Below are positions 1-64,000 of a stretch of DNA of 64,000 bases, piece after piece (positions within the stretch are counted from its first letter, which is position 1; each line of letters begins with the position of its first letter). The DNA is from an uncultured Holophagales bacterium (lineage in GTDB: Bacteria > Acidobacteriota > Thermoanaerobaculia > Multivoradales > UBA5704), in NCBI GenBank assembly GCA_963842525.1, contig CAWJGT010000019.1:96001-160000 (forward strand), read 5' to 3'. The notes under the pieces are model-generated. The model had not been told where the DNA came from. It was given only the letters and a program-made list of their open reading frames with translations, and searched no databases. A program made the position numbers and the translations under genes.

Positions 1-281
1 GAAGGGCAGGAATGAGGCCGCCCGTCCCGTGCTACCATCGCCTCTGGGAGGGTGCGTGGGCGAAGGTCAGAGGAGATCTGACGAAAGCGATATGGACGAC
101 GGACCTAGTCGAAACGTTCTGAGCGCTCTTTGTGCATCGGCAGCCCCCGTGGCCTGGTCCGCGAGGGGAAGGCGCCGGCTCCTCATCCGGCGGGCCTGAC
201 GGGGCCCGTCGCATAGCCGTCTCCTGACCCCCGCCGCCGCGCGGGGGTTTCCCCGGCACAGGGGATGACAGGAGGCAGGCG

Positions 282-1529
282 ATGCTCTTCCTCACGTCCA
301 TGATGGACCGGCCGGTCCAGGGGAAGACCGGCGAGGCCCTCGGCAAGCTCGAAGACCTGATCGTCCGCATCGGCGACGAGCAGTATCCGCCCTACCCGCC
401 GATCACCGGCCTCGTCGTGCGCGACGGCCGCCGCCGCTTCTTCGTCCCGGCGCGGCTCCTCCAGTCGCTGAACGGCACGGTGCGCCTGACCTCCTCCACC
501 GTCGACCTGCAGCCGTTCGCGCGCCGCCACGGCGAGGTGCTCCTCCGGCGCGACGTGCTCGACCACCAGCTCATCGACGTGACCGGACGGCGCATCGTGC
601 GGGTCAACGACGTCCAGCTCGCCGGAATCGAAGGGAGCTTCCGCATCGTCGGAGTGGACATCAGCCCGCAGGCGCTGCTGCGCCGCCTTGGGCCGCGCCT
701 CCTGGCGGGCCGGATCGTCGGCCGCCAGGTCGTCGACTGGACCGGCGTCCAGTACCTGGCGAGCACCGCGCCGGTCCAGCTCAAGGTCTCCTACGACCGC
801 CTCGCCGAGCTGAACCCGGTGGACCTCGCCCGCATCGTCGACGCGCTGTCCGTCCGCGAGGGCGCCGAGATCGTCGCCGCCCTGGACGAGGAGCGGGCGG
901 CCGAGACCCTGGAAGAGGTCAGCGACGAGCGCCTGGCCGACCTGCTCGAAGGGATGGACCACGAGCGCGCCGCCGACATCCTGGAGGAGATGGCCCCCGG
1001 CGCTGCCGCCGACGCCCTCGAGGACCTGGACGCCGAGAAGGCCGAGCAGATCCTCGCCAGCATGGAGCCCGAAGAGGCCGCCGACGTCCAGGCCCATCTC
1101 GCCTACGACGAGGACAGCGCCGGCCGCATCATGACCACCGACTTCGTGCGCGTGCCGGTGGATGCCACCGTCGGCCAGGCCCTGTCGATCGTGCGCACCA
1201 TGGAGGAGGTCCCGGACCCGCTCCTCGCCGTCTATGCCGTGGCGGCCGAGAACCCCGACACCCTCCTCGGCATCGTGCGGCTGCGCAGCCTGATCCTCGC
1301 CGATTGGGCCACGCCGATCGCCGACCTGATGGACGAGGACGTGCCGACCGTCCGGCCCGACGACCGCGCCGAGGACGCGGCCCGCGTGCTCGCCGAGTAC
1401 AACCTGCTGGCCGTCCCGGTCCTCGACGAGGCGGAGCGGCTGATCGGCATCGTGACCGTGGACGACGCCCTTGCCGTCCTCCTCCCCGAGGTCTGGCAGC
1501 GCCGCGGGGCGAGGGCCTTCGCCGCGTAG
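282..1529 (+). CDS. MgtE-like cytosolic protein (PRC-barrel-like N-terminus, MgtE_N helical domain, CBS pair; no membrane domain)
   Basis: Motifs YDEDSAGRIMTTDFV and YNLLAVPVLDEAERLIGIVTVDD are typical of the MgtE N-domain and CBS pair; GGAGG RBS upstream; ORF ends before any TM region. Confidence 0.9.
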   Translation: MLFLTSMMDRPVQGKTGEALGKLEDLIVRIGDEQYPPYPPITGLVVRDGRRRFFVPARLLQSLNGTVRLTSSTVDLQPFARRHGEVLLRRDVLDHQLIDVTGRRIVRVNDVQLAGIEGSFRIVGVDISPQALLRRLGPRLLAGRIVGRQVVDWTGVQYLASTAPVQLKVSYDRLAELNPVDLARIVDALSVREGAEIVAALDEERAAETLEEVSDERLADLLEGMDHERAADILEEMAPGAAADALEDLDAEKAEQILASMEPEEAADVQAHLAYDEDSAGRIMTTDFVRVPVDATVGQALSIVRTMEEVPDPLLAVYAVAAENPDTLLGIVRLRSLILADWATPIADLMDEDVPTVRPDDRAEDAARVLAEYNLLAVPVLDEAERLIGIVTVDDALAVLLPEVWQRRGARAFAA

Positions 1530-1530
1530 C

Positions 1531-2769
1531 ATGGGCCGGCCCGCGCACCGCCGCCTCTGGCCCTACCTGCTGGCGCTCGGCCCCGGGCTGCTCGCGGCCA
1601 GCGCGGGCAACGACGCCGGCGGCATCGCCACCTATGCATCGGCCGGGGCCTCCTACGGCTATGGCCTGCTCTGGGCTCTGGTCCTCGTCACCGTCTTCGT
1701 CGGCGTGGTCCAGGAGATGAGCGCCCGCATGGGCGCCGTCACCGGCAAGGGCTTCTCCGACCTGATCCGCGAGAGCTTCTCGCTGCGCACCACGGCCCTG
1801 ATCCTGCTGACCCTACTGGTCGCCAACCTGGGGATTATTGCTTCAGAATTCATCGGCATCGCTGCCGCAGCCGAGCTGTTCGGCGTCAGCCGGTACGTGG
1901 CCGTGCCGCTCGCGGCGGTGCTGGTCTGGCTGTTGATCGTCCGCGGCAGCTATGGCTGGGTGGAAAAGGTCTTCCTCGTCCTCTCCCTCGCCTTCCTGGC
2001 CTATGTCGGCGCCGCGTTCCTCGCCCGGCCCGACTGGGGAGAGGTCCTGGCGCAGACCGTGCGCCCTCAGGTGCGGCTGGAGGTCGGCTACCTCTACCTG
2101 CTCATCGCGCTGATCGGCACGACGATCTCCCCCTACATGCAGCTCTACGTGCAGTCCTCCGTGGTGGAGAAGGGGGTCACGCCGGCCGACTACCGCTACA
2201 CGCGCTTCGACGTGATCGCCGGCACCGTCTTCGCGGGCCTCGTGGCCGCCTTCATCATCATCGCCACCGCAGCGACCCTCCATCCGCGCGGGATCCGCAT
2301 CGAGACCGCGGCCGACGCCGCCCTGGCCCTGGAGCCCATCGCGGGACCCTACGCGCGCGTGCTCTTCGCGCTCGGCCTCCTCGGCGCCTCGTTGCTGGCC
2401 GCGGGCGTCCTCCCCCTGGCGACGACCTACATGCTGAGCGAGGCGCTGGGCTTCGAGCGAGGAGTGTCGCGAACCTGGTCCGAAGCCCCGATCTTCATGG
2501 GGATCTTCACCGGTCTGATCGTCCTGGGAGCCGCCGTGGCCCTCCTCCCCGGCCTGCCGCTGGTCCAGGTCCTGATCGGCGTCTACGTCCTGAACGGCGT
2601 CCTGCTGCCCGTCGAGCTCTTCGCCATCCTGCGCCTGATCAACGACCGCGAGCTGATGGGTGCCCACGTCAACCGGCCGCTCCACAACCTCCTCGCCTGG
2701 GGCATCGCGATCCTGGTCAGCGTGCTCTCTCTGGCCCTGATCGTCCTCCATGTGCTCGACTGGCTTTGA
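1531..2769 (+). CDS. Nramp-family divalent metal transporter (Nramp-related Mg2+ transporter-like)
   Basis: GPGLLAASAGNDAGGIATY, QEMSARMGAVTGKG and GTTISPY motifs; about 11 hydrophobic segments; ATG 1 nt after the upstream stop codon. Confidence 0.9.
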   Translation: MGRPAHRRLWPYLLALGPGLLAASAGNDAGGIATYASAGASYGYGLLWALVLVTVFVGVVQEMSARMGAVTGKGFSDLIRESFSLRTTALILLTLLVANLGIIASEFIGIAAAAELFGVSRYVAVPLAAVLVWLLIVRGSYGWVEKVFLVLSLAFLAYVGAAFLARPDWGEVLAQTVRPQVRLEVGYLYLLIALIGTTISPYMQLYVQSSVVEKGVTPADYRYTRFDVIAGTVFAGLVAAFIIIATAATLHPRGIRIETAADAALALEPIAGPYARVLFALGLLGASLLAAGVLPLATTYMLSEALGFERGVSRTWSEAPIFMGIFTGLIVLGAAVALLPGLPLVQVLIGVYVLNGVLLPVELFAILRLINDRELMGAHVNRPLHNLLAWGIAILVSVLSLALIVLHVLDWL

Positions 2770-2855
2770 GATCTGGCCGCGTGCTTCGCGACGGCGGCAA
2801 GGAGCATCTCCCAGTCCTGGAAGGTGCCGTCCTGACTGTTGTGTTTCCTGGGCAT
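2766..2855 (-). pseudogene. 5' remnant of a small helical protein, paralog of 2941..3345
   Basis: RBS AAAGGAAAG then MPRKHNSQDGTFQDWEMLLAAVAKHA, which resembles MPNSFNDVTGDWTGLNESV; the frame then runs into the antisense strand of the Nramp gene. Confidence 0.5.
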
Positions 2856-2893
2856 GATACGCTTTCCTTTCTCGTTGAAGGTTCCTGGGCTCC

Positions 2894-2927
2894 AAAAAGG
2901 GGAGGCGTGCCGTCAACACGCCCCCCC
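2894..2927 (-). terminator. Rho-independent terminator
   Basis: Hairpin GGGGAGGCGTG/CACGCCCCCCC with an A5 run on the + strand (U-tract on -), just after the stop of 2941..3345. Confidence 0.65.
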
Positions 2928-2940
2928 GGGGTCTAGGGGA

Positions 2941-3345
2941 CTACGGGACCTGCTGGTCGGGCGGGGAGGCTGTCGTCCCCGAGATGCTCGTCTCGGGAGT
3001 CTCCCCGTCCGGCGGCTTCACCGGCTTGCGCGGGCGCTTGCGGATCGGCGCCACCTTGAACTGCACGAGGCGCTCGTTCTTCGGGCCGATCTTCGCCCGG
3101 ATCATCGAGCGGACCCGGATCGCGACCTCCTTGCCCTGGGTCAACGCCGCGTGAAGCTGCTGCGTGACCTCCTGCCGCAGACCGCGAAGCTCGTCCTGGC
3201 GCGCCTTCAAGGCATGTACTGTCTCCAGCCACTGCACCAGGGTCAGGCGTTCCGTGTCGAGGACGGACTGAAGATCGGGGCTCAGCAGAACCGATTCGTT
3301 CAGCCCCGTCCAGTCGCCGGTGACATCGTTGAACGAGTTAGGCAT
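2941..3345 (-). CDS. Small helical/coiled-coil hypothetical protein (134 aa) with basic, Pro-rich tail
   Basis: RBS GAAAGGAGG before ATG at 3345; helical body, then IGPKNERLVQFKVAPIRKRPRKP. Confidence 0.75.
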   Translation of the reverse strand: MPNSFNDVTGDWTGLNESVLLSPDLQSVLDTERLTLVQWLETVHALKARQDELRGLRQEVTQQLHAALTQGKEVAIRVRSMIRAKIGPKNERLVQFKVAPIRKRPRKPVKPPDGETPETSISGTTASPPDQQVP

Positions 3346-3359
3346 GACGTTCCTCCTTT

Positions 3360-3635
3360 CTACGCGGCCCCGGGCGGGCCGCTGGGAAGGTTGATGGTGA
3401 CCGCCATGCCCGAGAGCTCGATCGACACCGGCTGCGACCGGTTGACGGCGAGCTCGTAGACGTAGGCGGTGTCCTCCACCGCCTCGACGGTCTGCGGCGT
3501 CTGGACCCGCTCCGCCTTGAGCCGGAGCTCGAGGCCGTCGGTCAGAACGGTCAGGCTCTCCTGCACCCGTTCCGCCTTCAGCCCCGCTTCGTTCGGGTCC
3601 TGCGACAGGATCGGTACAACATGCTTCGTCTCCAT
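3360..3635 (-). CDS. Hypothetical protein (91 aa) with duplicated LKAERVQ motif
   Basis: RBS GAAAGGAGAA before ATG at 3635; downstream of a near-consensus promoter. Confidence 0.6.
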   Translation of the reverse strand: METKHVVPILSQDPNEAGLKAERVQESLTVLTDGLELRLKAERVQTPQTVEAVEDTAYVYELAVNRSQPVSIELSGMAVTINLPSGPPGAA

Positions 3636-3741
3636 ACAGCTTCTCCTTTCGGACAATCCGGGCCTTCATGGCCACGGAAACCTGGTCCACCGTAACGACA
3701 GCTTCCTCGGGACAGCCATCGATCCACTTACTGTCGGATCG

Positions 3742-3780
3742 CTGGTCTGGATAGTAGACCAGATAATTTCAGACTGTCAA
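3742..3780 (-). promoter_or_regulatory. Sigma70-type promoter with overlapping inverted repeat
   Basis: TTGACA (3775-3780), 18 nt, TACTAT (3751-3756) on the - strand; inverted repeat CTGGTCT-N7-AGACCAG (3742-3762) brackets the -10. Confidence 0.65.
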
Positions 3781-3863
3781 CAGTTTTCTTGGGACGATCT
3801 GAAGAGAAGATCCGAGACGGTTTTTTGCTCGCCGGACGTAGGAGTGAGGCGGAGTTGGCGCTG

Positions 3864-6800
3864 TTATGCGCCAGACAGACCGTAGCGTGCCTGGATTCGC
3901 CGGATCTGGTCCGCTTCCGGAATGCGGAGGCGTTCGGCATCCTGGAGGGCTCTCACGAGTAGCTCGGCCGCCCGCTCGTGGTCGCCCTCCTCACCCCGGT
4001 CGAGGTAGATCGAGGCGATGTTGGCCCAGGTCACCAGACGGCTCCGGACATCGCCGAGTCTTTCGTAGACGGAGAGCTCTTCCTCCCGACGGATCTGCAG
4101 GGCTTCGTTGAGCTGCCCCTGCGTTTGCAGGATTTCGGCGATCCTGCCGAGAGCCGCGGCGCGCGAGCGCACATCGCCGAGCCTTTCGAAAACGGGGAGC
4201 ACTTCCTCCTGACGGATCTTCAGGGCTTCGTCGAACTGACCCCGAGATTGCAGGATGTCGGCGATCTTGCCGAGAGTCACGGCTCGCTCCCGCACGTCGC
4301 CAAGCCTTTCGTAGACCGGGAGCTGCTCCTCCTGGCGGATCTTCAGGGCCTCGTCGAGCTGACCCCGAGATTTCAGGATGTCGGCGATCTTGCCGAGAGT
4401 CACGGCTCGCTCCCGCACGTCACCGAGCCTTTCGAAGACCGGGAGCTCTTCCTCCTGCCGGATCTTCAGCGCCTCATCGAGCTGACCCCGAGACTGCAGG
4501 ATGTCGGCGATCTGGCCGAGAGTCACAGCGCGATTCCGCACGTGGCCGAGCTTTTCGAGGATGGGGAGCACTTCCTCTTGCCAGATCCTCAGGGCCTCGT
4601 CGAGCTGACCCCGGGTTTGCAGAATGTTGGCTGCAAGATTCCGAGCCTGGGCAACCTCACGCTCATCCTCACGCCGGCGGTCAACGTCGGCCTTCTCCTG
4701 GGCCGCAGCGAATGCGCGGTCCATCGCCCCAGCCTGCCTAGAGACCCAGCCGAGGGTCCAGAGAAAAGCCGACCTCTCGTCATCGGACGGTCCCTGTCGC
4801 AAGGCTGCCTCACAGAGCTCGGCCCATGCCCGGAAGGGTCCGTTCATCCAGGCGTACTCCCTCCCGGCCGTCCGTACCCGAGCCCGTTCGGCCGGCGGGA
4901 CGAGAGGCAGCCAGGCGGCCAAAGCCAAGTGCTCGGCATTGACCTCTCCCCAGGCTCGCCCCTGCTCCGTTTCCTGGCCGTGGGGGAGCCGCGGCAGCCG
5001 GGCTACGAACCATTCGGTCATGCGATGCGCTTCCGCACGGTCGCTTCCTTCTCGCAACAGCTCCGCGATCATGGGGTGGATACGCCATGCGCCGTCCGGC
5101 CGCTCGTTGCGAGAGACCGGGAGGAGAAGCGACAGCCGCTGGGCGTGGACTACGAGCTCTTCCATCTCGTCCTCCCCGAGCCCCGCCAGGGCGGCGCCCA
5201 GGCTCCTTCCGAAGCCGGTCAGCGGCGCATGCCCCAGTGCGCGCAGACCGGCGAGGAGATGGCTGGCGGCTTCCCCCAGCTCTGCTGTCAGGATCTCCAG
5301 CGAGATCTCGACGCTCGCCGTGAGAATCGTCCGCGCTTCCTGGGAGCCTTCGGCGACCACTCCGGCGCGGTGGAAGGGTTCCACCCGCAGCCCTTTGACA
5401 TGCAGCTTGCCCAGGAGGCCCGCGGCCGTGCCTCCGTGCCGCAGGTAACCGGCGGCGAGGTGGATTGCCAGCGGGAGCGCGCCGAGAGCCGCGACCAGGT
5501 TGCGGTGCTCCTGGCCCTCCTGCGGCGTAGCGGGCTCGCGTTCGAGCTCGGTCCAGAGCTGCTCCAGGGCCGTTTCTTCCGGAAAAGGTGCGATGCGGAG
5601 CGGACGCCACCCCTCCTCCCAACCCAGATCCTGGAGCCGGCCGGTGATCACCAAGGCGCAACCGCGCAGACCGCGCAGCAGGCGGATCACCTCCCGCTCG
5701 GCGGCCGGGGAGTCGACGTTCTCCACATGGACCAGGGTGCGCGGCTGGAGGAGCCGCTCCCGCAGGGTCGCTTCCAGCTCGGCTTCGCCCGCCCGCAGCT
5801 CCAGCCGGTCGGCAAGTTCCTGGCGCAGGGACTGAACCGCGGCCGGGGCCTGAGGGTCCACCACCAGCCGGACGTAGCCGCCAGGGAACCGGCCGGCGTT
5901 CTCATGGGCGAAGCGGTCCGCCAGATAGGACTTGCCCACTCCGGGCATGCCCTCCACGGCACAGACCGCCACCGGCCGGGCGTCTGCCGATTCGGGTAGC
6001 AGCAGCTCTTCGAGGCGCCCCAGCTCCTCGCGGCGGCCGACGAAGAGCTGCGTCACCCGCTCCGGCACCTCCGGCGGGCCGGTCCGGGGGCGCACCTGCC
6101 AGATCGCCCAGCCGTTCCGGCTCTGGCGGTAAAGGCTCGGATCGTCGAACCAGAAGCCGCTCCGGGGGCTCCAACCGCGGAAGCGCAGAGCTACGCTTTC
6201 CAGCCGGCCGGCGTCGTCGAGGTCCATCTCGAGGCGGTGCAGGCGTTGGGCCACTGGTCGGCCCGCCCTCCTTCGTAGAGACAGCCGGCGGCGGACTGTC
6301 GCAGGCGGCGGTCCGGGTCCGCCCATTCCGAAACCTCCGGCTCGTGGAGATGCCCGCGCAGGATGAGATCGACCCACTCCCCCAGGAGACGCCGGACCTC
6401 CGGCCCATCGGCCAGAGCGCTCAACGGATGGTGCACCAGGGCCAGCCGCAGGCCCGGCAGGTCGCCGTCCGGACCGCTGCACAGACGCCCTACCTGGTCC
6501 TGGGTCAGGAGCACCTTGCCTTCGTCGTTGTCGTCCCCGCACAGCCAGGCCGAATCCAGGCCGATGACGTGGACGTCGAAAGGGAGCCCCGGCAGCCGCA
6601 ACGTCTGGCGGTAGCCGAGATTCGGGTGGAGACCGGGGTCTGGCAAGAGCGCCTCGCGGCCGAGCTCCCCAAGCCATGCCCGGTAATCCGCCTGGCGGGT
6701 GAGGAGACGGTCCCTCTGCGCGTCGCGGAAGCTGCCGTCCTGGTCCTCGCCCATCATCCATCGGGAGAGGTCGAGACGGTCCCGCGAGACCGCCTTGGGG

Positions 6801-7126
6801 CGGAGAGACCGCCAGAGCCTCTCCTCCGTCTTCCGGTTGATGTCATGGTTGCCGGGGATGACGAAAAGGCGGTCCCGCGAGAGGCCGAGCGCGGAGAGCG
6901 TCTCACCCAGCAGATCGCCCGCCCGCGAGAATTCCCCGGCAAGACCCCAATCCGCCGCATCCCCGGTAAAGCAGACCAGGTCGATCGGCCCGCGGTCCTG
7001 GATATCCTTGAGGTTGTCGAGCCATGCCTGGCCCAGGACACGCCGGCGCCGCCAAGTCTCCTTCTCCCGGGAGCCGCGCTCGTGCAGGTCGGAGAGATGC
7101 AGGAGCCGCAGTTTGTGGCTGGCCAT
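3864..7126 (-). CDS. Calcineurin-like metallophosphoesterase + NB-ARC/STAND ATPase + TPR protein (one apparent frameshift near 6240)
   Basis: LHLSDLH, FTGD, IPGNHD, HHP and GHLH phosphoesterase motifs; Walker A GMPGVGKS; ALPLAIHLAAGYL; TPR repeats. Restoring one C near 6240 joins WPNAC to HRLEMDLDD. Confidence 0.85.
3990..4640 (-). repeat. About 5 near-identical 123-bp (41-aa) TPR-coding tandem repeats
   Basis: Unit RGQLDEALKIRQEEELPVFERLGDVRERAVTLGKIADILKS; GCTGACCCCG recurs at 4358 and 4481. Confidence 0.9.
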
Positions 7127-7280
7127 GTGCCCTAAGAATATCGGAAGAGCTGTGCCACGGTCTGGGGGGGAAGCCCCGCAGGGGCGCAGGCATAAAGATG
7201 CTATGCAGGGCGAGGGGGTGCAAGAGCGGGGCCGCTGGTTGTATGTTTCGGGGAACTTAGCGTTTGAAAGGGGAACCCCG

Positions 7281-8420
7281 ATGAACCAGACAGCCCAGAA
7301 GGCAGAGTTTACGCGAACGGAGAGAGCATTGCACGTGGCATTGGAGCTGGGCGGTAGCGAGTGGAAGTTGGCTTTTGCTGCGGAGGCTGGCCCGAAACCT
7401 CGGCTGCGCTCGGTGGCGGCCGGGGATCTCAACGGGCTGATGTTGGAGATCGGACGCGCCAAACACCGTTTCGGTTTACCGGAAACAACTCCTGTCGTGA
7501 GTTGCTACGAGGCAGGCCGGGATGGATTCTGGCTTCACCGGTTCTTGCTGCTGGAGGGTGTGGAGAACGTTGTGGTGGACTCCTCGAGCATCGAGGTGAA
7601 TCGTCGGGCTCGGCGGGCGAAGACGGACCGGGTTGACGCTGAGAAGTTGCTGTCGCTGCTGATCCGCTACGCGGCAGGTGAAAGAAAAGTGTTCGGTGTG
7701 GCGCATGCGCCGACGCCGGAGCAGGAGGATGTGCGCCACCTGGGTCGAGAGTTGGAGGGCCTGAAGCAGGAGCGGACGGCCCACACCAATCGGATCAAGT
7801 CCTTGCTGGTGAGCCTTGGAATCCGGGTGAAGGTAGGCAAGGGGTTTGCGCAGCAGTTGGAGCAGTTGCGGCAGTGGAACGGCGAGCCGCTGCTGCCAGT
7901 CTTGCGGGAGCGTCTGCGTCGGGAAGTCGAGCGGCTGGAGCTTCTGGAGAGTCAGATCAAGGAGTTGGAGCAAACTCGGCAGCGGGCCGAAGCCGCGTCC
8001 AGAGAGGGCGGGATGGTGCAGCGGCTGAAAAAGCTCAAGGCCATCGGCGACAACAGCGCCTGGTTGTTCGTCCTGGAATTTTTTGGCTGGCGGCAGTTCC
8101 GGAATCGCCGTGAGGTAGGCAGCTTGGCTGGGTTGACGCCGATGCCCTACAAGAGCGGCACGACGGTGGACCACGAGCAGGGGATCAGTAAGTCCGGCAA
8201 TGTGCGGGTGCGTACGATGTCGATCGAGATCGCCTGGGCGTGGTTGCGGTTCCAGCCGCAGAGCCGCTTGAGCTTATGGTTCCAGGGGCGCTATGGCCCT
8301 GGGAACCGGCGCTCGCGACGGGTAGGGATCGTGGCCCTGGCGCGCAAGCTTCTGACCGCGCTGTGGCGCTACTTGGACCAAGGGATCATTCCTGATGGCG
8401 CTGAGCTGAAGGCCAGGTAA
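7281..8420 (+). CDS. IS110-family transposase/recombinase
   Basis: HVALELG, SCYEAGRDGFWLHRFL, RRAKTDRVDA, AGLTPMPYKSG, GISKSGN and VALARKL motifs (DEDD RuvC-like domain plus Tnp_20 domain). Confidence 0.95.
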   Translation: MNQTAQKAEFTRTERALHVALELGGSEWKLAFAAEAGPKPRLRSVAAGDLNGLMLEIGRAKHRFGLPETTPVVSCYEAGRDGFWLHRFLLLEGVENVVVDSSSIEVNRRARRAKTDRVDAEKLLSLLIRYAAGERKVFGVAHAPTPEQEDVRHLGRELEGLKQERTAHTNRIKSLLVSLGIRVKVGKGFAQQLEQLRQWNGEPLLPVLRERLRREVERLELLESQIKELEQTRQRAEAASREGGMVQRLKKLKAIGDNSAWLFVLEFFGWRQFRNRREVGSLAGLTPMPYKSGTTVDHEQGISKSGNVRVRTMSIEIAWAWLRFQPQSRLSLWFQGRYGPGNRRSRRVGIVALARKLLTALWRYLDQGIIPDGAELKAR

Positions 8421-8464
8421 GGATCAAGAGGCAGAAAGTGTGACCGCAAAATAGGAGATTTCAG

Positions 8465-8660
8465 GCTGGGAGGAGCGTGCCCGGCGCCAGGCTGGGTTCG
8501 GTTTCGAGCCGCCATTAAAGATGGGGCCGCTCCGTTTGCTTGCCCGAGTCGCTCGCAGCGCATGCTGCATTTGGTGCCCTCTCCAGGAAATTGAGGGAGG
8601 TCAGCACGGATAGAAGCTTGACGGGGACTACGGTTCCTGGCGCAATCGGCAAGCCCCAGA
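8465..8660 (+). ncRNA. Putative IS110 bridge/seek RNA with target- and donor-binding loops
   Basis: Stems GGAGCG/CGCTCC and GCTTGCC/GGCAAGC enclose loops carrying CCAGGCT and TAAAG (target matches) and GCATTT and ATAGAAG (circle-junction matches). Boundaries approximate. Confidence 0.65.
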
Positions 8661-8801
8661 CGGGATCGCATTTGAGGTAGGAGAAACAGCACCTTGCTGC
8701 CGGGGAAGCCCCGGGCAACAAACCTCAGGCGGCATTCAGGAAGGAGACGAAACGCAGACCCACTTACCCGAAACGCTTGACAACGGGGGCCCACATAGAA
8801 G

Positions 8802-8991
8802 CCTGGGGTTTCAACCCCAGGTTGGGCCACCCCAAACATCCCGAAGTCCCGAAGGGACGCCGGCGAATCCACCACCCTCGCGGGGTTGTCACCCCGCGGC
8901 CATGCCGTCGCCCCTTCAGGGCTGTGGGTCAATATTGGGCCTCGGTCCTGGGGTTGAAACCCCAGGCTTTACGCCTATGCCCCTTCGGGGC
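8802..8991. repeat. REP/REPIN-like palindromic element (left part at 7173-7197, split by the IS)
   Basis: Inverted CCTGGGGTTTCAACCCCAGG / CCTGGGGTTGAAACCCCAGG arms with GCCCC-NNN-GGGGC hairpins. Confidence 0.85.
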
Positions 8992-9154
8992 TCCTCACGA
9001 GGCCCCGGTGATCGCCCGAACCTTCGAGGGCTTCCTTCCCGCGGCAGGTGTGCGTTTCTGTCAAACTCAGAGGGGTCGGCAAGCAACAGATGCCGTGTCC
9101 GCGGACCGCCGAGCCATGGCGGCCCGGCATGTGCCGCGGAGGAGGAGGGAAGGT

Positions 9155-9442
9155 ATGTCTCGTCGCCATGTCTCTTGTCTCGTTCTGATTGGAGTCCTGA
9201 TCTCGACCCTGGCGTTTGCCGGACCCGTCCATGCCCAAGCCGCGGACCAAAGCGGATCGGCCGGCGTTCTGGGATGGTTCAGCAGCCTGTGGAATAGTGT
9301 TGTGGCTGCGATCTGGCCTGCCACGGCGGCACCGACCTCAGACTGCGGCCCTGGAGTTTGATCCGAACGGCTGCCCACCTCCAGGAGTGCGGCTCAAGCG
9401 GGCCAAGGGGACATTGGCCCGGGCTTCGACCCCAACGGTTAG
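9155..9442 (+). CDS. Small secreted precursor peptide with two D-x-GPGFDPNG motifs (two compensating indels near 9356 and 9388)
   Basis: RBS GGAGGAGG; signal peptide ending VHA-QA; DCGPG/FDPNG spans a +1 shift; terminal DIGPGFDPNG-TAG is in the start frame (288 nt total). Confidence 0.7.
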
Positions 9443-9567
9443 GCAAGCCGGAGCCGTCGATGCGGGGCGCGCGGCCCTGTGGTGAAGTCGCCCGGGTGGA
9501 AAGCCTGCACACGAGGCGCAGCCTTGTGAGAGAATCTTCGCGTCAGCTAAAGCCAAGGAGAGCATCG

Positions 9568-10810
9568 GTGAGCGAACACGAGCACGTGGCCCGGATGAGT
9601 CCGCAATCTCGAAGGGGGACTTCCCCGGACCAGCAAGGGCCATCTTGCAAAAGCTTAAAGTCTCCAGCAAGCCTGCTGGAGTTGCCTGCTGCACACGCAC
9701 GCCATCGGGCGGCTCTAGAGAGCGGAAGCGCCCAGTTTCTGGGACCCTGGCGTTCGCTGAGACGGGTGGGGGCGTTCTCGCCCTCACTTGGAAAGGCGAC
9801 ATGGCTCTGACAGGTCTAGGGGTTTACGAGGCTCTGCTGGCGCAAGCTTGGGCTGTCCGCCTTCACGATCCTGAAGAGATGGTCCACTTGGCAAGGCTGC
9901 TCTCCAACTTGCCGAGGCGTTCGATCCACACAAGCATGGGACGCGACAGGTGGCCGACCTCCAAGCGCGAGCTTGGGGCGAGTTGGCCAACGCCTACCGT
10001 GTCGCTGACCGCCACAAGGCTGCGGCGGATCTTTCGGAAAAGCCATGCTATTATTCAGCAGGGAACGGGTGACCTCTTCCTGCATATTCGGTTGTTCGAC
10101 CTTGAGTGTTCCCTTCATGGGGCCACGCGGAAGTATCGTTTTGCCCTAGAAAAGACTGTCCTTGCTTCCTGAAATGTACCGCCGCATCGGCGAGTTCCAT
10201 CTTGCTGGGCGTGCGCTCATCATACAGAGCGCTTTATACGTTCTATAGTGGCAAGGCTGAAGAGGCGGTACGCCTCAACACGGCAGGCCTCAACTTGATA
10301 GACCAGGTTCGGGATCCCATTCTGTTCATGATGGCGGTGCACAACCAGCTTCTCTTTCTTGTAGATCTCGGCCAGTGTGACAAGGCGAAGCGTGTCCTGT
10401 TTGAAAATCGCCAGCATCTTTTGTACGAGAATCGGATTAGGGCCCTGAGGCTTCGGTGGCTGGAGGCCCGGATCAGCTATGGTCTCCAGGAGCTGTTGAG
10501 CGCGGAAATCGCTTTCCGGGAGACACGGGACGGCCTTGCCAAGCTCGACCTCATGTTCCACTCAGGCCTCGCCTCGCTCGAGCACGCCATGGTCCTGCTG
10601 GTCCAGGGGCACTTCGAAGAGGCGGAAAATGAGGTGCAGGACGTCCTGGAAGTTTTTATCGGCTCTGATTTCAACATCGAGTACCTGGGTGCGGTGAGCT
10701 TTCTCCGCGAAACATTTCGGCTGCGCGTCATAACGCCGGATTTCATGGAAACGACAGTGGCCCATATCCGTCGCACGGAAATCGAGCTCGGGATACGGCC
10801 AACGTTATGA
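9568..10810 (+). CDS. All-helical TPR-like protein (several frameshifts; may be a pseudogene)
   Basis: Segments across frames: YEALLAQAWAVRLHDPEEMVHLA, QARAWGELANAYRVAD, QGTGDLF, AVHNQLLFLVDLG, LRLRWLEARI; AAGGAG RBS before GTG 9568; lower GC than the flanks. Confidence 0.7.
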
Positions 10811-11297
10811 GTTACCCTGACCACATCGTAGTACGACCCGCCACCCAGGCCGACAAGGCCTTCGTGCTCGCCCTCGTGCCCAGGCTGCGAGCGTTCGGTC
10901 CCTCCGTTTTGCGGCCTCTCGAAGCGCTCGACGCCAAGGAGACGCGGGTGCTCGGGCAGGCTTTCGATGCGTTGCCTGCCGGCGCGGTTCTCCTGATCGC
11001 TGAAGACCCGAACGACGGCCCGCTCGGTGTCGCCTATGCGGAGACGGCGGCCGACTACTTCACCGAGGAAGAGCACGGCCATCTGGCGATCCTTGCCGTT
11101 GCCGAAGCGGGAGAAGGCCGGGGCGTCGGGCGTGCGCTGCTCGCTGCCGTGGAGGGTTGGTCGGCGGATCAGGGATACCGGTTTCTCACTCTCAGTGTCT
11201 TTTCAGGGAAATACCAGGGCCCGATCGGTTTACGAGCGGAACGGCTACGAGCCCGATTTACATTCGGTACGTCAAGGAGATCGGCAGGACGCGGTAG
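10807..11297 (+). CDS. GNAT-family N-acetyltransferase (apparent indels in T runs near 11200 and 11258)
   Basis: LAVAEAGEGRGVGRALL motif A; GNTRARSVYERNGY follows in the next frame. Confidence 0.85.
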
Positions 11298-11301
11298 AAG
11301 A

Positions 11302-11467
11302 TCCTCACCCCCTAGCCCCCTCTCCCATCTCCCTTCCACCCCCCTCCGGGAGAGGGGGAACGCATCCTGGGCTGCCGTGCCTGACCTCGCCAAACCGCCC
11401 CAGCAAGGTTCCCCCTCTCCCGGGGTAGGGAGGGTGGGAGATGGGAGAGGGGGCCAGGGGGTGAGGA
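11302..11467. repeat. REP-like inverted repeat (CCTCACCCC..CCCTCTCCC family)
   Basis: Terminal arms TCCTCACCCCCTAGCCCCCTCTCCCATCTCCC / GGGAGATGGGAGAGGGGGCCAGGGGGTGAGGA between convergent genes. Confidence 0.85.
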
Positions 11468-11509
11468 CCTTTGGCCCCGCCTGCACCAGGATTTCCAAAC
11501 GCTCTTGGT

Positions 11510-12046
11510 TCAGCCTTCGCCGTTTTCCCGCTCCAGGCCGGACGGCTCGGCGGCCGGTGAGGGGGCGACGGCCTTGCTGGCCTTCTCCTTGGCCTCGAAC
11601 AGCTCCCGCACCTCGCTCCGGAGGCTCTCCAGCATCTTTTCGATGTCCTGGCGCGGCAGGGCAGCAACCTCTTGCCTCTCTTCCCGTTTCGGCTCCGGCG
11701 CTTTCTCCGGGGGGCCGACGACGCGCGGCGGACGCGGCTGGAGGCGCTCCAGCATGCGGCGCAGCCGTTCTCCTGCAGAGCTGGCCGCGGCCGGCTCGGC
11801 ATAGGCGAGCTCGAAGAACTCCCAGAACTCGAGCCCGACCGCCCGGACGACCTTCAGGATGAATTCGAGCTTGGGCTCTCCATCACCCTTGAAGTTTTTG
11901 ACCGTGGTGGCGTGATTGAGGCCGGCGCGCCGCTCGATATCGCGGTTCGTGTACCCAAGCATCCGCACAAGGGTGCGGAGCACGTCCATCAGGCGCTGCA
12001 CCTCTTCCTGGATGGACTCCTCGTCCACTTGCTCTGTGTTCTTCAT
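11510..12046 (-). CDS. XRE-like helix-turn-helix transcriptional regulator
   Basis: LVRMLGYTNRDIERRAGLNHATTVKNFKGDGEPKLEFILKVVRAVGL fits an XRE HTH pattern. Confidence 0.75.
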   Translation of the reverse strand: MKNTEQVDEESIQEEVQRLMDVLRTLVRMLGYTNRDIERRAGLNHATTVKNFKGDGEPKLEFILKVVRAVGLEFWEFFELAYAEPAAASSAGERLRRMLERLQPRPPRVVGPPEKAPEPKREERQEVAALPRQDIEKMLESLRSEVRELFEAKEKASKAVAPSPAAEPSGLERENGEG

Positions 12047-12052
12047 GGAGAG

Positions 12053-12081
12053 AGTCTAGGGCGGTCTTGTTGCGGAATCAA
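12053..12081 (-). promoter_or_regulatory. Sigma70-type promoter, probably leaderless
   Basis: TTGATT, 17 nt, TAGACT, ending 6 nt before the ATG at 12046. Confidence 0.6.
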
Positions 12082-12200
12082 GAGTCGCCGTTAGATTTTT
12101 CTTAACGCACTGCAAGGACCGCTGGTATAACAGCGGCGCAGCGATTTCCGGAGCCAAGAATTTACGCCTGTGACGAAGAGCCGCTCACGCGGCCGGAGCA

Positions 12201-12555
12201 CCAGCGTTTCCAGGTCGTCCGGATCGGCGGCAGGTCCGAAGATCCAGCGTTTCCAGGTCGTCCGGATCGGCGGCAGCTCCGAAGATCCGGCAGACATCGC
12301 TCTCCAGGACGTTTGAAGGACCCGCGGTCCGCGTCACCGGGACCACGAAGCGCGGCGCCGGACTTGCGCTCCCCGCGGGCGCGGACCGCAGGTCCCGTGA
12401 CTGGACCCGGCAGTAAGCGTCTGGACCTACGGTCCGCGTCACAGGGAGCACGGTCCGCATGACTGGACGCACGGTCTGCAGAGCCGGACCGGCGGCCCCA
12501 GTCACCCGGAGCGGAAGACGGCGACGGGCTTGGCGGTCCGGGTCACCGGCACCGG
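12201..12555. repeat. 43-bp direct repeat (x2) followed by a degenerate 21-bp-period array
   Basis: CCAGCGTTTCCAGGTCGTCCGGATCGGCGGCAG at 12201 and 12244; CGGTCCGCGTCAC-type units at 12325, 12430, 12451, 12472, 12493 and 12534. Confidence 0.75.
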
Positions 12556-12645
12556 GAAACGCGCGGCCGGGCTCGCGAGACGCAGAGGGCTCAGTTGTCG
12601 CGGCGCTGGGTGGGATACCGGCCGCGGATGTTCTGTGAGATGAAC

Positions 12646-12827
12646 CCTTTCCCCCGGGAGAGGGGGGAAAAGACACTGCCAAAGTAGTTTTTGGGCGGGG
12701 GCTCCCCTCTCCCGGACGGGTGTGAGTGCGGGTGGGAGAGGGGCCGGGGGTGAGGGGCCAGGGCGGCCGGGCGGAGGCGCCCCTCTCCCGCTCGGGGTGG
12801 GGGGCGGTGGCCGCGCGGGGGAGGGGC
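12646..12827. repeat. REP-like cluster
   Basis: CCCCTCTCCC..GGGAGAGGGGCCGGGGGTGAGGG and related hairpins. Confidence 0.75.
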
Positions 12828-13849
12828 TACAGGATCGTGCCCGTGAGCATGATCTCGATGATGGGCTTCTTGGGGCTGTCCGTGTGGAGCGTGATCTTGT
12901 CGTTGATCGGCCCCTTGCCCATCTCGGGCTTCAGGGTGAGCTGCACCTGGTACTCGCGGCCTTCCTGGAGCGCCTCGATCTTGGCGTCGATGCCCTTGAC
13001 GGTGTCGACGCTGGTGATCCGGATCGGCTCGGTGGAGAAGGCGCGGACGTTGATGACCGTCTTCCTGGGCTCGGTGAGCTCGAGGCTGCCGAAGTTGGCG
13101 GTCGGCGGGGTGACGGCGATCACCGGCCGGACGAAGCCGGAGATGGGGATCTGCACCAGCTTCTGCCGCGGATGGTTGATGTGGACGAGCAGGAAGCCGG
13201 TCAGCGCGCCGACCGGAGCCGCGTCGTGGTCGAGCGTCATGTCGATCTTCCACTGCCGGCCCGGGGCATCGGCGTTCCGCTCCTCGGCCGTGGCTTCATG
13301 GAAAGCCACTTTGAGGTACGGGTAGGGCGACTCGACCTTGACGATCTCCAAGGGAGCGCCCTCCGGCGACCAGAGGCTCTGGACGATGCTGCCCTTGGCC
13401 TTCTCGCCCTGGACGGTGATGTAGCGGGCGTAGCCGGGCTTGACCTGGACGAACGGCTCGACGGTGGCGCGGACGGTGAGCTCGATCTGGGGGTTATCCG
13501 GATCGCTGGTGAAGACGGTGACCCCCTTGGCGACCGGTCCGTTGAAGGTGGCCGTATCGACTTCGACGTTGACCTTGCCGGTCTGCCCGGGTGCGATGGT
13601 GCGGTCGAATTTCGCGACGGTGCAGCCGCAGGACGCCCGCACGTCCGTGATCTCGAGCGGCGTCTTGCCCTCGTTGCGGATCTCGAAGTCGTGGGCGACC
13701 TTGTCCCCCTTCGGCACCACCCCCACGTCCTTGATCGGCTCGGCGACGACGGCCTTGGGACCGGCGGGAGCGCCCTGGGCGAGCAGGGAGGCCGCGACGA
13801 GCATGACGGCGCAGAGTGTCAGAATGGCGGTTTTCAGGTGACGTTTCAT
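12827..13849 (-). CDS. Secreted DUF1573 (Ig-like) domain protein
   Basis: Signal peptide; FEIRNEGKTPLEITDVRASCGCT..IAPGQTG motif. Confidence 0.85.
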   Translation of the reverse strand: MKRHLKTAILTLCAVMLVAASLLAQGAPAGPKAVVAEPIKDVGVVPKGDKVAHDFEIRNEGKTPLEITDVRASCGCTVAKFDRTIAPGQTGKVNVEVDTATFNGPVAKGVTVFTSDPDNPQIELTVRATVEPFVQVKPGYARYITVQGEKAKGSIVQSLWSPEGAPLEIVKVESPYPYLKVAFHEATAEERNADAPGRQWKIDMTLDHDAAPVGALTGFLLVHINHPRQKLVQIPISGFVRPVIAVTPPTANFGSLELTEPRKTVINVRAFSTEPIRITSVDTVKGIDAKIEALQEGREYQVQLTLKPEMGKGPINDKITLHTDSPKKPIIEIMLTGTIL

Positions 13850-13927
13850 ACGGCCGCTCCTTTGAAGACAGCTTGTGAAGCCTCAGGGGAATGCTACACT
13901 CGGCCCCTTTAAACGAGAAGAACCCGC

Positions 13928-15356
13928 GTGAAATTCCGGCAGCTCGACATCTATTGCCTCGCGATCGGCGGTACGGGGATGGCTCCGCTTGCCTGTCTTC
14001 TGCAAGCGCAGGGCCATCGTGTCCGTGGCACGGACGGCCCCCTGTACCCACCCATGTCCACCCTTCTCGAGGCGGCTGGGGTCAATCCTTCCGTCGGGTA
14101 CGACCCTGCCCACCTCGAGCCCCGGCCCGACCTGGTGGTGGTCGGCAACGCCATCCATCGCAACAACCCCGAGGCGGTCGAGGCTGAACGGCTCGGTCTC
14201 GAGCGGATCTCGATGCCGCAGGCGCTGGCGCGCTTCTTCCTGGAGCACCACCGGCCGCTGGTGGTGGCGGGGACGCATGGCAAGACGACGACCACGGCCA
14301 TGGCCGCCTGGGTATACACGGCCTGCGGCGCGGATCCCGGCTATCTGATCGGCGGCGCGCCGCAGGACCTGCCGGCCAGCTTCCGCGACGGCGCCGGCGA
14401 GCGTTTCGTCATCGAGGGGGACGAGTACAACGCGGCCTATTTCGACCGCGGCCCCAAGTTCCTGCACTACCGGCCGGACACGCTGATCCTCACCAGCGCC
14501 GAGTACGACCACGCCGACCTCTACCCCACGCCGGAGGCACTGTTCGCGGCGTTCGGAAGCCTGATCGACATCGTGCCCGCCAGCGGGCTGCTGGTCGCCT
14601 GCGGCGATTCGGCGCAGGTCCGCGAGCTGGCGGCGCGGGCGCGCTGCCGGGTGGTCTTCTACGGGCTCGACCAAGGGAATGAAATCCGGCCGGCCGGCCC
14701 GGTCGAGGCGCTGCCCGAGGCGAGCCGCTTCCGGGTGCTCGACCCGGAGGCCGGCGAGGTCGAGGTGACGCTGCCGCTCGCCGGCGAGCACAACGTCTCG
14801 AACGCGCTGGCGGTCTGGGCCGCGGCACGGCGCGACGGCCTGCCCGCGGCCGACGTCGCCGCGGCGTTCGGCCGTTTCCATGGCGTCAAGCGGCGGCTGG
14901 AAGAGCTGGGGACCGGCCGGGGCGTGACCGTGGTGGACGACTTCGCGCACCATCCGACCGCGGTGGACAAGACCCTCGGCGCGCTGCGCCAGCGCTATCC
15001 CGGGCGCCGCATCGTGGTGCTCTTCGAGCCACGGAGCCTGACGGCCGGCCGCGCCTTCTTCTTCGAGCCCTATCGGAGGGCCTTCGCCGGGGCCGACCGG
15101 GTGCTCTTCGCACCCACCTTCCACCACGAGCGGCTGGCACCCGAGGACAGGCTGGACTTCGGAGCGCTCGCCGCCGCGCTCCGCGCCGCCGGGGTGCCCG
15201 ACGACGCTCTGCGAGACCACGGACGAGGTTCTGCGTCGGGCCCTGGACGAGGCCCGCGACGGCGACGTCCTGGTCACCATGTCCTCCGGCTCGTTCGACG
15301 GCATGCCTCACCGGCTGGTGGAGTGGATGGCGGCCCCGGTGCCGCAGGCGCGGTAG
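13928..15356 (+). CDS. mpl: Murein peptide ligase Mpl (frameshift near 15205)
   Basis: IGGTGMAPLA, AGTHGKTTTT, IEGDEY, DHADLY, DDFAHHPTA and FEPRS motifs; C-terminus GDVLVTMSSGSFDG lies in another frame and ends at TAG 15356. Confidence 0.9.
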
Positions 15357-15365
15357 CTGCGCCAA

Positions 15366-15441
15366 AAGGACGCCAAGGACAACAAGGACAAGCAAGGACA
15401 ACAGGAGAAGCGTCCCTGTTGTCCTTGGCGTCCTTGTCCTT
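15366..15441. repeat. Inverted array of 9-bp AAGGAC-core repeats
   Basis: (NNCAAGGAC)n followed by (GTCCTTGNN)n. Confidence 0.8.
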
Positions 15442-15442
15442 G

Positions 15443-15946
15443 TTACGCAGCAGTGACCATGGACGCCAGGATCTCTTCGAGCCTGTCGTAGCTCGCCTCC
15501 ACGCCGCTCTCCATGCCGGACTTGAGGACGCCGTCGCGCGCCTCTTGAGACTCGTAGACCAGCGTCTGCGTGAGGGTGGTCCTTCCGTCCTTCTCGTCGA
15601 AGGCGACCGTGCCTACGGCCTCGCCCGGGTACCAGGACTCGTCGAACTTCTCGGTGGAGACGATCCGCTCGGGCCGCACGATCTCGCGGTAGACGCCGCC
15701 CATCCCCATCTCGGTCCCGTCATTGTCACGCCGCCATACCCACCGGTAGGTGCCGCCCACCCTCAGGTCGACCTCGCACACGGTCATCGACCATCCCGGA
15801 AGGCCCCCCAGCCACCGCTTGAGCAGCTCAGGCCGGGTGAAAGCTTCGAAGACCATGGTGCGGGGCGCGTTGAAGGCGCGGGTCATTACGATCTCGCGCT
15901 CTCCCTGGGCAGTGACTTGCAATCCTCCGTCGTTCTTCATGGGCAA
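15443..15946 (-). CDS. SRPBCC/AHSA1-family protein
   Basis: REIVMTRAFNAPRTMVFEAFTRPELLKRW, DLRVGGTYR and SGMESGVEASYDRL motifs. Confidence 0.9.
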   Translation of the reverse strand: MPMKNDGGLQVTAQGEREIVMTRAFNAPRTMVFEAFTRPELLKRWLGGLPGWSMTVCEVDLRVGGTYRWVWRRDNDGTEMGMGGVYREIVRPERIVSTEKFDESWYPGEAVGTVAFDEKDGRTTLTQTLVYESQEARDGVLKSGMESGVEASYDRLEEILASMVTAA

Positions 15947-15952
15947 TCTCCT

Positions 15953-16330
15953 TTATTTCCTGGTGCGTGAAGGTTTTTTCGGCTTCGTCTTCATCTCGTC
16001 GAGCAGGGCGTCGAGCTGCTGGAACCTGGCCTCCCAGAACTGGCGGTAGCCCTCCAGCCACTCGGTGGCCTCCGCGAGCGGTTGGGCCTCCAGCCGGCAC
16101 GGCCGTCGCTGCGCGTCGCGGCCGCGCGAGATCAGGCCGGCGCGTTCCAGCACCTTGAGATGCTTGGAGATCGCCGGTTGGCTCATCGCGAACGGCTCGG
16201 CCAGCTCCGTGACCGACGCCTCACCCGAGGCGAGCCGGGCCAGGATCGCCCGTCGCGTGGGATCGGCGAGCGCCGCGAACGTCGCGTCGAGGTGGTTCGG
16301 GGGGAGGAATTCATAACTCGTCGGTTCCAT
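15953..16330 (-). CDS. ArsR/SmtB-family transcriptional regulator
   Basis: FAALADPTRRAILARLASGEASVTELAEPFAMSQPAISKHLKVLERAGLI. Confidence 0.92.
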   Translation of the reverse strand: MEPTSYEFLPPNHLDATFAALADPTRRAILARLASGEASVTELAEPFAMSQPAISKHLKVLERAGLISRGRDAQRRPCRLEAQPLAEATEWLEGYRQFWEARFQQLDALLDEMKTKPKKPSRTRK

Positions 16331-16348
16331 AACCGATATGTTATGGAA
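16325..16348. promoter_or_regulatory. Probable ArsR autoregulatory operator
   Basis: Perfect inverted repeat TTCCATAAC-N6-GTTATGGAA overlapping the start codon. Confidence 0.65.
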
Positions 16349-16375
16349 GAGGAGGGGCGGTGTCAAGCGCCCGAG

Positions 16376-16460
16376 AGGACGACAAGGACAGCAAGGACAC
16401 CAAAGAAACAAGGACATCAGGAGGATTGTCCTTGCTGTCCCTGTTGTCCTTGGCGTCCTT
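16376..16460. repeat. Second inverted AAGGAC/GTCCTT 9-bp array
   Basis: GACAAGGACAGCAAGGAC..GTCCTTGCTGTCCCTGTTGTCCTTGGCGTCCTT. Confidence 0.8.
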
Positions 16461-17352
16461 AGCGGGTGAGGGCCCTTTCCAGCACCTGCCCGGGATGGAG
16501 CTCTGGGAGCAGCAACGCCTCGCGCACGATGCCCAGGACCGCCTCTTCCGGCAGGAGGCCGATCACCTCGGTCTCCAGCACCCGGGCGCCGAGGGCCGCC
16601 GTCTCGCGGCGCACGCGGTCGAGGGCGGCGAGGACCGGCGTCTGCCGGTAGTCCACCAGGTTCATGCTGACCTGGGCCAGCCCGCGGCTGGCGAGGAAGA
16701 CCCCCATGGCGCGCACCGCGGGCAGCCCGCCGCCCGACGTACGGACCCGGCGGGCCACGGCGCGGGCGACCTCGACGTCGGCGGTGTCGAGCACGGCGTT
16801 GAAGGCGATGAGAAAGAAGCGCGCCCCGATCACGGTGACCCCGGCGGTGGGGTGGACGCGCGCCGGGCCGAAGTCCGGGGCCCAGGCCGGGTCGGCGATC
16901 TTGCCAGGGAAGCCTTCGAAGCCGCCGCGGCGGATCGCCGCCAGGAGGCGCCTCTCCGGCCGTCGCGCCGCGTGCTCGTAGAGGTAGACGGGCAGGGAGA
17001 AGCGTTCCGCCACGTCGCGGGCCAGGCGCTCCGCGGCGGCCACCGCCACCTCCATGGGCGTGTCGCCGAGCGGCACGAAGGGGGTCACGTCCACGGCGCC
17101 GACGCGAGGGTGGACTCCCTGGTGGCGGGTGAGGTCGACCTCGGCGAGGGCCGTCTCGTAGAGGGCGAGGAGGGACTGGTGGAGCCCGTCCGGCGTGCCC
17201 GCCAGGGTCAGCACCGTCCGGTTGTGGTCGGGATCGGAGGAGACGTCGAGGAGCCGGACGCCCGGTCCGGACGCCGCCGCGCCGGCCAGCCGGGCGATCA
17301 CCTCGGGGCGCCGGCCCTCGCTCACGTTGGGGACGCACTCGAGCGGCTGCAC
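16459..17352 (-). CDS. ftcD: Glutamate formimidoyltransferase
   Basis: LECVPNVSEGRR, DPDHNRTV, HQGVHPRVGAVDV, GARFFLIAFN and QVSMNL motifs; GTG start chosen (TTG at 17361 is the alternative). Confidence 0.92.
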   Translation of the reverse strand: MQPLECVPNVSEGRRPEVIARLAGAAASGPGVRLLDVSSDPDHNRTVLTLAGTPDGLHQSLLALYETALAEVDLTRHQGVHPRVGAVDVTPFVPLGDTPMEVAVAAAERLARDVAERFSLPVYLYEHAARRPERRLLAAIRRGGFEGFPGKIADPAWAPDFGPARVHPTAGVTVIGARFFLIAFNAVLDTADVEVARAVARRVRTSGGGLPAVRAMGVFLASRGLAQVSMNLVDYRQTPVLAALDRVRRETAALGARVLETEVIGLLPEEAVLGIVREALLLPELHPGQVLERALTR

Positions 17353-17453
17353 GCGCGGCAAAGTATAGCAACACCACGGGTTGTGCGGCGGCGAGGTCCT
17401 CTGTTAGGATACGCTCCAACTTTTCGGGCGCCTACAGCTTTTCCCTCAATGAG

Positions 17454-19613
17454 ATGAATTATTCCGGCAATCCTTCGCTGTCTTCCGACGTCCAGAAGCG
17501 GATCCTCGACACCTTCGAGCAGACGCTCGGCCTCGTCGAGGAGGGGAGCCGCCAGGAGGCACTCCTGGGCTGCGACTTCGTCCTCCGCATGGATCCCCAG
17601 TTCGAGCCGGCCCGGCGCCTGCAGGAACGCCTGCGCGCCAGCGCCGGCGCCGTGGTCGAAGTGGACGACCTGCGGCGCCAGCTCCAGGGCTCGGCCGCGC
17701 CGCCGCCGCCCCCCGCCGACAACGACCCCTTCGGCGGCCTGGACACGCTCGACCTCGACCTGCCCGAGCTGCCGGCCGACTTCCACGCCGGCCTGCGGCC
17801 GGAGCTCGAAGCGTTGCTCGCGCAGCGGCGCTTCCCCGAGCTGATGGCGCTCGCCGAGCGGGAGCGGGCCGCGGTGATGGCCGATCCCGGCCTGCTGCAG
17901 GTCATCGAGCAGGCGCAGAGCCGGATGGAGGCCGAGCCGTATGTGACGAAGTTCGCGGCGTCGGCGCGCGCGGCCCTCCAGGCCGGGCAGGACGGCGAGG
18001 CCGGGAAGCTGATCGAGAAGGCGCGGGCGCTGGACCCCTCGCATCCTGTGCTGGCCGAGTTGGAGGCGGCGCGGCGGTCCGCGGCCGGTATTGGAGGGGG
18101 CGGGCTGGCCGCGCCGGAGGACATGGGGTTCGACCTGAGCCTCGACGCGGATCCGGAGATGGGCCTGGGGGCCGCTTCCGAGACGAGCTTCGGCTCCCTC
18201 GGCCTGGACCTCGACGAGCCTGCGCCGGCCGCGGTCCCAGTTCCGGCCGCGGTCCCGGCCGCGGGTGCGAAACTGTTCGCCGGCACGGAGAACGAGCCCG
18301 AGCCGCGGATCCGCGAGCTGCTCGCGGAAGGGCAGAAGGCCTTCGCGGCCGGCGACCCGCAGAGCGCCATCGACGCCTGGTCCCGCATCTTCCTCATCGA
18401 CATCGACCACCAGGAGGCGGCGCGCCGCATCGAGATGGCGCGCAAGGTGCGGGCCGAGAAGGAACGCCAGGTGGAAGAGATTTTCCACGAGGGCGTGGAC
18501 AACCTCGCGGCGGGCGACATGGAGGGAGCCAAGCGATCCTTCCAGCGGGTGCTCGAGATCCAGCCGGCCTTCTTCCAGGCCCGCGAGTACCTGCAGCAGC
18601 TCGAAGCCGGGCACGTCCCGGTCATCGCCCACAAGGCGACGACCCGCGAGACCATGGCGCCGCCGCCGCCGGCCGAGGTGCTGCCGGGCCTGGACGACCT
18701 CGGAGGCCCCTCCGAGCTCAAGGAAGAGATCCTGGTCCCGCCCGATCCGGGCGAGATGCCCGCGAGGACGGCCGAGCGGAAGCCCAGGGCCGCCGCCGGT
18801 CCGGCGCGGGAAGGCAAGGCGCGCCGCCTCTTCGTCGTGGTCGGGACCGCAGTGCTGCTGCTGGTCCTCGGGGGCGGCTGGTACGTCTACCAGAACCGGG
18901 AGCAGCTCTTCCCCAACTCGCAGGCGCCGGAGGAGGCCTCGACCCCCGAGCCCGACCCGATCACCCGGGCCGTCGCCCTCCAGCGCGCCGGCAAGACCTC
19001 CATGGCCGTCTCGCAGCTCAAGCGGATGCTGCCGTCCGATCCCCAGTACCAGCGCGCCCAGGCCCTGATCGCGGAATGGGAGGGCACCGCCGGCTCGGGC
19101 TCGGTTGCGCCGTCCGCGCCCGCCGTGCCGGTCGCCCTCTCGGAGGAGCGGCTGGCCCTGCTCGCCTCGGCGCACCAGGCCCATACCGAGGGAAGCTATC
19201 TGCGCGCCATCGAGCTCCTGAATCAGGCCGCCGCCAAGGCCAAGCTGGAGCCGGCCGAGAGCGAGCTGCTGGCCGACGCCAAGCGCAAGATCGAGCCGAT
19301 CGCGCCGCAGCTCGAATTCTTCCGCCAGCAGGAGTGGGAATACGTCATCCCCGAGCTCTGGCGGAAGCACGAGGCCAACCCCGGCGACCGCGACGTCAAG
19401 CGCCTGCTGGTCGATTCCTATTACAATCTGGGATTGCAGGACCTCCAGGGGACCGATCCGACCAAGGCGGTGGAAAAGTTCGAGGAGGCCAGGAAGCTCG
19501 CGCCCGAGGACGAGATGATCCGCCGGCAGCACGCCTTCGCGAAGACCTACGAGGAGCGACCGATCGACCTCCTCTACCGCATCTACGTCAAGTACCTCCC
19601 CTTCCGCTCATGA
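17454..19613 (+). CDS. Single-pass membrane TPR protein
   Basis: TPR-like segments (AIDAWSRIFLID, YYNLGLQDL) on both sides of one TM helix; high-GC codon usage. Confidence 0.8.
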   Translation: MNYSGNPSLSSDVQKRILDTFEQTLGLVEEGSRQEALLGCDFVLRMDPQFEPARRLQERLRASAGAVVEVDDLRRQLQGSAAPPPPPADNDPFGGLDTLDLDLPELPADFHAGLRPELEALLAQRRFPELMALAERERAAVMADPGLLQVIEQAQSRMEAEPYVTKFAASARAALQAGQDGEAGKLIEKARALDPSHPVLAELEAARRSAAGIGGGGLAAPEDMGFDLSLDADPEMGLGAASETSFGSLGLDLDEPAPAAVPVPAAVPAAGAKLFAGTENEPEPRIRELLAEGQKAFAAGDPQSAIDAWSRIFLIDIDHQEAARRIEMARKVRAEKERQVEEIFHEGVDNLAAGDMEGAKRSFQRVLEIQPAFFQAREYLQQLEAGHVPVIAHKATTRETMAPPPPAEVLPGLDDLGGPSELKEEILVPPDPGEMPARTAERKPRAAAGPAREGKARRLFVVVGTAVLLLVLGGGWYVYQNREQLFPNSQAPEEASTPEPDPITRAVALQRAGKTSMAVSQLKRMLPSDPQYQRAQALIAEWEGTAGSGSVAPSAPAVPVALSEERLALLASAHQAHTEGSYLRAIELLNQAAAKAKLEPAESELLADAKRKIEPIAPQLEFFRQQEWEYVIPELWRKHEANPGDRDVKRLLVDSYYNLGLQDLQGTDPTKAVEKFEEARKLAPEDEMIRRQHAFAKTYEERPIDLLYRIYVKYLPFRS

Positions 19614-20254
19614 GACGACCGGACCAGGACGCGGACGAGCCGCTGCTCTTCGACCTTCCGCTCGAATCCCCGGAGCGCGGCCCGTCCACGGCGGCTCCAG
19701 CGTCTCCAGCAGTCCCCGAGCGCAAGCGGACGGCTTCCCCGGCAGCAACACCGGTGGTGACCCATCGCACCGCGGCCGCGCGGGCTCCGCGCGAGGAGCC
19801 CCTCGCCTTCGAGGACGCCGGGCTGGACGACGGCGCGGGGCCGGCGGAAGCCGTCCGCCGCCTCGGGCTCGGCACCCGCTTCGCCTCCGGGGCGGCCGAC
19901 CTGCTGGTCCACGGCGCCGTCCTGATCGTCCTGCTGGTCGGCACCCGCCTGCTGGGGGTGCGTCCGGCGCTCGACGACTGGCCGGCCTTCGCAGTCTTCC
20001 TGGCGGCCTTCTCCTTCCTCTATCTGGTCGTGCCGCTCGCCTTCTGGGGCCACACCCTGGGCATGGCCTGGGCCGGCCTCTTCTCGCGCAACCCGGACGG
20101 CGAGCCGCTCACCTTCGACCAGACCGCGCGGCGCTGGCTGGGCGCCGTCCTCACCGCCCTGCTGCTCGGCCTCCCCTTGCTCCTCACCGGCCCCCGGCGC
20201 TCCCTCGCCGACCGCATCAGCGGCTCCGAGACCCACCTCAGCGGCGCGGCGTAG
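19610..20254 (+). CDS. RDD-family membrane protein
   Basis: RFASGAADLL..GHTLGM..RRSLADRISGS; ATGA overlap with the upstream gene. Confidence 0.8.
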   Translation: MRRPDQDADEPLLFDLPLESPERGPSTAAPASPAVPERKRTASPAATPVVTHRTAAARAPREEPLAFEDAGLDDGAGPAEAVRRLGLGTRFASGAADLLVHGAVLIVLLVGTRLLGVRPALDDWPAFAVFLAAFSFLYLVVPLAFWGHTLGMAWAGLFSRNPDGEPLTFDQTARRWLGAVLTALLLGLPLLLTGPRRSLADRISGSETHLSGAA

Positions 20255-20439
20255 GCGCGGTTCACCTGGCCGCTTCCCTTGCGAAGTTGCGGCGCGAAAA
20301 TTGCATTGGCACACGGGCCTGGGAGAGCTTCGAGCTGAGGGGGCGGAAGCGCTCTGCCAGGGCAAATCCTGAATGAATTCGCCACGGCAGTCGTTGCCGT
20401 GGCTCTCTGGATGCTTTTTGGAGAGTCGCAAGACTGCTC

Positions 20440-23400
20440 ATGGGGGAATCCATGTCCATGCCATGTCTCCGAGCTGTCGTTCCCGTCCTCCTTGCCTCAT
20501 CGCTCCTCCTCGTCGGCTCCGGCCGCAGCGCTGCGCAGACCGGCTTGCGCTTCACCAACTATGGGCCTCCGCAGGACACCTCTCCCGGCCTGGGGACGAG
20601 CGGAGGTGACTCGGGCGTGGGCTCGACCGCGGGCGAGCCTTCGATCGGGGCCAATCATGCCGGGGCCACCGGGGCGCTGATGTACATCTCGTCTCTCGAG
20701 ACGCTGCGGCTCACCCCGGACCATTGCGCTTCGCCGCCCGCCGTCGAGTGGCTCAATAAGACCTTCATCACGACGTCGCTCCGCACCCTCGACCCGATCC
20801 TCTTCACCGATCACCAGACGGGGCGGACCTTCTCCAGCCAGCTCGCCGGCAAGTGCAGCGCGATGGCCTTCTCCGACGACGACGGCAACACCTGGACGCA
20901 GAGCCAGGGCTGCGGCATGAACGCCGGCGCGGACCACCAAACGGTCGGCGGCGGCCCCTTCCCGGCGAGCGATCCGATCCAGGGGACCACGAGCTATCCG
21001 AACGCCGTCTACTACTGCTCGCAGGACGTGGCGCTGGCGCAGTGCGCCGTGTCGCGGGACGGCGGCCTCACCTTCGGCCCGGCGGTGCCCATCTATACCC
21101 AGGCGGAGTGCAGCGAGATCGGCGGCAAGCTCCATGGCCACATCAAGGTCGCCCCGGACGGCACCGCCTACGTGCCGCAGCCGGGGTGCAACGGCAAGCA
21201 GATCGTCTCGGTGAGCCAGGATGCCGGCACCACCTGGACGGTGCGGCCCATCCCGCAGTCGACCCCCGGCGCAGGCTCCGACCCGGCGGTTTATGCCGAT
21301 GCCGCCAACCGGGTCTACTTCGGCTACGTCGACGGCGACGGCAAGGTGAAGGTCACGACCTCCGAGGACCATGGCCAGACCTGGACGCCTTCGGTGGACG
21401 TCGGCGCCGCCTTCGGGGTGCTGGCCGGGGCCTTCCCGCAGGTGATCGCCGGCGATGCCGGCCGCGCGGCGATCGCCTTTCTCGGCTCCCAGAACGGCGA
21501 CCTGGCGAGCGCCTACGGCACGGACGTGACCGCGCCTCACACCTGGCACCTCTATGTCGCGGTCACCTACGACGCAGGTGCGAATTGGGAGACGCTCGAC
21601 GTCACCCCCGCCGACCCGGTGCAGCGCGGCACCATCTGCATGCAGGGGACGGTCTGCTCCGCCGGCCGCAACCTCCTCGATTTCAACGAGATCGACGTCA
21701 CCAAGGACGGCCGGGTGGTGGTCGCCTGGGCCGACGGCTGCGTCGGGGCCTGCATCGCCGGCCCACCCAACAGCGGCACCGACGTGGCGCGCATCGCGCT
21801 GCAGACCGGCGGCAAGCGGCTGTATGCCGCCTTCGACGCGCCGCCGACCGCGCCGCCGGCCGCACCCGCGGTCGTGGCAACGTACTCGCCGCCCAACGTC
21901 ACCCTGACCTGGAGCGAGCCGGAGTCGCCTGCGCCGATCACCGGCTACCGGATCGACCGCCAGCGCACGGGGGAGCCGGGCTTCACCGAGCTGGCGACGG
22001 TGGACGCGGCGACCTTCTCGTACCTGGACCAGCCCGGCGGCGCCAACCCGGGCCAGACGCTCTACCGGGTCGCTGCCTTGAACGACAACGGCGCCGGCCC
22101 GCATTGCGGCGAGCCCGTGCTGAATCCGCCGCTGAGCGCGGATCCCTGCACGCCGCCCGGCATCACCGTCGCGGTCGACAGCTTCGACGGCGTGCCGGTC
22201 GCCAACTCCAACTACGATGCGCAGTCGGCGTCGATCGCCGAGCCGTTCCTGGGGCAGGGAACGAGCCGCCTCGTCTTCACGATCGAGGTCGCCGACCTCA
22301 CCAATCCGCCGCCGGCGGGCGCCTGGTACGTCCTGTGGAACCGGCCGGTGCCCGACGCCGGGGCCGACCGCAACTACGTCGCCGTGAAGAGCACCGGCCT
22401 CCCGGGCGGCGTGACCTTCGAGCACGGCACGGTCTCGCCGCCCAACGCCAACGTCGCGACCACGGTCGGGCCGCTCACCGGCAGCATCGACATCGCCGCC
22501 GACACCTTCACGATCGAGGCCGACCCGGCGCTCTTCGACGGCATCGGACCGGGCGACGACCTGCCGGGCGTCGAGCTGCGGACCTTTGCCGCCACCAACC
22601 CGGCGACGGTGGGACAGCTCGCCGCGACCGACTTCAGCGGTGCCGGTAATTACACTTTGTTCGGCAACGCCTTCTGCGGCCCCAACGGCCTGCCCATCGC
22701 CCAGGACGACGCGGCGTTCACCGATCCCGGCCAGGCCAGGGTGATCGACGTCCTGGCCAACGACAGCGATCCCAACGGCGACCCGCTGCGGGTCGCGGTC
22801 GTCTTCCAGCCGGCGCACGGCATCACTGCCAAGACGCCCGACCACCAGGTCCTCTACACCCCGGACAACGGCTTCAGCGGCAGCGACGTCTTCCAGTACA
22901 CGGCCGCCGACGGGCGCGGCGGGGAGGCGATCGGCACCGTCATCGTGACTGTCCAGAACCTGCCGAACTTCCCGCCCCACGCGGTCGACGACGAGGCCAC
23001 GGTGCTGGCCGGCCACAGCGTCGCGATCGACGTCCTCGCCAACGACACCGACCCCGACGACGACGACCTGACCATCGCCAGCGTCACCCTGCCGGGAGCC
23101 TGCGGCACGCCGCTCCTCGATGCCGGCGCCAACCGCATCAACTTCTTCGCCGACGCCGCCTTCCTCGGCGGCTGCTGCTTCAGGTACGTCGTCCAGGACG
23201 GGAAAGGGGGCGCCGACACCGGCGAGGCCTGCGTCAGCGTGACCTGCCCGCCGGTGCCGACGGGCGAGCTGTTCCACGACTTCGAGGCCGGCGACGCGGG
23301 GTTCACGACCGACCACTTCCAGAGCCCCACGGGCTCGCTCGACTGGGCGCTCACCAGCGGGCCGATCGATCCGACCAACGTCGCCTGGTTCACCAACGAC

Positions 23401-24210
23401 CCGGCGGCTACCGACCTGGCGACCAAGGACGACCGGCTCATCTCGCCGCCGGTCGACATCTCTTCCACCAGCAGCCTGGAGTTCCAGCACCGCTTCAACA
23501 CCGAGGACACGTTCAACGGCGGAGCGCTCGAGGTGAGCCTGGACGGCGGAGCGACGTGGCAGTACGTGCCGGGCACGGCGTTCCAGGCCGGCGGCTACAA
23601 CAGCACGACGACCGGCTTCGCGGCGGCCTGGTCCGGCCAATCGTCCGCCTATCCGATGTTGAGCGGGGTGACTGTCAACCTCTCCGCCTACGCCGGCTTC
23701 GGGCGCCGCTTCCGTTGGCGTTTCCTGGCCGACACCAACGCCGGCACCGAGGGCTGGTGGGTGGACGACGTGCGCTTCACCAACACCTTCGAGCCGGGGA
23801 CCTGCGACCCGATCCCGCCCTGCCAGCCGGGAGGGGGGCTCTGCTTCCATACGATGGTGCCGTGCCGCGTCTACGACTCGCGCCAGGACACCCAGGACGG
23901 GCGGCTGGACTCGGGCGTCGAGCGCGCGATTGCCCTCGTCGACGCGGCTGCCTGCGGCATCCCGCCGACCGCTCGGGCGGTGGCGGTCAACCTGACCGTG
24001 GTGCAACCGACCGCGGTGGGCCACATCACCGTCTATCCGGATGCCGGCTTCACGCCCGCGACGAGCACGATCAACTTCGGCGCCGGGCAGACGCGCGCCA
24101 ACAACGCCGTCCTCGACCTCTCCGATCTCGGAGCGATCATCGCCCGGCCGTTCCTGCTTGACGGAGGCACGGTCGACCTGGTCGTCGACGTGTTCGGCTA
24201 CTTCGAATGA
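20440..24210 (+). CDS. Large secreted multidomain protein (Asp-box beta-propeller, FN3, two Ig/cadherin-like, beta-sandwich, conserved C-terminal domain)
   Basis: Signal peptide; Asp-boxes SDDDGNTW, SRDGGLTF, SQDAGTTW; IDVLANDSDPNGD repeats; C-terminal PCRVYDSR..DVFGYFE. Confidence 0.85.
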   Translation: MGESMSMPCLRAVVPVLLASSLLLVGSGRSAAQTGLRFTNYGPPQDTSPGLGTSGGDSGVGSTAGEPSIGANHAGATGALMYISSLETLRLTPDHCASPPAVEWLNKTFITTSLRTLDPILFTDHQTGRTFSSQLAGKCSAMAFSDDDGNTWTQSQGCGMNAGADHQTVGGGPFPASDPIQGTTSYPNAVYYCSQDVALAQCAVSRDGGLTFGPAVPIYTQAECSEIGGKLHGHIKVAPDGTAYVPQPGCNGKQIVSVSQDAGTTWTVRPIPQSTPGAGSDPAVYADAANRVYFGYVDGDGKVKVTTSEDHGQTWTPSVDVGAAFGVLAGAFPQVIAGDAGRAAIAFLGSQNGDLASAYGTDVTAPHTWHLYVAVTYDAGANWETLDVTPADPVQRGTICMQGTVCSAGRNLLDFNEIDVTKDGRVVVAWADGCVGACIAGPPNSGTDVARIALQTGGKRLYAAFDAPPTAPPAAPAVVATYSPPNVTLTWSEPESPAPITGYRIDRQRTGEPGFTELATVDAATFSYLDQPGGANPGQTLYRVAALNDNGAGPHCGEPVLNPPLSADPCTPPGITVAVDSFDGVPVANSNYDAQSASIAEPFLGQGTSRLVFTIEVADLTNPPPAGAWYVLWNRPVPDAGADRNYVAVKSTGLPGGVTFEHGTVSPPNANVATTVGPLTGSIDIAADTFTIEADPALFDGIGPGDDLPGVELRTFAATNPATVGQLAATDFSGAGNYTLFGNAFCGPNGLPIAQDDAAFTDPGQARVIDVLANDSDPNGDPLRVAVVFQPAHGITAKTPDHQVLYTPDNGFSGSDVFQYTAADGRGGEAIGTVIVTVQNLPNFPPHAVDDEATVLAGHSVAIDVLANDTDPDDDDLTIASVTLPGACGTPLLDAGANRINFFADAAFLGGCCFRYVVQDGKGGADTGEACVSVTCPPVPTGELFHDFEAGDAGFTTDHFQSPTGSLDWALTSGPIDPTNVAWFTNDPAATDLATKDDRLISPPVDISSTSSLEFQHRFNTEDTFNGGALEVSLDGGATWQYVPGTAFQAGGYNSTTTGFAAAWSGQSSAYPMLSGVTVNLSAYAGFGRRFRWRFLADTNAGTEGWWVDDVRFTNTFEPGTCDPIPPCQPGGGLCFHTMVPCRVYDSRQDTQDGRLDSGVERAIALVDAAACGIPPTARAVAVNLTVVQPTAVGHITVYPDAGFTPATSTINFGAGQTRANNAVLDLSDLGAIIARPFLLDGGTVDLVVDVFGYFE

Positions 24211-24212
24211 AC

Positions 24213-24241
24213 GGGCGGGCGGAGATCCGCCCGCCGCTTTG
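24213..24241. terminator. Hairpin terminator between convergent genes
   Basis: GGCGGGCGGA-GA-TCCGCCCGCC followed by GCTTT. Confidence 0.6.
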
Positions 24242-24247
24242 CACCCG

Positions 24248-27200
24248 CTATTTGATCTCGATCGGCGCCTCCGCCGTCAGCAGGTCGATCTTCGCCCCCG
24301 CGACCTTCTGGCGGAACGCGAGGACGTCCCCGGCGAAGAGGCGGTTGAAGTCGGCGAGCACCGCCTTCGCCGCTGCCTCGGCCTGGTCCAGATAGGCGAG
24401 CTGGTTCGGGTTCGGCCGGTCGAAGGAGGAGTCCAGGGTGTCGCTGGCGGTCTCGATCTTCCCGTAGACCGTCTGGTCGTCGATGAGCCCCCTGGCGTCC
24501 GGCAGGACCCGAAGCCGTTCCTCCATCGCGGTGAGCTTCCCCTGGAGGTCCCTGGCCGCCTGCCGCAGCTCCTTGTGCGGGTCCTGTTGTTTGGCCTCGT
24601 CCTCCTTCTCGGATTTCTTTGCCGCGTCGAGCTTCTTGAGCACGACGCCGACGTCGGTGCGGGCGGTGCCGATCCGGTCGACCGCATCGACGACCGCAGT
24701 CTGCGCGGACTTCAGGCGCTCGAGGGCGGCCTCGCGCGCCTGCCAGTCGGCCGCGGTGTTCTTCGAAGTGGGGTCTGTCACGACCTCCACGGTCCCCTTG
24801 GCCTCGCGGTCGCCGTGCTTCACGGTCACCTGGTAGGTGCCCGGCGGGACCTTCGGGCCGCTGTCGTCATCCTGGAAGCCGCGGCGGGTGGTCGGCGGCT
24901 CGGGAAAGGGGTCGCGCCCGAGGTCCCAGACCGCCCGGTTGAGCCCGAGCTGGGCCGGGCCGTCCATCTTGCGGACGAGCTTGCCGGAGGCGTCGGTGAT
25001 GCGGATCTCGACCTTCGGCTTGCTCTCGCCGCCCGGTTCTTCGGCCGCCGGCCGGGTGCGCGATGCAGCGCGCTCCCTCTCCTTGCGCTCGCGCTCCTTC
25101 TCGGCGTCGGGGTGGGGCAGGCCGGGGACGTTCAATGAATAGGTCAGCGGGATGCCATAGGGCGCGTTCTCGCCCCGGAAGTCGCCGGCGCCGGGGCGCG
25201 AGGCGCCTCCCGCCATCGTCTCCTGGTGGAGCGTGCCCGGAGTGGCGGGGAAGAGATGGACCGGCTCCTTCAGGGCTTCGGGCGTCAGCTCGCGCAGCGG
25301 CGCGACGTCGTCGATCACGTACACCGCCCGGCCGTGGGTGGCGATCACCAGGTCGTGCTCGCGCGGATGGACGACCAGGTCGGCCACCGCCGTGGTGGGC
25401 ACGCCGTGGGTCCACCGCATCCAGCGCTTGCCGCCGTCGTTCGAACACCCAGAGCCCGAATTCGGTCCCCAGGAAGAGGAGGTCGCGGTCGACCGGGTCC
25501 TGCTCGATGGCCAGGGCCCAACCCCATAAATCTTTCGTGGAAAGGCTTTTCCAGGTCTTTCCCCAGTCGTCGGTGCGATAGACGTACGGGGTCCAGTCCG
25601 AGCGGCGGTGGTTGTCGAAGACGATGAAGGCGCCCGCCGGATCGAAACGCGAGGCCCGGATGTGGGGCACCCAGGTGTTGGCCGGCACACCGGGGATGTT
25701 CTTCTCGACGCTCGTCCAGGTCTTGCCGCCGTCGCGGGTGACGTGCACCCGGCCGTCGTCGGTCCCCACCCAGATCACGCCGCGTTCGAGGGCGCTGGGC
25801 GCGACGGCAAGGATGGTGGTGAAATTCTCCGCTCCGCTGGCGTCCGGCGTGATGCCGCCGCTCTCGGCCGCCTTCTGCCACTCCGGCCGGTTGGTCGTCA
25901 GGTCGGGGCTGATCACCGTCCAGGTTTCGCCGCGGTCGGTCGACTTGTGGAGGTACTGGCTGCCGTAATAGAGGCTGTCCGGCTCGAACGGATCGAGCGC
26001 GAAGCCGGAGCTCCAGTTGAAGCGCAGCTTTTGGGCGGGGTCGGCGCCCAGGTCGGCCGGCTTCAGGGTCTTCGCTTCGCCGTTGCGCTGGTTCCAGCGC
26101 ATGAGGGCCCCGCCCTGGGACATGGAGTAGCCCAGCGAGGAGTCCTTGGGATGAGGGGCCGCGTCGAAGCCGTCGCCTCCCCCGATCCGTGCCCAGTGCT
26201 GGTTGCGGATGTCCCCGTTCTCCCAGACCTCGGCCGGGCCTCTCCACGTGCCGTTGTCCTGCAGGCCGCCGTAGACGTTGTAGGGCGTGTCCATGTCGAC
26301 GTTGACGTGGTAGTACTGGGCGAGCGGCAGGTTCGGCGGGAAGTACCAGGTGGCGCCGCGATCCCGGCTGATGCCGAGCCCGCCGTCGTTGCCGACCACG
26401 ATGTGGCTCGGGTCGCGAGGGTTGATCCACATGGCGTGGTAGTCGCCGTGGATCTCGCGCGCGCGGCCCAGGGCGTCGAAGGTCTTGCCGCCGTCGTCCG
26501 ACACGTTCAGCCGGGTGGCCAGGTTGTAGACCCGGTTCGGCCAGGTGGGATCGACCCGGATGTCGGCGTAGTAGAAGGGGCGGTTCGCCGTCCGCGGATC
26601 CTCATTGACGGCCTTCCAGGTGCGGCCGCCGTCGTCGGAGCGGATCAGGGCGCTCTTTTCCGCCTCGACCAGGGCGTAGACGGTCTCGGGGTTGGAGTGC
26701 GAGATCGCCAGGCCGATGCGGCCGAGCTGTCCCTTGGGCAGGCCGTCGTCCTCGGTGAGCCGCTTCCAGGTCTCGCCGCCGTCGTAGGTCATGTAGAGAC
26801 CGGAGCCGGGGCCGCCGGAGCGGAAGCTCCACGGCCAGCGCCGGTGGTCCCACATCGCCGCGAACAGCTTGTTGGGGTTCGCCGGGTCGATCACCAGGTC
26901 GGCCGCGCCGGTCCGCTCGTCGACATAGAGCACCTTCTTCCAGGTCTTGCCGCCGTCGACCGTCTTGAACACGCCGCGCTCGGCGTTCTCCCCCCACAGC
27001 TTGCCGAGGGCGGCCACCCAGGCCACGTCCGGGTTCGTGGGATGGAGCACGACGCGGTGGATGTGCTCGGTCTGCTCCAGTCCCAGGTGCTTCCAGGTCC
27101 GCCCGCCGTCGAGCGAGCGGTAGATCCCCCAGCCCACCGACACGCTGTTGCGCGGGTTTCCCTCGCCGGTGCCCGCCCAGACGATGTCGGGGTTCGGCTG

Positions 27201-27485
27201 GAAGACGGCGAGAGCGCCGATCGACGCGACCTTCTGGTCGTCGAAGGTCGGCTCCCAGGTGAGGCCGCCGTTGGTTGACTTCCACACCCCGCCGTTGGCC
27301 GCGCCGACATAGAGGATGTCCGGGTTGGACTCGACCGCGACCACGTCGGACACCCGGCCGCTCATGGCCGCGGGGCCGATGGAGCGGGCCTTCAGACCGG
27401 CGAGGAGCGCGGGATCGACCTGGGCCGCCGCAGAGGAGGCGAGCAGACCGAGCACGAGGACGAGGGATGCGAGGATTCGAGGCAT
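24248..27485 (-). CDS. Secreted VPS10/sortilin-like BNR-repeat protein (frameshift near 25443)
   Basis: ARSIGPAAMSGRV, many SxDGGxTW Asp-boxes, GGLQDNG, GTEFGLW joining NDGGKRW, ATHGRA. Confidence 0.88.
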
Positions 27486-27624
27486 GTCATCTCCCGAGAA
27501 GAGAAGAAGGGGGCCGGAAACGGCCGGCTTGCATCGGGCGTACTGATACCGCACGGGCCGTGCGGGATGCAACCTCGGGGTTCGATGCGACGGGGTGCGG
27601 TATGCTCGGATGGGGAGGGTTCTC

Positions 27625-28467
27625 ATGCGCCTGCACGTCCTTGGCAGCTCCGGTGGCTATCCCGGGCCTGACAATCCGAACAGCGGCTTTTTCCTGGAGA
27701 GCGGAGCAACCCGGATCTGGATGGATGCCGGGACGGGCACGTTCTCGGCGCTGCAACGGGTGACGGACTGGATGGGGATCGATGCGGTCCTCGTCACCCA
27801 CGTCCACGCCGACCACTGCATCGACCTCTATCCGCTCGACGTGGCCCTGCGCTACCGCCCGGAGGGCCCGGTGCGGAAGCCCTTGTACGCACCGCCTGAG
27901 GTCTGGGAGGTGCTGCCCCGGTTCCTCGACGCGGGCAAGACCGGGGGCGAGGCGAAGAAGCTCGAACGGTCCTTCGACTTCCACCCGATCGAAGAGGGCT
28001 CGGAGATCGAGATCGGCGGGATCCGGTTCCGCTTCCTGCGCACCGATCACCCCGTCTATACCCTGGCCGTGCGGGCCGAGGCCGAGGGCGGCGCCGTCAC
28101 CTATACGGCCGACGCCGGGCCGCAGACCGACATCGCGAGCTTCGCGCAGGGGAGCGACCTGCTCATCTGCGAGGCGACCTACCAGGAGGGGCTGATCGGC
28201 CCGCCGGTCCACCTGAGCGCGGCCCAGGCCGGCGCAACCGGCCGCCGCGCCGGCGTCCGCGAGCTCGCCGTCACCCACATCTGGCCCACCTTCGACCCGC
28301 AGCGCTCGCTCGAAGAGGCCACCTCGGCGGCCGGAGACGTACGGGTCTCCCTGGCCTGGCCGGGTGGAGTGTACTCGACGACACTGGCCCTGCCGCTCCT
28401 GCGCGATCCGGTACCTGTCGAAGGAATCGACCTTAACGACACGAGCCGTCTCTGGGACCTCAAGTGA
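27625..28467 (+). CDS. MBL-fold metallo-hydrolase (RNase Z/BN-like)
   Basis: LGSSGGYP, DAGTG, THVHADH, CEATY, HLSA and THIWP motifs. Confidence 0.88.
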   Translation: MRLHVLGSSGGYPGPDNPNSGFFLESGATRIWMDAGTGTFSALQRVTDWMGIDAVLVTHVHADHCIDLYPLDVALRYRPEGPVRKPLYAPPEVWEVLPRFLDAGKTGGEAKKLERSFDFHPIEEGSEIEIGGIRFRFLRTDHPVYTLAVRAEAEGGAVTYTADAGPQTDIASFAQGSDLLICEATYQEGLIGPPVHLSAAQAGATGRRAGVRELAVTHIWPTFDPQRSLEEATSAAGDVRVSLAWPGGVYSTTLALPLLRDPVPVEGIDLNDTSRLWDLK

Positions 28468-28510
28468 TTCTTTGCGACGTCAATGTGCATCCGTTTCTCG
28501 GAGGGCCGGC

Positions 28511-29284
28511 TCAGCGGCCGGCGACCATCTCGGGCGTGGGGACCGGGGCTGCCGCCTGGACCTCGGCGGTCATCCCGAGGAGCGTGAAGATGCGGCGGAC
28601 GTAGCTCTGGGTCTCCCGGTAGGGAGGCACGCCGCCGAAGCGCTCGACCGCTCCCTCGCCGGCGTTGTAGGCGGCCAGGACCCGGGTCGGATCGCCGGAG
28701 AAGCGCGCCGCCAGCCATTTCAGGTAGCGGACGCCCGCCTCCAGGTTCTTGGCGGGATCGAAGATGTCGCGCCGGCCCAGGCCGAAGCGGCGGGCCGTGG
28801 CGGGCAGGAGCTGCATCAGGCCGCAGGCCCCCTTGCGCGAGACCGCCCGCGGGTTGAAGGAGGACTCGACCCGCACGATGGCTGCCACCAGGTAGGGGTT
28901 GACCGCGTGGCGGCCGGCCACCTGGTAGATGAGCTCGCCGAACGGCGATTCCGGGATGCCGTGGGATTCCTGGAGCTCCAGGGCACGGACCTCCGCGGGG
29001 AACGGGGCTTCCGGCGGTGGTGCCGCCGTCTGGGCCTGGACTGTCGGCTCGATCTGTTGGCTCTGGAGATCGGCGGCTGGGAGAGGCTCCGGGTCGGCTG
29101 GGAGGGTGGTCGGGGGCTCCTGGGGGACCGCCGCGATGGTTTCAACACTTGCGACAGGCCCGGGTGGTTGCGGCAGGAGCTCTGCGGGAGTGCCGCCAGG
29201 TCCTACCAGGCCGGTGAGGCTGAAGGCCAGGAATCCGACCGAGAAGCAATGCTTGCCCTTGGCGATGTTCCGAATTCTCTTCAT
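28511..29284 (-). CDS. Lytic transglycosylase (SLT domain)
   Basis: VESSFNPRAVSRKGACGLMQLLP, AAYNAGEGAV and PPYRETQSYV motifs. Confidence 0.9.
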   Translation of the reverse strand: MKRIRNIAKGKHCFSVGFLAFSLTGLVGPGGTPAELLPQPPGPVASVETIAAVPQEPPTTLPADPEPLPAADLQSQQIEPTVQAQTAAPPPEAPFPAEVRALELQESHGIPESPFGELIYQVAGRHAVNPYLVAAIVRVESSFNPRAVSRKGACGLMQLLPATARRFGLGRRDIFDPAKNLEAGVRYLKWLAARFSGDPTRVLAAYNAGEGAVERFGGVPPYRETQSYVRRIFTLLGMTAEVQAAAPVPTPEMVAGR

Positions 29285-29399
29285 CTGATCTCCCTCTGGG
29301 GCAGACTCATGAACGAAACGAGGCAGCCGAGGCCGCTCCGCGGGGCGTGGGTCCAACGACTTGGGCGGACGCATTGATACACGATTCTCAAATGGCGCG

Positions 29400-30032
29400 T
29401 CAACCCTCGAGATCCAGGAAGGCCTCCACGGAGCCCGCGAGGAGGGCCCGCCGCGGCTCGTCCAGCCGGGCGGCGGCGATGCGCTCCAGGCAGGCCTTTC
29501 GCAGCTCGGACCGGTCGAGGCGGGCCGGGCGCATGAGCGCGGCCAGGGCCCAGGCGAGCGGCTCCGGGCGCTGGAGGTAGTACTCGGCGCGCGCACCGGC
29601 GAGGCCGAAGAGGGTGTAGAAGACCCGCAGCACCTCGACGCCGAAGACCCGACCGACCGCCGCGGTCTCGAGGTTGACGCCCGGCCGGGCACCGCGCAGG
29701 CAGACCACGCTGAGCAGCACAGGCTGGCAGTAGCGGACCTCGAGGTCCGCGAAGGTGCGCCCAAGCCGGTCGGAGACGTCGTCCGGGCCCGGAGCGTCCG
29801 GCTCGATCCGGACGAGGACGGTCACCTTCTCGCCCCGCACGCCGGGCACCTCGGCGACGAGGCATAGGACGGAGCGCTCGTCCTCCTCCCAGCCGGCGAG
29901 GTCAGCCTGCGGGTCCCGGAACGAGACCCGGTCCAGGCACAGGTGCTCCGCGGAATCGGGCTCGACGAGACAGAGGTAGTCGGCGAAGAATGCCTGCAGC
30001 AACGTCCGCAACAGGGGACAGACAGGGGGCAT
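29400..30032 (-). CDS. Degenerate Rpn/YhgA-like (PD-(D/E)XK) protein
   Basis: LLQAFFADYLCLV, LCLVAEV, LVRIEP and EPLAWALAALM resemble Rpn-type proteins; predicted catalytic positions look altered. Confidence 0.55.
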   Translation of the reverse strand: MPPVCPLLRTLLQAFFADYLCLVEPDSAEHLCLDRVSFRDPQADLAGWEEDERSVLCLVAEVPGVRGEKVTVLVRIEPDAPGPDDVSDRLGRTFADLEVRYCQPVLLSVVCLRGARPGVNLETAAVGRVFGVEVLRVFYTLFGLAGARAEYYLQRPEPLAWALAALMRPARLDRSELRKACLERIAAARLDEPRRALLAGSVEAFLDLEG

Positions 30033-30198
30033 GTCGTTTCCTCGGGATAGGTCGCGGCCGGGAGTGGCCCCGATCTACCCCTTAAAAAGACGGAAAACGA
30101 CCCGCCGATCTGTCATAACTCGGCAAACTTTTTTTCACGGGGTGCGCCCCGGCGCCGGGTCGTGCTAGCTTGAGTGTGGTCGCGCGGGAGATGGAGAG

Positions 30199-31209
30199 AT
30201 GAAGACGAGACAGTTCCGCTATCCGTACCGGCGCCGGTCGTACGGCCTCCTCTGGGTCATCCTGAGTCTGCTCGGGCTTGGAGCGCTCGCCGCTCTCTTC
30301 GGCCGGCGGTTGCGCGAGAGAGAAGAGGACCTGCCGTCCGGCAGGCGGCGGACCGGAGCCGGAAAAGACCTGCCCGAGGAGCCGTCCCAGGAGTATCCGG
30401 AGCCGGCGCCGCCGGAGAGCCTGGCCGTCTGGATCCCCGGTCCCGCCGGCAACCTCTACGTCCGCGACGGGGGTGATGGGGGTGACAGGAGCGGGCGCGC
30501 CCTGCCGATCCTGTTCCTCCACAGCCTGGCCGGCAACGGCGGGCAGTGGGCCCTGCAGCTCGACCATCTCCGCCGGCACCGCCGCGCCGTGGCGCTCGAC
30601 TTCCGGGGGCACGGAGACTCCGACCCCGCGGAGGACGGCGACTATTCGGTCCCGGGCCTGACCGCGGACGTCGAGGCGGTCGCGGACCAACTCGGTCTGC
30701 GGCACTTCGTGCTCGCCGGGCACAGCCTCGGCTCGCTGGCGGCGATCGAGTATGCGGGCCGGCACCCCGAGCGGGTCGCGGGTCTCCTCCTGGTGGACCC
30801 CAACGGCGATCAGAGCGAGCTGCCGCGCGAGCAGTTCGAATCCTTCCTGGAGGCCCTGCGCCAGGACCCGCTCGGCGAGCTCGAGTCGTACTTCCGCCAG
30901 ATCGTGGTCGGCGGCGATCCGGACGCCTCCCGCTGGGTGCTGGAGGATCTACGGCTGACCCATGAGGACGCCGTCCTGCGGGCCGTCGAGGGCTCGATCG
31001 TCTACCAGCCGCTGCCGGCCCTGGCGCGCTACCAGGGACCGAAGCTGTCCATCGTCAGCGACCTGAACAGCCTCCCCGTCAGCCTGCACCGCCTGGTGCC
31101 CGGCCTCCCGGTCCGTCTCATGCCCGGCACCGGCCACTGGCTGATGATGGACCGGCCGGAAACGTTCAACCACCTCGTCGACGAATTTCTGGACCAGGTG
31201 GAGGGCTGA
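30199..31209 (+). CDS. Membrane-anchored alpha/beta hydrolase
   Basis: LFLHSLAG, DFRGHGDS, GHSLG nucleophile elbow, GHWLMMDRP. Confidence 0.9.
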   Translation: MKTRQFRYPYRRRSYGLLWVILSLLGLGALAALFGRRLREREEDLPSGRRRTGAGKDLPEEPSQEYPEPAPPESLAVWIPGPAGNLYVRDGGDGGDRSGRALPILFLHSLAGNGGQWALQLDHLRRHRRAVALDFRGHGDSDPAEDGDYSVPGLTADVEAVADQLGLRHFVLAGHSLGSLAAIEYAGRHPERVAGLLLVDPNGDQSELPREQFESFLEALRQDPLGELESYFRQIVVGGDPDASRWVLEDLRLTHEDAVLRAVEGSIVYQPLPALARYQGPKLSIVSDLNSLPVSLHRLVPGLPVRLMPGTGHWLMMDRPETFNHLVDEFLDQVEG

Positions 31210-31232
31210 CTCCGCTATAGTCCGTCGCCGTC

Positions 31233-32544
31233 ATGGGCGACAAAACACCTCACCGCGAGACGGTGACGCCGGAAGATTCGGCTTCGGATGCTGCCGAGGC
31301 GCGCGGCTGGGAGGGGCTCACGGAGTGGACCGGCGGGCTGCCTCCGGACCAGGTCGAGGCGCTCGCGAGCGTGCATGACCTGGAGCCGGTCTATCCCCTG
31401 CTCCATGCCCTTGTAGGCCGCGCGCCGCGCGACTTCTTCGCGCGGGCGGCCGTCCTCGAGGCCCTGGTCGAGAAGCTCGCGGCCGGCGTTCGCCCCCGAG
31501 GACCTCGACGAGGTGCTCTACTGGCTCGTCGAGCCGGCGCGGTCCGCCGTCGTGCGCACCCTGCGGCAGAGCGGCTGGCTGGACTTCGACACCATGGCCG
31601 GCTACGTCCTGACCGACGCCGGGCGGTGGGCGTACGACGTCCTCTCCTTCCTCCACCGGCGCCTGCGCGAGAGCGAGCTGCTGCCGACCCTCGCCGGCGT
31701 GCGCTACGCCCTCGACATCGGCCTCGATCCGATCCGCCACCTCCAGTCGCTGCGCTCGCGGCTCGTCGCGCTGCGCGAGGAGATCGACGCGGCCATGGCC
31801 TCCCATTCGGAGGTGGTCCTCCGGCGCACGGCCGACAAGCTGCGGGACGTGCTCGACCTCTCGGGCCGCATCCGGGCGGTGCTCGACGCGGTGCGGCTCG
31901 ATCAGGTGGCGGCGCGGCGGGTGGCGCGCGAGATCCACGAGCTGCTCTCGCGCCTCCACGGCGCGGGCGCCTCCCTCCATGCCGCCATCACCGAGGTGGG
32001 CCGGCAGTATCTCCACTTGACGGCCGGGCTGACCACCGAGCAGATCGTCCGCGCCCTGATGAGCAAGAGCCTCGACGAGCTGGCCGCGGTCGGGCGGGAC
32101 GCGCTGTTCCCTGCCCTGGCGCCTCCGCCGCTCCTCACCACCGAGGCTGTCGCCCAGGCCGCCGAGCTGCAGGTTCTGCGCGAGCGTCCGGAGGCCGAGC
32201 CGGTGGTGTGGACCGAGCCGCTGGAGCCCATGCGCGCCGCCGATGCCATCGAGGTACCCCCCGAGGTGGAGCGCCTGCTCGCCGACCTCGCCGCCATCGC
32301 CAGGACGGCCGAGGCCACCCCTCTTGCGGACCTCGTGCCGGCGGGTGACACGGGCGAGTCGTTCCTGCGCGCGAGCCTGCTCTCGCTCGTCGGCGCGAGC
32401 TGGGCGGGCGAGGGGATCGCCGGCCGGCTCGGCGCCCTGCCGCTCGACGTCGAGGCCGAGGGTGACGGCTGGCCCGAGGACCTCGCGGCGTCCGGCGAAG
32501 GCCCGCTCGCGCGCCTGACGCCGGGCACCATCCGGGCGCGCTGA
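31233..32544 (+). CDS. Putative kleisin (JetA/MksF/MukF-like), frameshift near 31480
   Basis: About 436 aa when joined; N-terminal winged-helix-like segment (VRTLRQSGWL..GYVLTDAG) then a helical bundle; assigned mainly by position before the SMC and Toprim genes. Confidence 0.6.
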
Positions 32545-32733
32545 GCTTCACTCCCCGGTCTGTTCCTCTCCGTAGTGTTGACGGTTTGTACACGTCTGCT
32601 TTTTTCGCTCCTCGCGGCGACAGAGTCCGTTATAGACTGATTGTGGAGATGAGCGACAAAGCGCAGTGCCGGACGACGCCGCAATCGGAAGATCCCGCTT
32701 CGCGGGCCTATGGGAACAGCGCCTGACGGGAGC

Positions 32734-33616
32734 ATGGACGAGGCCACCCGCATCTGCGCCCGCCTGCTCCGGGAGGGAAGCGTCGCCCGGGCGGAGCTCC
32801 CTGACCTCGACTTCCCCGAGGTGCGCCACGAGGTCGAGCGCAGGTTCCAGGCAGTGGGCCTCGTTCTCGCGACGAGCGTCTACTCGGAGCACGTCGGAAT
32901 CCGGCTCTCGGCCGATGTCACCGGCGACGCCGCTTTCGATGCCGCGTCGAACCTCGGCCTGCGGTCCGATGCCTGCGCCCTGCTGGTGATCCTCTGGGCC
33001 CGTCTGGTGCTGCAGAAACGCACGGCTGCGGACACGCGGGAGCTGCCAGGCCAGGGAGCCCTGTTCTCCCGCGAGAGCCTCGGCGGCGGCGCGGGGGTTC
33101 CGGCCACGGGTCCGCCTGGAGACCCTGGTGCGGGAGTTCCGGCCCGTGCTGGGCGGGCGGAGCCGCATCCTGAGCCTCGTGTCGCAGCTCCGCCGGCTGG
33201 GTTTCCTCGCCGGCCACGGCGAGGTGATCGAAGCCGGCCCTCTCCTCGAGCTGGCGATCGACGGCGAGCGGATGGTCGCCTTCCTGCGCCGCGAGGTGCT
33301 GGCGAAGCTGCTGGAGGAGCGCGAACGCGCGCCTGGCGAGGCCGGGGAGGGGGCGGAGGACGAAGCCGCGGGCGAGGAGCTGCTCGCCGGTTTCGGCGGC
33401 CGGGTGCTGGAGGCGATCGGCCGGCTGGGCGGCACCGCGGCGATGGGCGACCTGTCGCGGCAGACCGACGCGCCCGCCTCGCGCCTGCGGCGCGTCCTCC
33501 GCGAGTTGGAGGAGGCGGGGCACGTGCGCCGCACCGGCGAGAGGGCGAGCGCCCGGTATCATCTGGCCAAGGCGTTCGATCGACCTGGGGCGAAGACGGC
33601 GGAGGACGAGGGCTGA
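32734..33616 (+). CDS. Putative KITE subunit (JetB/MksE-like) with an extra C-terminal winged helix, frameshift near 33080
   Basis: ALLVILWARL, LRRLGFL..IEAGPLL, then VLRELEEAGHVRRTGERASARY; TGATG coupling to the SMC gene. Confidence 0.65.
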
Positions 33617-36349
33617 TGTTCCGGTTCCTCGAGCTCTCCCTCCACGGCTGGGACCTCTGGCCGCAGGTGCGCATCCCGCTCCACCGCGACGTGGTCCTGC
33701 TGACCGGCCCGAACGGCTCGGGCAAGACGACGCTGCTCGACGCCATCCGCCAGCTCCTGAACGCGCCCCGCCTTTCCTCGCGGCGGCGGCTCCAGAACTA
33801 CCTGCGCCGGCCGGACGCGCCCGCCCTGATCCGCGCCGTGGTGTCGAACGAGCCCGGATATGGCGGTAGTGCCCGCGGCGGCCCGGCGGGAGCGCCTTTC
33901 CGCCGCGAGCGCATCACGACGCCCGAGGCGACCCTGGCCTGCGCCCTGGTGCCGGCCGGCGGCGGCTCGCCGGAAAAGCGTTTCGCGGTCCTCCCCGGCC
34001 GGCCGCCGCTGGAGGAGATCCGGCGCGTGCTGCTGGAGTCGCGCGACTGGTACGGCCCCGACCGCTACCAGCGGGTGCTCGAAGGGGCCGGCGTGACGCG
34101 CAGCCTGATGAGCGTGCTGGCCATCGAGCAGGGACGGACCAACGCGCTCTTCGAGCTCAAGCCGCGCGAGCTGTTCCGCCGCGTCCTGGAGATGATGGGA
34201 GACCACGCGGTCCTCGAACGCTACAGCGAGGCGCGCCGGCGGTTCGCCGAGAGCGAGGGCGAGGTGGTGCGGCAGACCTCGGCGGTGCAGCGGCTGGAGC
34301 TCGATCTGCGGCAGATCGAGCGGCAGGTGGCCCGCCTGGAAGAGTGGGAGAGCCACCGCGACCGCGTGGCCGAGCTCGAGGCACGGCTGCCGGCCGCCGA
34401 GCTGCAGGTCTGGCTGCGCCGGCGCGCCGAGGCGGGCGCCAAGCTCCCCGAGCTGCGCACCAAGGTGCGCCGGGGGGAGGTGGACCTCGCCTCGCTCGAA
34501 GCCGAGGCCTCGGGCTCGCGGAACCGCGAGGCGCGGGCCCTCACCCGCCTGGAGGAGGCCCGCCGAACCGAGGCCGAGGCGCTCGCCGCCTGGGAGGCCG
34601 TACACCGGCGGCACGTCCTGGCGGTCGAGCGGCTCACCACACTGGAGGCCCGGGCACGCGAAGCCGCCGAGCTGCCCGAGGGGGACCTTCCCGCCCTGGA
34701 GGCCGCCGCCGAGGCCGCCGCCCGGGGTTTCTTCGCGGCTGAGGCCGCGGCGGCCCAGGCCCGCGTCCGGGAAAACGAGGCCCGCCGCAAGGTCGAGCGC
34801 CTGCGCGCGGGGCTCCCGGTCTATCCGGAGGCGGTGACCCGCACCCTCTCTGCCCTCCAGTCGCGGGGGATTGCCGCGGCGCTCCTCGCCGCCGCTGTCG
34901 AGGTGACCGATCCGGCGCGCGGCGAAGCGGCCGAGGCGGCGCTCGGCGATGCCCGCTGGGCGCTGCTGGTGGAGCCGGACGTGGAGGTCTCGGTACTGGA
35001 CGCGGCGCGCGCGGAAGGCTTTCCGGGCCCGGTCTGGTCCGGCGAGCGGCTGGATCGGTCCGAGACCGTTGGAGCCTACCGCCTGGCCGTGGGCGCGCCC
35101 GGCTGGCTGCGCCGCTGGCCGGCCGCCGTCGAGCTGCGCGAGGACGGCTCCTGGCGTGACGAGCGGGGCACCTGGGTGGCCCCGCCTCGCGAGCGCGTCC
35201 TCGGCCAGGCCGGCCGGGAGGCGGCGCTGGCCCGGGCCCAACGCCGAGCTCGAGACGATCCGCCGGGAAAGGGCCGTTGCCCAGGAGGCGCGGTCGGTCG
35301 CCACGGTCCGGCGCTCTGAAGCCGACGGTGCGCTCGCCGTCGAGCGCCGGCGGCGGGAGCTGCTGCGCGATGCCGCGGGTCTACCCGCGGCGCGGGAGGA
35401 GGCGCGCCACGCCGAAACGGAGCTGCGGCGGGCCGGCCAGCAGCGGGACCGGGCGGCGGAGGCCCGGGAGGAGGCCCATCGGGCGCACAATGACGCCCTC
35501 CGCGACCAGACGGCCGCCGAGACGCGCGCCGAGCAGCAGACCAACCGCCTGCGCGGCGAGCGCGAGGCCCTGGAGCGCACCGAGACCGACTTTGGCGCGG
35601 CGGACGCCCGCGTGCGCGACCTCGCCGTCCGGGTGCCATCCGAGCTCCAGGCCCGGGCCGAGCGGGGCGAGCTCGACGGGCCGGACACCGTGGCGAGCGA
35701 CCTCGAACGGGCACGCCGTGCCTTCGCCTCGCTGGGAGACCCGCCGCCCCGCGAGGTCCGCGAGGAGGCGATCCACCTCCGGGCCAACATCGAAGAGGCC
35801 GAGCGCCACCTGGCCGCCCGCCGCCGCGAGGCGGAGGAGGCGCTGACCGAGCTGGCGGAGTGCCGGCGGCGCTACCTGGAGATCGTCAGCGGCGCCCTGT
35901 GGGACTACCGCCGCCGCGCGACCGACCTGGCGGCCGGCGCCGAGGTGGCGGTCGAGATGGAGGTGCCGCGCCTGGCCGACGACGACCGCGTGCTCGACGA
36001 GGCGGCCATCCAGGTGAGCTTCGGCTTCGACGGCAAGGCGCCTCTGCCGCTGGGCGATCCGTCCTTCAGCGGCGGCCAGCAGGTGATCGCCGGCCTGATC
36101 CTCCTGATGGCCATGGCGGAGACCGACGGCCAGGGCTTCTTCATGCTGGACGAACCCTTCGCCCACCTCTCCCTCGACCGCGTCGACCAGGTGGGCCGCT
36201 TCCTGCGCGCCGCCCGCTCGCAGTTCATCCTCACGGCCCCGACGACCCTCGACCGCGCGCAGCTCGACCCCGCCGCCCTGGTCATCGTCCTCCAGAAGAA
36301 GAAGCCGGACCACCCGCACGCGCCCGTGCCGATCGTGGCCGAGGCATGA
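33616..36349 (+). CDS. jetC: SMC-family ATPase (JetC/MksB-like), about 910 aa, frameshift near 35240
   Basis: Walker A GPNGSGKT, Q-loop IEQG, coiled coils, hinge-like AEAALGDARWALLV, signature FSGGQQ, Walker B/D-loop MLDEPFAHL. Confidence 0.85.
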
Positions 36350-37671
36350 ACGACCACTTCTGCACCTACACCCCCCGGCTCGTCTGGGGCGATTGGACGC
36401 GCTCGGGTCCGCTGGCGGAACGGACGGCGCGGCGGGTGCCGGTCTGCTGGACCTGCGGGCGCGAGCGTCCGGCGACCCGGCCGCGTCCGCCGGTGGGCCG
36501 CGAGGTGCGGGCGGAGGTGCCCGAAACGCCGCCTCTCGGCGATCCGGCCGGGCGGCGGGTGGCGGCTGCGCTCCTGCGGCGGAGCGGGGGCGCCGACCAG
36601 GGAGAGCCCATCCCCACGGCGGGAGTGCTCGGCCGGCTGGGGCGGCAGGGCATTCCGGCGAGCCTGGCCGAGGAGTGGCTCGAGCGCTTCCTCCGGGCCG
36701 GCTGGATCGCGTTGCGTTGGCGGCTCGGCCGCCGTGCTCCCCGGCTCTCCGGGATTGTCCTCCTCGACCGGCAGGCCCTGCGGGAGCTCGCGGCTCCCGG
36801 CGTGGAGGAGAAGCGCTTCTTCGCCCTGCGGTCGGCGCGCGAGAAGGCCGCCGGCCTCACCCATCCCAAGGCCCGGGAGATCGCGGCGCTCCTGGAACGC
36901 GAGGAGGCCGAGTCGTTCCCGCCGCGGGTCCTCAACCTCCTCGGCGCGCTGGCCGTCCATGCCGAAGCTGGAGACGTCCTGGCCGAGAGGGTGTTCTCGG
37001 CCCGCTATCTGGGGGACTCCAAGGTCCTCGGCTACCTCCGCCGCCAGATCGAGAAGCTGGTCGGTCCGCTCGCCGTGCTCGGCATCCGCGAGGGCGCGGC
37101 GGTGACCCTGCTCGGCGGCACCGGACGGCTCCATCTCCCCGAGCAGACGGTCGACCTGGCCGGGCTCGCCCCTTTCGCCGGCCTGGCCCGCGAGACCTTC
37201 GAGAGGCTGCAGGCGGTCGACTTCCCGGTCGATCCTCCGCCCGGGGGGCTTCTCGTGGTGGAGAACCTGACCGCCTTCGAGGCTTGCTGCCGCGGCGAGG
37301 TCGAGGGCGCGGGAGGCTCCCTGGTCGCCTGGTCGGCCGGCTACCCCGGCCGCGCCGTCCGCCGCCTGGTGGAGCGCGCCGCGTCCGCCGGAGCCCCCGT
37401 GCGGGTCTGGGCCGACCTCGACCTCGACGGCGTGCGCATCGCCCGTCTGGTCCTCTCCTGGGCTCCGGGCACCGCACACCCATGGAGGATGTCGCCGGAC
37501 GATCTGGCCGCCGTACCCGAGGGCCTTCCCCTCTCCAAGGAGGCCGCCGCAGCAATCCGCCGTGACCTCGCCGACCGCCAGGACGCGCCCCTGGCGGACA
37601 CCCTCCGGGCGATCCTTGCGGCCGGACGGTGGGTGGAGCAGGAGGCTTTGCTGGCGACGCGGTGGAGATGA
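36346..37671 (+). CDS. jetD: Topo VI-A-like Toprim nuclease (JetD/MksG-like, DUF2399-type)
   Basis: SARYLGDSK, VVENLTAF, AGYPG, WADLDLDG (DxD) and VEQEAL motifs; ATGA overlap with the SMC gene. Confidence 0.82.
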   Translation: MNDHFCTYTPRLVWGDWTRSGPLAERTARRVPVCWTCGRERPATRPRPPVGREVRAEVPETPPLGDPAGRRVAAALLRRSGGADQGEPIPTAGVLGRLGRQGIPASLAEEWLERFLRAGWIALRWRLGRRAPRLSGIVLLDRQALRELAAPGVEEKRFFALRSAREKAAGLTHPKAREIAALLEREEAESFPPRVLNLLGALAVHAEAGDVLAERVFSARYLGDSKVLGYLRRQIEKLVGPLAVLGIREGAAVTLLGGTGRLHLPEQTVDLAGLAPFAGLARETFERLQAVDFPVDPPPGGLLVVENLTAFEACCRGEVEGAGGSLVAWSAGYPGRAVRRLVERAASAGAPVRVWADLDLDGVRIARLVLSWAPGTAHPWRMSPDDLAAVPEGLPLSKEAAAAIRRDLADRQDAPLADTLRAILAAGRWVEQEALLATRWR

Positions 37672-37688
37672 AAAAGGGAGGGTCCATG

Positions 37689-38040
37689 CCGAAGAATGGG
37701 CCGGCCGCTCTTCAGAGCGGGCGATTCGCTCCGCGGAGCGGGTTCTCCAGCCGAGGAATGGCCGAGTCGCTCCATGGAGCGGGCCAGACACTCCATGGTG
37801 TGGGCAGTCGCGCCATGGGTGTGGGTCAGTCGCGCCATGGTGCGAGCTGGTCCAACCACGGAGCGGGGAGGCCGCTCCACAGAACGGCTGCTCCTGCCGT
37901 GGAGCGGCTTCCACCGAGATCGGAGCGAACCACCCGCTCCATGGAGCGAGAGACCCGCTCCCCGGAGCAGGCTGGTCCGCTTTCGGCAGTCCCCGCCCGC
38001 TCCGGCTGGAGAGCTCTCGCTCTGTGGAGCGGCCGGTCGC
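37689..38040. repeat. Array of about 16 units, period about 21 bp, palindromic core CGCTCCATGGAGCG
   Basis: Perfect palindromes at 37727-37740, 37768-37781 and 37935-37948; degenerate copies every 20-22 bp. Confidence 0.8.
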
Positions 38041-38050
38041 ACGCCCCCGC

Positions 38051-38275
38051 TTACGCAGGCCGGGCCACGATCCGCGCCAGCGGCGGCGCGGTAAACAGGC
38101 CTGACAGCAGCCCGGCCGCGAGCGCGAAGGCGACGAAGCCCACCGGGCTCACCAGCCCGCCGAAGACCAGATCTGCGGCCAGCGAGGCCAGCAACAGCGC
38201 GCCGCCCAGGCCCAGCGTGCTCGTCCGCATCCAGGTACGCGAGGTTCCGGAGGTCTTGCGCAGCACCAGCCACTG
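38051..38275 (-). pseudogene. Probable C-terminal remnant of a membrane protein
   Basis: QWLVLR followed by two hydrophobic helices; no convincing start or RBS. Confidence 0.35.
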
Positions 38276-38322
38276 CTGCCCTGTGTTGCAGGAGGGTGCG
38301 CGATCCATGGGAAAATCTGATC

Positions 38323-38700
38323 ATGAAACAAGAGTTCCGCATCCATGGCCTCGACCATGTTCAGCTCGCGATGCCTCCCGGGCAGGAAGACCTGGCCCGT
38401 ATGTTCTATGGCGGCACGCTCGGTCTGATGGAGGTCCCCAAGCCGCCACAGCTCGCCGGGCGCGGCGGCGTCTGGTTTTCCGGCGGAGCCCTGCAGGTGC
38501 ATCTCGGCGTCGAGCAGGACTTCCGGCCGGCCCGGAAGGCTCACCCGGCTTTCGTCGTCGAGAATCTCGATGCGCTCAGCCAGCGCTTCCGGGACGCGGG
38601 GATCGATGTGTTCACCGACGAGCCTCTGGAGGGTCGGCGTCGCATCTTCGTGCACGACCCGTTCGGCAACCGCATCGAGCTCCTCGAGCCTCAACCCTAA
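38323..38700 (+). CDS. VOC/glyoxalase-family protein
   Basis: GLDHVQLAMP, FYGGTLGL, KAHPAF and DPFGNRIEL motifs. Confidence 0.9.
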   Translation: MKQEFRIHGLDHVQLAMPPGQEDLARMFYGGTLGLMEVPKPPQLAGRGGVWFSGGALQVHLGVEQDFRPARKAHPAFVVENLDALSQRFRDAGIDVFTDEPLEGRRRIFVHDPFGNRIELLEPQP

Positions 38701-38772
38701 ACATTGCAGCGCGTTTCTTCGTAGAAATGAAACGACCGCAATGGTCATCAAGGGTCAGGAGGAACCCGAGCC

Positions 38773-39210
38773 ATGAAGAAAGCTGTCGCGACGTTCTCTC
38801 TCGCTCTCGCCCTGGCCGGCGTGGCCGCTGTCCGCGCCCAGGCGCCGTTCCCCGTGGACGGGATGGGGACTCCCTACAAGGACCCGGTGCAGCGGGCGGC
38901 GGTGTACTACAGCCGCGGTGTGAAGGCGATGCGCAAGGCGGAGAAGGCCAAGGAGCCGACCGAGCAGCGCAAGCTCTACGAAAGGGCCAAGGAGGAGCTC
39001 GCCAAGGCCGTTGGATACGACGCGAACTTCGACGCCACGCTCGCCCTCGGCCAGGTCTATCTCGCGCTCGGACAGAAGCCGTCGGCACTCAGCTCCTGCG
39101 CGCGAGCGCTCGCCTTGAAGCCCAAGAATGCGAACGCGCAGGCCTGCGTGGATTCCTCCCGCGTCCAGCAGACCGCGGAGACGCCATCGCCGGAGGGTCC
39201 CTCTTCGTAA
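38773..39210 (+). CDS. Small secreted TPR protein
   Basis: GGAGG RBS, signal peptide, LALGQVYLALGQ..ALALKPKNANA. Confidence 0.8.
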   Translation: MKKAVATFSLALALAGVAAVRAQAPFPVDGMGTPYKDPVQRAAVYYSRGVKAMRKAEKAKEPTEQRKLYERAKEELAKAVGYDANFDATLALGQVYLALGQKPSALSSCARALALKPKNANAQACVDSSRVQQTAETPSPEGPSS

Positions 39211-39250
39211 CCGCAATACTGTTCGTCGCGCCCCGGGCGTTCTCGGTGAA

Positions 39251-40945
39251 TCAACCGCCCGGCGGCGGCGCCGGTCCCTGAGGCCCGATCCGCCGCAGCT
39301 TGCGTGATCGCGCGTAGGCCTCGATGAGCTCGGCCCGGATCGCCTGAACGGCTTCTTCCTTGCCGGCGATCGCCTCCCGGCGGATGAAATCGCCGGAGGG
39401 CAGCCGCTTGCCGCCGGTGTACTCCAGGACCTCCGGCTCGAAGAAGGCATAGAGCGGCAGGTAGTCGCGCCGGAAGCGCGGGTCGAGGTCCAGGGCCCCG
39501 GCCGCGGTCCAGTAGTGGTGGATGTGGATGAAGGTCGGCCGGGCCTGCTCGAAGATGTAGTCGTGGAGGGCCTTCTGGTCCTTGCCGAGGGCGCGGGCGA
39601 TGCTGGCATCGGTCAGCCCGGCGAGGTCGTAGACCCGCAGGCGCGAGGCCCAGAGAGTGCCGCCGATATCGGGCAGCAGGAACGATCCCTCTTCGAGGCC
39701 AAGGAGGTCGGCGAAGCGGTTGAAGCGCAGGCCGTAGTCGTGGAGGACCTCGGCGAACGGGACTGTGGGGGACGCCGCGAAGAGCAGGGAGCGGGGGATG
39801 AACACCGCGAGGCTCAGGCCCACGGCAACCAGGATGCCGGCGCGGCCTGCCTGGCGCCGTGCGGAGGCGGGCAGCAACTCCTCGCCCAGGCTGGCGGCGA
39901 GCAGGGCCGCGGTGGCGAAGAGGAAGGGATAGAACGGCGTGGCGAAACGGTATTCCTCCATCCAGTCGCGCGGGAGGAGCAGGTAGGCCGCGGCTGCGCA
40001 GGCGGTGAAGGCGAGCAGCGCGCCGTGGCCCCAGCGCAGCCGCCGCCGGCCGGCCAGGAAGGCCGCGCTCATCAGGAGCGCCACGAGGATCGCGCCTCCG
40101 CCCAGCCCGGCCGCGCTCCGCATCAGATCCACCAGATCGCGCACCATGGGCGGGCGCAGCGTCACCAGGTCGGACACCATCTCCGCCGTCGGCCCCCCTT
40201 TGGCATGGTAGGTGTTGGGGACGAGGTCGCCGAAGTAGAGCCCGCGGAAGGCAAGATAGCCGCCAAAAAGGAGAAGGAAGGCAACGCCGTAGAGGCCGAT
40301 CCTCGTGGCGGCAGGGCGCATCCGGACGGGCCGTCCCTCGGCGAAGAGGGTGAGCAGCGGGTAGAGACCCGCGTAGACGAGGCCGTCCGGGCGGGTGAGG
40401 GCGATGCCGGCGGCCACCGCGCCCGCCGCAAGAGCGAGGCCGGGAGCAGGGCCCTGGACGCGCTCGCGAACCAGCACCGCGAGCAGCAGGCAGGTCAGGG
40501 CGACGTAGAGCGGGTTTTCGAGCCCGGAGACCGTCCAGATCACGAACGGCGTGCAGACGGCGAGGAGCAGCAGGGCGGCCAGCGGCACGGCCCGCCGGCC
40601 GCCGGACAGATTCAAGAGAACGCGCCCGAGCAGGACGAAGGAGACCGCGGCCAGGGCCAGGCTCAGCAGCTTCGGGGTGATCACCGAGTGGAAGAGCCGC
40701 AGGAGGAAGAAGGGGACGAGCCCCAGCAGCCAGAGGGGGTTCGAGTAGCCCTCCACGGGCGGCAGCCCCGGCTGGGAGACCAGCCCATTACCGGACGCCA
40801 GGTTGCGCGCATAGGCAAAGGTAATTCCTGCGTCGTCGACGATCCAGGCGCCGAGGAGGAAGGCGTGGACGAGGTAGACGAGGAAGGGAAGGGCGAAGAC
40901 GGCCGCGCCGCGGAACTTTTCGCGTGGGCGTATGAGATCAATCAT
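39251..40945 (-). CDS. GT-C-type integral membrane glycosyltransferase
   Basis: DDAGITFAYARNL, VEGYSNPLW, SGLENPL, TRPDG and PNTYHAK motifs; many TM helices. Confidence 0.8.
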   Translation of the reverse strand: MIDLIRPREKFRGAAVFALPFLVYLVHAFLLGAWIVDDAGITFAYARNLASGNGLVSQPGLPPVEGYSNPLWLLGLVPFFLLRLFHSVITPKLLSLALAAVSFVLLGRVLLNLSGGRRAVPLAALLLLAVCTPFVIWTVSGLENPLYVALTCLLLAVLVRERVQGPAPGLALAAGAVAAGIALTRPDGLVYAGLYPLLTLFAEGRPVRMRPAATRIGLYGVAFLLLFGGYLAFRGLYFGDLVPNTYHAKGGPTAEMVSDLVTLRPPMVRDLVDLMRSAAGLGGGAILVALLMSAAFLAGRRRLRWGHGALLAFTACAAAAYLLLPRDWMEEYRFATPFYPFLFATAALLAASLGEELLPASARRQAGRAGILVAVGLSLAVFIPRSLLFAASPTVPFAEVLHDYGLRFNRFADLLGLEEGSFLLPDIGGTLWASRLRVYDLAGLTDASIARALGKDQKALHDYIFEQARPTFIHIHHYWTAAGALDLDPRFRRDYLPLYAFFEPEVLEYTGGKRLPSGDFIRREAIAGKEEAVQAIRAELIEAYARSRKLRRIGPQGPAPPPGG

Positions 40946-40972
40946 GACCGTGCCTCCGGCTCCTCGCGTCCG

Positions 40973-41084
40973 CGCCCAGGGTTCACACCCTGGGCTACCG
41001 AATGGCGCCCTCCGGGCTCACAAAGGCCTGGGATTCCAGAGCCCGGAGGGCGGAACTGGGTAGCCCCGGGTGTCAACCCGGGGT
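40973..41084. repeat. REP/REPIN-like palindromic element related to 8802-8991
   Basis: GCCCAGGGTTCACACCCTGGGCTA..GCCCTCCGGGCT..AGCCCGGAGGGC..TAGCCCCGGGTGTCAACCCGGGG. Confidence 0.8.
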
Positions 41085-41211
41085 GAGCGGGCTTGAGCCG
41101 AGAGCCAGCCGTATGGATTGGGAAAGGCTCTCTGGGTGCTATGCTGGCTTCAGCCTCATTCACCATGTGTGAAGGGAGATCTTTCGCCGTCCACCAGGGC
41201 GGCGATTGCAT

Positions 41212-42120
41212 TTACCCGTTCCTCCTTGAGTCCCATCGCCGGTGCATCCAGAGCCACATCGCGGGGTGGGCGCGGATGTCCTCTTCGGCGGCTTCCAGGT
41301 AGCGGCGGGTGAGGGCGGCGACGGTCTCTTCGTCGTCCTTGCCGGTGTCCTCGGGCGCGGGCGGGAGGATGGCCGGCCGGGCCACGAAACGGTAACGGCC
41401 TTTGGGTTCCGGGAAGGCGGCCACGGGAACGACGGCGGCGCCGGTGCGCAGCGACAGACGGGCGAGGATGGGCGAGGTCCGAGCCGGATGGCCGAAGAAG
41501 GGGACCTGGATCCCTTCGCGCTCCTGCACCCGCTGGTCGATGAGGATGCCGACCCGGCCGCCGCCACGCAGGGTCTCGATCATCCGGCGCGCCGCTCCCC
41601 GCTTGGGCATGGTCTCGTTGCCGAAACGTCCGCGCAGAGACAGCAGCTCGCGGTCGAGCCATGGGTTGTCCGCCGGACGGACGACGATGGACATGGGGCC
41701 CCGGTAGAGGCCGATGATCGGCGGCACGAGCTCCCAGAGCCCGATGTGGGCGCTGAGGACGAAGATCCCCTTGCCGCGCGCCTCGGCCGCCTCCAGGTGC
41801 TCCCAGCCTTCCAATGTGAAATGCCGGCAGATCTCGACCGCGTCGAAGCGGGTCGACGAGATGGCGTCGCACAGGGCGGCGCCGAAATGCCGGAAGCATT
41901 CGCGGACCAGGCGCCGCCGCTCCGCCGGGCCGATCTCGGGCAGCGCAAGCTCGATATTACGCAGCGCGACCTCGCGGTGCCGCCGGTCGAGGAGGTGCCC
42001 AAGGCTCCCCACCGCCCGGCCGAAGGAGCGCGCGGTCCGGTGCGGCAGCAGGCGCAGGAACCCCTTCAGGCCGAGGTAGAGCCCGTACTCGACGCGGTGG
42101 CGGACGGGGCGGTTCTTCAG
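41212..42120 (-). CDS. lpxL: Lipid A late acyltransferase (LpxL/HtrB family)
   Basis: SAHIGLWE, GILIDQ, VPFFG and WLWMHRRW motifs; the frame is open back to CTG 42120, which overlaps the lpxK stop. Confidence 0.85.
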   Translation of the reverse strand: MKNRPVRHRVEYGLYLGLKGFLRLLPHRTARSFGRAVGSLGHLLDRRHREVALRNIELALPEIGPAERRRLVRECFRHFGAALCDAISSTRFDAVEICRHFTLEGWEHLEAAEARGKGIFVLSAHIGLWELVPPIIGLYRGPMSIVVRPADNPWLDRELLSLRGRFGNETMPKRGAARRMIETLRGGGRVGILIDQRVQEREGIQVPFFGHPARTSPILARLSLRTGAAVVPVAAFPEPKGRYRFVARPAILPPAPEDTGKDDEETVAALTRRYLEAAEEDIRAHPAMWLWMHRRWDSRRNG

Positions 42121-43152
42121 ACCTCACCCCCGGGGGTGCGGCCGTCCAGCCACTCCCAGAAGGCCGGCTCGGGCTCGGCGCGCACGGGCAGCTCGGCCAG
42201 GGGGAGGTCGAAGCAGGCGGCCGAGGAGCTTGACGCGGTCCTTGGCGGTGGTGAGCACGACGGCGGCTCCGCTCGCTCGGAAGGCTTCCTCGATCCGCTG
42301 AAGGCTCGGCGCCGGATAGGCGTGGTGATCCGGAAAGCGCAGCTCTCCGACGACGTCGAGGCCGGCCTCCCGGGCCGCGGCGGCGAAGCCTTCGGGCCGC
42401 GCGATGGCGGAGACGAGGAAGACGCGCGTCCCTTGCTGTAGCTCCGTCTGAGCGGCGCCGATCCGCCGCGGCCGGCCGGGACGGGTGGCGCTTGCGAAGC
42501 CGGGGCCGGTGAAGCCGTACGGGCGCAGCGCCTCGGCGAGCTTCCGGCCGTCCTCGGCGGTTGGAGGGGGGCCAGCTCCGGTCAGGACCACGGCGTCGGC
42601 GCGGGCGATGGATGACAGCGGCTCGCGCAGGCGGCCGGAGGGGAGGAGGCGCCCGCGCGCGAAGGGATCGGCGGCCGGGAAGGCGACGAGGTCCAGGTCG
42701 CGGTGGAGCGCCAGATGGGAAAAGCCGTCGTCCAGGAGGAAGACATCGGGAGGCGACGGCAGCCGGTGCAGGGCCTGATGGCCGGCGTGCCAGCGGTCGG
42801 GCCCGACGACGATGGCCACGCCCGGCAGCTCGCTGGCGAGGAGCACGGGCTCGTCCCCGGCCACCACGGGATCCAGGAGCGGCCCGCCGCCGAAGCTCAC
42901 CACCCGCACCCCGCGCCCCCGGCTCGCATAGCCACGGGACAGGATGCACACGGCCAGGCCGCGGTCGCGCAGGTGGGAGGCGATCGCGGCCACCAGCGGC
43001 GTCTTGCCGGTCCCGCCCCAGTGGAGGTTGCCCACGCTCACCACCGGCCGCGGCAGCCGCCGCGCTCGCGAGCTGTACCAACGGTGCCGCAGCCGGTGCG
43101 CCCCGCCATAGAGGAGCTGCCAAGGGGAGGTCGGGGGAGAAGGTGCTTTCAA
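42117..43152 (-). CDS. lpxK: Tetraacyldisaccharide 4'-kinase (frameshift near 42210)
   Basis: SVGNLHWGGTGKTP, LSRGY, GDEP, LDDGFSH, FPDHH and TTAKD motifs; C-terminus LPLAELPV lies in another frame. Confidence 0.92.
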
Positions 43153-44456
43153 GCCGGGCCTCCGGGGGCCAGGGGGTGAGGGATCACCTCCGTCAGCATC
43201 GCCACCGTCCGCCCGACCGCCCCGCGGTTCTCCTCGACCAGCCGCGCGGCGCGCTCTCCCAGCTCGCGGGCGGCCTGTGGATCGTCGAGCCACTCCAGCC
43301 AGATCACACCGAGCTCGCCGGCGTCGCGCACCCGCCGCCAGGCGCGGGCACGGTCGAGCTGCTCGGCCATGTCGCGGAAGTTCTCCATGGAAGGCCCGGC
43401 CGCCACGGGCACGCCGAAGCGCGCCGGCTCCAGCGGGTTGTGGCCGCCGGTTGGTACCAGGGTGCCGCCGATGAACGCTGCGGCGGCCAGCCGGTAGAGC
43501 CCGGCGAGCTCGCCGAGGCTGTCGAGGAGAAGGACAGCGGGCCGCCCTTCGGCAGGCAGCGCGGTGCGCCGGGCATGGTCGATCCCGCGGGAGCGCAGCA
43601 GGGCGGCTGCCTCGTCCCAGCGCTCGGGGTGGCGCGGCGCGAGGACCAGCAGGGCCCGCTCTCCGCCGCCGGCCTGCTGGTGGGCGTCCAGGACCTGCTC
43701 CTCTTCTCCAACCATGGTGGAGCCGGCGACGAGGATCGGCCGGCCGCCGGCGAGGCGCGCCAGGGCCTCTTCGACCTCGGGCTTGCGCGGCGGCTCGGGG
43801 GTCTCATACTTGAGGTTGCCGGTGACGGCGATCCGCTCCACGGGCACCCCGAGGCCGGCGAGCCGGTCGCGGTCCTGCCCGGTCTGGACGCCGAAGCGGG
43901 CGACGCCGGCGAAGAGAGGGCCGAGCAGGGGGCGGAGCCGCTGCATGCGCCGGAAGCTGCGGTCCCCGATCCGGCCGTTGACCACGGCCACGGGCAGGCC
44001 GCGGCGGCGGGCCTCGCGCAGGACGAGGGGCCAGTAGTCCCCTTCGACCAGGACCAGGGCGCGGGGGGCGAAGCGGTCGAAGAAGCGGGAGACGGCGAAG
44101 CCCAGGTCGAAGGGGAGGTAGGCCACCTCGGTCCGGCCGTCCTGGAGCCCGTCCTGGAAGAGGGCCCGGGCCCGGGCCTGCCCGGTGGGGGTCACCGTGG
44201 TCACCAGCAGGGGAAGGTCCGGGGGGAGCGCTCGGGCCAGCGTGGCCGCGACGCCGACCTCGCCGACGGACACGGCGTGCAGCCACAGCCGGCCGGTCGC
44301 CGCGGGCCGGGGCGCCGGATGCCGGGGATACCGGGCCAGCCGGCCGGGCAGCGTGGGCAGGTAGTGGCTCCCCCGGCGGGCGATCAGGAAGGGGCCGGCC
44401 GCGACCAGGGCGGCCCCGGTCGCAATCTGATAGAGGCCCCAGAGGAGAGATCGCAT
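43149..44456 (-). CDS. waaA: Kdo transferase
   Basis: WLHAVSVGE, YLPFD, GNLKYE, LAPRHPER and GGHNPLEPA motifs. Confidence 0.95.
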   Translation of the reverse strand: MRSLLWGLYQIATGAALVAAGPFLIARRGSHYLPTLPGRLARYPRHPAPRPAATGRLWLHAVSVGEVGVAATLARALPPDLPLLVTTVTPTGQARARALFQDGLQDGRTEVAYLPFDLGFAVSRFFDRFAPRALVLVEGDYWPLVLREARRRGLPVAVVNGRIGDRSFRRMQRLRPLLGPLFAGVARFGVQTGQDRDRLAGLGVPVERIAVTGNLKYETPEPPRKPEVEEALARLAGGRPILVAGSTMVGEEEQVLDAHQQAGGGERALLVLAPRHPERWDEAAALLRSRGIDHARRTALPAEGRPAVLLLDSLGELAGLYRLAAAAFIGGTLVPTGGHNPLEPARFGVPVAAGPSMENFRDMAEQLDRARAWRRVRDAGELGVIWLEWLDDPQAARELGERAARLVEENRGAVGRTVAMLTEVIPHPLAPGGPA

Positions 44457-44530
44457 CGGCGGGCAGTATAATGACCCGGCCGGATTGGCCCTAGACGCCC
44501 CTGGGCACCTCCGCGTATATAGAGACAGAT

Positions 44531-45193
44531 ATGCTCCAGCTCATCTATTCCGCCCCTCGCCAACGCGTTTCCTGGGCCGACCGCTCCGACCGCGACCTCC
44601 TGCTGGCCGTCCGCGACGGCGACGAGGCTGCGTTCGACGAGCTGATCGGCCGCAAGACCCGGCCTCTGCTCCAACTCGTCCAGCGCATCCTGGGCGACCT
44701 GGAGGAGTCGCGCGACGTCGTCCAGGTGACCTTCTTCAAGGTCTGGGAGAACCGCCGGAAGTTCGACGAGCGGTGGAGCCCCAACACCTGGATCTACCGG
44801 ATTGCCAGCAACCTGGCGATCGACCACCTGCGGTCGCGGCGCAGCCGCGAGAAGAGCCAGGAGCCCGTCCGGCTCCACCTGCTGCAGGTGGCCGACTCGA
44901 GCGCCCGGGGCGACATGTCCCGGCTGCAGCAGACCGAGGTGTCGACGATCTTCCGCGAGCTGTCGGCCGGCCTGTCGGAGAAGCAGCGCATGGCCTTCCT
45001 GCTGCGCGAGATCGAGGGCCTCTCCTCGCCGGAGGTGGCCGAGATCCTGGGCTGCCGCGAGTCGACGGTGCGCAATCACCTGTTCAATGCCCGCAAGTAC
45101 CTGCGCAGCGAGCTGCTCAAGCGCTATCCCGAGTACGCCGGCGGCTTTGTCGCCGCCGCGGATGCCTCGAACACGCCGGAGGAGGCCCTGTGA
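44531..45193 (+). CDS. ECF sigma-70 factor
   Basis: DVVQVTFFKVW, WIYRIASNLAIDHLR and EVAEILGCRESTVRNHLFNAR motifs. Confidence 0.93.
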   Translation: MLQLIYSAPRQRVSWADRSDRDLLLAVRDGDEAAFDELIGRKTRPLLQLVQRILGDLEESRDVVQVTFFKVWENRRKFDERWSPNTWIYRIASNLAIDHLRSRRSREKSQEPVRLHLLQVADSSARGDMSRLQQTEVSTIFRELSAGLSEKQRMAFLLREIEGLSSPEVAEILGCRESTVRNHLFNARKYLRSELLKRYPEYAGGFVAAADASNTPEEAL

Positions 45194-45744
45194 GCTGCCC
45201 GAGCTGGCGCGAGCTGGCCGCGGACCGCGAGCCCCATTTCGGAGGCCAGGAGGCCGAGCCCGCCTGGCGCGAGGCCCTGGAGCATTTCGACAGCGGCTGC
45301 CCGCGCTGCCGGCGCGAGGCCCTCGCCGCCGATCCGGTCCTGGTCTTCCGGCGGCTGCCGCGGGTGGAGATGAGCGACGCGCAGGAGGCGGCGGAGGTCG
45401 ACGCCGTTATCCAGGCGGTGGCCGCCATGCGCACGGCGAGCCGGGTCGAGTCCCTGGAGCGGCGGAGCCATGCCGGGGGATGGAAGAGATGGACAGCCGC
45501 CGCCGTGCTGATGGGGGCGAGCCTCTCGATCCCGGCGGACAACGGCTGGAAGCGGCTGGAGCGGAGCGAGCTCGCGGCGCCTCTGGTGCTGCCGGGCGCG
45601 TCGATGCCGGCGGCCTGGAGCGAGGCCGAGCCAACTCTCGAAGGGGTGAACATCCCCGACGCGCGGGTCTACCACATGGACAGCAATGACGTCGACGGGG
45701 TCATGATCTTCTCCGAGAGCCTGGCCGAGAGCCTGGATGTCTGA
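45190..45744 (+). CDS. Putative zinc-binding anti-sigma factor
   Basis: GTGA overlap with the sigma gene; HFDSGCPRC motif; one hydrophobic segment. Confidence 0.7.
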   Translation: MSCPSWRELAADREPHFGGQEAEPAWREALEHFDSGCPRCRREALAADPVLVFRRLPRVEMSDAQEAAEVDAVIQAVAAMRTASRVESLERRSHAGGWKRWTAAAVLMGASLSIPADNGWKRLERSELAAPLVLPGASMPAAWSEAEPTLEGVNIPDARVYHMDSNDVDGVMIFSESLAESLDV

Positions 45745-45818
45745 GCCGCGAGGGAGCTTGCGCAGGTCCTCTCCTCTCCCGGGTATCCGCCCTCCGCGTT
45801 GACCTTCCGAGAGCTCTG

Positions 45819-46526
45819 ATGGGAACCGTTCGCCGTACGTTCGCCGGCCTTTTGTGGCTCGCGCTGCTGGCTCCGGCCCTGGCCGCCCAGCCGCGGGACC
45901 TCAACGAGGTGGCCGTGCATTCCTATACGCTGAAGTACCGGCGGGCGGCCGATGCCGTGCAACTGATCTCGCGGCTGCTCTCGCCGCGCGGGTCGGTCGA
46001 GCTGCAGCCGGCGACCAACACCGTGGTGGTCCGCGACACGCTGGCGGCCCTCAGCCGGGTCGTCCCGGTGCTGCGCAACTTCGACCTTCCGGCCCGCCCG
46101 CTGACGATGGAGCTCCAGATCGTGCGGGCGAGCCGGTCGTCGGTCTCGCCGCCGGTGGCGCGTTCGGACCTTCCCGAGGATCTGACCCGCAAGCTGCGTG
46201 AGGTGGTGAACTACGACAACTTCAAGCTGCAGACGCGCGCGCAGCTCGCCATGCTGGAGGGTCAGCCGGGCACCTATGTGGTCGGCGGAGTCTTTGAAGT
46301 GAGGTTCCGCGTCGGCATCGTGTCGCGCGACCAGCAGGTGCGGCTCTCGGACTTCCGGATCTCGCGCCGGATGGAACGCAAGGGGGACCAGCTCCTGGTG
46401 CACACGAACCTCAACCCGTACCTCGGCAAAACGACGTTCGTCGGCCTCGCCCGCGACGAGTCGAGCCCCGAGGCGCTGATGGTGGTGCTGACGGTGCACG
46501 CCGGCGACGTGGCCCGGCGGCCGTGA
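45819..46526 (+). CDS. Secreted protein with secretin N-domain-like module
   Basis: Signal peptide; YTLKYRRAADAVQLISRLLSPRGSVELQPATNTVVVRD. Confidence 0.75.
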   Translation: MGTVRRTFAGLLWLALLAPALAAQPRDLNEVAVHSYTLKYRRAADAVQLISRLLSPRGSVELQPATNTVVVRDTLAALSRVVPVLRNFDLPARPLTMELQIVRASRSSVSPPVARSDLPEDLTRKLREVVNYDNFKLQTRAQLAMLEGQPGTYVVGGVFEVRFRVGIVSRDQQVRLSDFRISRRMERKGDQLLVHTNLNPYLGKTTFVGLARDESSPEALMVVLTVHAGDVARRP

Positions 46527-46559
46527 ATCGCCGATGAAAATGAAGGAGAAGGAAAGCCG

Positions 46560-47786
46560 ATGCAGTTCGTCTGCCGTGTAGGGACTCCGGACGGCCGGGT
46601 CCTCGAAGAGGTGATGGCGGCGAGCGACGAAACGTCGCTGCGCAGCGAGCTCGCCAAGAAGGGGCTCCACGTCTTCGAGGTGCGCCGGCGCGGTGTGCCG
46701 CGGAGGCTCTCCCCCGCCGCGCCCGGCATGGGCCTGCGGCGCCGCCGGCGCGTCTCGGCGCAGGAGTTCGTAATTTTCAACCAGGAGCTCGCGGCCCTGT
46801 TGAAGGCGGGCCTCCCCCTGCTCCAGGCGCTCGACCTGATGCTCGAACGGATGGGCAACGCGCACTTCAAGGCCGTGCTCATCGACATCCGCGACCGGGT
46901 CAAGAGCGGCGAGGAGCTCTCCGACGCCTTCGCCAGTTATGGCGACATGTTCCCGCGCCTCTATTCGTCGACCTTGAAGGCCGGCGAGCGCAGCGGCGAG
47001 CTCGAGCTGGTCATCCGCCGCTTCATCCGCTACATGAAGCTGGTGCTCGACGCGCGGCGGCGTGTGGTTTCGGCCCTGATCTATCCGGCGGTGCTGGTCG
47101 GGCTGTCGGTCGCCATGCTCGTCATCATGGCCATCTTCGTGGTCCCCAAGTTCATGGTGTTCTTCGAGAACCTGGACGCCGAGCTGCCGCTGATCACCCG
47201 CGCCGTGCTCGCGGTGTCGCGGTTTGCCAACACGAACTGGCCGCTGCTGCTGATCGTGGTGGTGGGAGGGACCTACGTGCTGCGGGCCTGGGGGCGGACC
47301 GAGAAGGGGCGGCTGGCGCTCGACGCCTTCAAGCTGCGCATCCCGCTCATCGGGTCGGTCCTCCACCGCTTCTCGCTGGCGGAGGTCTGCCGCTCGCTGG
47401 CGACTCTGCTGTCGGGCGGCATCCCGCTGGTGCCGGCCTTCGAGATCGCGATCTCGTCGGTGGGCAACGCTTATGTGCGCAGCCGCCTGGAGCCGACGGT
47501 CCAGCTCGTGCGGGAAGGCAAGCCCTTCCACGGCGCGCTGGAGGAGAGCCGGGTGTTCACCGACATGTCGATCGACATGGTGAAGGTGGGCGAGGCGACC
47601 GGGTCGCTCGACGAGATGCTCAGCAACGTCTCGGACTTCCTGGACGAGCAGATCGAGACCCGGATGCAGCGGTTGTTGTCCCTGGTCGAGCCGATGATGC
47701 TGGTGTTCATGGGCATTATGATCGCGATCCTGCTGGTGGCGATCTACCTGCCCCTGTTCAGCGTGCTCGGGCAGTCGAAGTTCTAG
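46560..47786 (+). CDS. gspF: T2SS/T4P inner-membrane platform protein (GspF/PilC)
   Basis: LAALLKAGLPLLQAL, AGERSGEL, ALIYPA, VGEATGSL and LVEP motifs. Confidence 0.93.
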   Translation: MQFVCRVGTPDGRVLEEVMAASDETSLRSELAKKGLHVFEVRRRGVPRRLSPAAPGMGLRRRRRVSAQEFVIFNQELAALLKAGLPLLQALDLMLERMGNAHFKAVLIDIRDRVKSGEELSDAFASYGDMFPRLYSSTLKAGERSGELELVIRRFIRYMKLVLDARRRVVSALIYPAVLVGLSVAMLVIMAIFVVPKFMVFFENLDAELPLITRAVLAVSRFANTNWPLLLIVVVGGTYVLRAWGRTEKGRLALDAFKLRIPLIGSVLHRFSLAEVCRSLATLLSGGIPLVPAFEIAISSVGNAYVRSRLEPTVQLVREGKPFHGALEESRVFTDMSIDMVKVGEATGSLDEMLSNVSDFLDEQIETRMQRLLSLVEPMMLVFMGIMIAILLVAIYLPLFSVLGQSKF

Positions 47787-47879
47787 GAGTGCGGGGCGTC
47801 CCGGAATCCGTGCGCCCCGCACTCTGTTAGATGCACCCGTGACATCTGGAAGATTCAGGTAGAAGAGTCAGGAGCAGCG

Positions 47880-49538
<1,659 letters not shown>

Positions 49539-50570
49539 CCGGGGCCGCGGCGCGCGATCGGGCTCCTGGCTGCTGCGGCTGCTGGGCTTCGACGCGCGGC
49601 CGGTGCCGCCGCATGTCTTCGCCCTCGATGCTGCCCGGCTGCGCTACGGCCAGTTCCTGCGCGGCGGCAACGGCTTTCGCTTCCGCTCCTGGCGCGAGGC
49701 GGCCCTGCCCAGGGACGCCTTCCATTCCGGCCTGCTCGGCGGGCCGTTGCGCGATCCGGCGGCCTTCCAGGAGCTCGTGGGCACGCTGGTGCACGGCGTT
49801 ATTGGAGGGCGTGGAGGGCGCGGAGGGCGTGGCAAGCGGGGCGTCGTCAAGGAGGCCTCGCTGGTGGTCCCCGACGCCTGGCTGCGCGTCACCTTCACCG
49901 AGAGCGGCGAGCTGCCGCGGGCCGGTGACCAGCGCGACGAGGTGCTGCGCTGGAAGCTGCGCCGCCTGGTGCCGTTCCGCGTCGACGAGCTGCGGGTCGG
50001 CGCCGCCGAGGTGACGCCGCTGCCCGGCCAGTCGGCCGACGAGCCACACCGGCTGGTCCTGGGCTTCGCCGTCGAGCAGCTCCTCGCCCAGATCGAGGAC
50101 GCCTTCGCCGCTCACGGCGTACGCATCGGCCAGATCTCGAACACCAGCCTGTCGCTCCTGCCGGCCCTGGAGGGGCTGCGGGAGGACGAGCTGACCGCGC
50201 TCGCTCTCATCGAGGACGGCGGCTACACCCTGGTCTTCAGCCTCGGGGGCGAGCCGGTGCTCCACCGCTACAAGGGGTTGACCGGCGGCCAGCCCGCGCC
50301 CGGCCAGGGCGGCCTGGTGGTGCGCGACCTGAAGCTCACCCGCAACTTCCTCGACGAGCAGTTCCCGGCGGTGCCGCTCGCCCGCGTGCTGCTGGTCTCG
50401 GCGCCCGAGCGCGAGCCGCTGTGGGTCGATCTCCTCGCCGAGGGGTTGGGCGAGCCCGCGGTGCCGCTCGACGGCCGGCACCTGCCGCCCCTGCGCGCCG
50501 AAGACCCGGCGGTCCCTCCCGCCTGGCGGGACCTCGCGCCGATGCTGGGCGCCGCCCGCAGGGAGGTGGC

Positions 50571-51362
50571 ATGAGCCTGGTGGCCGAGAAGACCGCCGTG
50601 GCGCCGCCGCCCCGGCCGGCCGCTCCGGCGCGGCGCGAGCACCTGAACCTCGCCCGCCGCGCCTTCGTCAACAACCGGCCGGTGGCGCGGGTGTCGCTGC
50701 TCCTCTGGCTGCTCGGCCTGCTGCTCCTGCTGGGCAACGTCTCGCTCTACTGGAGCTATCTCGCGGGCTCGGGGGAGAAGCGGTTCGACCTGGACCGGCT
50801 CGAAGTCAAGATCCAGCAGCAGGAACGGACGAACGGAGAGCTGGAGAGGCGCCTGGCCAACCTCAACCTGGAGCAGCAGAACCGGCAGGTCCGCTACCTG
50901 AACCAGAAGATCGCCGAGCGCACCTTCTCGTGGAGCAGCCTCTTCGACCATCTGGCCAAGGTGATGCCCGATCAGATCCGCCTGACGAGCCTGTCGCCCA
51001 GCGCCATCTCCCAGGAGGACGACACGCGGCACCTCGATGAAGAAGTGGGCCGTCCGCGGCAGACCCGGGTGCAGTTGGCCATCCACGGCGAGGCGAAGAG
51101 CGACGAAGCGCTCCTCCAGTTCGTAGACAGACTGTTCGTGTATCCGTTCGATGACGCGGACCTGTTGCGGAAATCGCGCGAGGACGACAATCTGGTGCAG
51201 TTCGACATCCGGGTCACCTACACGCCCGACGAGCCGGTCGAGGACATCGTGGTCGAAGAGCAGGAGCCGCTCTCGCCCGGCCTGCCCACGCCCGGCCTGC
51301 CCGCGCCTCCCGCTCCCGCGGCACCCGGCAGAGGCACATTGGGATCGGAGATCGACGGATGA
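50571..51362 (+). CDS. PilN-like protein
   Basis: LNLARRAF, TM helix, coiled coil, FSWSSLFDHLAKVMPDQIRLTSL. Confidence 0.8.
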   Translation: MSLVAEKTAVAPPPRPAAPARREHLNLARRAFVNNRPVARVSLLLWLLGLLLLLGNVSLYWSYLAGSGEKRFDLDRLEVKIQQQERTNGELERRLANLNLEQQNRQVRYLNQKIAERTFSWSSLFDHLAKVMPDQIRLTSLSPSAISQEDDTRHLDEEVGRPRQTRVQLAIHGEAKSDEALLQFVDRLFVYPFDDADLLRKSREDDNLVQFDIRVTYTPDEPVEDIVVEEQEPLSPGLPTPGLPAPPAPAAPGRGTLGSEIDG

Positions 51363-51976
51363 TCGGCTCGACCGAGATCTGGCGGCAGCGCGCCTGGCTG
51401 TGGATCCCCGCCCTGCTGTTCTTCCTGGCCAATGCCACGGCGTACAGCATCTACCGGTTCGGCTTCGCCGACCGCGTCGCCGGCCTCCAGCAGGACATGG
51501 ACGAGATCGAGGAACGGCTCACGCCGCTGGAGCAGCGCGGACGGAAGGTCCAGCGCCTGATCCAGCGCGCCGAGGCCAACCGGCGCCAGGTCCAGCAGAT
51601 CTACGACGAGCGGTTCTCGACCCGCAGCCGGCGCCTGACCGGCATCACCGCGGAGGTGGAGCGGCTGGCCCGCCAGGCCGGCCTCGATCCGCGCGACTTC
51701 ACCTTTCCGGAGCAGAACATCGAGGAATTCGGCCTGGTGAAGCGGTCCTTCGTCTTCCAGGTCGAGGGGACCTACGTCGAGCTGCGCCGGTTCATCAACC
51801 TGCTGGAGCTCTCGCCGTCGTTCCTCACCCTGGAGGCGGTGATGCTCTCCGGCGGCAGGGAGGAAGGCGAGGAGCTGCAGATCAGCCTCCGGCTCACCAC
51901 CCTGTTCGTGCGGCAGCCCGGATCGGCCGAGCCGACGCCGGCGCGCCGGGCGACGCTCCGCGGAGGGCCGTCCTGA
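51359..51976 (+). CDS. PilO/GspM-like protein
   Basis: TM helix, coiled coil, VEGTYVELRRFINLLE. Confidence 0.8.
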   Translation: MIGSTEIWRQRAWLWIPALLFFLANATAYSIYRFGFADRVAGLQQDMDEIEERLTPLEQRGRKVQRLIQRAEANRRQVQQIYDERFSTRSRRLTGITAEVERLARQAGLDPRDFTFPEQNIEEFGLVKRSFVFQVEGTYVELRRFINLLELSPSFLTLEAVMLSGGREEGEELQISLRLTTLFVRQPGSAEPTPARRATLRGGPS

Positions 51977-52608
51977 TGCCGCCGCGGACCAAGCTGCTGG
52001 TGGGCGCCCTGGCCTTCCTCCTGCTGGTCACGGCCTGGGTCTATCTGCGCCCGGACGACGATGCCGGTGCGGTCGGCTCCACCGGAGCGCCGCCTGCCAT
52101 GGGCGCGGTCCCCGGGGCGCGGTCGACCGCGCAGAAACCGCCCGTGGAGCGCGTCGAGGAGCTGCGCGTCGCGGACCTCCTGGCGCGGCCCCGCAACGAC
52201 TCGCCGGGGCGCAACCCGTGGCTCTTCGTCGAGCCGCCGCCGCCTCCTCCCCCGCCGCCGCCTCCTCCGCCGCGCCAGCCGACAGCCGAAGAGCTCGAGC
52301 GGATGCGGCGGGCGCAGGAGGAGCTGGAGCGCCGGCGCCAGGAAGAGCTGGCCCGCCAGCAGGCCGAGGCCGCGATACCCAAGCCGCCGCCGTTCACCAT
52401 GGTGTACGTGGGGAACTTCGGCCCTCCAAGCCGGCGGATCGCGGTCTTTTTCGACGGCAAGGATACGATCAACGCCCTGGAGGGCGAAGTGATCGATGAC
52501 AAGTTCATCGTGGCCCGGATCGGCTACGAATCAGTCGACATCCAGTTCGCCGGTTTTCCCAACTGGCCGGCGCAGAGGCTGGCGGTCGGCCGTGCCGCCG
52601 TTCCATGA
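51976..52608 (+). CDS. PilP/GspC-like Pro-rich protein
   Basis: N-terminal TM helix, RNPW, poly-Pro, EGEVIDDKFIVARIGYESV. Confidence 0.65.
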   Translation: MPPRTKLLVGALAFLLLVTAWVYLRPDDDAGAVGSTGAPPAMGAVPGARSTAQKPPVERVEELRVADLLARPRNDSPGRNPWLFVEPPPPPPPPPPPPPRQPTAEELERMRRAQEELERRRQEELARQQAEAAIPKPPPFTMVYVGNFGPPSRRIAVFFDGKDTINALEGEVIDDKFIVARIGYESVDIQFAGFPNWPAQRLAVGRAAVP

Positions 52609-52621
52609 TGACGGAGGAAAG

Positions 52622-55180
52622 ATGCGCAATTTCATCGTACGGACCCTGATCCTGCTGCTCGCGCTTGCCCCGCTGGCCGGCTGCGCCAGCCAACAGGCCT
52701 ATCGCAAGGCGGAGATCGCCGCCCAGAGCGAGGACTGGGATCAGGCCGTGCTGCACTATCTGAAGGCCCTGCAGGATGATCCGGACAACATCACCTACAA
52801 GGCCGCCCTGATGCGGGCCAAGATCAAGGCCTCCCAGGCCCACTTCGAGCAGGGCCAGGACTTCGAGAAGGCCGGCGTGACCGAGCGCGCCCTGGTGGAA
52901 TACCAGCAGGCCGTGCAGCTCGACCCGACCAATCAATATGCCAAGGCCCAGCTCGAGCACGTCCGCCAGGCCTATCTCGCGCAGAGGCAGGGCCGCGAGG
53001 GGGGCACGATCGACCAGATGAAAAAGCGGGCGCAGGCGGCGCGGCCGCAGCCGCCGGTCCTCAACCCGCGCTCGAACAATCCGATCTCGCTGGAGTTCCC
53101 CGAGCCGGTGCCGATCTTCCAGATCTACCGCTCGCTGGGCAAGGCGTTCGGGATCAACATCCTGTTCGATCCGAACCTCAAGGACCAGGAGATCAACATC
53201 GAGCTCAAGGACGTGACCGCGCAGACCTCGCTCGAGACCCTGATGCGCGCCGCCGGCCACTTCTACAAAGTCCTCGACGAGCACACCATCCTGATCGCCG
53301 CCGACACGCCGCAGAACCGGCGCCTCTACGAGGACCTCGTCATCCAGAACTTCTTCCTCTCGAATGCAGAGGTGAAGGACATGATGTCGATCCTCCGCTC
53401 GCTGGTCGACGCCAAGAAGATCGCCACCAACGACCAGCTCAACGCCATCATCGTGCGCGACACCGCCGACAAGGTGAAGGTCGCCGAGCGGCTCATCGAG
53501 GCCAACGACAAGTCCAAGGCCGAGGTGGTGATCGACGTCGAGCTGCTGCAGATCAACAGCGGCCGGTTGCGCGACCTGGGAGTGAGCCTGTCGTCGTACT
53601 CGATCGGCCAGAGCCTCGACCGCGACGAGCAGAACCCGCTGCGGGTGTCGGACATCCCGTTCCTGAACCAGGCGGATTGGATCCTCTCGATCCCCAATTT
53701 CGTCTACAACTTCATCAAGAACAGCACCGAGGCGCAGCTCCTCGCCAAGCCGCAGCTCCGCATCACCGAAGGGGAAAAGGCGAGCCTGATCATCGGCGAC
53801 AAGGTGCCGATCCCGCTGACCACGTTCAACACCCAGAACGCGGGCGGCCAGGGCGGCATCGTCCCCATCACCTCGTTCCAGTACCAGGACGTGGGTATCC
53901 GCATAGAGCTCGAGCCACGGGTCCACCACAACCAGGAGATCACCCTCAAGGTCAAGGTCGACGTGAGCAACATCACCGGCTTCGTCGAGGCCGCGGCCGG
54001 GCAGCGGCAGCCGACGATCGGCACCCGCTCCTTCGACTCGACGATCCGCCTCCAGGACGGCGAGACCAACTTCCTGGCGGGCCTGATCCGCACCGACGAG
54101 ACCAGCAGCGAGAACGGCATCCCGGGGCTCTCCGAGATCCCGATCCTGGGACGGCTCTTCTCCAACAAGCGCAACGAGAGCCAGCGGACCGACGTCATCC
54201 TCACCCTGACGCCGCACATCATCCGCAATGCCGAGATCACCGAGGAAGACCTGCAGCCGATCTGGGTCGGCACCGAGGCGAACATCACGTTCCGGGGCGG
54301 CAGCCCGCGGGTCGAGTCGGACGTCGAGGGCCCGTTCGAGGGCGACGAGGGGACGCCCGAGGAGGTGCAGGACGCGATCCGGCGCCGCCTCCAGCGCCTG
54401 CCCCGCGGCCTCCAGCCGGGCGAGAGCGAGGAAGAGGTGCCGATCGAGGAGGAGGTGCCGGAGGAGCCGCCCACGGGCATGGAGCTGGTCCCGGCCGCGC
54501 CGCCGAGCGACATCTTCCGGCCGCCGGTCCCGGAAGAGCCGCCTCCCATGGAGGAGGAGCCGCCGCCGGCGGCGGAGGGCGGCGTCGTCTCGTCGGGCAA
54601 CGCTTCGGGCACGGCGCGGCTCGACGGAGTCCGGTTGGCTGGTTTCCGTGTGCCAGCACAACCCGCGGCGCTGCCGGCCGGGGGTGTCGCCCTGGCGGCC
54701 CGCCGTCCGGCGGCGGTCCGGCTCTGGATGGCGCCGTCGCGGCTCGCCGTGGCGCCCGGGGAACGCTTCGAGGTGACCGTCGAGGTGGAGGCCGGCCGGC
54801 CGGTCTCCCATCTGCCGCTCACGCTCACCTACGACCCGGCGGTGCTCGCGGTCGAGAAGGTCGAGCCTGGAGACTTCCTGGGCGAGCCGGGGGCCGCGCA
54901 GGTGCTGGCGGACACCGGGCGACCCGGCGAAGTGACGCTGGGGGCGAGCCGCCTGGGCGAGGTGCCGGCGGTCTCCGGCGCCGGGACGCTGGCGCGGGTC
55001 ACCTTCCGGGCGCTGGCCCGCGGCACGGCCCGCATCGGCTTCGGCAACAGCCAGGCCCTCGATCCGGCGCTGCGTCCCGTCCTGCCCCTGCGGACCGCCC
55101 CGGCCATCATCGACGTGCGGAAGGACGTGAAGCCGCCGGAAAGGCCGCGTCCGCCGCAAAAGGGGGCCGTGGAAGTTTGA
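52622..55180 (+). CDS. gspD: Secretin (GspD-like) lipoprotein with TPR N-terminus and cohesin-like C-terminus
   Basis: LAGC lipobox; EVVIDVELL, YQDVGIRIELEPRV, IPGLSEIPILGRLFS and LTPHII motifs. Confidence 0.9.
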   Translation: MRNFIVRTLILLLALAPLAGCASQQAYRKAEIAAQSEDWDQAVLHYLKALQDDPDNITYKAALMRAKIKASQAHFEQGQDFEKAGVTERALVEYQQAVQLDPTNQYAKAQLEHVRQAYLAQRQGREGGTIDQMKKRAQAARPQPPVLNPRSNNPISLEFPEPVPIFQIYRSLGKAFGINILFDPNLKDQEINIELKDVTAQTSLETLMRAAGHFYKVLDEHTILIAADTPQNRRLYEDLVIQNFFLSNAEVKDMMSILRSLVDAKKIATNDQLNAIIVRDTADKVKVAERLIEANDKSKAEVVIDVELLQINSGRLRDLGVSLSSYSIGQSLDRDEQNPLRVSDIPFLNQADWILSIPNFVYNFIKNSTEAQLLAKPQLRITEGEKASLIIGDKVPIPLTTFNTQNAGGQGGIVPITSFQYQDVGIRIELEPRVHHNQEITLKVKVDVSNITGFVEAAAGQRQPTIGTRSFDSTIRLQDGETNFLAGLIRTDETSSENGIPGLSEIPILGRLFSNKRNESQRTDVILTLTPHIIRNAEITEEDLQPIWVGTEANITFRGGSPRVESDVEGPFEGDEGTPEEVQDAIRRRLQRLPRGLQPGESEEEVPIEEEVPEEPPTGMELVPAAPPSDIFRPPVPEEPPPMEEEPPPAAEGGVVSSGNASGTARLDGVRLAGFRVPAQPAALPAGGVALAARRPAAVRLWMAPSRLAVAPGERFEVTVEVEAGRPVSHLPLTLTYDPAVLAVEKVEPGDFLGEPGAAQVLADTGRPGEVTLGASRLGEVPAVSGAGTLARVTFRALARGTARIGFGNSQALDPALRPVLPLRTAPAIIDVRKDVKPPERPRPPQKGAVEV

Positions 55181-55217
55181 GCCGCCGCGCCCTGTTGGAC
55201 CTGAAGGAAAGGAAGAG

Positions 55218-55694
55218 ATGATGAAGAGCTTGTCGCGGCCCCGTTCCCAAGCGGGATTCACCCTGGCCGAGCTGGTCATGGTCGCGGCGGTCCTGACACT
55301 GCTCGCGGCCGTGACCCTGCCGGTCGCCAAGTTCACGTCGCGGCGCATGAAGGAGATGGAGCTGCGGGCGGCGCTGCGCGACATGCGCGCCGCCATCGAC
55401 GAATACAAGCGGTACAGCGACAACGGTCTGATCCCGGTGGACCTCGGCACGCAAGGCTATCCGGCCAAGCTGGAAATCCTGGTGGAGGGGGTCGAAATCG
55501 TGGGCCAGATCGACAAAAAGCTCAAGCCCCTGCGCCGGATCCCGATCGATCCCATGACCGGAGAGCAGGAGTGGGGCCTGCGCAGCTACCAGGACGATTT
55601 CGACGCGACCTCCTGGGGCGGCGAGGACGTCTTTGACGTCTATTCCCTCTCCGGCGGCGTCGGCTTGAACAAGGTGCCCTACAGCCAATGGTGA
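55218..55694 (+). CDS. Pseudopilin (GspG-like)
   Basis: Prepilin motif GFTLAEL; LRRIPIDPMTG. Confidence 0.88.
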   Translation: MMKSLSRPRSQAGFTLAELVMVAAVLTLLAAVTLPVAKFTSRRMKEMELRAALRDMRAAIDEYKRYSDNGLIPVDLGTQGYPAKLEILVEGVEIVGQIDKKLKPLRRIPIDPMTGEQEWGLRSYQDDFDATSWGGEDVFDVYSLSGGVGLNKVPYSQW

Positions 55695-55708
55695 GAGAGG
55701 AGAGGTCC

Positions 55709-56119
55709 ATGCGGGAGCGCGGCTTCACGCTGCTCGAGCTGATCATCGTCATTGCGATCATCGGCATCCTGGCCACGATCGCCATGCCGGCCCTCAAGGA
55801 CGTGCCGCGGCGGGCCAACGAGGCGGTCCTCAAGACCAACCTCCACACCATGCGCGACGTCATCGACCAGCACTACGGAGACAAGGGCAAGTACCCGACA
55901 GGCCTGGAGCAGCTCGTCGAGGCGGGCTACCTGCGCAGGGTGCCGGTCGATCCCATCACCAAGCGCAACGACACCTGGATCTTCGAATACGAAGAGGTCG
56001 ACCCCGAGAACCCGGGTCCGGAAAGCGACGAGAACGAGGACGGCCAGCCCGGGATCACCGACGTCCACTCCGGCGCGCCGGGCAACTCGCTCGACGGCAC
56101 ACCCTACAGCGAATGGTGA
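55709..56119 (+). CDS. gspG: Pseudopilin GspG-like
   Basis: GFTLLELIIVIAIIGIL; YLRRVPVDPIT. Confidence 0.88.
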   Translation: MRERGFTLLELIIVIAIIGILATIAMPALKDVPRRANEAVLKTNLHTMRDVIDQHYGDKGKYPTGLEQLVEAGYLRRVPVDPITKRNDTWIFEYEEVDPENPGPESDENEDGQPGITDVHSGAPGNSLDGTPYSEW

Positions 56120-56949
56120 TGCCCTCTCCCCCTGGCCCCCTCTCCCGCGCGTCCGCCGCTCCCCCTCCCCGAGCGGGAGAGGGGGAACGCGGCTACAACC
56201 TGGTCATGCTGATGGTCATCGTGACCCTGCTCAACGTCGCGCTGGCCGCCTCGCTGCCGCTGTGGAGCCACGTCATTCAGCGCGACAAGGAAGAGGAGCT
56301 GATCTCGCGCGGCTTCCAGTACGGGGAGGCCATCCGCGTCTTCCAGTTCCGCTTCCAGCGCCCGCCCATCCGCCTCGAAGAGCTGATCGAGGTCAAGCCG
56401 CGCTCCATCCGCCGCCTGTGGAAGGACCCCATGACCGAGGACGGCAAGTGGGGCATCATCCTCGTGGGACAGTCTCCCATTCTGACGCCGCAGCAGCCGG
56501 GTGAGGAGCAGCAGGAGGATCCGGACGGGCGCCGGCAGGAGGGCAACGAAGAAGAAGAGGGCTCCGTGTTCGGACCCAAGAAGGGCGAAGAGGTCATGGT
56601 CGGACCGATCCGCGGGGTCTACAGCAAGAGCGGCAAGAAGTCGATCATCCTCTTCAACGGCCGGGAGCGCTATGACGAGTGGCACTTCACGGTCGACATG
56701 ATCCCGGGGGCGCAGGGGATGGGCGGTGTGCCGCCGCCGAACGGCGTACCGCCTCCGGGCGGGCCGCAGATGGCGGGCGGGCAGTTCTCTCTGAGCACCC
56801 GCTGGGTCGGCCGGCCGTTCCCCGGCTTCCTCCAGCAGCCGCAAATACCCGATCCCGGAGGCATCGGCGGCAATCCGGTCGGCATCGATCCCGGCAAGCT
56901 CGGCCCGCGCCGCCCTCCGCAAAAGCCATCTCCCCAGGAACCGGAGTGA
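56119..56949 (+). CDS. Minor pseudopilin-like protein with REP-derived leader
   Basis: [21 protein letters not shown] and [10 protein letters not shown] motifs. Confidence 0.78.
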
Positions 56950-57395
56950 CCGGCGCGGTGCGGGTGCGGGTCAAGCGGCTTCCCGCCGCGCGGGATCTGC
57001 CCCTGCCCGCGGCGGCCTCTCCCGGCAGCTCCGGGTACGACCTGCGCGCCGCGGTCGAGGAGGACCTCGTGATCCGTCCCGGCGAGCGGATGCTGGTGCC
57101 GACCGGGCTCGTGCTGGAGATCCCGGCCGGCTGCGAGGGGCAGGTCCGGCCCCGCAGCGGCCTCGCCCTGCGCCACGGCCTCGGCGTGCTCAACGCCCCT
57201 GGCACCATCGACAGCGACTACCGCGGCGAGGTGGCGGTGATCCTGATCAACCTCGGCGAAGCTCCCTACACGGTCCGCCGCGGCGACCGCATCGCCCAAC
57301 TCGTCTTCGCCCGTGTCGAGCCGGTCGAATGGGAAGAAGCCGACGAGCTTGGCGGTAGCGACCGGGGTGGTGGGTTCGGGTCGACGGGGGTCTGA
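56946..57395 (+). CDS. dut: dUTP diphosphatase
   Basis: [23 protein letters not shown] and RGGGFGSTG motifs. Confidence 0.95.
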
Positions 57396-57414
57396 TCCCG
57401 ATAGGATAGGCGCC

Positions 57415-57705
57415 ATGAGACGCCTCGTCCCGCTCGTCCCGGCTGCCGCCTTCATCTTCCTCCTCGGCTCGTGCAGCTCCGTCGGGGATTACAATGCCTA
57501 CCAATTCAGCGACGGCTACGTCGACTCGCTCGGCACCATCCAGGGCACGCCCGTCCCGGCGAACGAAGTCGTGCTCCCGAGCACCGACCTCGTCGACCCG
57601 GACCTGACCAACGGTCGACATCGGGACCTGGAGCCGGCCCGTGCCCTGAGGCGGCGGGCTGGCGGCCAGCCAGCCGCTAGGGCGGCTTGCTGGCGACCAT
57701 ATTGA
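57415..57705 (+). pseudogene. Chimeric ORF: duplicated lipoprotein signal peptide fused to unrelated sequence
   Basis: MRRLVPLVPAAAFIFLLGSCSS is nearly identical to the start of 58805..60637, then diverges abruptly. Confidence 0.55.
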
Positions 57706-57777
57706 CGCGAAAGAAGACCAAGCCGTAGGATAGCTCAAGTCGATGAAGATGAAGAGCTCGCTCACCTGGAGATCTCT

Positions 57778-58002
57778 GTGCCCCGCCCGATCGAAGCCCT
57801 TGCGGAAGAAGTACTGCAGCTCCCATCTGATGCTCGGTCTCGGCTGCTAGATCGAGTCGTCGCCAGCCTCGACACAGACCGCGCGCGTGACGCGGCCTGG
57901 GATGCATTGGCTGCGCGTCGCGACGCCGAGATCGAATCGGGTGCAGCCGTCGCTGTCTCAGGACCCGAGGTCGTTGCACGACTTCGCGCTGAGCTCGAGT
58001 GA
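57778..58002 (+). CDS. Addiction-module antitoxin
   Basis: LQLPSDARSRLLDRVVASLD..AAWDALAARRDAEIESG; coupled to a ParE-like gene. Confidence 0.85.
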   Translation: MPRPIEALAEEVLQLPSDARSRLLDRVVASLDTDRARDAAWDALAARRDAEIESGAAVAVSGPEVVARLRAELE

Positions 58003-58274
58003 GCTACTCGCTACATCGCAGCGCCGAGCGGGACCTGACCGACGCATTCTGTTTTTACAAGACGGAGGCAGGACGCGGCGTCGCCGGAAGGTTTCTGAAG
58101 GAGTTTGAGCGCGTTGTGAAGATCCTCAAGGAGTTCCCAGATATCGGAACCCCGACGAATGACGAGCGTCGCGCCTACCCACTCAGCGGCTTTCCCTACT
58201 CCATCATCTACCGCTCGGTCGATGGAGATGTTCGGGTTCTCGATTGGGGTCTGATACGGCAGGCGCTGGAGTAA
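57999..58274 (+). CDS. RelE/ParE-family toxin, C-terminus probably replaced
   Basis: AERDLTDAFCFY, FPDIG and FPYSIIYR motifs; lacks the usual terminal AVAH-x-RR segment. Confidence 0.8.
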   Translation: MSYSLHRSAERDLTDAFCFYKTEAGRGVAGRFLKEFERVVKILKEFPDIGTPTNDERRAYPLSGFPYSIIYRSVDGDVRVLDWGLIRQALE

Positions 58275-58289
58275 TGTCCCGGGGCATTG

Positions 58290-58466
58290 GTTGGCCCTCA
58301 AAGCGGACTGCTGGTGGGTGATCTCCAGAATCGCGGACAGCAGTGCCGCGAGCTTGATCCGGAACGGCTCCAGATGGGAAAGCTCGTCCTTGTTGATCTC
58401 CAGCGCCTTCAGAAGGCGCTGCAAGATGCCGAGGATCCCCATATAGGTCCTCTCTTTCCTGGCCAT
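58290..58466 (-). pseudogene. 5' fragment of a small helical protein, family like 2941..3345
   Basis: AGGAG RBS, then MARKERTYMGILGILQRLLKALEINKDELSHLEPFRIKLAALLSAILEITHQQSALRA; the frame then runs into the antisense strand of the toxin gene. Confidence 0.55.
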
Positions 58467-58804
58467 GATTCCTGCTCCTCTCTGAGCCCCGCAGGGCCCG
58501 GTCGTCCGGCGTCTCCATGACGCCGAGGGCAGGTTGCCCCAGGAATGCAAGACCTCAAAACGGGCCATCGGGCCAAGTTGGGTGTAAGTAATGAAATCTA
58601 CAGGAGTTAGATCGCTCACGAGGTGAGAAAAGTTGGACTGATGATCGCTCCAAGTTTCGACCCGGCTCTGCCGTGTCCATGAAATGGAACCCTCTTCTGG
58701 GACACTATCCACTGGACGTTCAACAGCTCCGGGCCTTGCAGCATGGTGTCGTGCCCGTCCGGTTGACCGCCTGAGGCAGGGTGAACCCCGTTAGGATAGG
58801 CGCC

Positions 58805-60637
58805 ATGAGACGCCTCGTGCTGCTTGTCCCGGCTGCCGCCTTCATCCTCCTCCTCGGCTCGTGCAGCTCCACCCCACCCGGCTCTCCAGCCGTCGGGCCC
58901 CGCCGGGTCCTCCTGCTGAGCCTCGACGGTGCGAGCGCCGAGGCTCTCCACCAGCTCTACCGCGAGGGGGCTCTCACCGCCGGGGGCTTCGCGCGTTTCT
59001 TCCAGAACGGACAGGTGGCGGACCGGCTCATCCCGGTGAACCCCACCCTCACCTCGGTCAACCACATCAGCCTGGCGACCGGTTTCGTCCCCGGCGCGAC
59101 CGGCATCGCCGGCAATCGCTTCCATCCGGCCGGCGCGCCGTTTCTCGACGTCGTGAGCGGCTTCGAGGCGCCGATCGAGACCGAGACGCTGTGGGAGGCG
59201 GCCCGCCGGCAGGGCAAACGGGTGGGCGTGACCACCTGGCCCGGCGCCGACAACAAGAACGAGCGCCGGCGCGGCGACTGGGGGATGATCTATGTCAACA
59301 ACCCGGACCGGGAGGCGGACCTTGAGGTCCTCGCCCGGAAGGACTGGCAGGAGCTGAACGGACCGGCGCCCGCGAGCTTCGCGCCCGCCCAGGCGGCACG
59401 AGTGCAGGTGGGTGGCAAGAAGCCGCAGGACTTCGAGCTGATCGCGGTCGACCGCACCGACGACGGCCGGACCGGCTATGACCGGCTGGTCGTGCGGACG
59501 GAAAGGGGCGCGGGGGAGCTGGTTCTGGGCGCCTGGAGCCGCGTCCCCTGTCCGGACCCCCAGCCGGGCCGCGAGGCGGAGACCGCGCCATGCTGGATCA
59601 AGCTCCTGCGGCTCACGCCCGACCTTGCAGACGTCCAGGTCTATTTCAACGGGGTCTACGGCAACCAGGCCTACCCGCAGGAGTTTCTGGGCGCCATCGA
59701 GCGGAGCGGCCTGCGCTGGCCCGGTGCGCCGGACGACGCCCTCCTCGACGACACCTGGAACGGTAAGCCGGGAATCGACCTCGAGACCTGGCTCGAGCAG
59801 TCGGAGCGCTTCACGGCTTTTTTCGGCGACAGCCTGCGGCTGGCGGCGGCCCGCCCGGACTGGGACCTGCTGATGGGCTACATACCGGTGATCGACGAGG
59901 CGGGGCACCAGTTCCTGCTCGCGGACCCGCGACAGAAAGGTTTTTCGGCGGCACGGCGCGATGAGCTTGCGGCGGCACGGCTGCGCGTCTGGCAGACGGT
60001 CGACCGCGAGCTGAACCGGCTGCTCGATGCTCTCGACCTGCGCAACACCGCCGTCGTCATCGTGAGCGACCACGGCATGCGGGCGGTCCATACCGCTTTC
60101 GATCCCAACGTGCTCCTGCGGGATTGGGGCCTCCTGACGGCAGACGAGAAGGGGCAGGTCGCGGACGGGACGCGGGTCTACGCGGTGAGCAACGGCGGGG
60201 TCTCGCATATCTACATCCGGCCCGACCTGCCGGGCGCGGAACGGGAGCGGCTCGTTGCCGACCTGCGCGAACGGCTCGCAGGCTGGACCCCCGGGACCGA
60301 AAAACCGACCGAAAAGCCCGTTGCCCAGATCCTCACTCGCGCCGAGCTCGGCCAGGTCGGTCTCGACCATCGCAACAGCGGCGATCTCGTCCTCCTCGCC
60401 GTGCCGGGGTGGGCCTTCGGTGGCGGCCTGCGGGAGGGGAAGGTCGTGCTGCCCTCGCCGGTCCATGGCATGCACGGCTACCGCAATGACGATCCGGCCA
60501 TGCACGGCATCTACCTGGCCGTGGGAGCGGGAATCCCCAAGGGGAACGCGGGCACGGTCCCCAACCCCGAGGTGGCCGGCCGAGTCGCGGCCTGGCTGGG
60601 GATCGAAAAACCGCAGGAACGGCCCCCGGTCCCCTGA
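58805..60637 (+). CDS. Alkaline phosphatase superfamily (nucleotide pyrophosphatase/phosphodiesterase) lipoprotein
   Basis: LGSC lipobox; LLSLDG, PTLTSVNH, DEAGH, SDHGM and GMHGY motifs. Confidence 0.9.
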   Translation: MRRLVLLVPAAAFILLLGSCSSTPPGSPAVGPRRVLLLSLDGASAEALHQLYREGALTAGGFARFFQNGQVADRLIPVNPTLTSVNHISLATGFVPGATGIAGNRFHPAGAPFLDVVSGFEAPIETETLWEAARRQGKRVGVTTWPGADNKNERRRGDWGMIYVNNPDREADLEVLARKDWQELNGPAPASFAPAQAARVQVGGKKPQDFELIAVDRTDDGRTGYDRLVVRTERGAGELVLGAWSRVPCPDPQPGREAETAPCWIKLLRLTPDLADVQVYFNGVYGNQAYPQEFLGAIERSGLRWPGAPDDALLDDTWNGKPGIDLETWLEQSERFTAFFGDSLRLAAARPDWDLLMGYIPVIDEAGHQFLLADPRQKGFSAARRDELAAARLRVWQTVDRELNRLLDALDLRNTAVVIVSDHGMRAVHTAFDPNVLLRDWGLLTADEKGQVADGTRVYAVSNGGVSHIYIRPDLPGAERERLVADLRERLAGWTPGTEKPTEKPVAQILTRAELGQVGLDHRNSGDLVLLAVPGWAFGGGLREGKVVLPSPVHGMHGYRNDDPAMHGIYLAVGAGIPKGNAGTVPNPEVAGRVAAWLGIEKPQERPPVP

Positions 60638-60643
60638 TCCCTG

Positions 60644-61087
60644 CTATTTCTTCTTGTCCACGATCTCGGCCTGGAGAGGACCGATGGCGGCGAAGAGCTC
60701 TTCGCGCTCCTTGGGTCCGACCTTGAACTTGTCGAGGGTGGCGACCAGGTGCTTGACCGCGGTGTCCCAGTGCGCCTGGGTGATGCCCATACCCTTGTGC
60801 GAGGCCGTCATGCTGCGGCCGGTGTAATAGCACGGCCCGCCGCTCGCCTGGCAGAGCTGGTCGACCACGAGCTGGCGGATGCGCTGCAGCGACTCCGTGC
60901 TGTGGCCGGCGAAGAAGGGCCCGAGCTGCGGATCGCTCGCCATCCGGCCGATGAAGTCGTCGACCACGGCGGCGATGGCATCGTAGCCTCCCAGCCGCTT
61001 GTACAGGGAATCGTGGGCGGCCACGGGCATTGTCAGGCCGGCGATCCAGAGCAGCGCGGCCGTTGCGACGAGGATCTTCCTTTTCAT
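60644..61087 (-). CDS. Group I truncated hemoglobin with signal peptide
   Basis: SLYKRLGGYDAIAAVVDDF and GGPCYYTGRSMTASHKGM motifs; GGAGGAGG RBS. Confidence 0.9.
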   Translation of the reverse strand: MKRKILVATAALLWIAGLTMPVAAHDSLYKRLGGYDAIAAVVDDFIGRMASDPQLGPFFAGHSTESLQRIRQLVVDQLCQASGGPCYYTGRSMTASHKGMGITQAHWDTAVKHLVATLDKFKVGPKEREELFAAIGPLQAEIVDKKK

Positions 61088-61109
61088 AGAGCCTCCTCCT
61101 TTCGAAACG

Positions 61110-62858
61110 CTATGCCTGGAGTACGGCGGAGAGAGGAGGTCCGGATGAATCGTCGTCGAGCACCTTGAGGAAAACCGCCTTGCCGTCGCCGGGGGCGTAG
61201 AAGTCGGGGAGCTCGGCGGCGAGCCGGTAGCCGCAGGAGAGATAGAAGCCGCGCGTCCCCGCGTACTGGGGACGGGTCGCGGTCTCGACATAGACCCGGG
61301 GACGGCCCGCCTCCGCCATCTGTTCCTCGGCGGCGCGGAGCAGGGCCGCGCCGACCCCTCGCCCCTGCTCCCGCGGGTGCACCACGATCCAGTAGAGGTC
61401 GGCCGACTCCAGGGTCCCGGGGATCGGGCCCCAGCAGGCATAGCCCGCCACCCGGCCGTCCACTTCGCCGACCAGGAACCGGTAATGGCTCGCCGCGCCG
61501 TGCGCGAGGCGGTCGTCCACCAGCTCCATCGCCACGTCGACCTCCTCGGCGTTGAAGAAGCCGGTCCGGCGGACCAGCTCCTCGATCGGCTCGCGGTCTC
61601 CAAGCTCCAGACCACGGAAGAGGGTCTCTCCTCTTCTCCCCTCTCCCGGGGGAAGGGGGGGCGATGGGAGAGGGGCCGGGGGTGAGGGGTCCGGGGGCGC
61701 CGCCCGGCATTCCCGTCGCCGATCACCGCGCAGCGCCGCCGCCAGGATCCTGCCGACGACCTGGCCCGGCGAGAGCCCGGCCCGGCCTGCGGCGGCCATG
61801 AATCCGGCGCCGGCCGCGAGACACGGGTTGGTGTTCACTTCCAGGATGCGCGGCTCTCCCGCGGCGTCCAGCCGGAGGTCGACCCGGGCATAGCCGGAGA
61901 CGCCGCAGATCTCCCAGGCGGCCCGTGCGAGCCCGCGGACCCGCTCGAGGAGCGGCGCATCGTTCGGGTCGCCGGGAAAGCAGCGCACCGTGTGCGTGTC
62001 GGCGAACGAGCCCTCCAGCCACTTGGCCTCATACCCCACTACGCGGGACATCCCGGCGGGGAAGTCGACGAACCGGATCTCGGCCACCGGCAGCACCTCG
62101 ACGCCACCATCGCCGTCGGCCAGCAGCGAGACGTTGAGCTCCCGGCCGGGGAGGAACTGCTCGGCGAGGATCGGCTGGCCGGGGAAGCGCTCGGCGAGAC
62201 GGGCGGCGCGGTCGAGGGCGGAGGCGCGGTCGTGGCACACCGGATCGCCTTCCAGGCCCACGGACGCGTCCTCCCAGGCGGGCTTGAGGATCCAGGGGGG
62301 CGGCACCCGGTCCAGCACCTCGGGCCGGGCCGGATCGAGCCGCCCGCCCGCGGCCACCGGCAGCCCCTCGGCGGCGAGCAGCGCCCGGGTGGCCAGCTTG
62401 TCCGTCGAGACCCAGAGCGGGCCGGCGGCCGTGCCCGTGAACGGGACGCCCGCAAGCTCCAGCGCCGCCGTGTGCGCCGCATGGAGCTGCGGGGCGCCCG
62501 GCGGCGCCTCGATCAGATGAAAGACGACCATGCCGGGCTCAGGGCGGATTCTCTCGAGGACCGCCGGACCGGCGACCGCGATGCGGACCGACGGCAGGCC
62601 GAGCTCCGCGAGCCCCGTCTCCACCAGCTCGACCTGGGCCAGGACGTCGGCCGTCGAGGGATCGTCGTCTTCGGTGACCGGGTTGTGAGCGATCAGGACC
62701 CGGACCCCCTCCCCTGACCCCTCCCCCGCGCGGCCACCGGCCCCCACCCCGAGCGGGAGAGGGGCACCGCCGCCCCCGTTCTCGTCCCCCCCTCTCCCGT
62801 TCGGGGTGGGGGCTGGCGGCCGCACGGGAGAGGGGGGCCAGGGGGGAGAGGGCTTCAC
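61110..62858 (-). CDS. D-Ala-D-Ala ligase-like ATP-grasp protein fused to a GNAT acetyltransferase
   Basis: ILKPAWEDASVG, EQFLPGRELNV, YARVDLR and LEVNTNP; then LYWIVVH..QGRGVG and FYAPGDGK; GTG start overlaps the upstream stop. Confidence 0.85.
   Translation of the reverse strand: MKPSPPWPPSPVRPPAPTPNGRGGDENGGGGAPLPLGVGAGGRAGEGSGEGVRVLIAHNPVTEDDDPSTADVLAQVELVETGLAELGLPSVRIAVAGPAVLERIRPEPGMVVFHLIEAPPGAPQLHAAHTAALELAGVPFTGTAAGPLWVSTDKLATRALLAAEGLPVAAGGRLDPARPEVLDRVPPPWILKPAWEDASVGLEGDPVCHDRASALDRAARLAERFPGQPILAEQFLPGRELNVSLLADGDGGVEVLPVAEIRFVDFPAGMSRVVGYEAKWLEGSFADTHTVRCFPGDPNDAPLLERVRGLARAAWEICGVSGYARVDLRLDAAGEPRILEVNTNPCLAAGAGFMAAAGRAGLSPGQVVGRILAAALRGDRRRECRAAPPDPSPPAPLPSPPLPPGEGRRGETLFRGLELGDREPIEELVRRTGFFNAEEVDVAMELVDDRLAHGAASHYRFLVGEVDGRVAGYACWGPIPGTLESADLYWIVVHPREQGRGVGAALLRAAEEQMAEAGRPRVYVETATRPQYAGTRGFYLSCGYRLAAELPDFYAPGDGKAVFLKVLDDDSSGPPLSAVLQA
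61637..61689. repeat. REP-like element in the ATP-grasp/GNAT linker
   Basis: CCCCTCTCCC..GGGAGAGGGGCCGGGGGTGAGGGG, read in frame. Confidence 0.75.
62705..62853. repeat. REP-like doublet in frame at the N-terminus of the ATP-grasp gene
   Basis: Inverted arms of the same family as 12646-12827. Confidence 0.8.
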
Positions 62859-63850
62859 AACCCCCACCGCTGCGCGGCGGCCTCCACGATCCGGCCGAGC
62901 AGCTCGGAGTAGGAGATCCCTGCCAGGCGGGACATGATCGGCAGGTCCGACGTGACCGGATGGAGGCCCGGCAGCGGGTTGACCTCCAGGAAGCACGGCT
63001 CGCCCGCCGTGTCGCAGCGCAGGTCCACCCGGGCCGCGTCGCGGCAGGAGAGAGCCTTGTAGACGCCGAGCGCCACCTGGCGCACCCGCACGGCCAGCGG
63101 CTCGCCGTCGAGAAGCTGGTAGTTGACCCGGGTCTGGAACTCCGCCTTGTTGAGGGCCGTGTAGTCGCCGTCCATACCGTCCTGAAAGACGACCTCCATG
63201 ACGCCGACCACCCTCGCATTCTCGCCGTTGCCGACGATCCCCACGGTCAGCTCGCGCCCCGGCAGATAGCTCTCGACCAGCACCGGCTGGCCGAAGGTCC
63301 GCAGCAGCTCGGTGCAGGCCTCATGCAGCTCGTCGCGGCTTGCCACGCGCGAGCGCGCCGAGATCCCTTTCGAGCTTCCTTCGGCCGCCGGCTTGACGAA
63401 GAGCGGCGGTGCAAGCTCCACCCGTGGCGCGTCCTCCGGCCGCTCCACCACAGAAAATGGCGCCGTGGGCAGGCCGTGGTCACGCACCACCCGTTTGGCC
63501 AGCGGCTTGTCGAGCGTCATCGCGCAGGTCAGCGGGTCTGAAAAGGTATAGGGCTGGTCGAACATCTCGCAGAGAGCGGGGACCTGGGCCTCCCGCGAGC
63601 GGCCGAGGATTCCTTCCGCGATGTTGAACACCAGGTCCCAGCGTTCTCCGGCGGTCAGGCGCCGCGCGAGCTCGGTCCCTCGCCCCACCCGCTCCACCCG
63701 ATGGCCGTTCTCGCGCAGCGCCTCCTCGATCCCGTCGATCGTGTCCTCCTCGTCGAGCTCCATCACCTGCTCGGCGGTATAGCCCGCCGCGCGGTAGTCC
63801 GACTTGAGGTCGTACGTCAGCGCAATCTGCAGTGGACGCAACGGGCGCAT
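62855..63850 (-). CDS. D-Ala-D-Ala ligase-like ATP-grasp protein
   Basis: VFNIAEG, REAQVPA, FVKPAAEGSSKGI, ARVDLR and EVNPLPGL motifs. Confidence 0.88.
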   Translation of the reverse strand: MRPLRPLQIALTYDLKSDYRAAGYTAEQVMELDEEDTIDGIEEALRENGHRVERVGRGTELARRLTAGERWDLVFNIAEGILGRSREAQVPALCEMFDQPYTFSDPLTCAMTLDKPLAKRVVRDHGLPTAPFSVVERPEDAPRVELAPPLFVKPAAEGSSKGISARSRVASRDELHEACTELLRTFGQPVLVESYLPGRELTVGIVGNGENARVVGVMEVVFQDGMDGDYTALNKAEFQTRVNYQLLDGEPLAVRVRQVALGVYKALSCRDAARVDLRCDTAGEPCFLEVNPLPGLHPVTSDLPIMSRLAGISYSELLGRIVEAAAQRWGL

Positions 63851-64000
63851 CAGCCGTGCTCGACCGGATCGATATATTGATAGGTCTCGCCGGCCCAGTT
63901 GCGCAGCTCCCAGGCACCGTCCTCGTGCCCGAGGATCGTTTCGGGTTGGACCGGGATCTTGCCGCCGCCGCCGGGCGCGTCGATGACATAGGTGGGGACC
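63850..64000 (-). CDS. C-terminal end of a KamA-family radical SAM aminomutase (partial, runs off window)
   Basis: VPTYVIDAPGGGGKIPV..LRNWAGETYQY is the lysine 2,3-aminomutase PLP-lysine motif. Confidence 0.85.
   Translation of the reverse strand, partial: VPTYVIDAPGGGGKIPVQPETILGHEDGAWELRNWAGETYQYIDPVEHG

Follow-up and report, generated by a model that had tools for sequence, protein, structure and literature searches.

What lies between the two halves of an interrupted palindromic repeat at positions 7173-8821 of the 64,000-nt stretch of DNA analysed here (the window), and how does it recognize its site? Abundant short palindromes associated with RAYTs, the repetitive extragenic palindromes (REPs), lie in opposite orientations on the two sides of Y1 (RAYT-like) transposase genes. 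The original prediction for this locus proposed that the interrupting DNA is an IS110 element whose own bridge/seek RNA is programmed to such a repeat. The bridge-RNA mechanism is established for IS110 relatives, according to three studies (PMC11208160, PMC11208158, PMC11187229), and the locus is a clear new example of this mechanism, described in 2024; the mechanism itself is not new. With high confidence, we read 7198-8801 as a complete 1.6-kb IS110-family insertion sequence with an IS1111-type layout, that is, a short left end and a long right end. Its parts and surroundings are the following:

7173..7197, plus strand: left half of the interrupted REP (Acido-Lenti-1-like), with the hairpin GCCCCGCAGGGGC, a linker ending in GCATAA and the left core AG (7196-7197)
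7198..7280, plus strand: left end, 83 nt, beginning with ATGC (7198-7201), the half-site that the donor loop would read
7201-7205, plus strand: subterminal repeat CTATG, within the left end
7281..8420, plus strand: recombinase (transposase) gene, 379 aa, recognized by profile matches, fold and conserved residues
8777..8782, plus strand: candidate −35 element TTGACA, 19 nt before the right end, completed to a promoter only at the circle junction
8792..8801, plus strand: right end CACATAGA and right core AG (8800-8801)
8794-8798, plus strand: subterminal repeat CATAG, in the right end
8802..8821, plus strand: the REP's right half, with the hairpin CCTGGGGTTTCAACCCCAGG; a partial RF01687 match (23.4 bits) covers 8783-8821 on the minus strand
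8947..8992 (8940-8995 by layout), plus strand: uninterrupted REP copy in inverted orientation, matching Rfam Acido-Lenti-1 with 38.6 bits (gathering score 37)

Excising 7198-8801 in silico joined the flanks to ...GCCCCGCAGGGGCGCAGGCATAAAG/CCTGGGGTTTCAACCCCAGG (the slash marks the join). As the original prediction had anticipated, this restored a REP arm: the joined sequence had the two-hairpin layout of the uninterrupted copy at 8940-8995, which lies on the opposite strand, and of the empty copies elsewhere. The dinucleotide AG is present at both termini, and removal of the element plus one AG was sufficient to regenerate the repeat, pointing to insertion at a shared core with no other target duplication. 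Indeed, each of the 11 full copies in the genome has the AG core, also predicted, at its two ends, and a partial copy has it at the right end. The noncoding region 3′ of the recombinase gene measures 381 nt versus 83 nt on the 5′ side, and the longer region is thus downstream, as in the IS1111 type. The subterminal inverted repeat CTATG/CATAG comprises only 5 bp at matched positions; some relatives have subterminal repeats of 15–27 bp. End-to-end local alignment of the window element did not exceed shuffled sequences, 828 of 2000 of which were as good.

The product of the 379-aa reading frame matched NCBIfam NF033542 with 193.6 bits (cut-off 140) and Pfam PF02371 with E = 3.9e-15, whereas the match to PF01548 (29.9 bits, cut-off 29) covered only profile positions 50-152. 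Its predicted model (pLDDT 94.1) shared the full-length fold of its best PDB matches, ISCro4 (9t56) and IS621 (8wt9/8wt6), with TM of 0.62/0.73, so that the proposed IS110-family assignment holds. At the sequence level, similarity to IS621 was confined to the C-terminal domain (E = 4e-6), and tblastn aligned residues 114-362 to IS5075/IS4321 with ∼28–29% identity. The domain order is a RuvC-like domain (E22, E77, D116, D119), a coiled coil and a Tnp domain, in which S292-G293 lies within GLTPMPYKSG. From these features, the protein is a DEDD-type bridge recombinase, here with a predicted E-E-D-D set plus Ser292. The motif ALELG in place of the usual GIDL had been remarked upon before; its E22 aligned to the Asp of the GIDLG motif of the IS5075 transposase, a member of the IS1111 group (hhalign, residues 16-365, probability 99.4%), and it turned out to be a feature of the clade, since the first catalytic position was Glu in 116, Asp in 20 and a gap in four of 140 sequences. 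E77, D116 and D119 were invariant, and S292-G293 at least 90% conserved. Glu for Asp would be a conservative change. The locus documents a large clade with Glu as the first catalytic residue.

The right end holds a predicted two-loop RNA with the following parts:

8461..8663, plus strand: predicted bridge/seek RNA (model extent), from a covariance model and consensus fold
8472..8533, plus strand: target-binding loop, with an outer stem (8472-8482/8524-8533) and an inner hairpin (8495-8510)
8485..8493, plus strand: 5′ target guide CGCCAGGCT, 9 nt, reverse complement of core and right flank (AG-CCTGGCG)
8513..8522, plus strand: 3′ target guide (CAT)TAAAG, equal to left flank and core, followed by AT (8521-8522)
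8538..8654, plus strand: second domain, a long stem (8538-8544/8648-8654) within which the donor-binding loop (8564-8617) lies between hairpins at 8550-8560 (small) and 8623-8638
8567..8572, plus strand: 5′ donor guide GCATTT, its GCAT pairing with left-end ATGC; relatives do not conserve the remaining TT
8610..8617, plus strand: 3′ donor guide ATAGAAG, equal to right end and core, plus C8617

All seven coordinates in the original prediction were exact, namely the stem segments GGAGCG (8472-8477) and CGCTCC (8528-8533), the hairpin 8495-8510 and the proposed guides CCAGGCT (8487-8493), TAAAG (8516-8520), GCATTT (8567-8572) and ATAGAAG (8610-8616). In a consensus fold of 18 sequences from 14 genomes, the guides fell in internal loops and 13 of 40 pairs showed compensatory changes. 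Globally, the covariance model R1 recovered 72 RNAs of ∼195 nt with two loops. They occurred in 71 of the 79 related loci, which come from many phyla, just 3′ of the recombinase-gene match and, in 71 of the 72 cases, on the same strand. In its alignment, 91.5% of cells were paired (31–44% with partners slid), both sides had changed in 32 of 40 pairs, and none of 500 shuffles reached the observed score. A right-end bridge/seek RNA with target and donor loops, and folding and covariation across homologous ends as the way to check it, had both been proposed; the consensus fold, its compensatory stems and the guide/target covariation described below bear the proposal out. The whole RNA is probably closed by a helix of CUGGG (8466-8470) with CCCAG (8655-8659), for which support was moderate (69.7% paired versus 22–58% with partners slid). 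The single-sequence fold of 8455-8660 was not distinctive (z = −1.71) and had the guide regions partly paired internally; it was discarded as evidence and the consensus fold used instead. A scan of 6800-9400 against Rfam 15 (E up to 1) returned Acido-Lenti-1 only and no bridge-RNA family, so that such RNAs are not covered by Rfam. We infer both production of this RNA and its binding by the recombinase.

The first loop would read the target, a RAYT-associated REP palindrome. Its 5′ guide CGCCAGGCT matched its own target at nine of nine positions in three of four copies of the element; the window copy, whose host REP is the variant CCTGGGG instead of CCTGGCG, matched at eight (seven contiguous, one mismatch). 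The right guide originally proposed, CCAGGCT, was correct in position and as a reverse complement but too short, as the guide comprises the 9 nt from 8485 to 8493. TAAAG had been taken for the left side of the target plus core, in agreement with our data, and in the window copy only these five contiguous letters match. The adjoining AT (8521-8522) is the same dinucleotide with which the left end begins and occupies a handshake-like position. The right-guide-first order was confirmed as well, the top-strand match lying 5′ of the bottom-strand match.

The genome itself contains variants of both loop and site. The four copies of the window element (lineage A) were all inserted at GGCATAA-AG-CCTGG(C/G)G, i.e. 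at the same position of the same REP, with a left flank, GGCATAA-AG, identical in all four; this is the outcome of mapping other copies to REP arms, as the original prediction had suggested. Two sister lineages, 77% identical, occupy other sites: lineage B (five full copies and one partial) GGCCTC-AG-CCCTGGG, and lineage C (two copies) CTC-AG-CTCCGCCCG. The 5′ side of loop 1 reads CGCCAGGCT in A, CCCAGGGCT in B and GGCGGAGCT in C, in each case the exact reverse complement of the lineage's own core and right flank, and the 3′ side (TAAAG, CTCAG and CTCAG, respectively) has the letters of left flank plus core. No lineage differs from the others in loop 2 or in the element ends.

The same relationship was found in relatives at large. 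The longest junction-anchored match of the 5′ loop to the right flank was 6.39 for own and 2.76 for foreign pairings (n = 67), and the corresponding values for the 3′ loop and left flank were 5.05 and 2.72 (n = 62), neither difference being reached in 5000 permutations; these guide statistics are register-free longest matches. Guides thus covary with their targets, the point on which the original prediction could have failed. Nevertheless, such matches might be a by-product of GC-rich palindromes, with REP-like letters recurring fortuitously or captured from the flanks, and the protein alone picking the site. Several targets among the closest relatives are indeed similar REP stems (CCCAGGG, CCCTGGG, CCTGGGG), which is why some foreign pairs score high (74 of 4372 at ≥8). 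However, lineage C and many distant relatives in unrelated, non-palindromic sites still match their own loops, with 9-nt loop/site matches in L061, L063 and L114. Furthermore, own matches exceeded foreign ones when only one element per distinct loop was kept (6.16 versus 2.69; 0 of 5000 shuffles as high), and the guide letters sit in a conserved structural frame with covarying stems. We therefore consider a by-product exceedingly improbable and read the loop as a guide. The fit varies between elements: the junction-anchored right-side match was three letters or fewer in 14 of 67 related elements (about one-fifth), and the right flank of one relative, L025, showed no fit to its guide at all.

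The second loop would read the element's own joined ends (CATAGA-AG-ATGC) with the same geometry as the first. Here, the original prediction had GCATTT pairing with AGATGC through one G-U pair. The GCAT portion stood, as these letters track the left end across relatives, but the G-U pair is not conserved: the two core positions of the 5′ donor guide vary freely and in most relatives lack complementarity to AG. Guide and left end changed together (GCAT/ATGC, TTAT/ATAA, GGAT/ATCC, GTAT/ATAC, GTTT/AAAC, ACAT/ATGT), with 3.35 of four letters matched for own and 2.64 for foreign pairings (n = 34; 0 of 5000 permutations). All four letters matched in 17 of the 34 elements and three of four in another 13. 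Covariation cannot test the other side, since relatives show next to no variation in the 3′ donor guide GGATAGAAG or the right end. A further link between loop and site is the handshake position, C8617 in the window element: in 51 of 57 elements, the donor-loop letter after the core is also the one with which the right target flank begins, against a mean of 17.7 under permutation, and none of 10 000 permutations did as well.

These observations bear on whether loop 2 is a guide at all. A short seekRNA consisting of the first loop (∼8466-8535) could find the target while the protein reads the ends via the subterminal repeats. PMC11187229 describes the most abundant transposase-copurifying RNA of IS1111-type elements as 82–96 nt long and containing both target matches, and the near-invariance of the 3′ donor guide and right end would suit this model too. 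It does not, however, account for the tracking of the left end by the 5′ donor guide or for the compensatory changes in the loop-2 stems, and the handshake is meaningful only with loop 2 in the synapse. We therefore regard a seekRNA acting alone as unlikely. According to PMC11208158, each IS621 synapse draws its two loops from separate RNA molecules, which would leave a role for both a short and a long RNA.

With loop 2 as donor guide, recombination at the shared AG dinucleotide would insert a circular form of the element with no other duplication. Its predicted junction reads ...CACATAGA-AG-ATGCTATG..., where G8801 and ATGCT (7198-7202) would together form the −10 hexamer GATGCT. Such a circle-only junction promoter would drive the recombinase and probably also the RNA. 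Among 49 distinct right-end tails, 47 have TTGAC 16–22 nt (mostly 18–19) from the right end, and the predicted junction −10 is GATGCT, GATAAT or GATACT. A sigma-70 promoter scan of 7100-8900 gave no site; hence no promoter can be named for RNA or gene in the integrated copy. The public runs matched were 11 DNA rows (10 soil metagenome, one metagenome) and no RNA run, with at least half of the words present in one. Contigs of four of the DNA runs covering 7050-8950 contained neither a circle junction nor a clean empty site, which is not evidence either way. One contig joining 7193 to 8903 was rejected as a junction because it had only 22 letters on one side, and was taken as a REP-to-REP cross-match. 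Circle formation, the chemistry and current activity are deduced from sequence, and the single indirect sign of expression and a circle is the conserved −35 element, which depends on the junction for its −10.

The element is probably active. It had been called intact, to which we would add recently active: the four lineage A copies occupy different loci, are ∼100% identical across 1617 bases and all retain the open 379-aa frame. Could they still be recent fossils that inherited the RNA and protein features but lost mobility, for example through Glu22 or their weak subterminal repeat? Glu does occupy the first catalytic position, one lineage B copy (B5) has a reading frame shortened to 325 aa, and the contigs yielded no junction, uninformative as this is. 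Against this stand the open, near-identical copies and the status of Glu as the majority state in a clade with members in many phyla and, in several genomes, more than one copy, which is not the pattern of a crippling change. Moreover, only four of ∼47 cognate sites are occupied, leaving room for further insertions. Loss of mobility therefore appears very unlikely to us, and we retain the reading of a probably mobile element.

The target repeat is indeed a REP, as predicted, being abundant and flanking Y1-transposase (RAYT-like) genes as inverted pairs. Empty sites matching TAAAGCCTGG[CG]G number 45 in the genome, and RF01687 has at least 122 matches, at least 98 of them above the gathering score, with 150 of 2775 candidates scored. 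The copies often form inverted pairs ∼154 nt apart around Y1-transposase genes. For example, TAAAGCCTGGCG and its reverse complement stand on either side of the Y1_Tnp gene at C9:225386-225727, and on C34 three Y1_Tnp genes lie between inverted lineage B repeats. Rfam files Acido-Lenti-1 (RF01687) as an sRNA gene, and a 2026 description still gives it as abundant, with no known function, whereas here it is REP-like, multi-copy and the landing site of an insertion sequence.

We lean somewhat towards a joint reading of these results in three parts. First, Acido-Lenti-1 would be a RAYT-associated REP, a DNA-level repeat and landing pad of RNA-guided insertion sequences. Second, the three sister lineages would have kept donor loop and ends and rewritten only the target loop, thereby occupying three repeat families, two of which would be REPs of different RAYTs. 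Third, the E-E-D-D clade of ∼380-aa recombinases, found in many phyla and characterized by a two-loop RNA 3′ of the gene, handshake positions and AG as core, would stand between the textbook IS110 and IS1111 groups, which would differ only in that the gene/RNA cassette is turned round with respect to the recombination sites. The first part would give an Rfam family of unknown function a likely identity, the REP of a Y1 transposase; the second, if true, would make the lineages a natural, internally controlled case of modular reprogramming and niche partitioning among insertion sequences. Bridge/seek RNA recombinases are under development as programmable DNA-insertion tools. The locus adds no new principle, but it is a compact natural experiment, with three close recombinase/RNA pairs in one genome that share a donor loop, differ in their target loops and have known empty and occupied sites. 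It could help in selecting orthologues and in deciding which guide lengths and mismatches are tolerable, suggesting a 9-nt 5′ guide, a mismatch-tolerant 3′ guide of 5–7 nt and a one-letter handshake.

How does the element compare with characterized systems? It resembles the IS1111 group (ISEc11, ISPa11, ISKpn4, ISPst6), as described in PMC11187229 and PMC11208160, in its long noncoding end 3′ of the recombinase gene. Further likenesses are an RNA on the gene strand, a top-strand match 5′ of the bottom-strand match, lineage-specific targets, a circle-junction promoter (predicted here) and the motif GL-P----SG. It differs from the group as portrayed there in protein length (379 versus 330–350 aa) and subterminal inverted repeats (5 versus 7–17 bp), as well as in Glu as the first catalytic residue and in belonging to a clade from Acidobacteriota and other soil phyla.

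With IS621 (E. coli, IS110 group; PDB 8wt6-8wt9), the element shares REP targeting (PMC11208160, PMC11208158). Common to both are also a two-loop RNA in which each loop has a longer 5′ guide (8–9 nt) and a shorter 3′ guide (4–7 nt), handshake positions and, as the structural matches above indicate, the protein fold. Read from the opposite strand, the AG core corresponds to the CT of IS621, and the loop geometry is identical. The IS621 protein has 326–328 aa and Asp as its first catalytic residue, compared with 379 aa and Glu here, and the IS621 RNA, in those accounts, comes from the left end, 5′ of the gene. As the RNA lies 3′ of the gene in our element, the gene/RNA cassette is inverted relative to the ends. 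Finally, ISPpu9/ISPpu10 of Pseudomonas putida (PMC12288879; ISPpu10 is also named in PMC11208160) are IS110-family elements that are inserted in REPs and have a small RNA gene 3′ of the transposase gene; compared by description, they match the arrangement reported here in another host phylum and another REP.

The insertion sequence occupies 7198-8801, with an AG directly to its left (7196-7197) and AG as its own last two letters (8800-8801); every coordinate of the original prediction was exact when re-checked against the sequence. Deleting 7198-8801 in silico joined ...GCCCCGCAGGGGCGCAGGCATAAAG to CCTGGGGTTTCAACCCCAGG..., and the rejoined sequence was the same two-hairpin unit that lies intact at 8940-8995 on the opposite strand. 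In Rfam, this uninterrupted copy is Acido-Lenti-1 (RF01687; 38.6 bits against a gathering score of 37), and the interrupted arm scored 23.4 bits with the same family. The window copy has 83 nt of non-coding DNA 5′ of the recombinase gene and 381 nt 3′ of it, and the Rfam scan matched no family to the element's own non-coding end. The element occupies the left arm of a REP-like (repeated palindrome) hairpin cluster of three units, 8802-8992.

Rfam matches in the REP cluster
8783-8821, minus strand
8879-8923, plus strand, weak
8947-8992, plus strand

Four copies of the element, ∼100% identical across 1617 bases (lineage A), are present in the 9.95-Mb, 34-contig assembly containing the window. 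All four lie in the same repeat, with GGCATAA-AG to the left and AG-CCTGG to the right; the right flank reads CCTGGCG in three and CCTGGGG in the window copy. Sister lineages B and C (76–77% DNA identity) have the common ends AG-ATGCTATGC ... CACATAGA-AG. Lineage B comprises five full copies and one partial copy, every one within GGCCTTCGGCCTC-AG-CCCTGGG, and lineage C two copies (C23:156819-158399 and C23:167716-169296) within C(A/T)CTC-AG-CTCCGCCCG. Including both AGs, the elements measure 1606–1608 (A), 1554–1558 (B) and 1578 nt (C). Empty cognate sites also occur: TAAAGCCTGG[CG]G was seen 45 times and CTCAGCCCTGGG 13 times, and a separate 9-mer count gave 24 sites with CCTGGGG, 19 with CCTGGCG and 4 occupied. 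The closest relatives by locus search were Thermoanaerobaculia (Acidobacteriota) MAGs.

Individual copies showed minor variation. At 8586, in the apical loop of the hairpin within the donor loop, the window copy has G where the other three lineage-A copies have A, a one-letter difference; copy A4 carries a small, compensated change in a hairpin lying further 3′ (∼8699-8716). In lineage B, the reading frame of copy B5 (C11:201258-202822) is shortened to 325 aa from 378, and the partial copy (C9:1835717-1836563) is without its left part. The lineage-C target is a different repeated sequence, ...CGGGCAGTTGAGGCC...CTCAG|CTCCGCCCGA...; since it has no simple palindromic form and its empty copies (on C1, C23 and C27) recur near contig ends (two at ∼1.8 kb), it may belong to another repeat or mobile element. 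Elsewhere in the window, the ORF list includes a 965-aa open frame (3864-6761, minus strand) with a C-terminal half built of repeated units (...RGQLDEALKIRQEE...).

Aligning the 3′ ends of the three lineages to each other showed where they differ. All three share their framing stems, second loop (GCATTT ... GGATAGAAG) and element ends, and the 5′ side of the first, target-binding loop reads CGCCAGGCT (A), CCCAGGGCT (B) or GGCGGAGCT (C), in each lineage the exact reverse complement of its own core plus seven right-flank letters. Its 3′ side, TAAAG (A) or CTCAG (B and C), equals three left-flank letters plus the core. Guides and targets therefore covary across three lineages within one genome, as the originally proposed programming of the RNA would have it.

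Of 300 genomes searched within the same order, 14 contained related ends, 13 besides this one. In the RNAalifold consensus of 18 aligned sequences, both guide pairs fall in internal loops, and 13 of 40 predicted pairs show compensatory changes.

RNAalifold layout in window coordinates
8472-8482 with 8524-8533, outer stem
8485-8493, 5′ target guide
8495-8510, inner hairpin
8513-8520, 3′ target guide
8538-8544 with 8648-8654, long stem around a small hairpin, the second loop (8564-8617) and a further hairpin

A covariance model built from this alignment was run on 79 loci encoding protein relatives; these were the best among 175 confirmed loci and represent Acidobacteriota, Chloroflexota, Planctomycetota, delta-proteobacteria and others. 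Matches came from 71 of the 79 loci, 72 RNAs in all, each lying just 3′ of the recombinase-gene match and all but one on the same strand as the gene (71/72). The exception is the second match in locus L046, where two related bridge RNAs (2372-2562, plus; 2946-3136, minus) lie tail to tail, ∼400 bp apart, on one MAG contig; these are two elements inserted side by side in opposite orientation. Among 62 distinct rows of the model alignment, 91.5% of cells were paired, compared with 31–44% when partners were slid; 32 of 40 pairs showed both-sided change, and none of 500 shuffles reached the observed score. Fitting to the model biases this alignment toward structure, but the slid controls on the same alignment were still far lower. 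Support was moderate for the helix closing the whole RNA (8466-8470 with 8655-8659).

We located element ends by conserved terminal motifs in 97 elements, finding exactly one right-end candidate in 81 (none in 15, more than one in 1) and exactly one left-end candidate in 78 (none in 18, more than one in 1). Matches were scored register-independently as the longest exact junction-anchored match.

Match of guides to own and foreign partners
5′ loop to core plus right flank: own 6.39, foreign 2.76; n = 67; 0/5000 shuffles as high
Same, one element per distinct loop: own 6.16, foreign 2.69; n = 50; 0/5000
3′ loop to left flank plus core: own 5.05, foreign 2.72; n = 62; 0/5000 shuffles as high
Donor 5′ guide, first four letters, to left end: own 3.35/4, foreign 2.64/4; n = 34; 0/5000

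Against the guide reading, 14 of the 67 own pairs of 5′ loop and right flank scored ≤3, and in one relative (L025, G257:C26) the right flank AG-CTCGAGC fails entirely to match the 5′ guide CCCCAGGCT, which could be due to off-target insertion or later rearrangement. The left flank of this relative agrees with its 3′ guide (CCCTCAG). On the donor side, the 3′ guide GGATAGAAG and the right end are almost invariant among relatives, so that covariation cannot test them. At its two core positions the donor 5′ guide is variable (TT, TG, AG, GT and others); the G-U pair originally noted there is therefore no conserved requirement. The donor-loop letter after the core (C8617 here) equals the first right-target-flank letter in 51 of 57 elements (permutation mean 17.7; 0/10000 reached 51), and no such tracking was seen for the second letter (7/57). 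The target loop continues after the core with AT in 36 of 45 elements, the same two letters that open the left end. The same cross-loop handshake is described for IS621 in the accessible part of PMC11208158.

The recombinase has a conserved start, MNQT at 7281; a longer frame starting at 7204 is absent from lineage B. Its assignment to the IS110 family held, with NCBIfam NF033542 ("IS110 family RNA-guided transposase") scoring 193.6 bits against a cut-off of 140. Pfam returned PF02371 and PF01548, the latter barely over cut-off and without its N-terminal part, and PDB sequence matches (ISCro4, IS621) covered only the C-terminal domain (E ∼3e-6). The predicted structure model (119 sequences, pLDDT 94.1) gave ISCro4 or IS621 chains as all ten best Foldseek matches (TM 0.57–0.63 / 0.68–0.74). 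The unusual ALELG motif is real: of 140 sequences (the query plus 139 representatives ≥340 aa, from 150 listed), 116 have E at position 22, 20 have D and 4 have a gap. Profile alignment to the IS5075 transposase, which spanned 16-365 at a probability of 99.4%, matched ALELG with GIDLG, YEAG with MEAC and KTDRVDA with KNDFVDA. E77, D116 and D119 are invariant, and S292-G293 lies inside GLTPMPYKSG.

The target also behaves as a REP, being abundant, arranged in inverted pairs and flanking Y1-transposase genes (PF01797, RAYT-like). With 150 of 2775 candidates scored, RF01687 has at least 122 matches in the genome, at least 98 above cut-off, many of those scored forming minus/plus pairs ∼154 nt apart.

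Y1-transposase genes between inverted copies of targeted repeats
C9:225386-225727, between TAAAGCCTGGCG and its reverse complement; with repeats, C9:225218-225850
C34, three genes between inverted lineage-B repeats; with repeats, C34:527600-531640
C3:199401, between RF01687 matches; with repeats, C3:199294-199941
C32:133626, between RF01687 matches; with repeats, C32:133447-134160
C14:204236, between RF01687 matches; with repeats, C14:203974-204874

Because inverted copies of the target repeat flank such genes, the Rfam 'sRNA' Acido-Lenti-1 looks like a REP, and since the lineage-A and lineage-B repeats flank different Y1-transposase genes, the two lineages target REPs of two different RAYT-like genes. 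The accessible portions of the literature mentioning Acido-Lenti-1 contained no link to REPs.

A candidate junction promoter was also apparent. TTGACA lies at 8777-8782, 19 nt before the right end, and TTGAC occurs 16–22 nt (mostly 18–19) from the right end in 47 of 49 distinct right-end tails of relatives, in which the surrounding letters vary. Across the joined ends a −10 element would then form, G followed by ATGCT, ATAAT or ATACT, with a spacing of 17–18 nt. A sigma-70-like promoter scan of the integrated copy found none. According to the available text of PMC11187229, ISEc11 and ISEc21 have junction promoters.

Taken together, the original observation is confirmed and the interpretation of the element supported, and the locus adds a neat internal control as well as a useful by-product for an Rfam family. 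Since the system as a whole is homologous to IS621 and ISEc11-type elements, the RNA would be expressed and bound by the recombinase, and the element would form circles and recombine. The right-guide-first order corresponds to the "reversed order" of IS1111-type seekRNAs, as far as the accessible text of PMC11187229 goes. IS1111 transposases, however, have 330–350 aa and this protein is longer (379 aa), and the subterminal repeat is only the 5-bp CTATG/CATAG; the element is therefore filed under the IS110 family with an IS1111-type layout. Relatives L058, L054, L105 and L070 have subterminal inverted repeats of up to 15–27 bp that include the TTGACA region. The IS621 core is CT, according to the sections available of PMC11208160 and PMC11208158. 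Reading our element on the opposite strand turns AG into CT and gives exactly the geometry of IS621, and the two layouts appear to differ solely in which way round the gene/RNA cassette lies between the ends.
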